Positions 1 to 64,000 of a stretch of DNA of 64,000 bases are shown in pieces (position 1 is the first letter of the stretch; each line of letters starts with the position of its first letter). Below the pieces are notes generated by a model, which was given only the letters and a program-made list of their open reading frames with translations, made no database searches and was not told where the DNA came from. The position numbers and the translations under genes were made by a program. This DNA is from Octopus vulgaris (taxonomy: Eukaryota). The DNA lies in contig OX597835.1 of assembly GCA_951406725.2 (NCBI GenBank), positions 10,974,001 to 11,038,000 on the forward strand, given 5' to 3'.

Positions 1-131
1 CCTGCCGGAGCCTCGTGGAGCTTTAGGTGTTTTCGCTCAATAAACACTCACAACGCCCGGTCTGGGAATCGAAACCGCGATCCTATGACCGCGAGTCCAC
101 TGCCCTAACCACTGGGCCATTGCGCCTCCAC
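1..131 (-). mobile_element. tRNA-derived SINE head (family C), cut by the window edge
   Basis: Minus strand GTGGAGGCGCAATGGCCCAGTGGTTAGGGC...GGTTTCGATTCCC has Pol III A- and B-box-like motifs. Near-identical to 37050-37180. Confidence 0.85.
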
Positions 132-300
132 AAATGCAACATAATGAAGAGTAAAAAAAACAATTGAAACCAAAAGTTCCATAGAATAGACCAATTCTGC
201 AGACACCATTTCTGCAGACCATGTTGTCATGGAAACCAAAACAATTCCTTAGATAAGGATAGAGTTGTTGATAAAAAAGGAAACTTTTCAACCAAATTAC

Positions 301-474
301 CTGTTCTGCCATCATTGAATGCTATCATCTGACCTTTCGGATGATGTGGGTTATACCAAATGATAAATTCCTTCAAGACATCATCATAGACTGTGTCTTT
401 GGTTATAATATCAATTGGAGACTGGTGATTCCCTGCAGCACAAATATTATAGTTTGCATGCCAGGTGTGAATGC
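301..474 (-). CDS. Coding exon 3 of the alpha-CA-domain gene; gene continues beyond the left edge
   Basis: tatttttcag|GC ATT CAC...AGA ACA G|gtaatt, 174 nt, phase 1-1: (G)IHTWHANYNICAAGNHQSPIDIITKDTVYDDVLKEFIIWYNPHHPKGQMIAFNDGRT. Contains the QSPIDI alpha-CA signature, the extracellular-type Cys and an NNGHT-like motif followed by an intron. Confidence 0.95.
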
Positions 475-718
475 CTGAAAAATACGTAAAGGCCCATTGA
501 ATTTATCATTATCATCATCATCATCATCATAATTATTATCATTATTAATATTATTTCTATTGTAGGTACAGGGCTGAAATTTTTGTGGGGTGAAGTAGCA
601 GGATGGGGGTGGGAACTATACTAGAAAGAACTATATATACATATATGAATATGTGTATAAATATATATACATATATATAAATATATATATACATATAAAT
701 GTATATATATATATATGA

Positions 719-823
<105 letters not shown>

Positions 824-999
824 TATTTACACAAATACATATTCACTCACACACACATACACAATCAGATGCCAAATGAATTCAGCAGTTTGTTTGCTAG
901 CTAATTAGTGCTCAAGTGGTTGATAGCATATTTAATATACTTGGATGAAAATATTAATGTAGGATCAAATTAGCCTTCAGTTTGATTCAATGCATTACT

Positions 1000-1061
<62 letters not shown>

Positions 1062-1164
1062 GTCTACTTTACATCATTATTGATTTCACTAATTCAATCA
1101 ACAACATCCCACTATCTTATAAAAGCAAGTAAAATATATTGAAATGATAAGACCAGCAGTAAGA

Positions 1165-1179
1165 ATAATAATAATAATG

Positions 1180-1215
<36 letters not shown>

Positions 1216-1515
1216 GTAATAATAATAATAATAATGATAATAATAATAATATTAATAATAATAATGATGACGATGATGATGATAAAAATAATAATAATGA
1301 TAATAATAATAATAATGATAATAATAATAATAATGATAATAATAATAATAATGATAATGATGATGATAATAATAATAATAATAATAATAGTAATAATAAT
1401 AATAATAATAATAATAGTAATAAAGATAATAATGATAAAAATAATAATAATGATAATAATAGCAATAATAATAAGAATAAGAATGATGATGCTAATAATA
1501 ATAATGATAACAATA

Positions 1516-1547
<32 letters not shown>

Positions 1548-1850
1548 GATGATAATAATAATAATAATAATAATAGTAATAATAATAATAATAATAATAG
1601 TAATAAAGATAATAATGATAAAAATAATAATAATGATAATAATAGCAATAATAATAAGAATGATGATGCTAATAATAATAATAATAATGATAATAATAAT
1701 GATAATAACGATAATAATATTAAGGTGTGGGAAAAATGGCAATATTTATTTTATTTTCTACCCACAAAAATTAAGTAATTTAAACCAAAACAAACATCTT
1801 ACAATTTTATTAGAGACATGGAAAAGAATAAAGGAAAAAAAAAATAACGA

Positions 1851-1898
<48 letters not shown>

Positions 1899-1925
1899 AA
1901 GAAAGAGAGAGAAAGAGAGAGAGAG

Positions 1926-1986
<61 letters not shown>

Positions 1987-1990
1987 AAAG
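1165..1990. repeat. (ATA)n array with an internal ~183-bp higher-order duplication, then a (GAAA)n/(GA)n tract, in intron 2
   Basis: Direct reading. The variant landmark taaagat recurs at 1421 and 1604. Confidence 0.9.
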
Positions 1991-2066
1991 GAGTGTGGGA
2001 ATGGAGGAAAGAGAATGAAAGAGAATGAAAGAGAAATATATTAATAAAAAAACAATAATACCTTAC

Positions 2067-2102
2067 CTACTTCTCCTTCGTAATGCCAGTCATAATATTT
2101 AG
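2067..2102 (-). CDS. 36-nt coding micro-exon 2 of the alpha-CA-domain gene ((A)KYYDWHYEGEV(G))
   Basis: Strong acceptor (ttttcttttcttctttttttttcttttaattatttctccag|) and donor (AG|gtaagg), phase 1-1. Encodes the W-x-Y-x-G-x-x-G N-terminal motif of alpha-CAs and joins in frame to the QSPIDI exon. Confidence 0.9.
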   Translation of the reverse strand, partial: LNIMTGITKEK

Positions 2103-2220
2103 CTGGAGAAATAATTAAAAGAAAAAAAAAGAAGAAAAGAAAAATTATTGGTTGTTCAGCAGGTTAAACATAAATAAATATGTAAACATTTTCTTAATAA
2201 TTTTGCAATTTTTCATGTCC

Positions 2221-2251
<31 letters not shown>

Positions 2252-2468
2252 CAAATATATTGCCTCGTTTTTCTCTTCTTATATTTTGAAATACATTCAC
2301 ACAAACACACACACACACACACGCACACACACACACACACACGCAAGGACATGTACACATAGATATAAATTGCAAGTGATTTCACTTGGACTTACCAGGC
2401 TTAAAATTTACAAACACACTCTGTAGCTTAGTATTTTTACAATGTGTGTGTATATGCATATATGTATG

Positions 2469-2542
<74 letters not shown>

Positions 2543-2676
2543 GAGTTTTATATATATAGAGAGAGTGCGAGAGAGATACATATACATATATTTATATGTA
2601 TACATATATATATACATACAAATATATGTATCACAAGCATTCATATATACACCACCCACACACATATATATGTATA

Positions 2677-2754
<78 letters not shown>

Positions 2755-2817
2755 GTACATATATGTACACAAGCATTCATATATACACCACCCACACACA
2801 TATAATATGTATATGTG

Positions 2818-2861
<44 letters not shown>

Positions 2862-3143
2862 CATACATACATATGCGCACACATGTATATGTTATCCTCC
2901 CCCCTACACTCCTGTACTTTGACTTCAACTTTGTCATCAGAGGAAGTAGAACAGAATTTTTTTGATTATTATAAGAAATAAACAACACACTTCAAAAAAC
3001 ACAAATGGACTCCAATATTCTACAGAGACAGGGAGAACGGAATCCTTTGAGCAAAATTTGCCATAAAATACAAAATAAAATATACTCACTTTACACAGGT
3101 AAAACTCTCTTGAGAACAATTATATATTCTTCAATATTATATT

Positions 3144-3176
<33 letters not shown>

Positions 3177-3239
3177 GTGTGTATGTGTTTGTATATATAT
3201 TTATATATATATGTATATATATATATATGTATATATATG

Positions 3240-3279
<40 letters not shown>

Positions 3280-3390
3280 AATAGATGAGTGTATTTTTAC
3301 CTTGTAACAATTAACACGGAAAATTAAATAAATAGTTACCAGGGTAGCAAAAATCCCACAAGTAAAGATGTTTTAACTCCTTGTTTATAC

Positions 3391-3447
<57 letters not shown>

Positions 3448-3858
3448 TGTATATATATAAAGTGAGAATTTACAAAAAAAAAAAACAAAAGACGAAGACG
3501 GGTGTGTAAACAACAAACAGATGTATTAGCTTAACACTCAGGAAGTGATATATATTATATATATAAATGTATGTGTATTTTTTCAATATGTACAAATAAC
3601 ATGGAAAAAATAAATAGTTAACAGGGTAGCAAAAATTCACATGAGTACCTAGGTAGATATTCCAGGGTTAAGTGAAATGTTGTTGCATAACTTAGGTAAA
3701 TTATGAAATGGAATGAAACACAGGTGCTATTCAAATCGTTATACTTCCAATATATGTTTCGATGAAAGCATTGATATTATTCCGGAGGGAATAATGATGT
3801 AAGTGATGTAAAACAATGCAATCATCTCATCAGGGGAAAAAAAGAGAAACAAAAGAGA

Positions 3859-3898
<40 letters not shown>

Positions 3899-3985
3899 TG
3901 TGTGTATGTATATAAAAAAAACAGAAATGACACAAGTATATATTATTAGGAACTGTGTAAAAAATCTCGAAATATTTTGTGTATT

Positions 3986-4407
3986 CTTTTACTCTCTTTT
4001 ACTCTTTTACTTGTTTCAGTCATTTGACTGTGGCCATGCTGGAGCACCGCCTTTAGTCGAGCAAATCGACCCCAGGACTTATTCTTTGTAAGCCTAGTAC
4101 TTATACTATCGGTCTCTTGTGCCGAACCGCTAAGTTACGGCGACGTAAACACACCAGCATCGGTTGTCAAGCGATGTTGTGGGGACAAACACAGACATAC
4201 AAACATATATGTACACACATACATATATATATACACATATATATGATGGGCTTCTTCCAGTTTCCATCTACCAAATCCACTCACAAGGCTTTGGATGAAC
4301 GAGGCTATAGTAGAAGACACTTGCCCAAGGTACCACGCAGTGGGACTGAACCCGGAACCATGTGGTTGGTAAATGAACTACTTACCACACAGCCACTCCT
4401 ACACCTA
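3986..4407 (-). mobile_element. Full-length SINE family A (tRNA-like head, CORE-like CCTTGGGCAAGTG segment, internal microsatellite, (GAGTAAAA) tail)
   Basis: Collinear with many other copies in the window. Flanked by a 42-bp direct repeat (3944-3985 / 4408-4449). Confidence 0.9.
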
Positions 4408-5326
4408 TATTAGGAACTGTGTAAAAAACCTTAAAATATTTTGTGTATTGTAGAAATATATCCAATTTATTGCTCACAATTATTAAGAACAAAATTTTAT
4501 ATGGACCCTTAAGGGTCATATGAACCCTGGTTGCGTATCATTGGGTTTGACAGATCATCATAATTTGAATCAGTCCTTACTGTTTTATTGCCATCCTAAA
4601 TAGGTCTGAGAATCATTTGGATGTTAGATTTTTGGCATGCTTTCCCTAGCACTTTGCATAGTGTATTGAGTGCAGAATGACAAGGCCTCTGTACCATACA
4701 TTGTGACATTACAGAGAGTACTCGTGCCACACCTTCTGATTACCTCAGTCACTCTATCTGTCCATTTCTTTTCCAAATAACATATCTACTACATCTAAGC
4801 CACTGCTGTTACTCCCCCACCCGCAGACAATTTGTACCTGTTTTCCTTATCTGCTACGTGTTTAGCTGAAGTACCCCTCCACCTTATCTCGTGCACACAA
4901 CCCACGTCTTACCTCTTCTGTTGTAACAATTCTATAAATCCCCACCTCCCTTTTCCTGGTCTGTACTTCATTGTGCCAACATTGATTACGTCAGCTCGGA
5001 AGTTTGGTATCTGATTCTGGGAAAAGATTTGGTTGTGGAGTTTTGTTTGGCTAGTATCTGAATGGAAGATACACATCTATGCTTATTTGGATGTGCATGC
5101 GTATGTGTGTGTGTATACTTATATGTATGTTTATGCACATTTATGTGTCTATGTAAGTGTGTATACTTATATAAGTATGTGTGCATATTTATATGTGCAA
5201 GTATGTGTAAACATTTATATGTAATGTGTATGCATATTTATGTATGTATGTGTGCATGTACATATGTATGTATGTGTATGCATTTATATATTTATATATA
5301 TATATATATATGTAAACTTCTGTATG

Positions 5327-5450
<124 letters not shown>

Positions 5451-5585
5451 GTAAATGTAAACTTCTGTGTGTATATATATGGATATTTATATGTGTTTCG
5501 TGTTTGCGACTGGTACAATACACACACCAACACACATGCATTTTAGAACAAATGGCACACACATACACATGTATGAATGTGTGTG

Positions 5586-5623
<38 letters not shown>

Positions 5624-6474
5624 CCCCTCCCACATACATTTATGCTTGTGCTTCTCTTTTCGAAGGAAGACAGCTAAAATTTCATTTTAACCCTTTCTAT
5701 TTGTGTACGAGCCAAAATATTACATATTAAATATGCGCACACATGCGCACATACACACACACACACACAGATGCACATACACGCACGCTTGTGCACGCAA
5801 GGCATTGACATGCATGTGCACTTGCACTTCTCTCATTTGTTCACTGCATCTTTGTCTTCTTCTTCAATAATTCTTGCTGCACTCTTTTACTACTGTGTTG
5901 TCGCATGTATCCGTGAGCATGCGTCGTGCACCTCATATTTATTAAGCTGCATTCAGGGGTCACATGTACCTTAAACCTCATATGCACTGTTAGTTACAGT
6001 GTGGCCTTTAACACAAATGTGCAGAATATATTTCTTATAGTCGTGCAGTTTCTAAAAGAAAGCGCAAAACTAATTGTAATTCAGTGCTTGCTGCTTAAGA
6101 ATGCACATACGTGCACGTGCACACAGATAGGCTACGGGGGGGAAAGAGGGGTAAGTTAAAGATGGAGAGAAAGAGTGAGAGAGAGATGGATGGACTGTGT
6201 TAGAGACAAATGTTTCACGCACTCACGCACACACGCAGATACACGCACTCGCAGAAATTGTTGCTGCAAAATCAACAAATGCAGGCGTTAAAAAAAAAAT
6301 AAATAAATGCACGCGTCTTCTGCAATGCACTTTTTCACTCTCTCACTTTCTGAATTATTAATTCTAATTTATGCAACGATTCCTTCCTTGCTTCTCTGCT
6401 GCCACCCTCTCTCTATTTTCAGTCCTGCTCTATGTACCCAGATATATATACATATGGGTATATATATACATATG

Positions 6475-6513
<39 letters not shown>

Positions 6514-6577
6514 ACATGTATATGTGTCTATATATATATATATATATTTATATACACTTATTTATATATATATATGT

Positions 6578-6978
6578 ATACTCTTTTACTTGTTTCAGTC
6601 ATTTGACTGCGGCCATGCTGGAGCACTGCCTTTAGTCGATCAAATTGACCCCTGGACTTATTCTTTGTAAGCCTTGTACTTATTCTATCGGCCTCTTTTG
6701 CCGAACCGCTAAGTTACGGTGACATAAACACACCAGCATCGGTTGTCAAGCAATGCTAGTGGGACAAACACAGACACACAAACATATACACACACATACA
6801 TATTTATATATACATATATATATGACGGGCTTCTTTCAGTTTCCATCTACCAAATCCACTCACAAGGCTTTGGTCGGCCTGAAGCTATAGTAGACGACAC
6901 TTGCCCAATATGCCACACAGTGGGACTGAACCCAGAACCATGTGGTTAAGCAAGCGACTTACCACACAGCCACTCCTG
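6578..6978 (-). mobile_element. SINE family A, full length
   Basis: Same head, body and tail as 3986-4407. Confidence 0.9.
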
Positions 6979-7359
6979 TATATATATATATATATATATG
7001 TTTATATCCACTTACATACATACATACGTATATATATATATATATATATATATGTGTATGTATGTATGTATGTATGTATGTATGTATGTATGTATATGTA
7101 TGTATGTATATATATATTTTTATATATATTATGTATATATATGTATATATATGTATATATATGTATATATATGTATATATATGTTTATATATATTTATAT
7201 ATATATATATATTTACATATATATATATATATCCACTTACATATACATATATATATGTGTGTGTGTGTGTGTATATGTATATATATATATTTGTATAACT
7301 TGCATATATATATGCATATATATAAATATATATATATATATGTACATAAGTACACACAA

Positions 7360-7407
<48 letters not shown>

Positions 7408-7791
7408 CTTCACTGGTAATTATGAAGATGTTGTAGACTGCCATGTACTAGAATCGATGGACGTCTTGCAGAGTTGAAGCATTTCCTGTTGAAGGCATGT
7501 TGTGAAGAATGGAGGCTTATCTCTGATAAGAACAATAGTTTGGTTTTGGCTTCTTGATTTGTTTTCTTTCTTTTTCTTTTTTTTTTTTTTGTTTTCGGTT
7601 GAAAGATACCTAATAAATATATAAATACATTTATTCTGGGAAGCTTTTAAGTTTTGGAATTGTTTCACAAATGGAAATTCTTTAACCAAGTTCTTGAGAA
7701 AAAGAAAAACAGCAACAAAGCAACAATGACATAGACACAACAGTAACTACTACTACTACTTCTACTACTACTACTGCTGCTGCTGCTGTTG

Positions 7792-7841
<50 letters not shown>

Positions 7842-8364
7842 GCCACTATCTCAGGTGCACTAGCATGGAAAAAGTGACAAACTTCAAAAAAAGAGTAGAA
7901 CCATCCTACATGTGTATATGTACATACACATGTTGCAAAACCACGCATTAGTATACCGTGTGTGAGTGTGCATCATTCAAAGGCTAAAACAATGCAAAAA
8001 TGTATTGTGACCAGTGATATATAACACCATCTGATTGATCTGGTCGATCACGTGATCACATGGTCACATGATATATAACGTGTGTGTGTGTGGTGGGATA
8101 TAGTGAAGGCATTTGGACTAGTGGTTAGGTTGTTGGGCTGACAATCATAAGGTCACTGGTTCAGTCCCTGAATTGGGTGGCACACTGTCCAAACATTTTA
8201 ACGCCCTCTATTGCGTTTTTGTTCCATTTTTATATTCATATTTATATATATATTTACAAGCACACACACACACACTCACTCACATGCACACATACACACA
8301 TTATTCTTTAACAAGCATACTATTTGACAGTGATGTTGAATTTTCAGCCAGCTGAGCTAATATC

Positions 8365-8595
<231 letters not shown>

Positions 8596-8765
8596 GTTTC
8601 TTTATTAGCCACACAGGGCTGCACACAGACGGGACAGATTACAAAGTAGAGCTTTTCTTTATGGGGAGAAAAAAAGTGGGGGAGGTTTTCGATAAAAAGG
8701 CATCGTAAAAGGAAAAGAAAAGGAAAAAAAAAGAAAAAAGATCAATAGGGATCGTGTATCACAGT
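8596..8765 (-). mobile_element. 3' end of a non-LTR retroelement inserted in (GATA)n
   Basis: Minus strand ends ...tgtcccgtctgtgtgcagccctgtgtggctAATAAAgaaa, resembling one tail type of SINE family B. Confidence 0.5.
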
Positions 8766-9246
8766 ATGTCATGATAGACTGATAGACAGATAGCCCGACA
8801 GACAGATAGACAGATAGAGAGAGAGAGAAAAACATCGCTGGAACTCAGCTGCTATAGAGCAGGTCCACAGGTGGCAGACAACAGAATGGTCTTTTGACAG
8901 ATACAGAAGTCACCTTTGAAATCCTTAGCTTAATGGCTAATTAGCAATTGTGCTGCAACAAGGCAGGTGAAGGTTGTCCTCAGATGGACCCTCCATCTGT
9001 GTATGGACCAGGTAGATGTCGTCCTCTCCTGATCCAGGTGTCATGTCTTTGACGTTGCATTGAGCTAAGTGCATAAGCATGAGAAAGGTTACCGTGTCTT
9101 TCCGTGAATTTGCGTTTTCACCTGAAACCCGAGTGAAGATATTGATGTATCAGAATGGAAATCTTTTCTGCAGCACTGTCATACTTCATTGTAAGTAATG
9201 TGCTGTACGCACATACACGCAAGCATAAAGTAAAGTAGATGTTGAC

Positions 9247-9285
<39 letters not shown>

Positions 9286-9687
9286 CTCTCTCTCCCTATC
9301 ACACTCTCTCTCTCTATTTATATATGTATGTATGTGTATATGTGTACACACACATATATACATGCAGCTAACTCTGAAAAGTAGACATTGAGATTTATAG
9401 ATATATATATATATATATGTGTGTGTGTATGTATTTATGTATGTATTTACTCATGGGTGTACATGTACATACATAATATACATACATACATACAATCATA
9501 CGCACATACATGCTTACATGCATGCGTATGTCTGTAAATATATATATATGTATATATATATATAATATGTATATATGTGTGTGTGTATATATATATATGT
9601 AAATATGTATATATATGTATGTATATGTATATATATGTGTGTGTGTGTGTGTGTATATGTATATATATGTATGTACATGTATATATA

Positions 9688-9718
<31 letters not shown>

Positions 9719-9760
9719 GTGTGTGTGTGTATATACATATTCATATATTTATATTTATAC

Positions 9761-9811
<51 letters not shown>

Positions 9812-9815
9812 TATG

Positions 9816-9853
<38 letters not shown>

Positions 9854-10197
9854 TATGTATATATATATATATATGTAAATGAGCAGAAAAAGAATTAATA
9901 AGTATTCAAATAGTTTTCCATTTCTACTTTTGACGTTTTATTATTGACTTACGGAATGAATCCGAATGTTCTTGCATGCCACGAATGCAAACCGATCATC
10001 CATTCCGCCATTCAACTTAATACATTATCTTAAATCTATGCAACAAATGTTTCTGTCTTCGTTGTTTGTTTTCTTATTATTATTTTGTTTGTATTGTTTT
10101 CTCTTCCAATTTACATTAGCGTGGATAATGTTAAAGTCATGTTTGGTGGTGTTGAGCAACGAATATATTCTTCATTCTCTCTTTTATATATAAAGGA

Positions 10198-10594
10198 CTA
10201 GCAGTATCGCCCGGCGTTGCTCGGGTTTGTAAGGGAAATAACTATATAAGCATTTTTAGAGATGTAAATTATAATAGCCATCTCAATATGGCTAACCACA
10301 AAGGGTGGGGTGTTACTGTAGCTTTTTACGTTCTGAGATTTAATAATAGATTTTTAGAGAGTTACTTCCCTTATATATGCCAAAAATGCATTAAAAATCG
10401 GAAAAATTGATGGTAAATTTTTTTTTAAATCGTAGACTCATCGTAGACGCGTGCTAATACCCAGAAGGGCTCGATACGAATCACGACTATAAGATACCCG
10501 GTTTTGGTTAAACTGCACCGCAAAATGTGGGAGTAGTTAGGAATCTAAATCGTAGGAGACAGACAGCACATAACCTTACTTTTATATATAAAGA
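10198..10594 (-). mobile_element. Non-autonomous Helitron (~397 bp)
   Basis: Minus strand starts TCTTTATATATAAAAG and ends with a GC hairpin CCCGAGCAACGCCGGG followed by CTAG. Inserted between A and T. Confidence 0.85.
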
Positions 10595-10887
10595 TTTGTT
10601 TGGTTTTCTCTTTGTTTGTTTGTTTGTATTTTTGCATTGTTGCGAAATCAGAAATTTGTAGTTGATTTAATCGCTCATGCTATTTATTTCATCCAATTTC
10701 TTTGACTCTGGAAAGATGGATTCCAATGTCAACATTGGATTGATTTAAAGTTTGAATGATGAATAACAAAAATATTAAAGTAAAGCACTTAGTCTGGTGC
10801 TTTATGTGCAAAGTCAGGTTAGCCAAACATTGTCGAGGCCTGACATTGTCATATGCTCTGAGGGGTGGGTGTGTTTCTTTTGCTTTT

Positions 10888-11408
10888 CTAACTAGAAGGG
10901 GTATGGCCTGGTCAGCCTGTAATGATATGCATAAGATCTGGTCATCAAATCTAAGTAGAGATTTCAAGCTTAAAATCTTCAAAGCCACAGTCGAACCAAT
11001 TCTACTATATGGCTCAGAAACCTGGACGTTATCAAAGAAGCTTGAGAGGCCGTTGGATGGAACTTACACTCGCCTCCTTACGAGAGCTCAAAATCTCTCA
11101 TGGAAGCGTCATCCAACCAAAGTACAAATATATGGGAAATTACCACCTGTGTCATCTCTTGTGAAAGGTAAGAGAGTCCAGTTTGCTGGACATTGTTGTA
11201 GAGCTGAAAACGAAGTAATTTCTACTCTTCTTCTCTGGAAGCCATCTGCTTGCGATACCAGAGGGCGCACACTCTCCTACCCTGATGTAATCTCCATGGA
11301 TACAGGCATCCAGCAACAGGACCTCTGTAATGCTATGATGGACCATGAAATCTGGTGTAACATAGTAAATTCCATTGTCACGACCACGGTCGAACAATGA
11401 TGATGATT
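10888..11408 (+). mobile_element. 5'-truncated RTE-clade LINE (C-terminal region after the RT domain)
   Basis: Open frame ...KIWSSNLSRDFKLKIFKATVEPILLYGSETWTL...QFAGHCCR...RGR...MMDHEIW ending at TGA with a (TGA)n tail, typical of RTE-type ORF ends. Confidence 0.9.
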
Positions 11409-12618
11409 CTTTTTCTTAATATCCACATCTTCTACATGCTTCCATGGGTCAGGCAGAAAGTGTCAAGGCAACTTTCTTACAACTGGATGCCTTTCCCATC
11501 ACCAACCCTCACATTGTTTCCAAGCAAGGTAATATTTCCGCATGGCAGACATATTTCTCAATGAAGACAGGAAATGAATGACAACTACTAAGATCTGGTC
11601 GAGAGAAAGTTTGATGGTTCTGGCGATTTCCAGTTAAGGTTAACTGCAGGAGGTTTCTAGTTCCAGTTGCTGTGGAAGAGTCTGAGAGAACTGGGAGTTT
11701 CAGAAAGGAAGAGGAAGACAGTTGCTTGCCCGTTGGTGGAAGCAATGGAAAGAGTTCCTTACTCACTCTGGAACAAGTAGGAGTTCATCTGGAAGTCAGG
11801 AGAAGGTGAGCAGTAATGGCCATCACTGCAGATCTTCCAACTGGAGAAGATATAGTAGTTTAGGGTTAAAAACCTCCAAAGAAATTTGAATATCACCTAA
11901 GGACTGCTTCTCCTGGCAAAAAGCCACATTGATAATTGTGTAAGTGAATCTGATTGCATCTCTTTTCAATGTATTTAATAGTAGTAGCTAGCCTTAATCC
12001 TCAATAAACTCTCAGCTTTATTAACCTGGGACCATGTGTTCCCAGTCCTAAACTTAACATTTGTATTCTGTTCCTTTGCAATAATTAAAGAAGCTGACCA
12101 AAGTGAAAATTCCAATAAAAGGCTTCTTATCAGTCTTGATGTGTTCTGTAATCAAGTATAACTGATTAATCAAGTATAACTGATTAATGTTCATCAATAA
12201 CCGATCGTGCAATAGGACGTGTTGATGTATTAATATGACCTGGGTGGATAAGATGAATAATATGGATCTAAATGAATTTGAACATGACAATGAGGAATGA
12301 TATGATGAGATATGGCGAATGTGTGAGGATATGTCAGGTGATAATTTAAAACAGGTAGATATATATATATGGATGCATGTAAAATGCAATGCTTAGCAGA
12401 TGCATAATGTGAAAGCACACCTCCAACGCAGGTTCTATGAAGTGCCACTCTAATGTTTCAAAAGGCAAATATTATGTAAATTTTTGCACAGAACTTTTGT
12501 GTGAATTGGTGTCAAAAACAGAGTGGGTGCAGAAACAATTGTGACTGGTCATTAAAGGTGGGATAAGCTCTACTTCTTTTTTTTTTTTTTTTTTGGCTTC
12601 TTAATTGGATTATATGTT

Positions 12619-12847
12619 TTCTTATTACCCACAAGGGGCTAAACATAGAGGGGACAAACAAAGATAGACAAACGAATTAAGTCGATTACAACGACCCCAG
12701 TGTGTAACTGGTACTTAATTTATCGACCCTGAAAGGATGAAAGGCAAAGTCGACCTCGGCGGAATTTGAACTCAGAACGCAGCGGCGGATGAAATACCGC
12801 AAAGCATTTCGCCCGGCGTGCTAACGGTTCTGCCAGCTTGCCGCCTT
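12619..12847 (-). mobile_element. SINE family B (head GGCGGCAAGCTGGCAGAA, core GCCTTTCATCCTTTC), full length with TSD
   Basis: 15-bp direct repeat attggattatatgtt at 12604-12618 and 12848-12862. Confidence 0.9.
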
Positions 12848-13702
12848 ATTGGATTATATGTTGCTTAAGACAGAACCTCTTGACAGATGATGACGTCATC
12901 TTTGATCCTTAGGGGTTGTCTTGATGGCGTTGGCAGGCCCTCTCGTGGCTGAAAAGGCTGATTCTGGAGGCACATGTCTGATTACACTGAAAGCGGTGAA
13001 GAGGGTTCCGATGAAGATGAGCTCATCTAGGATTTTGCTGACGTTCCTTGAGCTGTCTCTGCTTGGATTGTATGAATGGATATTTAATATAAACCAGAAA
13101 TGGGAAAGAAACTGAACCTTAAAAAAAATAACTAGATTTAGTCATTGTTTGTATCATTTTTGTGAAATATTTGGTTAAAGGGTACAGGTTGCTGCTGCTG
13201 CTGCTGCTGTTGTTGTTGTTTAGGCCCGGTTTCGTCTCAGCTGATCAGACATTTGGCCAAAAAACTCTCCTGCCATGACCACCACATTTTGTTTTAAGGA
13301 ATAAGTATCATGGACAACAATGTCTAGTGTGTTCAGTCCTTTACTTTTTAAAGACACCAACAAGTGATTTGCGAGACTATTGGCTGCCATTTCTGGCAAA
13401 TCAAGTAACTACTTACTGGTTCTTTCTGATGCCGATCAAACTATCATTAACCAAACCTGTCTATGGACATTCATCATAGCCATCCATATTATACCCACAA
13501 CCATCATAACGCAATTATTATATCTACATACGTCATATTAACATTTATCATAGCGATATTCAACGTAACCCAAAATGTCATATTTAAATTTATCATATCC
13601 AAGATATCTCATATCCACATTTACGAGCATGGCTATGATATACAGCCATGTTCATAAACTGACATCATATCCATACTAATATTCCCACACTTTTTTTTTT
13701 TT

Positions 13703-14115
13703 TGCTCATTTCAGTCATTTTGACTGTGGCCATGCTGGAGCACCACCTTTTAGTCAAACAAATCGACCCCAGAGCTTATTCTTTGAAAGCCTTGTACTTA
13801 TTCTATCGGTCTCTTTGGCCGAACCGCTAAGTTATGGGGACGCAAAGACACCAGCATCGGTTGTCAAGCGATGTTGGGGGGACAAACACAGGAACACAAA
13901 CACATATATACATATACATATATACATATACATATATACATATACATATATACGACAGGCTTGTTTCAGTTTCCATCTACCAAATCCACTCACAAGGCTT
14001 TGGTTGGCCCGAGGCTATAGCAGAAGACACTTACCCAAGGTGCCACGCATTGGGACTGAACCCGGAACCATGTGGTTGGTAAGCAAGCTACTTACCACAC
14101 GGCCACTCCTATGCC
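13703..14115 (-). mobile_element. SINE family A, full length
   Basis: Collinear with 3986-4407. Confidence 0.9.
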
Positions 14116-14789
14116 TATATATATATATATATATATATTTCTGCAAATGCACAGTTAGTGCTGTATACATATTTATCACATGTATATCTACATCTATTCT
14201 ATCCATATTCACACCCACATTTCATATCTAATTTTACCATGTTGCAAGTATGTTAGGTACATCTGTACATTACATTTTTCATAACTTCCTTGCACACATT
14301 TCATAAATATTACATCTGCACATCACACTTTACCTCTTACAGCACACATTTCACATATCTTGCACCTGTATAATACACTTTACACATCACTTTACACATC
14401 GTTAATCTTTTACTCATTTCGGTCTTGAGACTGCGGCCTAGCTGGAGCACTGCCCTGAAGGGTTTGGTCAAACGAGCTGACCCCGGTATTCATTTATAAA
14501 GCTGGCACTTAGTCTTTTGGTCTCTATTTGGTGAACCACTAAGTTAAGGGGACATAATCCAACTGGCACCAGATATCAAGTTGGTGGTGGGGAACAAACA
14601 TAGATACACACACACACACACACACACATACATTGTTTGATGTAAGAATTTTATAACATTTCGAGAGAACCGCAAGCATGGCTGTGTGGTAAGAAGCTTG
14701 CTTCCCAACCACAAGGTTCTGGGTTCAGTCTAAACCAGGACTGCCATGTTATGTTGGCAAATGATCTTTGCTCTAAATTTTATATATAT

Positions 14790-15082
14790 AAAAGCCGTTC
14801 GATTCACTTCAACATTTAAGTTTAATTTGTCAAAATATTTTCGTCGCTTTAAGACCGCGACCTGTTCACTGACAAAAATCCTTGCTGCATAGATTTTTGT
14901 CAGTGAACAGGTCGCGGTCTTAAAGCGACGAAAATATTTTGACAAATTAAACTTAAATGTTGGAGTGAATCGAACGGCTTTTGTGTGTTTCTTAAATGGC
15001 TTACAAACACCTTCCACGCTGCAATTGTTTTCGTTTCAGCACACGATCTCAGATCAAATCACTTGCTATGCAAGTACATCTC

Positions 15083-15083
<1 letters not shown>
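14790..15083. mobile_element. Penelope-like terminal fragment with fold-back and hammerhead-like motif (G3:C8 variant)
   Basis: 91-bp inverted arms 14790-14880 / 14892-14982, flanked by (TA)n. A second single-arm copy lies at ~41330-41476. Confidence 0.6.
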
Positions 15084-15116
<33 letters not shown>

Positions 15117-15118
<2 letters not shown>

Positions 15119-15313
15119 CTTTATTACCCACAAGGGGCTAAACACAGAGGAGACAAACAAGGACAGACATAGGTATTAAGTCGATTACATCAACCCCAGT
15201 GCGTAACTGGTACTTAATTAATCGACCTCGAAAGGATGGAAGGCAAAGTCGACCTTGACGAAATACCGCTAAGCATTTCGCCCGGCGTGCTAACGTTTCT
15301 GCCAGCTCGCCTT
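15117..15313 (-). mobile_element. SINE family B with an internal deletion
   Basis: Matches 12619-12847 but lacks the gaactcagaac segment. Confidence 0.85.
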
Positions 15314-16158
15314 ATATATATATATATATATATTTAAAAAAGGAGATGTGGAACACGAGTTGTGATATATAAAAAAAAAGGAAATGAAGAAAATGCTGAC
15401 AAAATAATTTAAGTAAAGGAGAGTGTATTTAATTAGGTGAAAGTTCTTTTTACCGGTTGCGCAATATATATATATATATACACACAATATATATATATAT
15501 ATATACACACACAATATATATATATATATACACACACAATGGCCTTCTTTCAGTTGCCACTTACTAAATCCACTCATAAGGGTGTGGTCACTCTTGGGCT
15601 ATAGGGCAAGATATTTTTGCCCCAGGTGGTGTACCATGGGACCGAATACAAGACAAGATCACATGGTCAGGAAGCCAGCTTGTTACCACATGACCACAAC
15701 TGGACACTAGGCACATGTTAAATCTGCACATTACATTTTACATCCCAGACCTTTTGTACACTGTGCGAATGTGCGTGGAATGTAATGTTTGCACATAATC
15801 ACTTTATTAGTAACCACTGTAGTATTAGCTTAGTTGAACAAACCTTACCAACGCCGTACGCAACAACAACAACAATAGTATTAATAACGGTTGTGAAGAG
15901 ATTTCAATGCAAGATCTTTGAACATTATCTTTAATACATTCACTGGACAGTCAATAAGGCCATTCTCTCTTTCTCTCTCTCTCTCTCTGTCTCTCTCTTC
16001 TCTCTTTCCCTCATTTTCTGTCTCCCATAAAATATAAACCTACTTTTCAATTTCAGAAACTGTGTCTTCCATAAAGTAATAAAATGGCTTTATATTTCAG
16101 TCGAAGCAAAACCATTAGGTTACATTCCAGGACACTGTATGCATGTGTGTATGTGTAA

Positions 16159-16210
<52 letters not shown>

Positions 16211-16219
16211 ATGTATATG

Positions 16220-16352
<133 letters not shown>

Positions 16353-17279
16353 TATGTATGTATATATATATGTATGTATATATATATATATGTATGTATA
16401 TATATATGTGTGTATATATATATGTATGTATATATGTATGTGTGTATATATATAAACACACACACACATATATATATATAATCATATACTCATATGTGGA
16501 TGCATGTGTGTGTCTGTATATATATATATATATATATACACATACAAATATATGTGTGGTATATATATATGTGTGTGTGTGTATTTTTGGGGTGTGTGGA
16601 TGGGTTAGTTTTGGGTGGATAGTGAGAGAAATTGGTGATTTTTTTTCCCTTCTGAGTATCTCCTTCCTCCTTGCCGAGCAGCTTTGTCGAGTAATGGGAC
16701 AAACACTTTACTAACTTGAAAAGAAAATATCTCATGATACATCCTTTGTCTCATAACTGATTATGCATTGAACATCACCACCACAGCCACAACCCTCATC
16801 ATCATCATCATCATCATCATCCTCATCGTCATTGCTATCGCTTTGCCCCATCAGATATACTTGCCTGTTTGTCAGGTGTTAATTTTCGAGTTTTTTTTTT
16901 ATTATGTCAAACTGTTTTTCAGTTCTCACCCCACCCGGAGCAAGGACTGGGAGTTGGGTGGGGGTGTATAGGGGAGGTGGGTGGTGCGAACCCCCCACCC
17001 ACCCCGCTGTGACAGGGAGCTTAGAGGAGGTTGCGACCTGCAGTGGCTTTTGTTTCGCAATTAGAGTCTGGCATAAAATGTGACTTCTGTTAATTAGTTG
17101 ACAGTTGTTCACCTATATTAATTATGCTGTGAGTAGTCGACAGGGTAAGGGAGTCACTGTTAAACGTGTAATTTAAATGAATGTGTGTATGCGATATATA
17201 TATATATATATATATGTATATTAGTACTAATATATATGTGTGAGTATTTATATGTGTGTGCATATGTATGTGTATATAC

Positions 17280-17364
<85 letters not shown>

Positions 17365-17427
17365 CATACATACATATATATATATACACATACACACATA
17401 CTTACATACATACATGCTTACATACAT

Positions 17428-17494
<67 letters not shown>

Positions 17495-19314
17495 CATACA
17501 TACACACATACATGCATACATGCATACATACATACATATATATATATTTGTATATACCTTTATAGTAATAAATAATGTCAAAGGGTACCATACATATATA
17601 TAATTTTCGAAATGAAAAAGGTGGCATATTTATTTACTGCTGACAGGGAGCTGCACTTGTGCGGTAGATTTGAAAAATTAGAATGCATAAGCACGGGGCA
17701 TATCCTGGATTGCCTCATGTATAAAATATTTAATCTAATGTGCACCTGCTGAAGAAGGCTTCGCCTAGCAAATTATTTTATTTGCTAAAGAAAATTCTGA
17801 AACCATTGGTCCAGGAGTTAGATGGTAAATGTTTTTTATTTTTCTTTCCCTTCGAAATTTTATCTCTAATAGTGGTTGGAATTTAACTGTCCTCTCTAGC
17901 ATGCAGGTAGTCCTATGATGGCTACCTCTTATGTGTTTAAATGTACACTGTGTGTATATATACATATATATATATATGTATATCATCATTGTCATCATAT
18001 ATATCTACATGTATGTGGATATATATATAATATATATACATATATATATATAAATACATACACATACACACATTGTGTGTGTGGTATTATAATTTTATAT
18101 GTAATGTCATTGGTGGTTGGAATAACTGCTGACAAAGACATTTCTGAAAACAGTTATTCTGCTAATCTTTGGATTCTCAATTCTCTTATGAAGAATTTAA
18201 TCTGCTGTCTTTTGCTGCATTGCAGAAGAAATTTTAGTAATTTTGGAAACAAAAAACTTATATTTATTTTTATTTCTTATAATCCCTAATATCTGATTTT
18301 TCAAATTCTTTTTTGAGATTTAAAACTCCTTGCAATCAGCTGGTCCCTGTATATGCCTTTTTCTATGCCCCAGTAACCCATTTTTAGTTTATGACATTGC
18401 ACAAGTGCCTCACTCTTCCTCCTCATCACCATTACCCTTATCATTTCAATGTCTATGTTTCCGTATTTGCATGGCTCAGAGGCACGTACATTGGGACAAA
18501 GTTTCTACAACCAGAAGCTCTTCTTTCCACCGATCCTTCTTGGCAACAAGTGGTAGGACCTGATGACACTAGCTGAATGAGCTTTTTGTTTATGAAGATC
18601 ATGCGACATGCTAAGACATGTCAAGAAGTCCTGACATGTTTTTGTGGGGGATTGCAAGAAAATTCAATCATCAGGATGTCATTGATTACAAACCAGAAAA
18701 TGAGTGGGAAATATAAGGTCATTACAACCCACATACACTCATACATATTTTGGGCATCTTACGCAATCCATGTACCATTTCCACTCACAAGGTTTTATTC
18801 AATTTAGTCCTAGGTCCCATAAAACATGGTTGAACCCAAAACCATGTAGTTGAGAAGCAGTTTTCTCACCCACACAGTTTGCCTATACCTTTCTAAAAAT
18901 TAAAAATAAAAACAAACTAAAAACAGTTGATTATCTAATCGCTCACAATTTAATTTTCCTCAGTCGTTAATTACTGGTTAATTATTAATATTTTCTTATA
19001 GTACCCAAAAGCCTCCCTAAACACCCCACCCCGCCTCACTCCAGAGCGCTCTCTTCTGAACTTACAGTGCCCCAGAAAAGGGGGCATTACGCCCAGGTTA
19101 AGAACTTTTGTCCCAGGAGATCTCAAGTACAATATGATTCCATTAATTTTGGTTCTGTTGATTCCGTTTCATGACGAGTCTCGTTAACCCAAAACATGTA
19201 CTTGTTATGAAGTAAATCACTCAGCAAACAATTATTAATTGATATTTTTTGAAAAATGTAATAACTTTCAAAACAAATCAAAATAGATGAACATCAATGG
19301 AATTTGTATCTTTG

Positions 19315-19948
19315 TGGTACCAGTGCCGGTGGCACACAAGAAAACCGTCCGAACGTGGCCGTAGCCAGTACCGCATAGACTGGCCTCCGTGCTTTGGGGA
19401 CGTAACAAACACCATCCGATCGTGGCCGTCCGCCAGCCTCATCTGGCACCTGTGTCGGTGGCACATAAAAACACCATCCGAGCGTGGCCGTCTGCCAGCC
19501 TCGTCTGGCACCTGTGTCGGTGGCACATAAAAACACCATCCGAGCGTGGTCGTCTGCCAGCCTTGTCTGGCACCTGTGTCGGTGGCACATAAAAACACCA
19601 TCCGAGCGTGGCCGTCTGCCAGCCTCGTCTGGCACCTGTGTCGGTGGCACATAAAAACACCATCCGAGCGTGGCCGTCTGCCAGCCTCGTCTGGCACCTG
19701 TGTCGGTGGCACATAAAAACACCATCCGAGCGTAGCCGTTCGCCAGCCTCGTCTGGCACCTGTGTCGGTGGCACATAAAATCACCCACTACACTCTCGGA
19801 GTGGTTGGCGTTAGGAAGGGCATCCAGCTGTAGAAACACTGCCAGATCTGACTGGCCTGGTGCAGCCTTCGGGCTCCCCAGACCCCAGTTGAACCGTCCA
19901 ACCCATGCTAGCATGGAAAACAGACGCTAAATGATGATGATGATGATG
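19315..19948 (+). mobile_element. Non-autonomous retroelement family D: tandem 62-bp modules, RTE-type tail (GGTTGGCGTTAGGAAGGGCATCCAGC...CATGCTAGCATGGAAA) and (TGA)n
   Basis: ctggcacc recurs at 19443, 19505, 19567, 19629, 19691 and 19753. The tail is shared with 35100-35262 and 50920-51085. Confidence 0.85.
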
Positions 19949-20060
19949 AAGAAGTCAATGAACTCTAGATTAAACCATAACGTAATTATTACATTCATAA
20001 TTTTCATTTACTAATATGTGTTTATGTATTTATTTAAATACACACAATGTTGATTGCTTA

Positions 20061-20096
<36 letters not shown>

Positions 20097-20654
20097 TGTT
20101 TATTTTTTTCTCCATTCATTCTTACACCTACTTTTCTTTTTTTCCATGCTGTCATGGGTTGGACAAATGTATTTTATTGAGGGATTCCCTTTCAGTCACT
20201 CACCCTAACCTGTTTTTCAAGGTAAAGATTACCCTTTATTCCACCATACATCCTCAGATGTACACTGTGCTGGCGATTGTCATGCTGTAAGGGGCTTAAT
20301 AACAAACTTCATGGTTTGTTGCTCATGTGGAACACGGAGGGGGGGGTGTAAATATTTTCACAAATACATGTAAATACACACGCACACACACACTGACACA
20401 CACAGGCACACTTGTAAGGTGTCATACAGTTTCCATCTCCTAAATTCACTGAAAATGCATTCATCAGCCAAAAGGGAGAGTAGAACATGCTGGCTCTAGG
20501 TGCCTCACATTCAGATTGAACCTGCAACTATGTGGCTGAGAAGCAAACCTCTTACTCCCACAGCCCTACCTGCACATACACATACACACACACACACAGC
20601 AAAAGGGATTAATAAACCCAGACAGATATCAATAAAGCACTTAATGTTAAATAT

Positions 20655-20706
<52 letters not shown>

Positions 20707-20723
20707 GTATATATGTATGTATG

Positions 20724-20755
<32 letters not shown>

Positions 20756-20786
20756 TGTATGTATCTATCTATCTATCTATCTGTTC

Positions 20787-21296
<510 letters not shown>

Positions 21297-21405
21297 GTAT
21301 GTATACCTATATATCTATGTCTATCTGTATATACATACATTATATATATATATATATATATATATAATGTATGTATGTATGTATACATATATGCTTATGT
21401 ACAGA

Positions 21406-23010
21406 TTGGTTTGTCCCATAAATAATGCGGTTTCTTTCAATTGCATGAGCTAAAAGTCAGAGGGGGACGGGATAAACTACCTGCACCAACTTGCTATTAA
21501 AGCAGGTGGTAATTTTACCTTGTACTTATTCCTAGTGCAAATTGTGGAGAGTGCATTTCAATTTTTTTCAAAACTATAATGGACATGACAAAGGGGCACA
21601 TTCAGCATATTTTGCTTAAGGAGTTCAAAAAAAGCAACAGCACAATGGAATGTGGGAGGAATATTAATGGAGTATATGGGGATCGGACTATAAGCATAAG
21701 GATAATGCTCGGTCACATACTGCATGGACGACATTCCAAATGCTGGAGCAGTTTGAATGGGAAATGATGCCCCACCCACCATATTCGCTGGACATTGCCC
21801 CATCTGATTACCATTTATTCCATAGTCTTCAAATTCATTTGGACGGAAAAAAATATGAATTTTGTACATGGGGTCAGAACAGTACTAGAGGAGTATTTTT
21901 CATCCATGTAAGGTATTTTTCATCCAGTGTCAGCGGGGGTTCCAGAAATTTGAACCAGAAACTACAGCCCACAAGATGAGCCAGTCCTGGAAAATTCCAT
22001 CGTGACTGTTGAGGAACTAGCAGGGAAGCTTGGATTTGGTCATTTAACCATTCATTGATACCTGCTTGCCATCAGAAAAGTCAGCAATTTGGATCAGTCG
22101 GTTCCTCACAAACTTTCTGAATCTAATCGCGCACACAAAGTGAATATGTTCTCTTCTTTGCTGTCATGTCTCATGAATGAACCTTTTTTTTGGACCGAGT
22201 AGTGACTGTTGATGAGAAATGGGTTCTCTATAAAAACGTCAGGCGTCGCAGACAGTGCAGAGGGAAAAGAGAAACACCAGCACACCAGGCCAAAGAAGGC
22301 TTTCGCCCATGTAAGGTATTGTTATCTGTTTGGTAGGATATGAAAAGTTTAGTCCAGTTTGAACTTTTAAACCCAAACCAAACAATAACAAAGGAAATCT
22401 ACTGCAAACAGCTAAAGCAGCTTAAGTCAGCACTAGAAGAAAAACGACCATCTTTGGTTTCAAGACGAAAGGTGTTCTGTTAGGATAGTGCTCGGTCACA
22501 TACAGCATGGATGACATTCCAAATGCTGGAGCAGTTTGATACCTTGCTCCAGTGTCTCAGCTCTGGCATAGTCTCTACATAGTCTAATGCCAACCTGCCA
22601 ACCACTTTACAAAGTGTACTGGATGCCTTTTTCTCATAACACAACACCATGGAGATGGAGGATAGGAGAGAGGGTGGTCACTTTAAGGAAGGTATCAAAA
22701 TGTCACTTTCTTCTGATGTATGCCCCACCCACCATATTCACTTGACTTTGCCCCATCTGATTACCATTTATTCCGTAGTCTTCAAATTCATTTGGATGGA
22801 AAAAAATATGAATTCTGTAGATGGGGTCAGAACAGTACTGGTGGAGTATTTTTCATCTTGGACAAGTGAATTTTGGAAGAGGGGCCTTGAGATGGAAAAG
22901 CATTGTAGAAAATGAAGGAGAGTATACTTTAGATTAAATATGAACTTTGTTTATCTTAATTTTGAAAAGGAAAAGAAGTATAAAAAAGCATTATTTATTG
23001 GATGACCCAA
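21406..23010 (+). mobile_element. Decayed mariner (DD34D) transposon, internally rearranged
   Basis: Imperfect TIRs ttggtttgtcccataaataatgc / gcattatttattggatgacccaa+TA. Peptide remnants VPHKLSESN, DRVVTVDEKWVLY, DNARSH and HPPYSLDIAPSDYHLF, with stops and frameshifts. Confidence 0.92.
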
Positions 23011-23061
23011 TATATATTTATGTATATATGTATATATATATATATGTATACACACACATGC

Positions 23062-23098
<37 letters not shown>

Positions 23099-23099
23099 G

Positions 23100-23562
23100 T
23101 TAATTGAAACATGAAAACACACAACAACGCGAGGACGTGGAACAAGTATAGCATTATTGGACGCACAGGAAAGGAAAGAAAGAAGGAGGATTTAACGTTT
23201 CAATCGGAGCTCTTCGTCAGAAACATAGGAAAAGGAAAAATCCAGGGAAGGGAAAACGGAGGAAAAAAATCGCCAACGGTACACACGTGATCACATAGTA
23301 AGATAACAAAAGAAAGAAAAATACCTCAATATTATGTAAATAGAGGAAATTTATCTGTAAAATAATATGTGACAATTATTCGGTAGCCAAGATAAATTTC
23401 TGAGTTTCGGATGTCGAGGTGGAAATCCACATCACCATCTCTTCGGTTATCTGGCCATCGGATAACTGAAGAGATGGTGGCGTGGATTTCCACCTTGGTG
23501 TCCGAAACTCAGGGTTTTATCTTGGCTACCGGATAATTGTCACATACTACTTTTACAGATAT
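23100..23562. mobile_element. Two adjacent Penelope-like terminal fragments with hammerhead-like motifs; the second is a ~100-bp-arm palindrome
   Basis: Minus strand ttt-CTGACGA-agagctccgatt-GAAAC-GTT-aaa at ~23188-23223. Plus strand gataa-CTGAAGA...GAAA-ctcagggtt-ttatc at 23461-23521. Arms ~23352-23451 / 23461-23561. Confidence 0.6.
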
Positions 23563-25778
23563 ATATATATATGTTTGTATGTATATGTATGTATGTTTGT
23601 ATGCATTTATGTATGTATATAAGTAGCAGAATGAATAAGGTTAGGCTAGTCACAGACAGTAATTAGCATGAGAACATCATTGATCTGTGCAGCTCTGACT
23701 GCATGTGCCCCACAACTAAGAGTGACTAAGAAAGGGACCATTTGTATGAGGGTGGCCTTTTGCAGGCTAGCTCGACATAACAAATACCAGTGGGCTCCTT
23801 GTCACAAATAGTCATTGCAACGGTCACATTGTGTAACATGATGGCAGCTGTCATAATGTACTGAGAGAGGCTGTAGTCTTGATACATGCAAGAGAGATGA
23901 TCAACAGTCTTTGAGTTGGATTCCGCAAATGTTGAAACCATTTATGGAACTAATTTCAGGAAACCCACCAATCAGCTGGTTACCTACTGTTCAGGTGGAA
24001 ACCACAAGTAAATACAAGCCTCCATAGGCCTTGATGCTTGTGAGCTCTTAGAATAATGGTTAAGGAACATTTTCTCACACTGACCCTCTGTGTGTGTGAT
24101 CGACGTTTTTATGTCTGCTTTCATGCGTAAGATATTGTGATAGAATCCAACTGATCAAAAAGCCACACCTTGCTCCTGTGTCTCAGCTCTGGCAGTCTCT
24201 ACATCTTCATGCCCTTCCTAATGCCAACCTACCAACCACTTTACAGAGTGTACTGGATACCTTTTTCTCATAACACAACCCCATGGAGATGGAGGATAGG
24301 AGACAGGGTGTTCACTTTAAGGAAGGTATCAAAATATCACTTTCTTCTAATGTAAACAAAAAGCTTTGGGTTTTAGAGAAGGGGTTTAGTTGATTGAATT
24401 GACCCCAGAACTTTATTGGTTCTGTAATTCATTGTCCCCAGAAATATGAAAGACAAAATTGCCCTTGACAAGATCGGAACTTGGAACATAAGTTGTTTGA
24501 AGAAATATTGCAAAGCATTTATCTTACTGCCTTACGAATTCTACTAAACAGCTACTAACCCCAACACAGAGTCACAAAATGGGGAGAAGGGATCAGTTGA
24601 TTAAAACAATCCTAATTTCTGATTGGTACCTTATCCATAAAGCAATATAATTGCTCAGTCAGAAGTATTCATGCATTATCTCATTGCTCAGCGATTTCAG
24701 TGATGTAGTACCTGTTTACTGTTAGAATGACATTGTAGGCTAGGTGTGAGAGGTAAAATCTGGCCAGTTTCAATATAAAACAAGCTGAATGTTTTAACTG
24801 GATACATCTGGTTTAAATACTACAGGTTTAATTTATCAACCCCACAAAAGGAGGAAAAACAATGTTGTTCCTGGGAGGATTTGATGTCAGTAAGTGAAAA
24901 GTTGTCACTAAAGAACACAAAGCAATGTGATTGATGCTGTACCGATTCTGCCAATCCAACATTAATAGAAATAATGACATTATTATTGGTTATTTACATT
25001 GGTTCAACACTGTACACTTATTGTAAGGGTGTGTGTTACAGTAGATTCTATAAAAGGGGGTTATTTGTCTTATCAAGCCCATGGATGGATAAATGGATGG
25101 ATGGATGGGTCGATGGATGGATGGATGGGTTGGTGGATAGAGGAATGGCAGTAGAAGAAGTAAATGTTGGTCTGGTGTGGATTTGAACCCAAACCATTGA
25201 GTGTTGGAAAAGAATGCCTATAGAGTGTTTTAAGCCTGCCCTGTTGCAGGTAGATTACCATTCTGCTGTGATGTGGGATTACCGATGAGCAGATATTAAT
25301 GGAAGTGGATCAGAATACTAAAAGAAAACATGTTGAAAAATAAAATAAAACAGAAAATAACAGTACAAACAAAATTTTGAAAAGGGGGGGGGGTGGAATA
25401 GAAAGAAAAGTGGATTCATCCACGGAATGGAAAACTCCATAGAGAGGAGTGAGAGATAGAGAAACCCATAGACACACACATACATATGTGAGGACACACA
25501 CACACAGATAGAGATAGCGGGACATCCACATGCACAAACACATACATAGTGACGGATAGATAAAATGACATTTACACATACAAACACAAACACAGAGAAA
25601 GATTCGAATCCACATACACACACACACACGTGCGCGACGCGAAAATACTGAAAGACAAAAGGACAATTCGACAGATGATACCCTCACGTACGCAATCCAA
25701 ACGCACACCACAGATTCCATTTAAATAAAAATCCAAAAATTAAAAAATTGCGAAAATTATTCAGATTTTACTACTAAC

Positions 25779-25881
25779 CTGACACTTGAATTATGAATGG
25801 AAGGATGAGGATGACGAAGAGGAGAAAATTGATATGGCTTGTACCCTGGGCCATTTTAGCATGGAGTGGCGCCGGCTTCAT
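25779..25881 (-). CDS. Coding exon 1 (signal peptide) of a secreted/membrane alpha-carbonic-anhydrase-domain protein
   Basis: Minus strand reads ATG AAG CCG...GTG TCA G|gttagt = MKPAPLHAKMAQGTSHINFLLFVILILPFIIQVS plus 1 nt (phase-1 donor). It has a hydrophobic h-region. Splicing to the 2102 exon gives VSA|KYY, a good -3/-1 signal peptidase site. The second ATG (aaaATGg) has the better start context. The link across the 23.7-kb intron is inferred from phase and peptide logic. Confidence 0.75.
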
Positions 25882-26391
25882 CGTAAAAAAAACACAAACA
25901 AACCGCGAGAAGACACACTAAAAAATTTTGGACTTACACTTATTAGAACACTAGTAGTAATAATAGGGACAGTAGTAGTAGTGTTGATAGTAGTAGTAGT
26001 AGTAGTGATGGTGATGGTGGTAGTTGTAGGTGTAGTAGTAGTAGTGATGGTGATGGTGGTAGTTGTAGGTGTAGTAGTAGTAGTGATGGTGATGGTGGTA
26101 GTTGTAGGTGTAGTGGTGGTGGCGGTGACAGTTGCAGTTGTAATAGTAGCGGCGGTGGTAGTGGTGGTGGTGGTGGTGGTGGTGGTGACAGTTGCAGTTG
26201 TATTAGTAGCGGTGGTGGTAGTGGTGGTGGTGGTGGCGGTTTTGTTGCAGTGATAGTGGTAGTAGTAGTAATATTTCACCTGCTGCTTGTAAGGTTGCTG
26301 CTGCTACTAATATCGGTGGGTTATATAATGATAATAATAATAATAATAATGATAATAATAATAATAATGATAATGATAATAATAATGATAA

Positions 26392-26423
<32 letters not shown>

Positions 26424-26429
26424 ATAATA

Positions 26430-26487
<58 letters not shown>

Positions 26488-26868
26488 TAATAATGATGAT
26501 AATGATAATAATAATGGTTGCAATGCACTTCACAAACTGCCGCTTTTGCTACTACTACTATTTCTACTACTGCTACCTGCTTCTTCAAATTTCTATTGCA
26601 AATGTATGTGTGCTTGTATTTGTGCTGGCAGTTGTTTGTGTGTGTGTGTGTGTGTGTGATTGTATATTTGTATGTGTCTGTGTATGTGTGTGTGTCTGTG
26701 TGTGTGTGTGACTGTGTGTGTGTGTGCGTTTGTGTGTGTGAGAGAGACTCTATGTCTGTGTATGAATATGTATAAGGTGAAGATATTATTCTCAGTGTAT
26801 GTGAAAACAGGCAAGTCTTTCTCTGTGTGTGTGTGTGTGTGTTTATGAGATTTTGTGTATGTGTGAAA

Positions 26869-26908
<40 letters not shown>

Positions 26909-26997
26909 ATGAGATTTTGTGTATGTGTGAATATGTGAAAATGTGTGAATCTTTCTAATGTGGCTGTGTGATTTTATGTATGTATGATTATGTGATG

Positions 26998-27046
<49 letters not shown>

Positions 27047-27434
27047 TCAGTGTGTGTTGTTATTGTTGTTGTTGATCAATAAGGTTAGACATCCTGCCAC
27101 TCGTTAATTCTCTGCAAAATTAAAACTGGAATGAAGATCTCGATAAGATCTGGATCAGCACAAAATATTTCCAGCAAAGGGATTTCTTGTTTTTTTTTTC
27201 CAGGGGGGATTCTAAGGAGTTGGGGGTGGGTTTCAAACTCAAGGTGAACAGGTGAAAAAAAAAACAAAACAAATAAAAGAAGTTACTCTCCTAATTTTTT
27301 TTTTTTTTTTTCCATTTCTGTGCTGCTGCTCCCCCTCCTCCACCTCCTCCTCTCCTTTCTACTGTTTGCCTTTTTCTTTCTCTTGCTTCTCTTTCTCCTT
27401 TAGATCTAGACACTTGGTGTTACCAGGCTAGCTC

Positions 27435-28340
27435 CACCACCACCACCACCACCACCACCACCACCTTCTCCACCACCACCACCACCACCACCACCACTAC
27501 CACCACCACCATGCTGCTGTCCCATTATAATCCTCACAATGATCAGGACAACTATCTCTATTAGCAACACCCCCTCCTCCTCCTCTTCCTCCTACAAAAC
27601 CAGCAGTAGCACCACCACCACCACCAACACCACCACCACCACCAACACCACCAGGCTCCACCACAAGCGCCCCCACCACCATCAGCTCCACCATTGCTGT
27701 CCTGGCTTGTAATAAATCCACCTCCGCCCCCACCATCACCTCCAGCCTTAGAATCACTGACACTACTACCAAAAAACCTCCTGTAGTCATCGTCATCATC
27801 ATCATCATCATCATCATTGTCACCCCTGATGACAAGGACACCACCACATCCTCCACCACCTCCACCACACCCACTGTTGCTGTCCCCATTAGAGCAACCA
27901 TTGTCACTAATGCCACCCCCAACATGACAAACATCATCACTGCCACCACCACAACTTTCACCAATACTATCACAACTACCACCACCACCACTATTACCAC
28001 CACCACTATCACAACTATCACCACCACCACCATCACCACCACAACCATCACCACCCCTATCATAACCACCACCACCACCACCACCACCACGACCATCACC
28101 ACCACTATCATAACCACCACTATCACCATAACCACCACTACCACGACCACCACTATCCCCATAACCACTACTACCACCACCACCACCACTATCACCACCA
28201 CTGCCACCACCACCACCACCACTATTACCACCAGCATTATGACCTTTACTCAACCTCTTCTGCCATTACTACAGTGACCATCCTCAATTACTGCAACATC
28301 CACCACTACCACCACCACCACCACCACCACCACTTACCAC
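27435..28340. repeat. Degenerate (CCA/CCT/CAT)n low-complexity tract upstream of exon 1
   Basis: Direct reading; source of the spurious Gly-, Val- and Thr-rich ORFs. Confidence 0.85.
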
Positions 28341-28828
28341 TTACCACTACTACAATCCACACCTCAATACAGCCACACCAACACCATGACTCTTCACTCC
28401 CACCCAATCTACAACAATCAGCATCAACTTTGCCTTGTGTTTCTGGTGCTTATGAGATATATAAGTTTATATATACCAGTCATACACTGAGGTGATTAAA
28501 TCAAGTACAAATCCTCCCACACTCACGAAAACAGAAAGGAAAAATGCCAAGTCTTTGAGCCTAAGTTACAAATTTCTATCATGATTATCATAATTCTTAT
28601 TATAAGCAGGATCTCTCCTGGTTCCTTCCGTTTTGTGTTGAAGGGTCACTGAGGCCTGCTCTGCTTTTTGTCCTCTCAGGTGCAATAAAATAACAACCTG
28701 GGTCCCACTGCAATCAACTAGCCTCATCACCTTGGGCCTATAATTCTTCTTCTTCTTCTTCTTCTTCTTCTTCTTCTTCTTCTTCTTCTTCTTCTTCTTC
28801 TTCTTCTTCCATTCCTCCTCCTCCTCCA

Positions 28829-29033
28829 TGAGTTGGCAGAATTGTTAGCATGCAGGGGCAAAATGCTTTGTGGCATTTTCTTCATCCTTACATTCTGAGA
28901 TCAAATTCCACTGAGGTCAACTTTGCCTTACATCCACTCAGCATTAATAATTGGAGTACCAGTGAAACACTGGGGTTCATGTAATCACCTAGTCCCCTTC
29001 CTACAAATTTCAGGCTTTGTGCCTTTACTAGAA

Positions 29034-29083
<50 letters not shown>

Positions 29084-29550
29084 CATTATTAAGGTGGCAA
29101 GCTGGCAGCATTGTTAGCATGCCTGACAAGGTATTTAGCGGTATTTCATCCGTCCTTATGTTCTGAGTTCAAATGCTGTCAGGGTTGACTTTGCCTTTCA
29201 TCCTTTCGAGGTCGATAAAATAGGTATCAGTTGCATACTGGTGTTGATGTACTCAACTATCCCCCTCTCCCCAATTTCAGGTCTTGTGCCTATGTTGGAA
29301 AGGATTATTATTAAAGAAGCAAGCTGGCAAAATTCTTAGCATGCCCAGCAAATTCCTTAAAAGCATTTTGTCTGTCTTTATGTTTTGAGTTCAAATTCTG
29401 ATGCATTTTCCAACTACCAAATTCACTCACAAGACATTGTTTGGCCTGGCGCTATCATAAAACACATTTGCCCAAGGTACCACACTGCAGAACTGATCTT
29501 GAAATTTATGCATGGTTGAGAAGCACACTTCGTAACCACCCAACCATTCC
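28829..29550. mobile_element. Cluster of three SINE family B copies (+) separated by (ATT)n, abutting a family A fragment (-)
   Basis: Repeated agytggcagaa...gagttcaaat heads at ~28830, 29092 and 29318. Confidence 0.8.
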
Positions 29551-30156
29551 TTTCTGAAACATTTTGGTCAGCAAAATGACCATCAGTTCTTCAATTGCCT
29601 TGGTTTTCGTTCTTGTTTTGATCACATCTCTCTGATTCGTTTAGATCATCTTATCAGTAAAATAATCTAAGACAAAGAAATCCTAGATTATCTCAACCAT
29701 GGCATTCTGATATACCAGATTCGGGGATCAATGTCTCTTATCTATTTAATCTTTCTCCACATTGTAACTGACTCCGCTATGATTCATTGCTTATTTTTGG
29801 GCTAGCCGTCTGTCCCTAAGAGACAAATTTCTCCGGAGACAAAGTGTTGGTCTCACTTGGCGACTTTGTTTTATTGTTGGAGAAATTGAACTTAATACTG
29901 AAAGCAAGATATTGCTTTATGCTTTTCACCATCAAAGTTTTGACCTCTTTTATTTTAAATGAAATTTCCCATGGACTGCAGGCATTCGAAATGTTTCCCT
30001 GAACAAGACGCCAGCCGATTGCCTCAAATAATGGATAAACTTGTTTTCTCAATTTTTATCCCTCAATTGAGGTTACTGAATATGTGTGAGTGTGTATGTG
30101 TGCATGCATGTGTGTCTATATCTATAAGTATGTATGTGTATTCATATGTCTGTGTG

Positions 30157-30197
<41 letters not shown>

Positions 30198-30285
30198 TCA
30201 TCATCATCATCATCATCATATATATATATATATATGTATATATCTGTATGTATTTATGTATGCATATATATATATATATATACAC

Positions 30286-30328
<43 letters not shown>

Positions 30329-30333
30329 CATAC

Positions 30334-30382
<49 letters not shown>

Positions 30383-30828
30383 TATACATGTGTGTCATCA
30401 TAATTTAATGTCTGTCTTTTATGCTGGTAGTCGTTTGCAGGTTTGACAGGTGTTGGCAAGCCAGAGGGCGGCACCATGCACCAGTCATCTGTATAGGCAT
30501 GGTTTCCACGGCTGCATGCATTTCCCAAAGCCAACCACTTTACAAAGAGCACTGGCCGCTTTTGATGTGTGCACTCCATAAGTGCTTTTCACGTGGTGAC
30601 AGCACGTGTATGTTATACACATGGCACCACCACAGGTGCTTTTTCACGTGGTGCTAGCACGAGATTCTTATGTGGTGCCAACGCAAATGCTTTTAACGTG
30701 TGTGTATATATATTTATAGAAAAACACATATATATATTAATAGAAATACATATATATATATTTATAGAAATACACATATATATATATTTATAGAAATACA
30801 CACACACACACACACACATACACATACA

Positions 30829-32121
30829 CAGGGTGTGGTGAATAAATTGTTGTCTAAATTATGCAAAAATGAAAATAACTCTGGCATCTCATTTTAAGAG
30901 ATATATTTACCAACATTATTTAAAAATATCTTGAAATACTAAAGAGTAAATTTATTCAATAAAATCGCCATTGGTTTCAACCACGGCCTCCAGATGACTT
31001 CGGAATCTTCTGCAACTCTTCTGGATGGTCTCCTTGTTTTAAATTGGTGAATGCTGCCATAATCCTTACCTTCAGTTCATCTTTGGTGCTACAAGGAGAT
31101 TTGTTGGTTTCTCTCTCGACTGTGCCCAACGCATAACAATCAAAGGGGCTTGCAGTCTGGGGAGTTAGGTGGCCAGATGTTATGGGTGCTGCGGTTGCAG
31201 AAATTGCCTGACAGCCATGACTGGGTTTTCCTGCTTGTGTGGTATGGTGCAAAGTCCTGTTACCAGACACAGGGTCTTCCAGAAGCCACCCTCTTGACCC
31301 AGGGCAGCACTACTTCCTCCATTCACTTGATATAGACCTCCGTGTTGAGTGTGAGGCCATATAAGAAGATGAATGGAAGCATAACGTTGCCATCACTAGT
31401 GATTACTCCAACCACCATGATGTTGACTGGATGTTTGATTTTTATCTCTCTTGGTACATGCTCTGATGACACAGCAAGCCAATGATTGTTCTGTGTGTTC
31501 ACCATCTGATCCTGGCAGAAATTTTTCTCATTTGAGAAAAACCAAAGATGGAGGGGTTGCTTGAGTTTGTTCAAAAGCTTCATAGTGTGGTCTTTTGTCT
31601 TGTCCTTGAAGGCTTCGGATAAAAACTGGCCCTTTCTCATCTTCTATGAGGAATACCAAACGTCTTCATGTGCTGCCTGCTTGATATGAAACTCAGACAT
31701 GTCCCCTGATATGTCCCATGTCATGGACCTGATTAATTTGGAGGAATTGATGTCGATCATGGACTTACTAACAAATTCAGGAGTTCATTTCTTATCAGAA
31801 TAATCAGAGTAAGTATTCTGAGCTACTGTACCTTCGTAATAACCACTAGATTCATCCAACTCTTTCCGAACCCTTGCACTGTCCTCAGATTGACACCCAA
31901 ACACCCTGAAATGTTCATATTGGAGCTTGCAGTGCAAATGCCAAACAGTACAGCATATCGTTTCCAAATTCCTGGGAGAGTGAATTGTGTCATTGTGCTG
32001 TTTTTCTCACAGGCAGTGCCCATCTGACCCTACTCTATTGTGTACTCGACAAAAACAAAACCAATGTGCAAGCACATAATTAAATATATAAAATGGTGAC
32101 AATTTACCCATTGAACCTTTG
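30829..32121 (-). mobile_element. Decayed Tc1/mariner-superfamily transposon, maT (DD37D)-like
   Basis: Terminal CAGGGTG...taaattg / caattta...ctttg+TA. Minus-strand remnants WFFSNEKNFCQDQMVNTQN, KHPVNIMVVGVITSDG and WPPNSPDC. Confidence 0.85.
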
Positions 32122-32924
32122 TATATAATTGATTAACTATGCAGTTTATGCTACAGCTTTTAAAATTGTGAATACAGTTCCTATAATCTTCGGGTTTTAT
32201 TTTTGTTGACTCCCAGATTAGGAACCAGAGCTAGAAGCCAATGATAGACTTGTAAATACAAACATCACCACCACCACCACCTCCACAGCAGTACAACCAC
32301 CATTATCTACTAACACCTCTACTAAAAAAAAATGCTGCCACTATGACTCCCCTCTTCTAAGCAACCACTACCACTAATACTCCTATCACGACTATCACTG
32401 CCACCACAAGTTCTACAACCACCCCTCCAACTACCTCAGTGAAGAGCACCATTCTTGCTTGTTACTCTTGTTATATTCACAGCACCATTGCAGCACATTT
32501 GTGTACCCATGGTTTGTCAGTATATCCCTAGGTCCTACTGGGTGATCTGTCAAATAGGGTCCCTGTCATTCCTCATTTCTGCAACATACATTCTTATGTG
32601 CCATGGCCATGTGGATTGCAGCTGACCAACCTGAGCCATGAACCCAACTGGACCCTCAGCAATATATATATATTTATATATATATATATATGTATGTATT
32701 TATGTATGCATATATATACACATACATACACATATATATATATATGGGTGTGTCATCATAATTTAATGTCTGTCTTCTATGCTGATAGGCATTTGCAGGT
32801 TTGACAGGTGTTGGCAAGCCAGAAGGCAGCACCATGCACCAGTCATCTGTATAGGCATGGTTTCCACGGCTGCATGCATTTCCCAAAGCCAACCACTTTA
32901 CAAAGAGCAATCTAATTCAAAAAA

Positions 32925-33310
32925 TCAAACAACATGGCCAAAGACTCTGTTATTTGTTGGATTGGAGAGTGACAGCTCCTGAATCCGACAGGTAACAGGA
33001 CACATCCCAGTTGCTGAGTCATTGATTGGATATGAAAATCCAACCAATGGTAATCCATGATCCTGTGAATTGTCCCGGTACCAAAGGGGTTTCAGGTGGT
33101 TCCAAAGGGCCCTCGACAGTGTCCAAGTCACACAACTAGAGATCAGGACAGGGAGATCCAGAGACCTGAGGACTGGTGCTTTTGTCCTCCTGCTCAGATA
33201 TTGGTGGCACCAAAGACTTCTGTCCAGTGAGTCCACAACTACCCCACCTCATCTGAGTCTTTTTCAGACTTCAGACTCACAGCTGTTGCCATTATGATGA
33301 ACTGGACTGC
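32925..33310 (-). mobile_element. Degenerate RTE-type LINE fragment
   Basis: SLDRSLWCHQYLSRRTKAPVLRSLDLPVLISSCVTWTLS and RVFGHVV are homologous to the RTE post-RT motifs. Confidence 0.7.
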
Positions 33311-34469
33311 AATATGAACAGTTGGACTCACAGCTCTTGGTGTGACCGTTATTCATCTCTTCATTTCATGGGCAGACTGCAGCCTACAGGACCTTCTGAC
33401 TTTCGATACCAATGAAGAATTACTTTGAATCGTTTCAGCAGTGCAGCCTTATGATGAACCATATCTCATGCAACCCACTTCTCAAAAAAGGGGGCCTGTA
33501 CCTGCCATATCTTTCCTTTCTATCTGTTCCCACTCTTGTGTATATCTATTTGTGTGTCTGTGTATGTCTATGTGTTCTCATAACGACGTCTCATTTATTC
33601 ACATACCAATTATGGTTGTTTGTTTATTGAAAGCGTTGTAAATACCTTTAACATCCGCCAATAAATTGTATTGTCATTTTCTAAAGTATGTATGTATTTA
33701 TGTATGCATATTATACACATACATACACATATATATATATATGGGTAGATGTCATCACCTAATTAAGTTGTTTGCCTTGTAGCAACGTGGGTTCAATCTC
33801 ACAATGGCTTTTCTGTGGATTGCATTGTATATCGTTATTGCAACAATAACCATGCCGACTGCAAAAAAGAATGCCCTGGGATAAATATAAACAATGTCTC
33901 CTTTGTTGAAGACACTTAAACATGAAGAGAAGGAAGATTGGTCGGATGTTCCCATGAACCCAACACAAAACTTCAATCAAGCACAAACATAATAAACTGT
34001 GGTCAGGAAAGAAAACTCCTGTAGAGTTTTAGACGTTGGCTGATCTGTGAATAAAAATCTCTTTTTCAAAATCGGCAAAAAATGAGAATTTTTGTGGATA
34101 AACGTTTTGAAAACTGCAGTTCCTCTTTCTTGGTGATAAATTCAAATTTACGCCAATAATCTTTGGTGCATTCAGTTATGTTAACATCTAAGTGACAATC
34201 TGAAAAAAAAAAAAATGATATTTCATGTGAAGAAAGAGATCTGCTAACACAAACTTTGCAGATATAATCTGTAGGGGAACAGTAAAAATATGCAAGACTT
34301 TTCTGAAGTTGAATAAATAACATTTATAATTGTCATCATCCAAATTCCAGTGATAAAGCTTTCTTTATCTGTTAGGAACCAGCTCCTGCCTTATAGTGAG
34401 AATTCTAATAAATAGAAAATAAGGTAAAGGTTACCTACACAGATATACTTACAAGCGTATGTATACGCA

Positions 34470-34845
34470 TCTAAAACCTTCGGCAGCTTTTCGAATTCCT
34501 TATGTCTGACGCTCATGGACATAAACTTACAAAATCAAAAAACAACACAGCTCCCGTGACTTTTGGAAGTATTTTCTTCATGCTCAGAATTGCTGAAGCA
34601 TGGAATAAACTTTCCAGATCAGTAGTTAGCTGTTGGAACACCGTTTCCTCCAAAACTTCCATGGTTTCTGAAATTTGCTGATAGAATAACTGATGGCCCC
34701 CCCCACTGTCCTTTTATTTTCAGTTTTTTAAATGACTCATTCACTGTCCTTTTATTTCTGTGCACCCTTCTCCGTGCCCTTCGTGCACTCTTGGTTACTT
34801 TTTCTGATGAGTTGTAGTACACCTGACCACTGAATACAATAAGTT
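34470..34845 (+). mobile_element. CR1-type LINE 3' end
   Basis: Frameshifted GH..KIKKQHSSRDFWKYF..LRIAEAWNKLSRSVVSC, the CR1 C-terminal motif. The 3' tail recurs reversed at ~47720-47755. Confidence 0.7.
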
Positions 34846-35029
34846 CATTAATATATAAAGACAGTGAGCTGACTGAATCATTTAGTACACCGGTCAAAAA
34901 TGGTGTTTTGTCTGTCTTTGCGTTCTGATTTCAAATTCTGCCAAGGTCAACTTTGCCTTTCCACCTTTCAGGATCGACAATGCCTTTCATCCTTTCGAGG
35001 TTGATAAATTAAGCACCAATTGCCAAGGC

Positions 35030-35884
35030 GGTGCCATGTGAAGGCAACCATGTAGCATCACGTAAAAGCACCCATGCAGTGTTAGGTAAAAGTATTCAGC
35101 AGACTCTGTAGAGTGGTTGGCATGTTAGGAAGGGCATCCAGCTGTAAAAACCGTACTAAATCAGAGTGGAGTCTGGTGCAGTCCCCCACCCGCTCCCAGC
35201 TTGCTGGCTCTGGTTACACTGTCCAACCCATGCCAACATGGACAATGGATGTTAAATGATGACAGGAGTGGCTGTGTGGTAAGTAGCTTGCTTACCAACC
35301 ACATGGTTCCGGGTTCAGTCCCACTGCGTGGCATCTTGGGCAAGTGTCTTCTGCTATAGCCTCGGGCCGACCAATGCCTTGTCAGTGGATTTGGTAGACG
35401 GAAACTGAAAGAAGCCTGTCGTATATGTGTATATATATATATATATGTACGTTTAAATATTTGTTGTGCAAGATTTTTTATGTGAAGTCGTGTGTTGAAA
35501 CAGATATTGTTGTATTTCGGAATGGTCATATTGCCAGTTTAGCCAATAAAATATCACTGAAGCAAAATAACACCAAATATATAGTGCGTGTGTTTTTATT
35601 GGCTAAACTGGCAATATGACCATTCCGAAATATAACAATATATATATATGTATGTGTGTATATGTTTGTGTGTCTGTGTTTGTCTCCCTAGCATTGCTTG
35701 ACAACCGATGCTGGTGTGTTTACGTCCCCGTCACTTAGCGGTTCGGCAACAGAGACCGATAGAATAAGTACTGGGCTTACAAAGAATAAGTCCTGGGGTC
35801 GATTTGCTCGATTAAAGGCGGTGCTCCAGCATGGCCGCAGTCAAATGACTGAAACAAGTAAAAGAATAAAAGAGTAAAGAGTAT
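35030..35884 (+). mobile_element. Family D tail fused directly to a full SINE family A copy whose internal microsatellite holds an inverted-repeat insert
   Basis: ...gttaaatgatgac|aggagtggctgtgtgg. Insert arms ~35505-35551 / 35594-35641. Confidence 0.85.
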
Positions 35885-36237
35885 TTATCCATACATGCAG
35901 ATATAAAGACAGAATCCATGAATACATGTAGGTGTGGATACATTCATCCATTTATCCATGCATACATCCCTCAATCCATACGTCCCTCAATTCCGTCCAT
36001 TTGGGGATTGCCCCAACTTCACACATGATTTCCATCTTCTTGTGCTTCCTCATTGTCATTGGTATTTCTGACTTTCCATCCTTGACCACTCAGATGATTA
36101 TTCAGTCCCATTGCAGATCTGCATGGTATGAGACATAGGCAACCGGACAAAAGTTGTAACTTTATTGTGCACATCCAACTGGTCAGGCCTGTACAGGTCA
36201 CCTCACTTCCATCACCAAAGAACTTTCAAATTCATAC

Positions 36238-36281
<44 letters not shown>

Positions 36282-36799
36282 CAATATATACACACATATA
36301 TTCATTTATTTGTCCATCCATCCATCTATCCATGCATGCATATACACACATCCACTGAGAACTCACACAAACACACACACACTCACACACACACACACAC
36401 ACACACATAAATATATACACACATATCGCGGGCATCGCTGTGTGGTTAGGGAGCTTGCTTCCTAGCTACATGGTTTCGGGTTCAGTCCCACTGCGTGGCA
36501 CTTTGGGTAGGTGTGTTCCGCTATAACCCCGAGCCGACCGGAGCTTTGTGATTGAATTCGGTAGGTGGAAGTTACTGCCGTGTGTGTATGTGTGCGTATA
36601 GCTGCTCAGTGCCTCTCCGAAAGACAGAGAGAGGGATATATTCATTTATTTGTCCAGCCATCCATTCATGTATGCATATACACACACACACTCACACAAA
36701 CACACACACACACAATACTAAGCCTCTTTACGAGGCACAGATTTCCACACAAAATAATAATAGTAATAACAATGATATTAATAATAATAATAATCACTC

Positions 36800-37180
36800 A
36801 AGCGTCCGTCGGTTACGACGACGAGGGTTCCGGTTGATCCGAATCAACGGAACAGCCTGCTCGTGAAATTAACGTGTAAGTGGCTGAGCACGCCACAGAC
36901 ACGTGTACCCTTAACGTAGTTCTCGGGGCTATTCAGCGTGACACAGAGAGTGACAAGGCCGGCCCCTTGAAATACAGGTACAACAGAAACAGGAAGTAAG
37001 AGTGAAAGAAAGTTGTGGTGAAAGAGTACAGCAGGGATCACCACCATCCCCTGCCGGAGCCTCGTGCTGCTTTAGGTGTTTTCGCTCAATAAACACTCAC
37101 AACGCCCGGTCTGGGAATCGAAACCGCAATCCTATGACTGCGAGTCCGCTGCCCTAACCACTGGGCCATTGCACCTCCAC
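36800..37180 (-). mobile_element. Full-length tRNA-derived SINE family C inserted in (TAA)n
   Basis: Same head as 1-131, ~380-bp body, (TAA)n on both sides. Confidence 0.85.
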
Positions 37181-37522
37181 TAATAATAATAATAATAATG
37201 TTATTTCCAACTTGCATCTCTCATGAAGCACAGCATATGTTAAAGGTATGTCAAAGCCATAAGTGTGTGTATACGACGCCTGCTGTATTAATTACAGAGA
37301 TCTGTGGCTTTATACATGAGTGGTCAGTGTAAAAATATGTCTATTCCAAAGGTTTTTATGCACCATAGTTGAGTAGTTCATGTTAAAAATGGGTTGAAAA
37401 AGCACTCAGTTGTTAACAAAGATAAAGTAAAAAAAATATTTTTTTGCTGTAATTGATTGTAAATATTCAGTTATGTAGAACAGTCTGATGTATAAGCTAT
37501 TCCTGTATATACCACTATGTAG

Positions 37523-37613
<91 letters not shown>

Positions 37614-37659
37614 TATATATTTATATATATATATACATATATATATATGCATGTGTGTA

Positions 37660-37725
<66 letters not shown>

Positions 37726-37773
37726 TATATATATGTATATATATATATATGTGTGTGTGCATCTGTATATGTA

Positions 37774-37820
<47 letters not shown>

Positions 37821-38261
37821 GTATATATTTTTGCCTGTACATATCTGATTGAGTGTACATATGTATATATATATGAGTGTGTGTGTGTGTATGTATATGT
37901 ATGTATGTGAATGTATGTGTGTGTTGGGTGGGGGTACATATATATTTATATATTCACATTTACGTACATATGTGAGTGTGTGTGTCTACATATACATATA
38001 TATATATATATATATATGCAAGTGTGTGCATATGTATATGCATGTGTATATGTGTATGAGTGTATTGGGTGGGACACATATCTATATATTCACATGTACA
38101 TGTATGTGTACGTATGTGTGTGTGTATATTCACATGGTTGTGTGAGTCTATAGAGTTATTTTATAAATAAAGTGTTTTCAAAACTGACCTCGTGTCCATC
38201 ACTATATTTAACACCACCCACATACAGCCACAGACAAATATTCATTATGCATGTGTGTGTG

Positions 38262-38305
<44 letters not shown>

Positions 38306-38413
38306 TGCGTGTTTGTGTCTGCGCTTGTCTTTGATTTCATTTATTCCATTGTACAAAAAACATAAAACTGTATCATATATCTGTCCATCCGGCCATCATT
38401 CTCTCTCTCTCTT

Positions 38414-38491
<78 letters not shown>

Positions 38492-38842
38492 CACACATAC
38501 ACACAAAATATGAGCGTTTATACACAGGTGAACTAAACGTCTAGGTACGCTGGGTAAGTACTGTAGCGGATTACCAGGGTTCCAAGTTCATATCCGTGAC
38601 GGGAGTTATGGAACCTTTGTAAATTTCCACTATAGTGGATAAATGTTTGTTAAAGAGAACTGTTGATCCAAACACATTTTTTTCCCTCTCTCCATTTTCC
38701 TTCTCAATCCTTTCTGTCGAAGAGCATAGGCTGGAAATGTCAAAGACTTTTCCATTCTTCCCAAGTGTTAAACTAATACACCTGGTTGTTGTTCCCTCAC
38801 CTGCTTTTGTCTTTTCTTTTCTGTACATTGGAACTATATAAG

Positions 38843-38873
<31 letters not shown>

Positions 38874-38971
38874 TTATGTATACATATATTTATTTATGTA
38901 TATATATATAATATACGCATTTATGTATACATATATATATTTATTTATGTATGTATATATATATATATATA

Positions 38972-39167
38972 TTTAAAAAAGATGTGGAACACGAGTTGTG
39001 ATATATAAAAAAAGGAAATGAAGAAAATGCTGACAAAATAATTTAAGTAAGGGAGAGTGTATTTAATTAGGTGAAAGTGTATTTAATTAGGTTAAAGAAC
39101 TTTCACCTAATTAAATACACTCTCCCTTACTTAAATTATTTTGTCAGCATTTTCTTCATTTCCTTTT

Positions 39168-39170
<3 letters not shown>
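38972..39170. repeat. Interspersed AT-rich fragment with inverted duplication, embedded in (TA)n
   Basis: Matches 15333-15447; its distal ~70 bp is repeated in inverted orientation at ~39097-39170. Confidence 0.75.
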
Positions 39171-39202
<32 letters not shown>

Positions 39203-39814
39203 ACATTTATGTATTTGTATATATATTTATTTATGTACACACACACATAAAGCATGGGGTTTTAGTTCACAGGTGATCCAAAAGATTAGATATGATAGGT
39301 GAGTGCTGTTATAGATTACTAAGGGTCCAAGGTTGTAGCTGAGATGGTAGTTATGGAGCCATTTTATATATATATACACATATATATACATATATAAGTT
39401 CTTGAAAAATCATAATTATTTATACGGATTTTTGACGAATGATCAATGACCAACCTTTATTCCTTCATCTCACTGTCCTGTTTGTGTTACCAATTTTGAC
39501 CCTCCGCAAAATCCCAAATTTTGTTTAATTTGATTTGTAAGAGCAACTGTTTTATCGAAAGCGTGTATTGTTGTTGAATGCTTGAAATACGAGAGTAGAA
39601 AAACAGCCAACAACTGATGAAGGGTCATTCTTTATGTTGTTTGTCTTGTTTTCCATTTGTATCTTTTGTTGTTTGAAAAATAGATCATATTCCATGTACT
39701 TGTACTTCATATTTTTTTGTTGTACATGTTTCATGATGTCCTAGGCCCACATATCCATAAATATATATGTATTGTTGTATGTAAATATACGTATGTATAT
39801 ATATATATATATCT

Positions 39815-40231
39815 TTTACTCTTACTCTTTTACTTGTTTCAGTCATTTGACTGCGGCCATGCTGGAGCACCGCCTTTAGTCGAGCAAATCAACCCCGGGA
39901 CTTATTCTTTGTAAGCCCAGTACTTATTCTATCGGTCTCTTTTGCCAAACTGCTAAGTGACAGGGACGTAAACACTCCAGCATCGGTTGTCAAGCAATGC
40001 TTGGGGGACAAATACAGACACACAAACCCACCCACACACACACACATATATATATATATACATATATACGACAGGCTTCTTTCAGTTTCCGTCTACCAAA
40101 TCCACTCACAAGGCATTGGTCGGCCCGGGGCTATAGCAGAAGACACTTGCCCAAGATGCCACGCAGTGGGACTGAACCCGGAACCATGTGATTGGTTAGC
40201 AAGCTACTTACCACACAGCCACTCCTGCGCC
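39815..40231 (-). mobile_element. SINE family A, full length
   Basis: Collinear with 3986-4407. Confidence 0.9.
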
Positions 40232-40301
40232 TGTATATATATTATTTATATTTTATATATAACCCATGCTAGCATGGAGAACGGACGTTAAACGACGATG
40301 A

Positions 40302-40354
<53 letters not shown>

Positions 40355-40898
40355 CACATATATATGTGTATATGTATATATATTGCTTAGGCATTCCAAG
40401 ACTAATAACCTGGGGTAGAACTCAAAATACAATGCTTCTGAATGAAGCGTTAGTCAAGTACAGTGCTGTAATAAGAAAAAAAAATGACAAAGGAATAGAA
40501 CAATTCTCTTAAGAACTTCATTGTCTCACTGCTGTTTCTGCTACAAGGTGCAGTGGGCAAGATGCTTTCGAGCATATGAGTAACACTTTATGGCTTTATT
40601 GGAATTTGAAATATGAAGTGCAATTTATTTGGGAAAAGCAATTACATTTTTGTATATAAGAGCATTACCAATGAGAAAACCTGTAGGTGGGAAATGAAAC
40701 CAAGGAGCTGCACCCATAATAACAATCAGATTATTGTTAAAGTGTGTATAAGAATAGGTATAATGAGATATAGAGAAACAGTAATTAGATCTATTGTAAA
40801 ATATATGAGTACATGGGTTGGACAACTTCACATGGAGTTCGGTAGCAGGCTGGCGTCTAGACTCCAACTGTCAGTTGTGGTTTTATATGTATGTATGT

Positions 40899-40937
<39 letters not shown>

Positions 40938-41134
40938 TGCACAAAGTAATAAACTCTCAGAGGCACACATATGTCAGCATAAGTATACATAAACAGACAT
41001 GTATATGTACAAATGTATATATATATATATATATATATATAACATACATAAATATATGTATGTATACAGCGTGCGGATGGTATTTGTTTGCATGATAACA
41101 CTCCCAGAAAAGAATAAAACCTGTCGCGTATATG

Positions 41135-41175
<41 letters not shown>

Positions 41176-41180
41176 GATGA

Positions 41181-41264
<84 letters not shown>

Positions 41265-41475
41265 TCATCATCATCATCATCATCATCGTTTATATATATA
41301 TATATATATACATACATATACGCGACAGAGATGCAGCACGGACTTTGTCAGTGAACAGGTCGCGGATTTTAGCGACGAAAATATTTTGACAAATTAAACT
41401 TAAATGTTGAAGTGAATCGAACGGCTTTTGTGTGTTTCTTAAATGGCTTATAAACACCTTCCACGCTGCAATTGT

Positions 41476-41524
<49 letters not shown>

Positions 41525-42291
41525 TTATGTTTGTCCCTCCAACATCACTTGACAACCGATGCTGGTGTGTTTACGTCCCCATAACTTAGCGATTTAGCAA
41601 AAGAGACCAATAGAATTAGTTCTAGGCTCACAAGGAATAAGTCCTGGGGTTGATTTGCTTGACTAAAGGCGGTGCTCCAGCATGGCCATAGTCAAATGAC
41701 TGAAACAAGCAAGAGTAAAAGTATATATATATACACACACTATTATGTATATATATATATATATACTCACTTATATATATTATTGATATATATATACCCG
41801 TACACTTGTACAATCATGTACACAAGTACACACACACATATTCTTAGAGGTATTGATAGAATAACTGAAGATTATAGATAATGACGGAGAGAGAGAGAGA
41901 GAGAGAGAGAGAGTGAGTGAGAGAAAGAGAGAGTGAGAGAGAGAGAGAACAGAGAGGAAAGACAGTTGTTAGAAGGAGAAAACAAATAAAAGTCTTTAAA
42001 AGTCGTTAAAGACTTTTCTAGATGAAAGTTATAATTGAGAATGACCACTTGTGGAAAGGAATGGCAGGATATTGTGTGTGCCTTTGTCTGTGTGTTGATA
42101 AAAGGGTGAAGAGGAAGAGTCATAAAAGATAGGTTTGGATTGAGAGTATACAGACAAGGTAAGTGTGTATAGAATTCACAATACATACTTAAGACTACTG
42201 GCGTGTGTATATATATAGATAGAGATATACAACCGTAGATAAATATACAGACACATGCACTCATGTATAAGTACACACATAGATATATATC

Positions 42292-42340
<49 letters not shown>

Positions 42341-42600
42341 GGTTAGAGATAGTTTTAGACACACATATGGAAAAAAAGGAGAATATATGCTTATGTACAC
42401 AGAAACACACACATTGACATACAAATACCAATGCATACTTACACATATGGACACACACACACACACACAAAGTTAGAGATAGTTTTAGACACACATGGAA
42501 AAAAAAGGAAGAGAATATATGCTTATGTTCACAGAAACACACACATAGACATACAAATACCTATGCATACATACATAGACATAGACACACACATACACAC

Positions 42601-42642
<42 letters not shown>

Positions 42643-42697
42643 TGTTGTTTTAGAAAAACAAATTTGGAGAAGAAATGCACTCTAAGAAGTAGAGTAG

Positions 42698-43160
42698 TCT
42701 ATATTTATTACTGGTGAAGGATTGTTTATAGGGTTACCCTGGGTTCCTTGCCATAAAGAGTACTTTTAAGGCATATCTTCTGACCCTAAGACCTTTTGGC
42801 CTATGACCTCTTTAAAATGTGGAGGGAGAAACGGTACCTGTAAACAATGGGGATTACCTCCCTTAGGTGCTGGTCATCACTTCGTCCTCTTCAGTCATTT
42901 CATCTGTCGGCTGTGAGGGTAAAAGGTAAGGGGTTATCCCCTACTCTCATCAGCAGTCAATTTTCAGTACCTAAGGGAAACCAGCACCTAAGGGAGATAA
43001 TCCTCATTGTTTATCTCTGTATCGTTTCTCCCTCCATATTTTAAAGAGGCCATAGGTCAACAGGTCTTAGGGTCTGAAGATACACCGTAAAAGTGCCCTT
43101 TATGGCAAGAAACTCATGGTAATCCTATAAATTGGCCTTCATCAGTAATTGATATATAGA
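42698..43160. repeat. Long imperfect inverted repeat (~177-bp arms, 105-bp structured spacer)
   Basis: Arms 42698-42874 and 42980-43160 align as reverse complements with mostly transition differences. Confidence 0.9.
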
Positions 43161-44383
43161 AATAATTGAGATTCAGTTGAATCAGGTACTTGAGTTGAAG
43201 CACCAAGTTAATGTGGTATTATCTGTACAACTCAAAGTAAGGTGAATAAAATCAAAATGAGCAACAAGATATCAAGATGTGATGTACTACGACTGTTTCA
43301 AGCAGCTCCATTTAATTGAACAATGCAATCATTACATGAATTTAAATGCAGGGCTATCCTCAGCTGCATAAATAAATAGAATTTTTAATCAGTTGCACAC
43401 TTTAATATAATTTTACTTAAATTCTCTAATAGAGTAAGAAGAGGGGAAAAAAGCTCAGAATCTACATTTCTAAGAAGTGCATGAAGTGTGTTAGGGTCAT
43501 GGCTTGTAAAGGATTGTGGTTCACTTTTAATTTATTACCCTTTTTTATCAACTACCAAATCGAAGGCTAGAAGCACAGTGTCTTTTTAGAATGGATAGAC
43601 AGAGTGAGTTGACAGTTTATAGTTGTGTATAGTCATAAATATTGTCAGGATTTTAGGAAATGTATTAGTAATTGTCTACAAAGGAGGCTAGGTAGGAGAA
43701 GACCCTAAATCAAGATGTTAAATTACCAGTTAAAGGGGCAAGATGCTAATAAAACCTATGATGTTAATACAGAGGAAATTACCATGGGGTATAATGGATG
43801 ATTGTATATAAACAATATTGTTATGCAATATGAAGATAAAATTTAAGATTACTAAAAATGAATAGATAAACTGTGTATATATACCAATTTTCACAATTAG
43901 AAAAGGAAGATTACATAGAATTAGTTTAATATTCATTCCTGTACTTAATTATTTACTTTGTTTCCACTTACAAAAAATAAGTCCTGGGGTCGATTTCTTT
44001 GATTAAAAGGCAGTGCTCCAGCATGGCCACAGTGAAATGACTGAAACAAGTAAAAGAATAAAAGAATTATTGCTGTAGTTGTTTAGCCTTCGGCAGGTTT
44101 GAGTAAGCAGACATTTGGTGAGAAAGATTCCGGCCATGTTCTAATCATTTAGGGGCTATAGGAGGGGAAGGGGGTTCAGCCAGTTTATTTGTTCAGCATC
44201 GTGTGAGCCATGAACAGGGCAGATCCATGAATATCTAAAGGGTCACTCCTTAAAAGAAAACCTTGCAGCTATCCTGTGTTTTGAGAGGAGACCCATCCCT
44301 CCTGACCCAAAAGCCGTCTTGTTCCACCTTACCATTTCTGTCAGGGACCCTTATGAATGTTTCATCTTTTTGAAGGCCCCAAT

Positions 44384-45499
44384 GACCATTCCACTTTCTC
44401 TCTGTGTCTAGATCTCAACATCAAATGCAACCCTTCCTTTTTTAAGTCCATATGTGTAAATTAAGTGTGATTTGGCTGCTGTTGTTAGTATGTTGAGTGA
44501 CTGCATAGAGGTTCCCTCATTGTAAACGATAGATATGACCATTCCACCTTCTCTCTGTGTCTAGATCTCAACATCAAATACAACCCTTCTTTTTTTAAGT
44601 CCATATTTGGCTGCTGTTGTGTAAATTAAGTGTGACTTGGACCATTCCACCTTCTGTGTCTGCAAATGCACCTTGTTGTTAGTATGTTGTGTGACTGCAT
44701 AGAGGTTCCCTCATTGTAAACGATAGATATGACCATTCCACCTTTTCTCTGTGTCTAGATCTCAACATCAAATGCAACCATTCCTTTTTTTTAAGTCCAT
44801 ATGTGTAAATTAAGTGTGATTTGGCTGCTGTTGTTAGTATGTTGAGTGACTGCATAGAGGTTCCCTCATTGTAAACGATAGATATGACCATTCCACCTTC
44901 TCTCTGTGTCTAGATCTTAACATCAAATACAACCCTTCTTTTTTTAAGTCCATATGTGTAAATTAAGTGTGACTTGGCTGCTGTTGTTAGTATGTTGAGT
45001 GACTGCATAGAGGTTCCCTCATTGTAAACGATAGATATGACCATTCCACCTTCTCTCTGTGTCTAGATCTTAACATCAAATACAACCCTTCTTTTTTTTA
45101 AGTCCATATGTGTAAATTAAGTGTGACTTGGCTGCTGTTGTTAGTATGTTGTGTGACTGCATAGAGGTTCCCTCATTGTAAACGATAGATATGACCATTC
45201 CACCTTCTCTCTGTGTCTAGATCTCAACATCAAATGCAACCCTTCCTTTTTTAAGTCCATATGTGTAAATTAAGTGTGACTTGGCTGCTGTTGTTAGTAT
45301 GTTGAGTGACTGCATAGAGGTTCTCTCATTGTAAACGATAGATATGACCATTCCACCTTCTCTCTGTGTCTAGATCTCAACATCAAATGCAACCCTTCCT
45401 TTTTTAAGTCCATATGTGTAAATTAAGTGTGACTTGGCTGCTGTTGTTAGTATGTTGTGTGACTGCATAGAGGTTCCCTCATTGTAAACGATAGATATG
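44384..45499. repeat. 153-bp tandem repeat, about 7 units
   Basis: gaccattccac at 44384, 44537, 44731, 44886, 45039, 45193 and 45346; the second unit is scrambled. Confidence 0.95.
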
Positions 45500-46213
45500 T
45501 TGTTTCCTGCAGATATTGATCTTTATTTAGCAAAAAGAGAAATCAATAATAAATGAAGCATGCAGTGTGTAATGACCAATAACCAATAGAATATATAATG
45601 GTTGGAAATTCTATGAAGGATGAACCCATAGAAAATAATTTCGAAGAACATGGGAGAGTGTAAGGTGAAGAACTTCCACATGCAGATGAAATTACAGTTC
45701 TAAAACTTCCGCTCAGAGTTCAGTATGTATATATAATAAGATTAGCGATAGAGCCATTCGTATCAGATATAGAAAACATGTTTTACTATAATGAGATGGA
45801 AATCACGTTAAGATTATAAACACTTGCTAACAGTAATGGCGTTAACGATAATTATGGTGTTAACTTCACTGCTCCCTGGGCTTTTTGGCTTTTTTTGGGT
45901 TTTTTTTGTTGTTGTTATATCGCATACTATGTAAATCTTTCAACATGAAAGGAACTTGCCCCAGTAGCATGCCCTTCGCCAAAAGGGGTCAGCCATGTCA
46001 CATTACCGTGAATCTGTTTGACTGAGATGCAGACTTCAACCTTAGCTAAATCTGAATTTAGCTACGCAACTTCAGAAATGTTTTTTACAGAAAAAAATGT
46101 AGAGGAGATTCATACTTTTTGCATTAATGAGGGACTGATTAAACTAACGAATAAAGAATTCATTCATATTTTCCTGCCAATAAGTCTGCTAAAATACATA
46201 TATGTACATATGT

Positions 46214-46264
<51 letters not shown>

Positions 46265-46272
46265 CATACATA

Positions 46273-46325
<53 letters not shown>

Positions 46326-46426
46326 ACATATATATATATATATATCATATTATTAATGCTTTCTTGCATTGGCATATAGCCATAAATGGTGTGAATGGAG
46401 AGGTGATAAACCTGGAACATATGTAA

Positions 46427-46476
<50 letters not shown>

Positions 46477-46668
46477 CAATATTAACAATAGCAACAATAT
46501 ATTTAATGTATTATATAGATGGGCAGGTGGGTAGGTTGGTAGATAGGTGGACATTTTTATTTGTTGGGAAATCTTATGAATGAAATTAAAATCAGTGAAT
46601 TGGTCAAAAGAGTTAATGTACTTAAAATGTTTTATAGAATTTTCTTAGAATCAAAAATAAAACAACAG

Positions 46669-46735
<67 letters not shown>

Positions 46736-46759
46736 TGATAACAATAATGATGATTTATA

Positions 46760-47700
46760 CTATAAGCACAAAGCACAAATTTAGTGGGGAGGGGACTAGA
46801 CTAGTTGATTATATTGACCCCAGTGCTTCACTGGTACTTAATTTATCAACCCCGAAAGGATGAAGGGCAAAGTCGAACTTGGTGGAATTTGAACACAGAA
46901 CACAGCAATGGATGAAATACTGCTAAGCATTTCATGTGGTGTACTAATGATTCTGCCAGCTCGCAGTCTTAATAATAATTATAATAATTATAATAATTTT
47001 TTTGTGTTGGTGTAAAAGATGGGGTACTGTAAGTATTCTGCTTCATACCACAGATTTGCTTGCCATTTGTTTGACCTTAACCAATTCCTTACCAGCTGTT
47101 GATATGTGCATCTCTGATAATGAGCAGAAGTAGTGGGAGGGAGCATCATAGCCTTGTTAAGGGGGATTCTTTGAGCTTTAAATAATTCATCTCTGGAAAC
47201 ATAGGTGTTTTATTCATCATCCTTAAACAACCTTCATTCCAGGACCTTTTGAGCAGGATGGGCTACTTGATCTGAAGAAAATTCTATCAGGGCCCTATCT
47301 GCAAGGTCATGCATTGTTTATCTTTCTATGAGATCACCATGTTGCACACATGGATGTGATGCATGTGCATGGTGTACCCTTATCAGATGGGTAGTCATGA
47401 TGGGTATACTGGGTTTCTTATATTTATACCCCAGTGTCACTTTGATGGCAAGCATTGCTCTTTCACTCAGTAATAAAAATAATAATCCTTTCTACTATAT
47501 GCACAAAGCCTGAAATGTTGGGTGAGGGGCTAGTCAATTGCATCAACCTTAGTGCATGACTGGTCCTTATTTCATCGACCCCAAAAGGACGAAAGGCAAA
47601 GTTGACACCAGTGGAATTTGAACAGAGAACATAAGAACAGATGAAATACCTCTAAGCATTTTGCCCTCCGTGCTAACAATTTTGGCTGCTCTCCACCTTC
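46760..47700. mobile_element. Two SINE family B copies (-) flanking the 3' end of a retroelement (+, ~47010-47480) with a (TAA)n tail
   Basis: Family B cores at ~46800-46970 and 47530-47700. The terminus tttgatggca..gctctttcactcagtaataa recurs at ~52433-52470. Confidence 0.65.
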
Positions 47701-48883
47701 AGTGATAATAATAACAAGCTTATTGTCTACAGTGCTCAGGTTCACTGCATCTTAAGAGAAAGGGGTTAAAAAAGGGGGGTCAGAAAGCAAGACTAAGTCA
47801 GGTAAAGAATGACAGCAATGATATCCAAAAATATGTGCCCAGTAGACAGGATAAAACACAAGAAGAGAGAGACGTGAACAGTAAAAGCGCTGCAGAGAGG
47901 ACAAAGATCTGAGAGGGATGACAGGGGTTGTGTTGGGGAATTTAGGGAAGAATGAGCTAAAGACAAATTGCAATATTTGTTTAGGTGTATGATTTCTAAA
48001 GTAGATGATGACACCAGCAAGCAGAATCGTTAGCGAGCAGAATCGTTAGCGAGCAGAATCGTTTGCGAGCAGAATCGTTAGCGAGCAGAAGCGTTAGCAA
48101 GCAGAATCATTATCATGCTGGACAAAATTCTCCACAGCATTTTGTTTATCTTTATGTTCTGAGTTCAACTTTGCTTTTATGCATTCGGGGTCAATAAAAT
48201 AGATGGAGTTGAGTACTGGGGTTTGCGTAATCGACTGACCTCTGCCCCCGAAATTGCTGGCCTTGTGCCAAAATTTGAACCCAATATTTGTTTAGGTGTT
48301 TGGTTCCTGATATAAATGGTGATGCCAGTAGGGTGACATTTCTGATTAGTTTTCTTTTCTCTGGTCACTAAGGTGGTGAAGTGATTAGCCAATGGGGGCC
48401 AAGTGCTTGTCCACAGTCACTATCATGAACCATAATGCTTTAATCTCCAGTCACTAAGTCCTCCCAGTTGTGTATACAGAACCAACAGATCAATAAATAT
48501 TATTGGTTTACAATTCAGTTTTTCCATTGAGCGAATTTATACTAAAAAAACCCAAAAAACAAATAAAGAAAACCCTATCTCTGGTAGATCGTCATTAAGT
48601 GAAGTGAAGAATTTTCTATTATTCTGTTACCATTCCAGCACCGGAAGACAAACTTTGGATCTATGAATTCTTGTGATTTGGTAAATAATTAGATTAGCTT
48701 CACTTCTCTTTGTCTTGGAGGGAAATTTACTGTAACTTTCTTTCGTTATTTTGTTTTTGCTTTTTTTTTTATTGACTTTATCATAAATTGAACTTGCTTC
48801 AGTGAAGCACAGAAATGAAATAGAGTTAGGAACAGCTGCACCGATTCCATTGGACTGCAGAGAATAAATGTTTTCCCAGTGTT

Positions 48884-49009
48884 TCTTCTTCTTCTTCTTC
48901 TTCTTCTTCTTCTTCTTCTTCTTCTTCTTCTTCTTCTTCTTCTTCTTCTTCTTCTTCTTCTCCTTCTTCTTCTCCTTCTTTTTCTTCTTCTTCTTCTTCT
49001 TCTTCTCTT

Positions 49010-49040
<31 letters not shown>
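48884..49040. repeat. (CTT)n microsatellite
   Basis: Direct reading; another at 28745-28810. Confidence 0.95.
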
Positions 49041-49341
49041 ACCTTCTCTCTCTCTCCTTCCTTCTTCTCCTCTCTCTCCTCCTTTCCCTCCTCTCCCCTC
49101 TCCTTCCTCTCTCCTCTCCCTTATTTCTCCCTCCTCCCTGATCAAAATCAATCAACTGCCCCCTTTCTATGTATAACTATCAAGAATTTCATTATCATTT
49201 GTGTTCTTATTTCAAATAGTTTTGAGAGGGATGCACAGTCAGCTGCTCTTTCTAGCTGGCTGAGTGGCCATGTTGCTGAATGTCTGTAAGACAAGAAAAA
49301 ACGTTCTCTATAGTATTTTGCATACTATATTTAATGGTAAT

Positions 49342-49554
49342 AAGGCAGCGAGCTGGCTGAATCATTAGCACACTAGACAAAATGCTTAGCAGCCTTCTGT
49401 CCATCTTTACGTTCTGAGTTCAAATTCTGCCTAGGCTGATTTTGCCTTTTGTCCTTTTGGGTCGATGAAATAAGTACCAGTCGAACACTGGGGTCGATGT
49501 AATCAACGAGCACCCCTCCCTCAAAGTTTCAGGCCTTGTGCTAAAATTTTAAAC

Positions 49555-49560
<6 letters not shown>
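49342..49560 (+). mobile_element. SINE family B, full length, (ATT)n tail
   Basis: aaggcagcgagctggctgaatcattagc...caggccttgtgc...attattatt. Confidence 0.85.
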
Positions 49561-49594
<34 letters not shown>

Positions 49595-50705
49595 TAGGCA
49601 TCTGATGCCGGCACCCCAGAACTCAAGTGCTAATGAAGTGGTAGACAGCTGGCTGCAGGACAAGCAACTGCCACCAGTCATCAGCAACGATGGGGCCCTA
49701 GTGAGGGGTTGTGAATTGAGTCTCCTTGTGAGGAGGTTTATATAAAAGTGAATAAGTCTTTGGTTTCTTTAATAATAATACTACCATTAAAACTGAGCCT
49801 TATTACCATCAAACTCCATCTAATCCATTTTTCTACGATAGCATGGATTAGATGGAGATTTTTGAGGCTGGATATTACAGCTGGATGCTCTTCCTATCAC
49901 CAACCCTAACAGTTTTTCAAGTTAGGACTGTTTTTTTTTTTATTATTCCACAGGTCTAGGGGGGCTTTGAATAGAAGTAGTACCTTTTGGTGTCTGGCAG
50001 CTCTACCTTGCCTGGGATGATCGATCAGACAGACATCACCGGTCCTTGTTCGACTTCTAATCTCACATTTGATGAGGCCTAGCCCCACACCCCAACACCT
50101 CACTTCAGGCGATTGTGTTAACACTACACCTGTACATGAAAGACTCCAGGTAACGCTTCCTAAGGAGTCACTGGCTTGGTCAGAGGAACCTACTTAGGTC
50201 AATGGCCTAGTGTTTACCACCAAGGTGTGTCCCAGGCAGAAGAATATGGTTGTGGCTTGGAAAAGAATGAGTGCTGCCAAGCTAACTTGCCCATGAAATA
50301 TTCACGATGATGACAATTGGACCAGATCCCATACCAGTTTGGTCATTGCCTGGGTTAGCAGCAATGGGTGGACAGACCTCAGCTTCACTGATTCACAAAG
50401 GACAGCAGAAAACAAAGAGATACGACGGAATTTGGTTGCAACAGCATCGATAAATGCCTCAATGACCACATGATCAAGGGATCAGAATGAAGGAAGGAAG
50501 GAAGGTTTTGGAAGCTATAGTGTGACCCCTTGAGAGCATCAACAAGGAATGTCAACATCAGATCACCATTTCATTCAGCTGGTGACAAGTAATACTTTGG
50601 AGTATTAATATTTGCATGCACAATGCATGCGCACATGCACGCATGCATGCGTGCACACACTCACACACATATACACATGAGAGGTTTTTGTTTACCACAT
50701 TCACT

Positions 50706-51085
50706 CACCGTCCGAATGTGGCCGATGCCAGCGCTGCCTCGACTGGCTCCAGTGCCGGTGGCACATAAAAAGCACCATCCAAACGTGGCCGTTGCCAGCG
50801 CTGCCTTGGCTGGCTTCCGTGCCGGTGGCACGTTAAAAGCTCCAACCGATCGTGGCCGATGCCGGACCCCCCCCCCCTGGCACCTGTGCAGGTGGCACGT
50901 AAAAAGCACCAACTACACTCGTGGAGTGGTTGGTGTTGGGAAGGGCATCCAGCTGTAGAAACTCTGCCAGATCAGACTGGAGCCTGGAGCAGCCCCTGGC
51001 TTCCCAGACTCCGGTCGAACCGTCCAACCCATGCTAGCGCGGAAAACGGATGTTAAACGATGATGATGATGATGATGATGATGAT
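50706..51085 (+). mobile_element. Family D retroelement with three divergent structural modules and RTE-type tail
   Basis: Homologous to 19315-19948; ends in (GAT)n. Confidence 0.85.
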
Positions 51086-51879
51086 GGCATTGGTTGGTTT
51101 CAGATTAAAGCAGAAGACACTGGCCCACTTTGCCCTGATGTCGGACTGAACCTGAAACCAGATGGTTGCAAAGCAAACATCCTAACCAAATAACCATAAA
51201 AATTTGGAACTTCAGAAGTTCAAAGAGAAGGAATGGCTTTATGTTTATGAATTTGTTTTGTGTTGTGAAACAAAGCAATTGCTTAGCTGTGATGACAGCA
51301 TCAAAGCAGACTGGAATCGGCTAACGCGTGTCAGAATGGCTTTCTTGTTTGCTGAAAGTCATGTAATGCCATAACAAAATGAGGAATTTGATTGGACAGA
51401 AGAATGAATTAATTTGCTGGAATAAAAGGCAATGTATGACAGCTAACTGAAGTATGGAACAGTGACCTCAAATCGAAAATTGACCCCTCTTCCGTCCTAG
51501 TTTCACGATTTCCTCAGGAAGTTTGACAGCATTATTCTGCAATCAGTACCAGCAGCTTTGTAGCTGGTTGTAATTCAAGAATTTATCCATATTAAATGTG
51601 GGTGCGGTGTAGGAATGGTTGGAGGAGAAAGTGGGCGAGAGTGAATGAAGATATCTAAAACTACAATAATTTATTTGTAGAACACCGTTTCACAGTTGAC
51701 AGTCACAAGTATTTGGTAACGTTGGCGTAATAAATAGTTACCATTATTTAGTTCCAGTTCTATCAATACGTAAGTTCAAGTTCTGTAAGCATCTTCAAGT
51801 TTCTGGATTGACAAAGTAGATATTAGGAATATTCAGCCATTTCTATTACAACCCTGAGAAACAGGTGCTTTCTCAGAAG

Positions 51880-52300
51880 GTGTGGCTGTGTGGTAAGAAG
51901 TTTTTTTTGTCAACCACATGGTTCTAGGTTCAATCCCACTGTACAGCAGCATGGTCAAGTATCTTCTACTATAACCACAACCAACTAAAGCCTTGTGAAT
52001 GGATTTGGTAGATGGAAACTGAAAGAAGCCTGTCTTATATGCATGTGCTTATGTGTTTGTGCATGTGTGTGTGTATGTCTGTTTGTGTGTGTGTGTGTGT
52101 TTGTTCCCTACTACCACTTGACAACAGGTGTTGGTGTGTTTATGTCCCTATAACTTAGCAGTCTGACAAAAGAAACTGATAGACTTAATACCAGGCTTTA
52201 AAAAAAAAATAAGTACTTGCCTTAATTAATTTAACTAAAATTCTCCAACGTGGTGTCCCAGCATGGCCACCACAGTCTAATAACTGACGCAAGTCGAAGA
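51880..52300 (+). mobile_element. SINE family A (older copy)
   Basis: Head tggctgtgtggtaagaag through tail cagcatggcc. Confidence 0.85.
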
Positions 52301-52889
52301 TAGAAGATGATGATGGTTGTGGTGGCAGTGGCGGCGGTGGTGGTGGTGGTGGTGGTGGTGGTTTTGATTCTAATTTCAGCTGAAGGCCAACAATTTAAAG
52401 GGGAGGGACAGGTTGACACCCCCCCCCAGTAATTTGATGGCATGCACTGCTCTTTCACTCAGTAATAATAACAACAATAATGGTTTCAAATTTTGGCACG
52501 AGGCCATCAGTTTTGGGCAAGTATCAATTGGTACTTATTTTATTGACCCTCAAAGGACGACAGGCAAAGTCAACCTCGTTGGCGTTTGAACTCAGAACAT
52601 AAAACTAGAAGAAATGCTGATGCAACAGCAATTCTGTCAGCTAATAATATTGCTGTGATTGTATGGAATTGCAGTTTGCTGTACAAAATAGCAGCTAGTG
52701 TTGTTATCCTACATTACAAATTGAAATTAGCTTGAAGGGCCTACCCTACCCCCTGCCTTCCAAAATTGTAACAGAAATCAAACATATGTAGAAATATTCA
52801 GTTTTGACTATAACACAGATGAAATGGTACTGGCAGAGGGAAATGGGGGAAGAATGAAAATACACCCCAGAATGGGAAATGGTTCTTAA

Positions 52890-54460
<1,571 letters not shown>

Positions 54461-55059
54461 ATGGGTGTATAGAAAATAAATTAGAATAAAGTAAAAAAAA
54501 AAAAGTGAAGTTATGCAATGAAAATAGGAGAATATGGTTTATTTGGAAAATTGTGTATTTGTACTCATTGTTATTCTTTCCTCCCTGACACTGCTGCCCT
54601 CTATAAACCTATTGATCAGTTTATGAAAGAGCTGGGGTGGTGGTGGTGATGGGGGTGGGGGGGTCAGAGCTATCGGTGTCGGCAAAAACATTCAAACACT
54701 TCACTAAACGACTTACGGCAACCGTCTTCGTTGTTTCGTTTGCTAATTTCTCACCGTATATTTCTCTCGTTCCCACTGTCTGTCTGTGCGTCTCCTATTG
54801 ATCTTATCTTTTTATTCTTGAGGTTTATTGTTTATTTTTTGTTTTGTTTTTTGCTTTTACTTGTTACAGTCATTGGACTGCGACCGTGCTGGGGCACTGT
54901 CTTAAAGTGTTTAGTCATACAAATTGACCCCGTTATTTATTTTATTAAGTTTGGTACTTATTAGAGTATTAGAGATGTAAACAAACCAACACTGGTTGTC
55001 AAGCAGTGGGTGGGGTGGGGGAGGCAAACACAAATAAAAAACACATGCTCATATACATA

Positions 55060-55101
<42 letters not shown>

Positions 55102-56285
55102 AAGAAAGTTAGGGGTTGTGGAACCAACCCACTAAGGGATAGTATTTATCCAATATGCTGTTGGTATAATACTCAATTATTAATACACAAGTGTTTTTAA
55201 TTGCATTGCAATTAACTTACCTATGGTAGGCTTCTTTCAATTTCTGTCTACCAAATTTGCTCACTGCTTACCCATGCAAACATTGAAAAATAATTATGAT
55301 GATAGCAGTAATGATGATAATGATGAGGGAGAAGCAGGCAACCTTCCTTCAATGGTTTGTTATTCAGCCTCCACCTAACAAGGCTTGGTTTGAGCAGAAG
55401 AGATTTGGGCAACATGCTCTCCTTTAGAATTGACCTATAATACTATGTAGTTATGAAACCACCTTCTGAAACACACAACCATGCCAACACACACACACAA
55501 CACACATTGGTGCTGTGCATGGTATCAGGTATCACAATTAGGTGGGAACATTTGGCCATGTTTAAACAAATTGGGTGTAATCAAATGATTACAGTAGCTC
55601 CCTTCTTTTTCGGATGTAGATATAGACATCAAACACCCCACTTACACTGCCAGACACTTCCTTCTTTTCTGCTTCAGAAAAAACTGGGTTACTATCATCA
55701 ACATTGGCATAATGAATGACAGAACTGGGAGGATTGTAGAAGTACCATAGTTGAGGCAAGCAAATGTGTGTTTTGTGCAGGAGATAAGATGGTGGGAAGC
55801 CTCATCTGAATACCTAACAGGACTGATGTAGTTAAGGACAGCATTAGTAGATTACAGTTTTGATTGCCTACTTTTAGAATATGATCAACAACATGAATTT
55901 GTTTTATGATGTGGAGAAATCACAATGATATTTGCCAATGATATCTGTCTGTTTTGACAGAATATCAATAGTCTTTGTGGTGGATGTTGAAATCTCGACA
56001 TATGTCGATGTCAGCCAATGGACATAACTAAAATTTTATCAATTTAGTGTGTAGTTAGATCAATAGCTGCACAACCATAATTCTTAGGTTTGTAAAGAGT
56101 AAATATAAAAAGCTACAGCATGTAGAAGAGCCAGTCTGAAGAATATGATGGGAAAGTCAACACCTTCAAGAAACATATTCCTTCTGTATAGTAATTGAGT
56201 ATGGGCATGAGGTATGTGATTAGGGTAAGCATGAGGATTCATGGTAACAACTTGGGGTGTTAAACTCCCTCTTTGAAATTTTTGG

Positions 56286-56705
56286 GTGTGGCTGTGTGGT
56301 AAGAAGCTTGTTTCCCAACCATATGGTTCTGGGTTCAGTCCTACAGCATAGCAAGTCTCCTCTACTTTAGTCTCGGGCCGACCAAAGCCTTGTGAGTGGA
56401 TTTAGTAGACGGAAAATGAAAGAAGCCTGTCGTGTATATATATGTATGTATGTATATATTTGTGTGTGTGTGTGTCTTTATGTCTGTGTTTGTCTCCCCA
56501 CCATTGCTTGACATCCGATGTTGGTGTGTTTGCATCCCTGTAACTTTGGTGGTTTGGCAGAAAAGACCAATGGAAGAAGTACTAGTCTTACAGAGAATAA
56601 GTCATGGGGGGGGGGGGGTCGATTTCTTCAACTAAAAGAACCCTTAAAGGCGGTGCTCCAGCATGGCTGCAGTCAAATGAGTGAAACAAGTAATAAAGTA
56701 AAAGA
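56286..56705 (+). mobile_element. SINE family A
   Basis: Collinear with 35264-35884 apart from the insert. Confidence 0.85.
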
Positions 56706-56961
56706 AACTAACAAAAACAAATTCTAGAATCTTATTTGGATTTGTTATTCTTTTCTGTCTCAAATCGATTGTCTTATGTGAAGTAGGCAACCACTTTCTA
56801 ATATGGGCCTCTGCTAAAGAAAGCCTATTCACCCCCATCATCATCATCAGCAGCAGCAGCAGTAGCAGCAGCAGCACCAATATTGTCACCATGGTTGTCT
56901 TTATCATCATCATCATCGTCATCATTGTTGCCATCATGATCACATCATTGCCAGTATCATG

Positions 56962-56995
<34 letters not shown>

Positions 56996-57037
56996 TGTTA
57001 TCATTATAATTATTATTGCCTTCATTGTTGTTATCAC

Positions 57038-57075
<38 letters not shown>

Positions 57076-57349
57076 CCAACAGTCTGAGCCCATGATCTAA
57101 ACACTTGTCCCCTGAAAGTCGCTCTGTATCACCATCCATATATTCCTGTCCCCCACATTTTCCCAGAACCACACTGTTCTACAGTGCCACCGTGCCATAA
57201 TCAACATCTGAGAACACCTTCTGGCCTTTGAACTTTTTTACTCTGCAAAAAGTGAATCTCCAGTTGAAGAACATCACCACTTTCTCTCAGTGAATTCCTC
57301 AATGGATTTCAATTTAAAACTTCATTAAAAATTACTTCATTAAGTCTTT

Positions 57350-57770
57350 CTTCTTTCTCCTCCCCACTTTACTTGCCTTCCTTCTTTCTTTTCTTCTTTC
57401 TCCTCCTCACTTAACTTGCCTTCCTTCTTTCTCTTCTTCTTTCTCTTCACTCAACTTTCTTCTTTCTCTTCACTCAACTCGCCTTCCTTCTTTCTCTTCT
57501 TCTTTCTCCTCCTCACTCAACTTGCCTTCCTTCTTTCTCTTCTTCTTTCTCCTCCTCACTCAACTTGCCTTCCTTCTTTCTCTTCTTCTTTCTTCTTTCT
57601 CTTCACTCAACTTGCCTTCCTTCTTTCTCTTCTTCTTTCTCTTCTTCACTCAACTCGCCTTCTTTCTTTCTCTTCTTCTTTCTCCTCCCCACTTTACTTG
57701 CCTTCCTTCTTTCTCTTCTTCTTTCTCCTCCTCACTCAACTTGCTTTCCTTCTTTCTTTTCTTCTTCTCC
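57350..57770. repeat. ~43-bp polypyrimidine minisatellite
   Basis: Unit cttgccttccttctttctcttcttctttctcctcctcactcaa (for example 57521 to 57564). Confidence 0.9.
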
Positions 57771-58159
57771 CTCCTCCACCGCCCTCATCATCATCATCAT
57801 TGTTATCAGTTCTCTAAGGTGTTGCAAGGGCTTCTCACAAAAAACTATAATTTCAACCGCGCCCCCTCCATTTAAAAAGAAATAAAAGTATAAAAAAAAA
57901 AAACCAGAAGAGAAACCATATCAATTACAGAGTTAATTATACACTACGTTAACAAAGAATTGTATCTGAATATTGGCAATTGCTGAAATAGAAGCCGCAC
58001 CAGTCGAATGGTAGTGGTGGTCATGATATTGTGTAAGACAGAACAGAAGAAATGGTTCATCATCATCCATCGTTTAGTGAAGCTTATTGCATGGATCACC
58101 TTGACTCATTCTCTTCAGACTGTTCAGACTGCCATCGCATATGGTAGGTCAGAATCCTT

Positions 58160-58636
58160 GGCGATGTTTCGTTTGTCGTAGCACACGTTTCCGTCGATTT
58201 CCGTAAAAAACTTTTATTTTTTTACATATGGCTTTGCGGGAATATTTGAAGTAATGAGAGCGAAAGAGACTAAGAGGAAGCGATTTTATGACGAGGGAAT
58301 TTCTTTTGAAGTCCCCGTGTTTGTGTCTGATGGGGTGTGGGAGACAGACAGTATGTTGTGTAAGTGAAGTGCTTCTGTTAGTGTGTGCGAAGAGACAGAG
58401 AGAGTAATGTGTGAAAGAGAGAGATAACTGAAATTTTTTACTCGGTGTATGTGTATATGTATGTGTGTGTGTATGTGTGTGTGTATGTATGTGTGTGTGT
58501 GTGTAAGTATGTGTGTGTGTATGTATGTATGTATGGCCGATTCAGTGTAATTTTTTACTCGGTGTATGTGTATATGTATGTCTGCATGTATGTGTGTGTG
58601 TGTATGTATCTATGTATGTGTGTGTGTGTGTATGTA

Positions 58637-58667
<31 letters not shown>

Positions 58668-58764
58668 ATGTATGTATGTATGGCCGATTCAGTGTTTACA
58701 TTTTTTACGGAAATCGACGGAGGAAATCGACGGAAACGTGTGCTACGACAAACGAAACTTCACC
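58160..58764. mobile_element. MITE with ~50-bp TIRs and 8-bp TSD, Merlin-like
   Basis: TIRs GGCGATGTTTCGTTTGTCGTAGCACACGTTTCCGTCGATTTCC / ...ACGAAACTTCACC. Exact TSD gaatcctt at 58152-58159 and 58765-58772. GG termini plus an 8-bp TSD fit Merlin. Confidence 0.85.
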
Positions 58765-58787
58765 GAATCCTTGCACAGTTGCTTTAA

Positions 58788-59010
58788 CCCTTTAGCATTT
58801 AAACCGGCCATATCCCGGCCAAAAGTATTCTACCTGTTTTATGTTCAAACTGGCCAGATCTGGTCTCTCACACCAACTCTACAATATCGTTTTAAAAATT
58901 AACAGCTACCTCATCAAAATCTCATAGCTACAAAATTAATGAATGATTAATTCAAAACAATGTGGATGAAGAAGCATTAATTTTGGTAGAATAATGCGAA
59001 CACTAAAGGG
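58788..59010. mobile_element. piggyBac-type MITE (223 bp)
   Basis: TTAA|CCCTTTAG ... CTAAAGGG|TTAA. A diverged reversed copy lies at ~24640-24831. Confidence 0.9.
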
Positions 59011-59069
59011 TTAAGTAGGTTCGATGTGGGCTACCAAAATTTTCACACCCATGCTTTGGGTCACTGATG

Positions 59070-59510
59070 ATCTCATCTTTGCTCTCCAACAATGTCTGCA
59101 AGAATTCTTCCTAGAATTCTTGCAAAATATAAGGCAGAGGTTAACAATGCATGTCTCAGTTCCAATATCCAATATATTTTTTTGTGTAGAATTTTGAGTG
59201 TTGTGCCAAGTCCACCAATTCTCACAAGAACAATTATCACCTCTTGTCTTCCACAGTTTCTTTGTCTCTCTGACGAGACCCTCAAATGTCTCATTCTTCT
59301 CAAATTCCTATCAATTTCCAATCTGCTATCGGATGATATTGCATAGTCAGGGATCTTACACTTTTTTGCTTTTTTTTTTTTTTTTTTTGTTTTTTGTCCT
59401 CCACAAGATGGAATACATTGAAGCCAGGTCTCCTAGCCTTGCTGTCCAGGGTGATCTTGGCCACAGTTAGAAGTACTCCTGTATCAGAACAGCCGTCATC
59501 CATCATTTCT
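59070..59510 (-). mobile_element. Degenerate C-terminus of an RLE-type non-LTR retrotransposon (R4/Dong-like)
   Basis: ITLDSKARRP... and VIIVLVRIGGLGTT...LRHALLTSA...ILGRIL resemble the RRPD...(V)IGALG...LQK.ALL.TA.ILR end of R4-clade ORFs. Confidence 0.6.
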
Positions 59511-59617
59511 TCCTCCTCATCATTATCACTACAACCATCATCATGATCACCACTACCACCACCATCTTCATCATCATTATCAGCATCACTACCATCAGCA
59601 TCACCATTGCTATCATC

Positions 59618-60075
59618 ACCGTATCATCATCATCACCACTGCCGTCATCACCACCTTCATCATCACCACCACCACCACCACCACCACCATCATCGTCGTC
59701 GTCGTCGTCAGCACCATCATCACCACCACCTCCATCATCATCCTCATCATCATCATCATCACCGTATCATCATCATCACCACTGCCGTCATCACCACCTT
59801 CATCATCACCACCACCACCACCACCACCACCATCATCATCGTCGTCGTCGTCAGCACCATCATCACCACCACCTCCATCATCATCCTCATCATCATCATC
59901 ATCACCGTATCATCATCATCACCACTGCCGTCATCACCACCTTCATCATCACCACCACCACCACCACCACCATCATCATCGTCGTCGTCGTCAGCACCAT
60001 CATCACCACCACCTCCATCATCATCCTCATCATCATCATCATCACCGTATCATCATCATCACCACTGCCGTCATC

Positions 60076-60109
<34 letters not shown>

Positions 60110-60130
60110 TCGTCGTCATCACCATTATCA
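59618..60130. repeat. 143-bp higher-order repeat built from CAT/CAC/CGT triplets
   Basis: Landmark accgtatcat at 59618, 59761, 59904 and 60044. Confidence 0.9.
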
Positions 60131-60546
60131 CCATCACCACCGCCATCATCATCATCATCATCATCATGATCATCATCATCACCATATCATCATCATCACC
60201 ACTGCCATCATCACCACCTTCATCATCACCACCAATACCACCATCATCATCATCATCGTCGTCGTCATCACCATCATCACCACCACCACCTCCAATATCA
60301 TCATCATCATTATCATCATCATTGAAAGTCTGTCTTCCATGCTGGCATAGGTTGGAAAGTTTGACAGAAGCTGCACCAGACTCCAGTTGTCCATGTTGCC
60401 ATGGTTTCTCAGAGCGTACAGGTGGATGTTTTGTATGTGCCTTTCATGTGGTACCAGCATAGATGCTTTCTGTGTGGCACAAACAATGATGCTTTTTACA
60501 TGGTGCCAGCATGGATTCTTTTAATGTGGCATCAGCATATATACTT

Positions 60547-60749
60547 TCTTTTTACATGTTTCAGTCATGTGACTGGGGCCTTGCTGGAGCACCACCTTTA
60601 GTTGAGCAAATCAAGACCCGGGACCTATTCTTTGTAAGCCTAGTACTTATTCTATTGGTCTTCCTTGCTGAACTGCTTAGTTACAGGGACGTAAACATGC
60701 CGACTTCGATTGTCAAGCAATGGTGTGTGGACAAACACAGACACACAAA

Positions 60750-60797
<48 letters not shown>

Positions 60798-60965
60798 AAC
60801 GATAGTGTTCTTTCATTTTCCGTCTACCAAATCCACTCACAAGGCTTTGGTTGGCCTGAGACTACAGTAGGAAACACTTTCCCAAGGCGCCACACAGTGG
60901 GACTGAATTCGGAACTATGTGGTTGGTAAACAAGCTACGTACCACACAGCCATTCCTGCACAAAT

Positions 60966-61019
<54 letters not shown>

Positions 61020-61190
61020 GACATACAACAGGTTCCTTTCAGTTTCCGTCTACCAAATCCACTCACAAGGCTTTGGTTGGCCTGAGACCACAATAAAAAC
61101 ACATGTCCAAAGTGCCACACAGTGGGACTGAACCCAGAACCATGTGGTTGGTAAGCAAGCTACTTACCACACAGCCACTCCTGCGCCTAT
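60547..61190 (-). mobile_element. SINE family A preceded by a second tandem 5' half
   Basis: Head segment occurs twice (60810-60960 and 61030-61190), separated by (CA)n. Confidence 0.85.
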
Positions 61191-61845
61191 ATATTCTCAT
61201 CTTTTATAAACCATCTCCAATTTTCTTTTCATTTCCACCACCTCCCCTCCCATTTTTTTCCCCCTCACCAATTTCATATAAACATCCACACAAATTGTAG
61301 CTTATCTTTGTAATGTTTCCCTCACGTGATGCCCTTGTGGCAAATGAAAGAAATCCTATTATTCTTGCTGCTGTTGTTGTTGTTGTTGTTGTTGTAAATC
61401 TATGTTGTTTGCTGTATTCAGTTATTTTAAATTTAGATTTCACTAAATCATGGATTAGTGACCAACTTATAATATTTCATTTTATTCTATATTTATTATA
61501 TTTTTGCTTGTGTGTGGCTATTATTTATATATTTACTTAGTTACGATACATACAAAATGTTTTAGCAAAGCTGAAGCAACCGATCTGTATATAGAGATGT
61601 ATTGTGACGTGTCTGTCTTGGAAAATTATTTACTTTCCATGGCAGGTATTCACAAATTCTACAGATATGTGTGTGTGTGTGTGTTTGTGAGTGTGTGTGT
61701 GTGTGTGTGTGGTTCTATGTACATATGTGAATATGTCTAGATATGTCCAATTCATGCAAGCATGGAAAAGCGGATGTAGAAGTATGATGATGATGATGAT
61801 GATGATGATGAAGTAATAAATATGTAAATGTAAATACACGTGTTC

Positions 61846-61965
<120 letters not shown>

Positions 61966-62181
61966 CATACATATATATACATATACACATATATATATAC
62001 ATATATATACATACATATATATACATATATACTTATATATACATATATATATACATATATATATATACATATATACATATATACATATATATATATACAT
62101 ATATATACATATATATATACATACATATATATATATATATTTATATATATATGTATATATATATGTATATATATATGTATA

Positions 62182-62215
<34 letters not shown>

Positions 62216-62614
62216 ATGTCTGCATATATGTGTGTATGTGCTTGTGTGTTTTGGAATTATATATATGTGTATCCGTGTGTGTGTGTGTGCTTGCATGCGT
62301 GCATGTATGCATATGGTAATAATATTGTTCATGTATATATTTACGTATGTATATCTATATTGTGTATACAGACATAGCCAGTCACACACACAGACACACA
62401 CACACACATTGATTTGATAGATAGAGCGATAGATAGATGCATGTACACATAAACACCCACAAAACACACAAGCACAAATATTATTATTTTTTTTACACAT
62501 GCGTGTGTGCATACATACACACCTCTGTGTATGTGTGTATATGCGTATATGCATATATATATATATAAAACACATACACATAAGCATGTACAACTCCCAC
62601 CCCCATACATCATA

Positions 62615-62709
<95 letters not shown>

Positions 62710-62763
62710 ATATATTTATATATATGTACATTGATATATGTAATGTGTACACACACACATACA

Positions 62764-62800
<37 letters not shown>

Positions 62801-63766
62801 AAATATATTAATACTCTGTTTAATGTTTGATGTATTTGTTCAACAAAAGTTCAGATATTTTTAGGTTAACATTTTTCAAAGCACGACAGAAACCACATTA
62901 ATAAACAGCAAATAAATGAATAAAAAAAATAATAAAGTGGGGAAAAAAAAATGAAAAAGAAAAAAGACCCCCCGAAAACAAGAACAAAAATTAAATGAAG
63001 GAAAAAAAAATAAAAGCAAGATGTTATGTATAAAACATATATGATATGAATAAATGAATATATGAGAATACAAAAATAATAATAATACTAAAATATAAAA
63101 AGAATAATAAAGCAATAATAAAGAATTATTTTATGCAAAAGAATGAGGTAAGACAGAAAATAAAAGACATCTAATTAATGAAAGGAAGGAAGGAAGGAAG
63201 GTGGTAAGGAATGAAGAAAGATGGTAAGAATGGCAGTAAACATTGTTTTCTTTTCATATGCAAGTAAGTCCGTTTGAATAATGTGTGAAAGAGTAGAAGA
63301 CATCTATTATGGCATCGAGCTAAAAGTTGAGAATGGAATCGGAATGAATTGCCGTTCTTATTAGCTTTGGTTACCAGCGAAAGCTGTTTAAATATTCATT
63401 GGTGATAAAACTTACATAGAATTAAACTGGTTTTACGATTCATTATATTTTAACTTGTTTTCTTGTCTGTTGTTGAAGAATATTCTTCAACATGTTGTTT
63501 ACATATTTTGGTAAACAAGAAATGGAAAATAAAAACAATTTCTTCTTTTTGAAATCAAAACCGCATCTACATGGAATTTCCTGTAAGAAATTGATGGATA
63601 TTCTTGTTATTTTTATGTTTTCTTATAACAACAGACAAGGGAGTTGTTACCATACCTGTGAGTGATTTTTGATTGCTGCCACCCACTCACTATTTGTGCC
63701 AGCTTTGGAGTTTTTACTGTGCCAACAACTGGGTTGTATGTATTGTGCCTCCAAGGGTGACTCTAA

Positions 63767-64000
63767 TACCTATTTCTTTATTCCCCACGAGGGGCTAAAC
63801 ATAGAGGAGACAAACAAGGACAGACATAGGTATCAAGTCGATTACATCGACCCCAGTGTGTAACTGGTACTTAATTTATCGACACTGAAAGGATGAAAGG
63901 CAAAGTCGACCCCAGCGGAATTTGAACTCAGAACGTAATGGCAGACGAAATACCTATTTCTTTACTACCCACAAGGGGCTAAACACAGAGAGGACAAACG
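63767..64000 (-). mobile_element. Head-to-tail tandem of headless SINE family B units (184-bp period), continuing past the window edge
   Basis: tacctatttcttta at 63767 and 63951. Confidence 0.85.

Follow-up and report, generated by a model that had tools for sequence, protein, structure and literature searches.

Minimal hammerhead ribozymes have been described in the pseudo-LTRs (pLTRs) of Penelope-like elements (PLEs) by Cervera and De la Pena (2014, PMC4209133). These motifs are of type I, with one additional nucleotide separating position 9 from 10.1, a G10.1-C11.1 pair, a palindromic stem III and a common U17, and they cleave poorly in vitro. The elements are found mostly as solo truncated copies and as opposite-strand pairs 100-700 bp apart. 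Natural U3:A8 cores were reported by Perreault et al. (2011, PMC3088659) and in the PLEs of Cercyon (PMC4209133). In addition, a C3G/G8C double mutation engineered into the Anolis Poseidon PAc hammerhead led to partial rescue of cleavage (PMC11167929; PMC8495972). In the Anolis element, reverse transcription has two internal start sites, AT-rich DNA is nicked on both strands, and uncut RNA serves as the insertion template in vitro (PMC11167929). An inverted partner copy and a one-sided tail have also been described for PLEs (PMC8557442). General background is given in PMC6765202 and bioRxiv 10.64898/2026.07.22.740005.

The locus analysed here lies in a stretch of 64,000 nucleotides, hereafter called the window. 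We are fairly confident that it represents a head-to-head stub of a PLE, termed family A, and that its motif is a pLTR hammerhead with a flipped 3:8 pair, likely to be a slow dimer cutter. Similar to the PLE hammerheads of PMC4209133, the family A motif is of type I with the extra nucleotide, G10.1-C11.1, the palindromic stem III, U17 and the pLTR position, and family A also occurs as opposite-strand pairs at comparable distances and as mostly solo truncated copies. However, the core covariation reported in PMC4209133 is U3-A8, whereas family A has G3:C8. A G at position 3 was found in none of the 56 rows of Fig. S3 of that paper (53 C, 3 U) and in none of the 34 rows of File S2 of PMC8557442, all of which are C3:G8. 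The U3:A8 cores (PMC3088659, PMC4209133) and family A share a natural compensatory exchange of the 3:8 pair, but U3:A8 (PMC3088659) is two transitions away from C3:G8, whereas G3:C8 is two transversions away and places a pyrimidine at the general-acid position. The engineered PAc mutant (PMC11167929) has the identical core swap; there it served as a laboratory control, whereas in family A it is the fixed natural state of thousands of copies. No natural G3:C8 core was found in the literature searched, although the survey by Lünse et al. and supplements beyond that search may contain one. In the parts of the sources covered, searches for a G3:C8 core led only to engineered cases (PMC3884650, PMC11167929, PMC8495972) or to general papers (PMC3088659, PMC10761166), and the covered text of PMC6155905 and PMC10085705 gave no term match for such a pair. 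Measured against these parts, minimal hammerheads of PLEs, U3:A8 as a natural core and rescue by an engineered C3G/G8C are already in print, and the core variant of family A is new.

Table 1. Positions of the described features, in window coordinates.
Feature	Position	Strand	Basis or remark
Inverted tail-less partner copy of the pLTR end	14790..14891	-	sequence comparison
Mirror minimal hammerhead; G3 at 14869; predicted cut 14833/14832	14826..14876	-	
Direct tailed pLTR stub, Penelope-like family A	14892..15083	+	sequence comparison
Type I minimal hammerhead	14896..14946	+	descriptor match and fold
Core with swapped G3:C8 tertiary pair (14903:14908)	14903..14909	+	
Predicted self-cleavage site, after U17	14939..14940	+	hammerhead numbering
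Start codon and first ~29 codons of the RT-endonuclease ORF	14996..15083	+	ORF goes on in long copies, e.g. L091
~55-bp "tail" between the two fixed 3' ends of family A (~15028, ~15083)	15029..15083	+	
(TA)n target	15084..15114	.	11-bp T/TA stretch matches left flank 14779-14789
Second copy, solo, tail-less, 8-nt loop II subfamily	41329..41476	+	common 5' start to short 3' end

In the plus-strand motif, stem I (14896-14902/14940-14946) has 7 bp and stem II (14911-14915/14925-14929) has 5 bp. The core at 14903-14909 reads G3-U-G-A-A-C8-A9, with an extra G at 14910, the GAAA box at 14930-14933 and U17 at 14939, and stem III is a 4-nt palindrome between positions 15.1 and 16.1. The type I three-way junction with stems I and II is present, as are U4-G5-A6, A9, G12-A13-A14, A15.1-U16.1 and H17; the literal CUGANGA, with C3 and G8, is absent and is replaced by G3 and C8. 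Stems I and II constitute the minimum free energy (MFE) fold (z -2.65; 3 of 200 shuffles equally stable), and the three sense motifs of the window yield z values of -2.4 to -2.8. A generic hammerhead descriptor run over the window matched only these three motifs, and the family A pattern with the core left open gave 3,102 genome matches against 0 in the reversed control, indicating that the motif is not a product of chance. A chance resemblance to a hammerhead in the untranslated region of a repeat is next to negligible as an explanation: the core does deviate from CUGANGA at two places and no hammerhead family appeared among the 150 matches listed of 327 in an Rfam scan, but canonical motifs stand at the same place in sister families and outgroups and share the stem II letters. 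An earlier interpretation of the same DNA, the sequence-only reading, had proposed the type I topology, which is borne out by descriptor, fold and alignment, as well as a mirror copy, which indeed lies on the minus strand (14876-14826). It had further held that CUGANGA searches would miss this family, in agreement with the G3 and C8 of the core. Screens for CUGANGA/UUGANAA therefore undercount hammerheads of this kind.

In the palindrome, the left arm (14790-14880) pairs with the right arm (14892-14982) along its whole length except for one of the 91 positions, as near-perfect as the sequence-only reading had stated, and this single mismatch (90 of 91 paired) falls outside the motif. The right, plus-strand arm extends to 15083, beyond the end at 14982 given in that reading. 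What looks like an 11-nt "spacer" (14881-14891) belongs to the minus-strand copy as its 5' leader; thus two copies are joined head to head. The minus copy starts at 14891, 21 nt upstream of its own G3, and ends at 14790, about 46 bp before the usual short 3' end of family A. The 11-bp T/TA match of the left flank could be a target-site duplication, a weak one because it lies inside a microsatellite.

This arrangement was compared with other insertions. Among 30 copies anchored upstream of the motif, 14 have their 3' ends at 15026-15036, 13 at 15081-15083 and 3 earlier, and the tail is present on one arm only of inverted pairs. Sites were sampled as the first 60 separate ones among 100 listed of 9,616 matches, all on one contig. 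Two copies were present at 35 of the 60 sites, and in all 35 they were inverted, one tailed and the other tail-less; the independent inverted pairs number 30, six of the 35 being one duplicated segment. None of the 35 two-copy sites contained head-to-tail direct tandem copies. Sites in unique DNA are flanked by 11-14 bp duplications. The six related sites (L183, L186, L218, L219, L221 and L222, contig C1) contain one fold-back stub with an identical junction, within a larger duplicated segment showing 92-98% identity over about 900 bp.

The idea of the sequence-only reading that the palindrome is a duplicated, dimer-like ribozyme did not hold. The two motifs lie on opposite strands, and a transcript over the locus, of either strand, is computed to fold as a 91-bp hairpin burying the motif. 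Because inverted tailed/tail-less pairs are routine in family A and the motif is buried, the palindrome is an insertion by-product and not a ribozyme dimer. The stub at 14790-15083 is most likely inert, a single one among thousands. It is extremely unlikely that the palindrome is a functional unit in itself, such as a self-propagating fold-back element, a MITE, a microRNA-like hairpin or a paired-ribozyme device. The near-perfect 91-bp hairpin would fit such a unit, and the best Rfam match was a microRNA-precursor model fitting the hairpin, rejected as sub-threshold (94.6 bits against a gathering score of 140). One junction is also common to six sampled loci, but these identical junctions sit in the one larger duplicated segment; the junctions otherwise vary by site, the arms end at the two RT start sites of the element and the sense motif is buried in the hairpin. 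A non-autonomous retrozyme, in which tandem hammerhead monomers spread via circular RNA, is very unlikely. The copies are short, abundant, non-coding and hammerhead-bearing, and an origin of retrozymes from PLE pLTRs has been proposed (bioRxiv 10.64898/2026.07.22.740005); however, all 35 two-copy sites are inverted with none head to tail, the copy ends lie away from the cleavage site, and the copies carry the ORF start and tail of an autonomous element.

Identification of that element relied on searches of the genome (2.8 Gb, 227 contigs). Exact patterns gave 4,054 matches for the GAAA box and 9,616 for the start codon, with 0 in each reversed control, and 747 for the sequence immediately upstream of the motif. 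The ORF pieces (RT, GIY-YIG) were reached by following inverted pairs 2-4 kb apart. In seven of seven long family A loci, an RT-linker-GIY-YIG ORF precedes the motif on the same strand by 0.98-1.04 kb; the Penelope ORF that had been suspected beside long copies was therefore found in all of them. The motif is thus placed in the pLTR about 1 kb past the ORF stop and 92 nt before the next start codon. In L091, two same-strand motifs 4.26 kb apart flank the ORF, and a 1.1-kb direct repeat on both sides of the ORF has a motif in each copy, with the start codon inside the repeat. In the upstream repeat the start codon follows the motif by 92 nt, and the stub of the window has the same start codon at 14996; the same-strand motif pair exists in L091, whereas the window locus is without one. 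The ORF starts inside the ribozyme in PAc, whereas it starts 92-93 nt after G3 in family A (PMC11167929).

The AlphaFold model of the 839-residue L090 frame has a pLDDT of 86.6, and its top four PDB matches are telomerase RT structures. RT motifs are present in the long copies, and the motif layout of the endonuclease agrees with Fig. S2 of PMC8557442. Pfam gave weak matches, RVT_1 in 6 and GIY-YIG in 5 of 35 aligned relatives, and PF01541 scored 20.9 bits, slightly under the 22.6 cut-off, in one of four fragments. No RT match was obtained by Pfam in the L090 or L096 proteins, and the PDB sequence search returned just two weak bacterial RT matches. Of 2,623 candidates, the 150 that were scored included no intact full-length family A frame; their longest open frame has 1,025 codons, upstream junk included. 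The carrier is an endonuclease-bearing (EN+) PLE. Similar to the Nematis, Neptune and Hydra clades (Craig et al. 2021, PMC8557442), it combines an RT, a CX3CX2C linker and a GIY-YIG domain with C-C-H-H residues. The family's linker resembles that of Nematis, being short as in the Nematis rows of Fig. S2 of PMC8557442, and the (TA)n targeting, the inverted partner and the tail are shared as well. However, the tail is about 55 bp long against 30-40 in the PLEs of PMC8557442, and about 128 residues separate RT motifs 3 and 4 (L090:3922-6438, residues 284-412) against about 57 in the Neptune row of Fig. S1. In this PLE with a C-terminal endonuclease, the stretch presumably represents an insertion of telomerase-like size, placed where the IFD lies. 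By motifs, the Naiad clade was rejected because the endonuclease of the element is C-terminal, and the Hydra clade because the C-C-H-H residues are present. Among the database relatives of the element protein, the closest with a name is labelled Octopus vulgaris, a hint at the animal group. The element protein has 136 database relatives, the motif-4 strings of its group are absent from the covered part of the PMC8557442 supplement, and the carrier group is possibly an unclassified PLE clade.

Two sister families were found. Family B is very young, with a protein 54% identical to that of family A and many open frames of 1,312 codons. Its motif, at the same place, has C3 and G8 and the first three stem II pairs of family A; it was found by eye, and a descriptor demanding A9 and a 4-bp stem I misses this family. 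A genome pattern left open at positions 3 and 8, with the usual family A stem excluded, gave 6,008 matches against 65 in the control. Among the 100 listed of these 6,008, 91 were C3:G8, 8 G3:C8, 1 G3/G8 and none C3/C8. The same pattern revealed older family B copies and a family C with fully canonical cores, whose only link to the element is that its flanking sequence contains a homologous ORF start.

In an alignment of 16 copies hand-chosen from families A, B and C, 92.8% of the cells pair, compared with at most 46% in slid controls. Seven of 13 pairs change on both sides, 3:8 included. The 3:8 pair is Watson-Crick in all 16 rows (11 C-G, 5 G-C), as in 99 of the 100 genome matches listed. U4-G5-A6, G10.1-C11.1, GAAA and the U16.1 pairing are unchanged across the three families, and the flanks are unalignable between them. 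Stem I of family C requires a bulge, and 8 of the 16 rows are unpaired at one column. The covariation amounts to few independent events, spread over three families and the outgroups. The outgroups came from 80 metagenome loci encoding relatives, in which 10 motifs were found, all on the sense strand, nine C3:G8 and one U3:A8; the control gave 1 match in 5 shuffled passes. Five of the contigs (L241:2426, L229:3237, L237:1683, L280:3511 and L304:329) have clean minimal hammerheads, one of them U3:A8, with a palindromic stem III of 2-4 nt, and some of the encoded relatives are distant, at 22-30% identity.

In a quick, midpoint-rooted tree, from which L304 was dropped as too short and in which four rows are under half filled, families A and B group apart from the metagenome relatives with an SH-aLRT of 99. 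Because family A groups with B, while the relatives carry C3:G8 (one U3:A8), G3:C8 is best read as derived in family A. Since the sister families and the metagenome relatives share the fold with compensatory stem changes, the family A motif is, as judged by this alignment, a true hammerhead homologue. The proposal that G3:C8 is a compensatory 3:8 pair is supported by this natural covariation against the sister families. The fixation of G3:C8 in a family with thousands of copies shows that the pair was preserved in evolution across two single-mutant states that are inactive. It independently supports both the 3:8 tertiary pair and selection acting on the geometry of PLE hammerheads.

The youngest copies of family B (L096:7178-7241, L137-L166) carry C in place of the invariant A9, together with a stem III that is not palindromic; in the newest ones U17 replaces C17, and the older copies keep A9. 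The family B ribozyme may be decaying while the element is highly active. The presence of canonical, G3:C8 and A9C sister families in one genome makes the role of the PLE hammerhead directly testable. At L143-L146 (G000:C1:3092118-3092845), family B and C stubs are nested head to head within 700 bp, which suggests that one sister element inserted into another or that templates were switched between them.

In family A, 96 of 100 copies listed have an intact core, and 93 of 100 have an intact segment from GAAA to U17. Of 55 copies spanning the motif, 49 have G3 and C8; the other six are scattered single copies, and none has C3:G8. Variants shared by three or more of these copies were found at 2 of 35 non-CpG ribozyme sites (one being a U-A to U-G change in stem I), at 9 of 20 leader and loop II sites (p 0.0009 versus ribozyme) and at 4 of 45 downstream spacer sites (p 0.69 versus ribozyme). 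No subfamily-level variant was found in the core, GAAA or stem III of the 55 copies. The expectation that core and stems are conserved relative to the flanks thus stood against the leader and loop II and failed against the downstream spacer. Because the spacer is kept as well as the ribozyme, the conservation signal among these copies is not, to judge from the variant counts, specific to the ribozyme. Four public runs with four organism labels (contigs, with lower depth there) contain the element and gave no core differences of at least 5%. Variant rates between pattern listings were rejected as a test of selection, as the anchors pick copies of different ages.

The 5' starts were determined for 95 copies anchored at the start codon on one contig. 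Of these, 47 start between -29 and -16 from G3 (42 of 85 with the duplicated segment collapsed). One copy starts at the first base after the predicted cut, at the inversion junction, and one runs farther upstream; no pile-up of 5' ends was seen at the predicted cut. In long copies, a TATA-box match lies 30 nt above the common 5' start. Seventeen of 33 short copies carry an additional G in front of the start, or 10 of 26 without the cases possibly templated by the inverted arm and one likely duplicate (p about 0.011 against 18% G). Such an extra G is the mark expected from cap copying. We infer a transcription start some 23 nt upstream of G3, with the TATA box 30 nt above it. The 5' boundary also resembles a 3' splice site, with a branch-point-like motif, a pyrimidine tract and CAG, and in Drosophila Penelope the end of an intron adjoins the hammerhead (PMC4209133). 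An intron reading is less likely, as no upstream exon is common to the short copies and the AG is retained in many of them; four runs listed no splice joint at this boundary, which carries no weight as these are assembled contigs. The inserted copies include sequence 5' of the cut, so they derive from uncut RNA, as in vitro for the Anolis element.

We propose an insertion cycle for family A. Transcription would begin at the pLTR promoter, and the element protein would nick both strands of AT-rich DNA. Reverse transcription would be primed at two internal sites early in the ORF, and the front of the capped, uncut RNA would be copied onto both nicks, resulting in one arm with the tail and an inverted one that lacks it. 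The two RT start sites, the tail, the nicking of both strands of AT-rich DNA and the uncut template are all shared with the PAc element (PMC11167929). In a full tandem transcript, the hammerheads of the 5' and 3' pLTRs would pair by means of their palindromic stem III, and slow cutting would follow after U17, probably aided by the element protein, as reported for the Anolis motif (PMC11167929). Such a cut would strip the cap and separate the 3' priming sites, which would give the ribozyme the role of a brake or of a processing step, and not that of a template maker. Because a working dimer needs two same-strand motifs, it would call for the arrangement of L091 and not for the palindrome.

We put cleavage by the family A motif at a little better than even. 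It is favoured because the double change kept the pair and the other catalytic letters stayed, and doubted because family B is active despite A9C and its non-palindromic stem III and because the computed dimer prefers an inactive fold. In the MFE structure of two motifs, stems I and II are swapped and the active fold does not form; at -0.2 kcal/mol, the 6-bp duplex of stem III is marginal. UUU is a weak triplet in minimal hammerheads. Catalysis may be dispensable in this clade, given the A9C and non-palindromic stem III of the youngest family B copies. A catalytically dead PLE hammerhead relic, kept as a structured 5' leader, a protein-binding element or a passenger, is nevertheless somewhat unlikely. 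The absence of 5' ends piled at the cut site, the A9C of the active sister family and the spacer conserved as well as the ribozyme are what a relic would predict, and hammerhead mutants leave insertion in vitro unimpaired (PMC11167929). In contrast, positions 3 and 8 both changed into a Watson-Crick pair and the other catalytic letters were kept while the flanks became unalignable, and neither the 55 copies nor the four runs revealed variation of the core at the levels given above. Returning to a motif that cuts slowly as a dimer, a tentative and somewhat doubtful extension is that family A is the first natural lineage fixed for G3:C8, still active, and forms a tuned-down series with its C3:G8, U3:A8 and A9C kin, in which the ribozyme, to judge from capped 5' starts and their lack at the cut, would be a brake or RNA-processing switch and not a template maker.

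The second copy in the window has its hammerhead at 41344-41393. The sequence-only reading had recognized this copy and its changed stem II loop correctly; with the first copy it shares 95.5% identity over 134 bp, loop II being different. The likeness of the two window copies says little about selection, because family A is young and conservation of the downstream spacer equals that of the ribozyme. The first catalytic-domain exon of an alpha carbonic anhydrase gene occupies 293-475 of the minus strand; the exons after it are found outside the window, about 14 and 19 kb past its start side. No upstream carbonic anhydrase exon was located, and a position of the stub inside a carbonic anhydrase intron is plausible. 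Directly upstream of the second copy, 41121-41328 is an imperfect inverted repeat with (TA)n, (ATC)n and short unique ends. Elsewhere in the genome, a transposase-like fragment at L002:1300-1500 directly adjoins a short copy at its 5' start, in opposite orientation; from a motif read by eye, we take it to resemble the C-terminus of a Tc1-type transposase. In addition, a canonical CUGACGA minimal hammerhead candidate lies at L093:6773 on the minus strand, in another repeat about 400 bp from a family A end.
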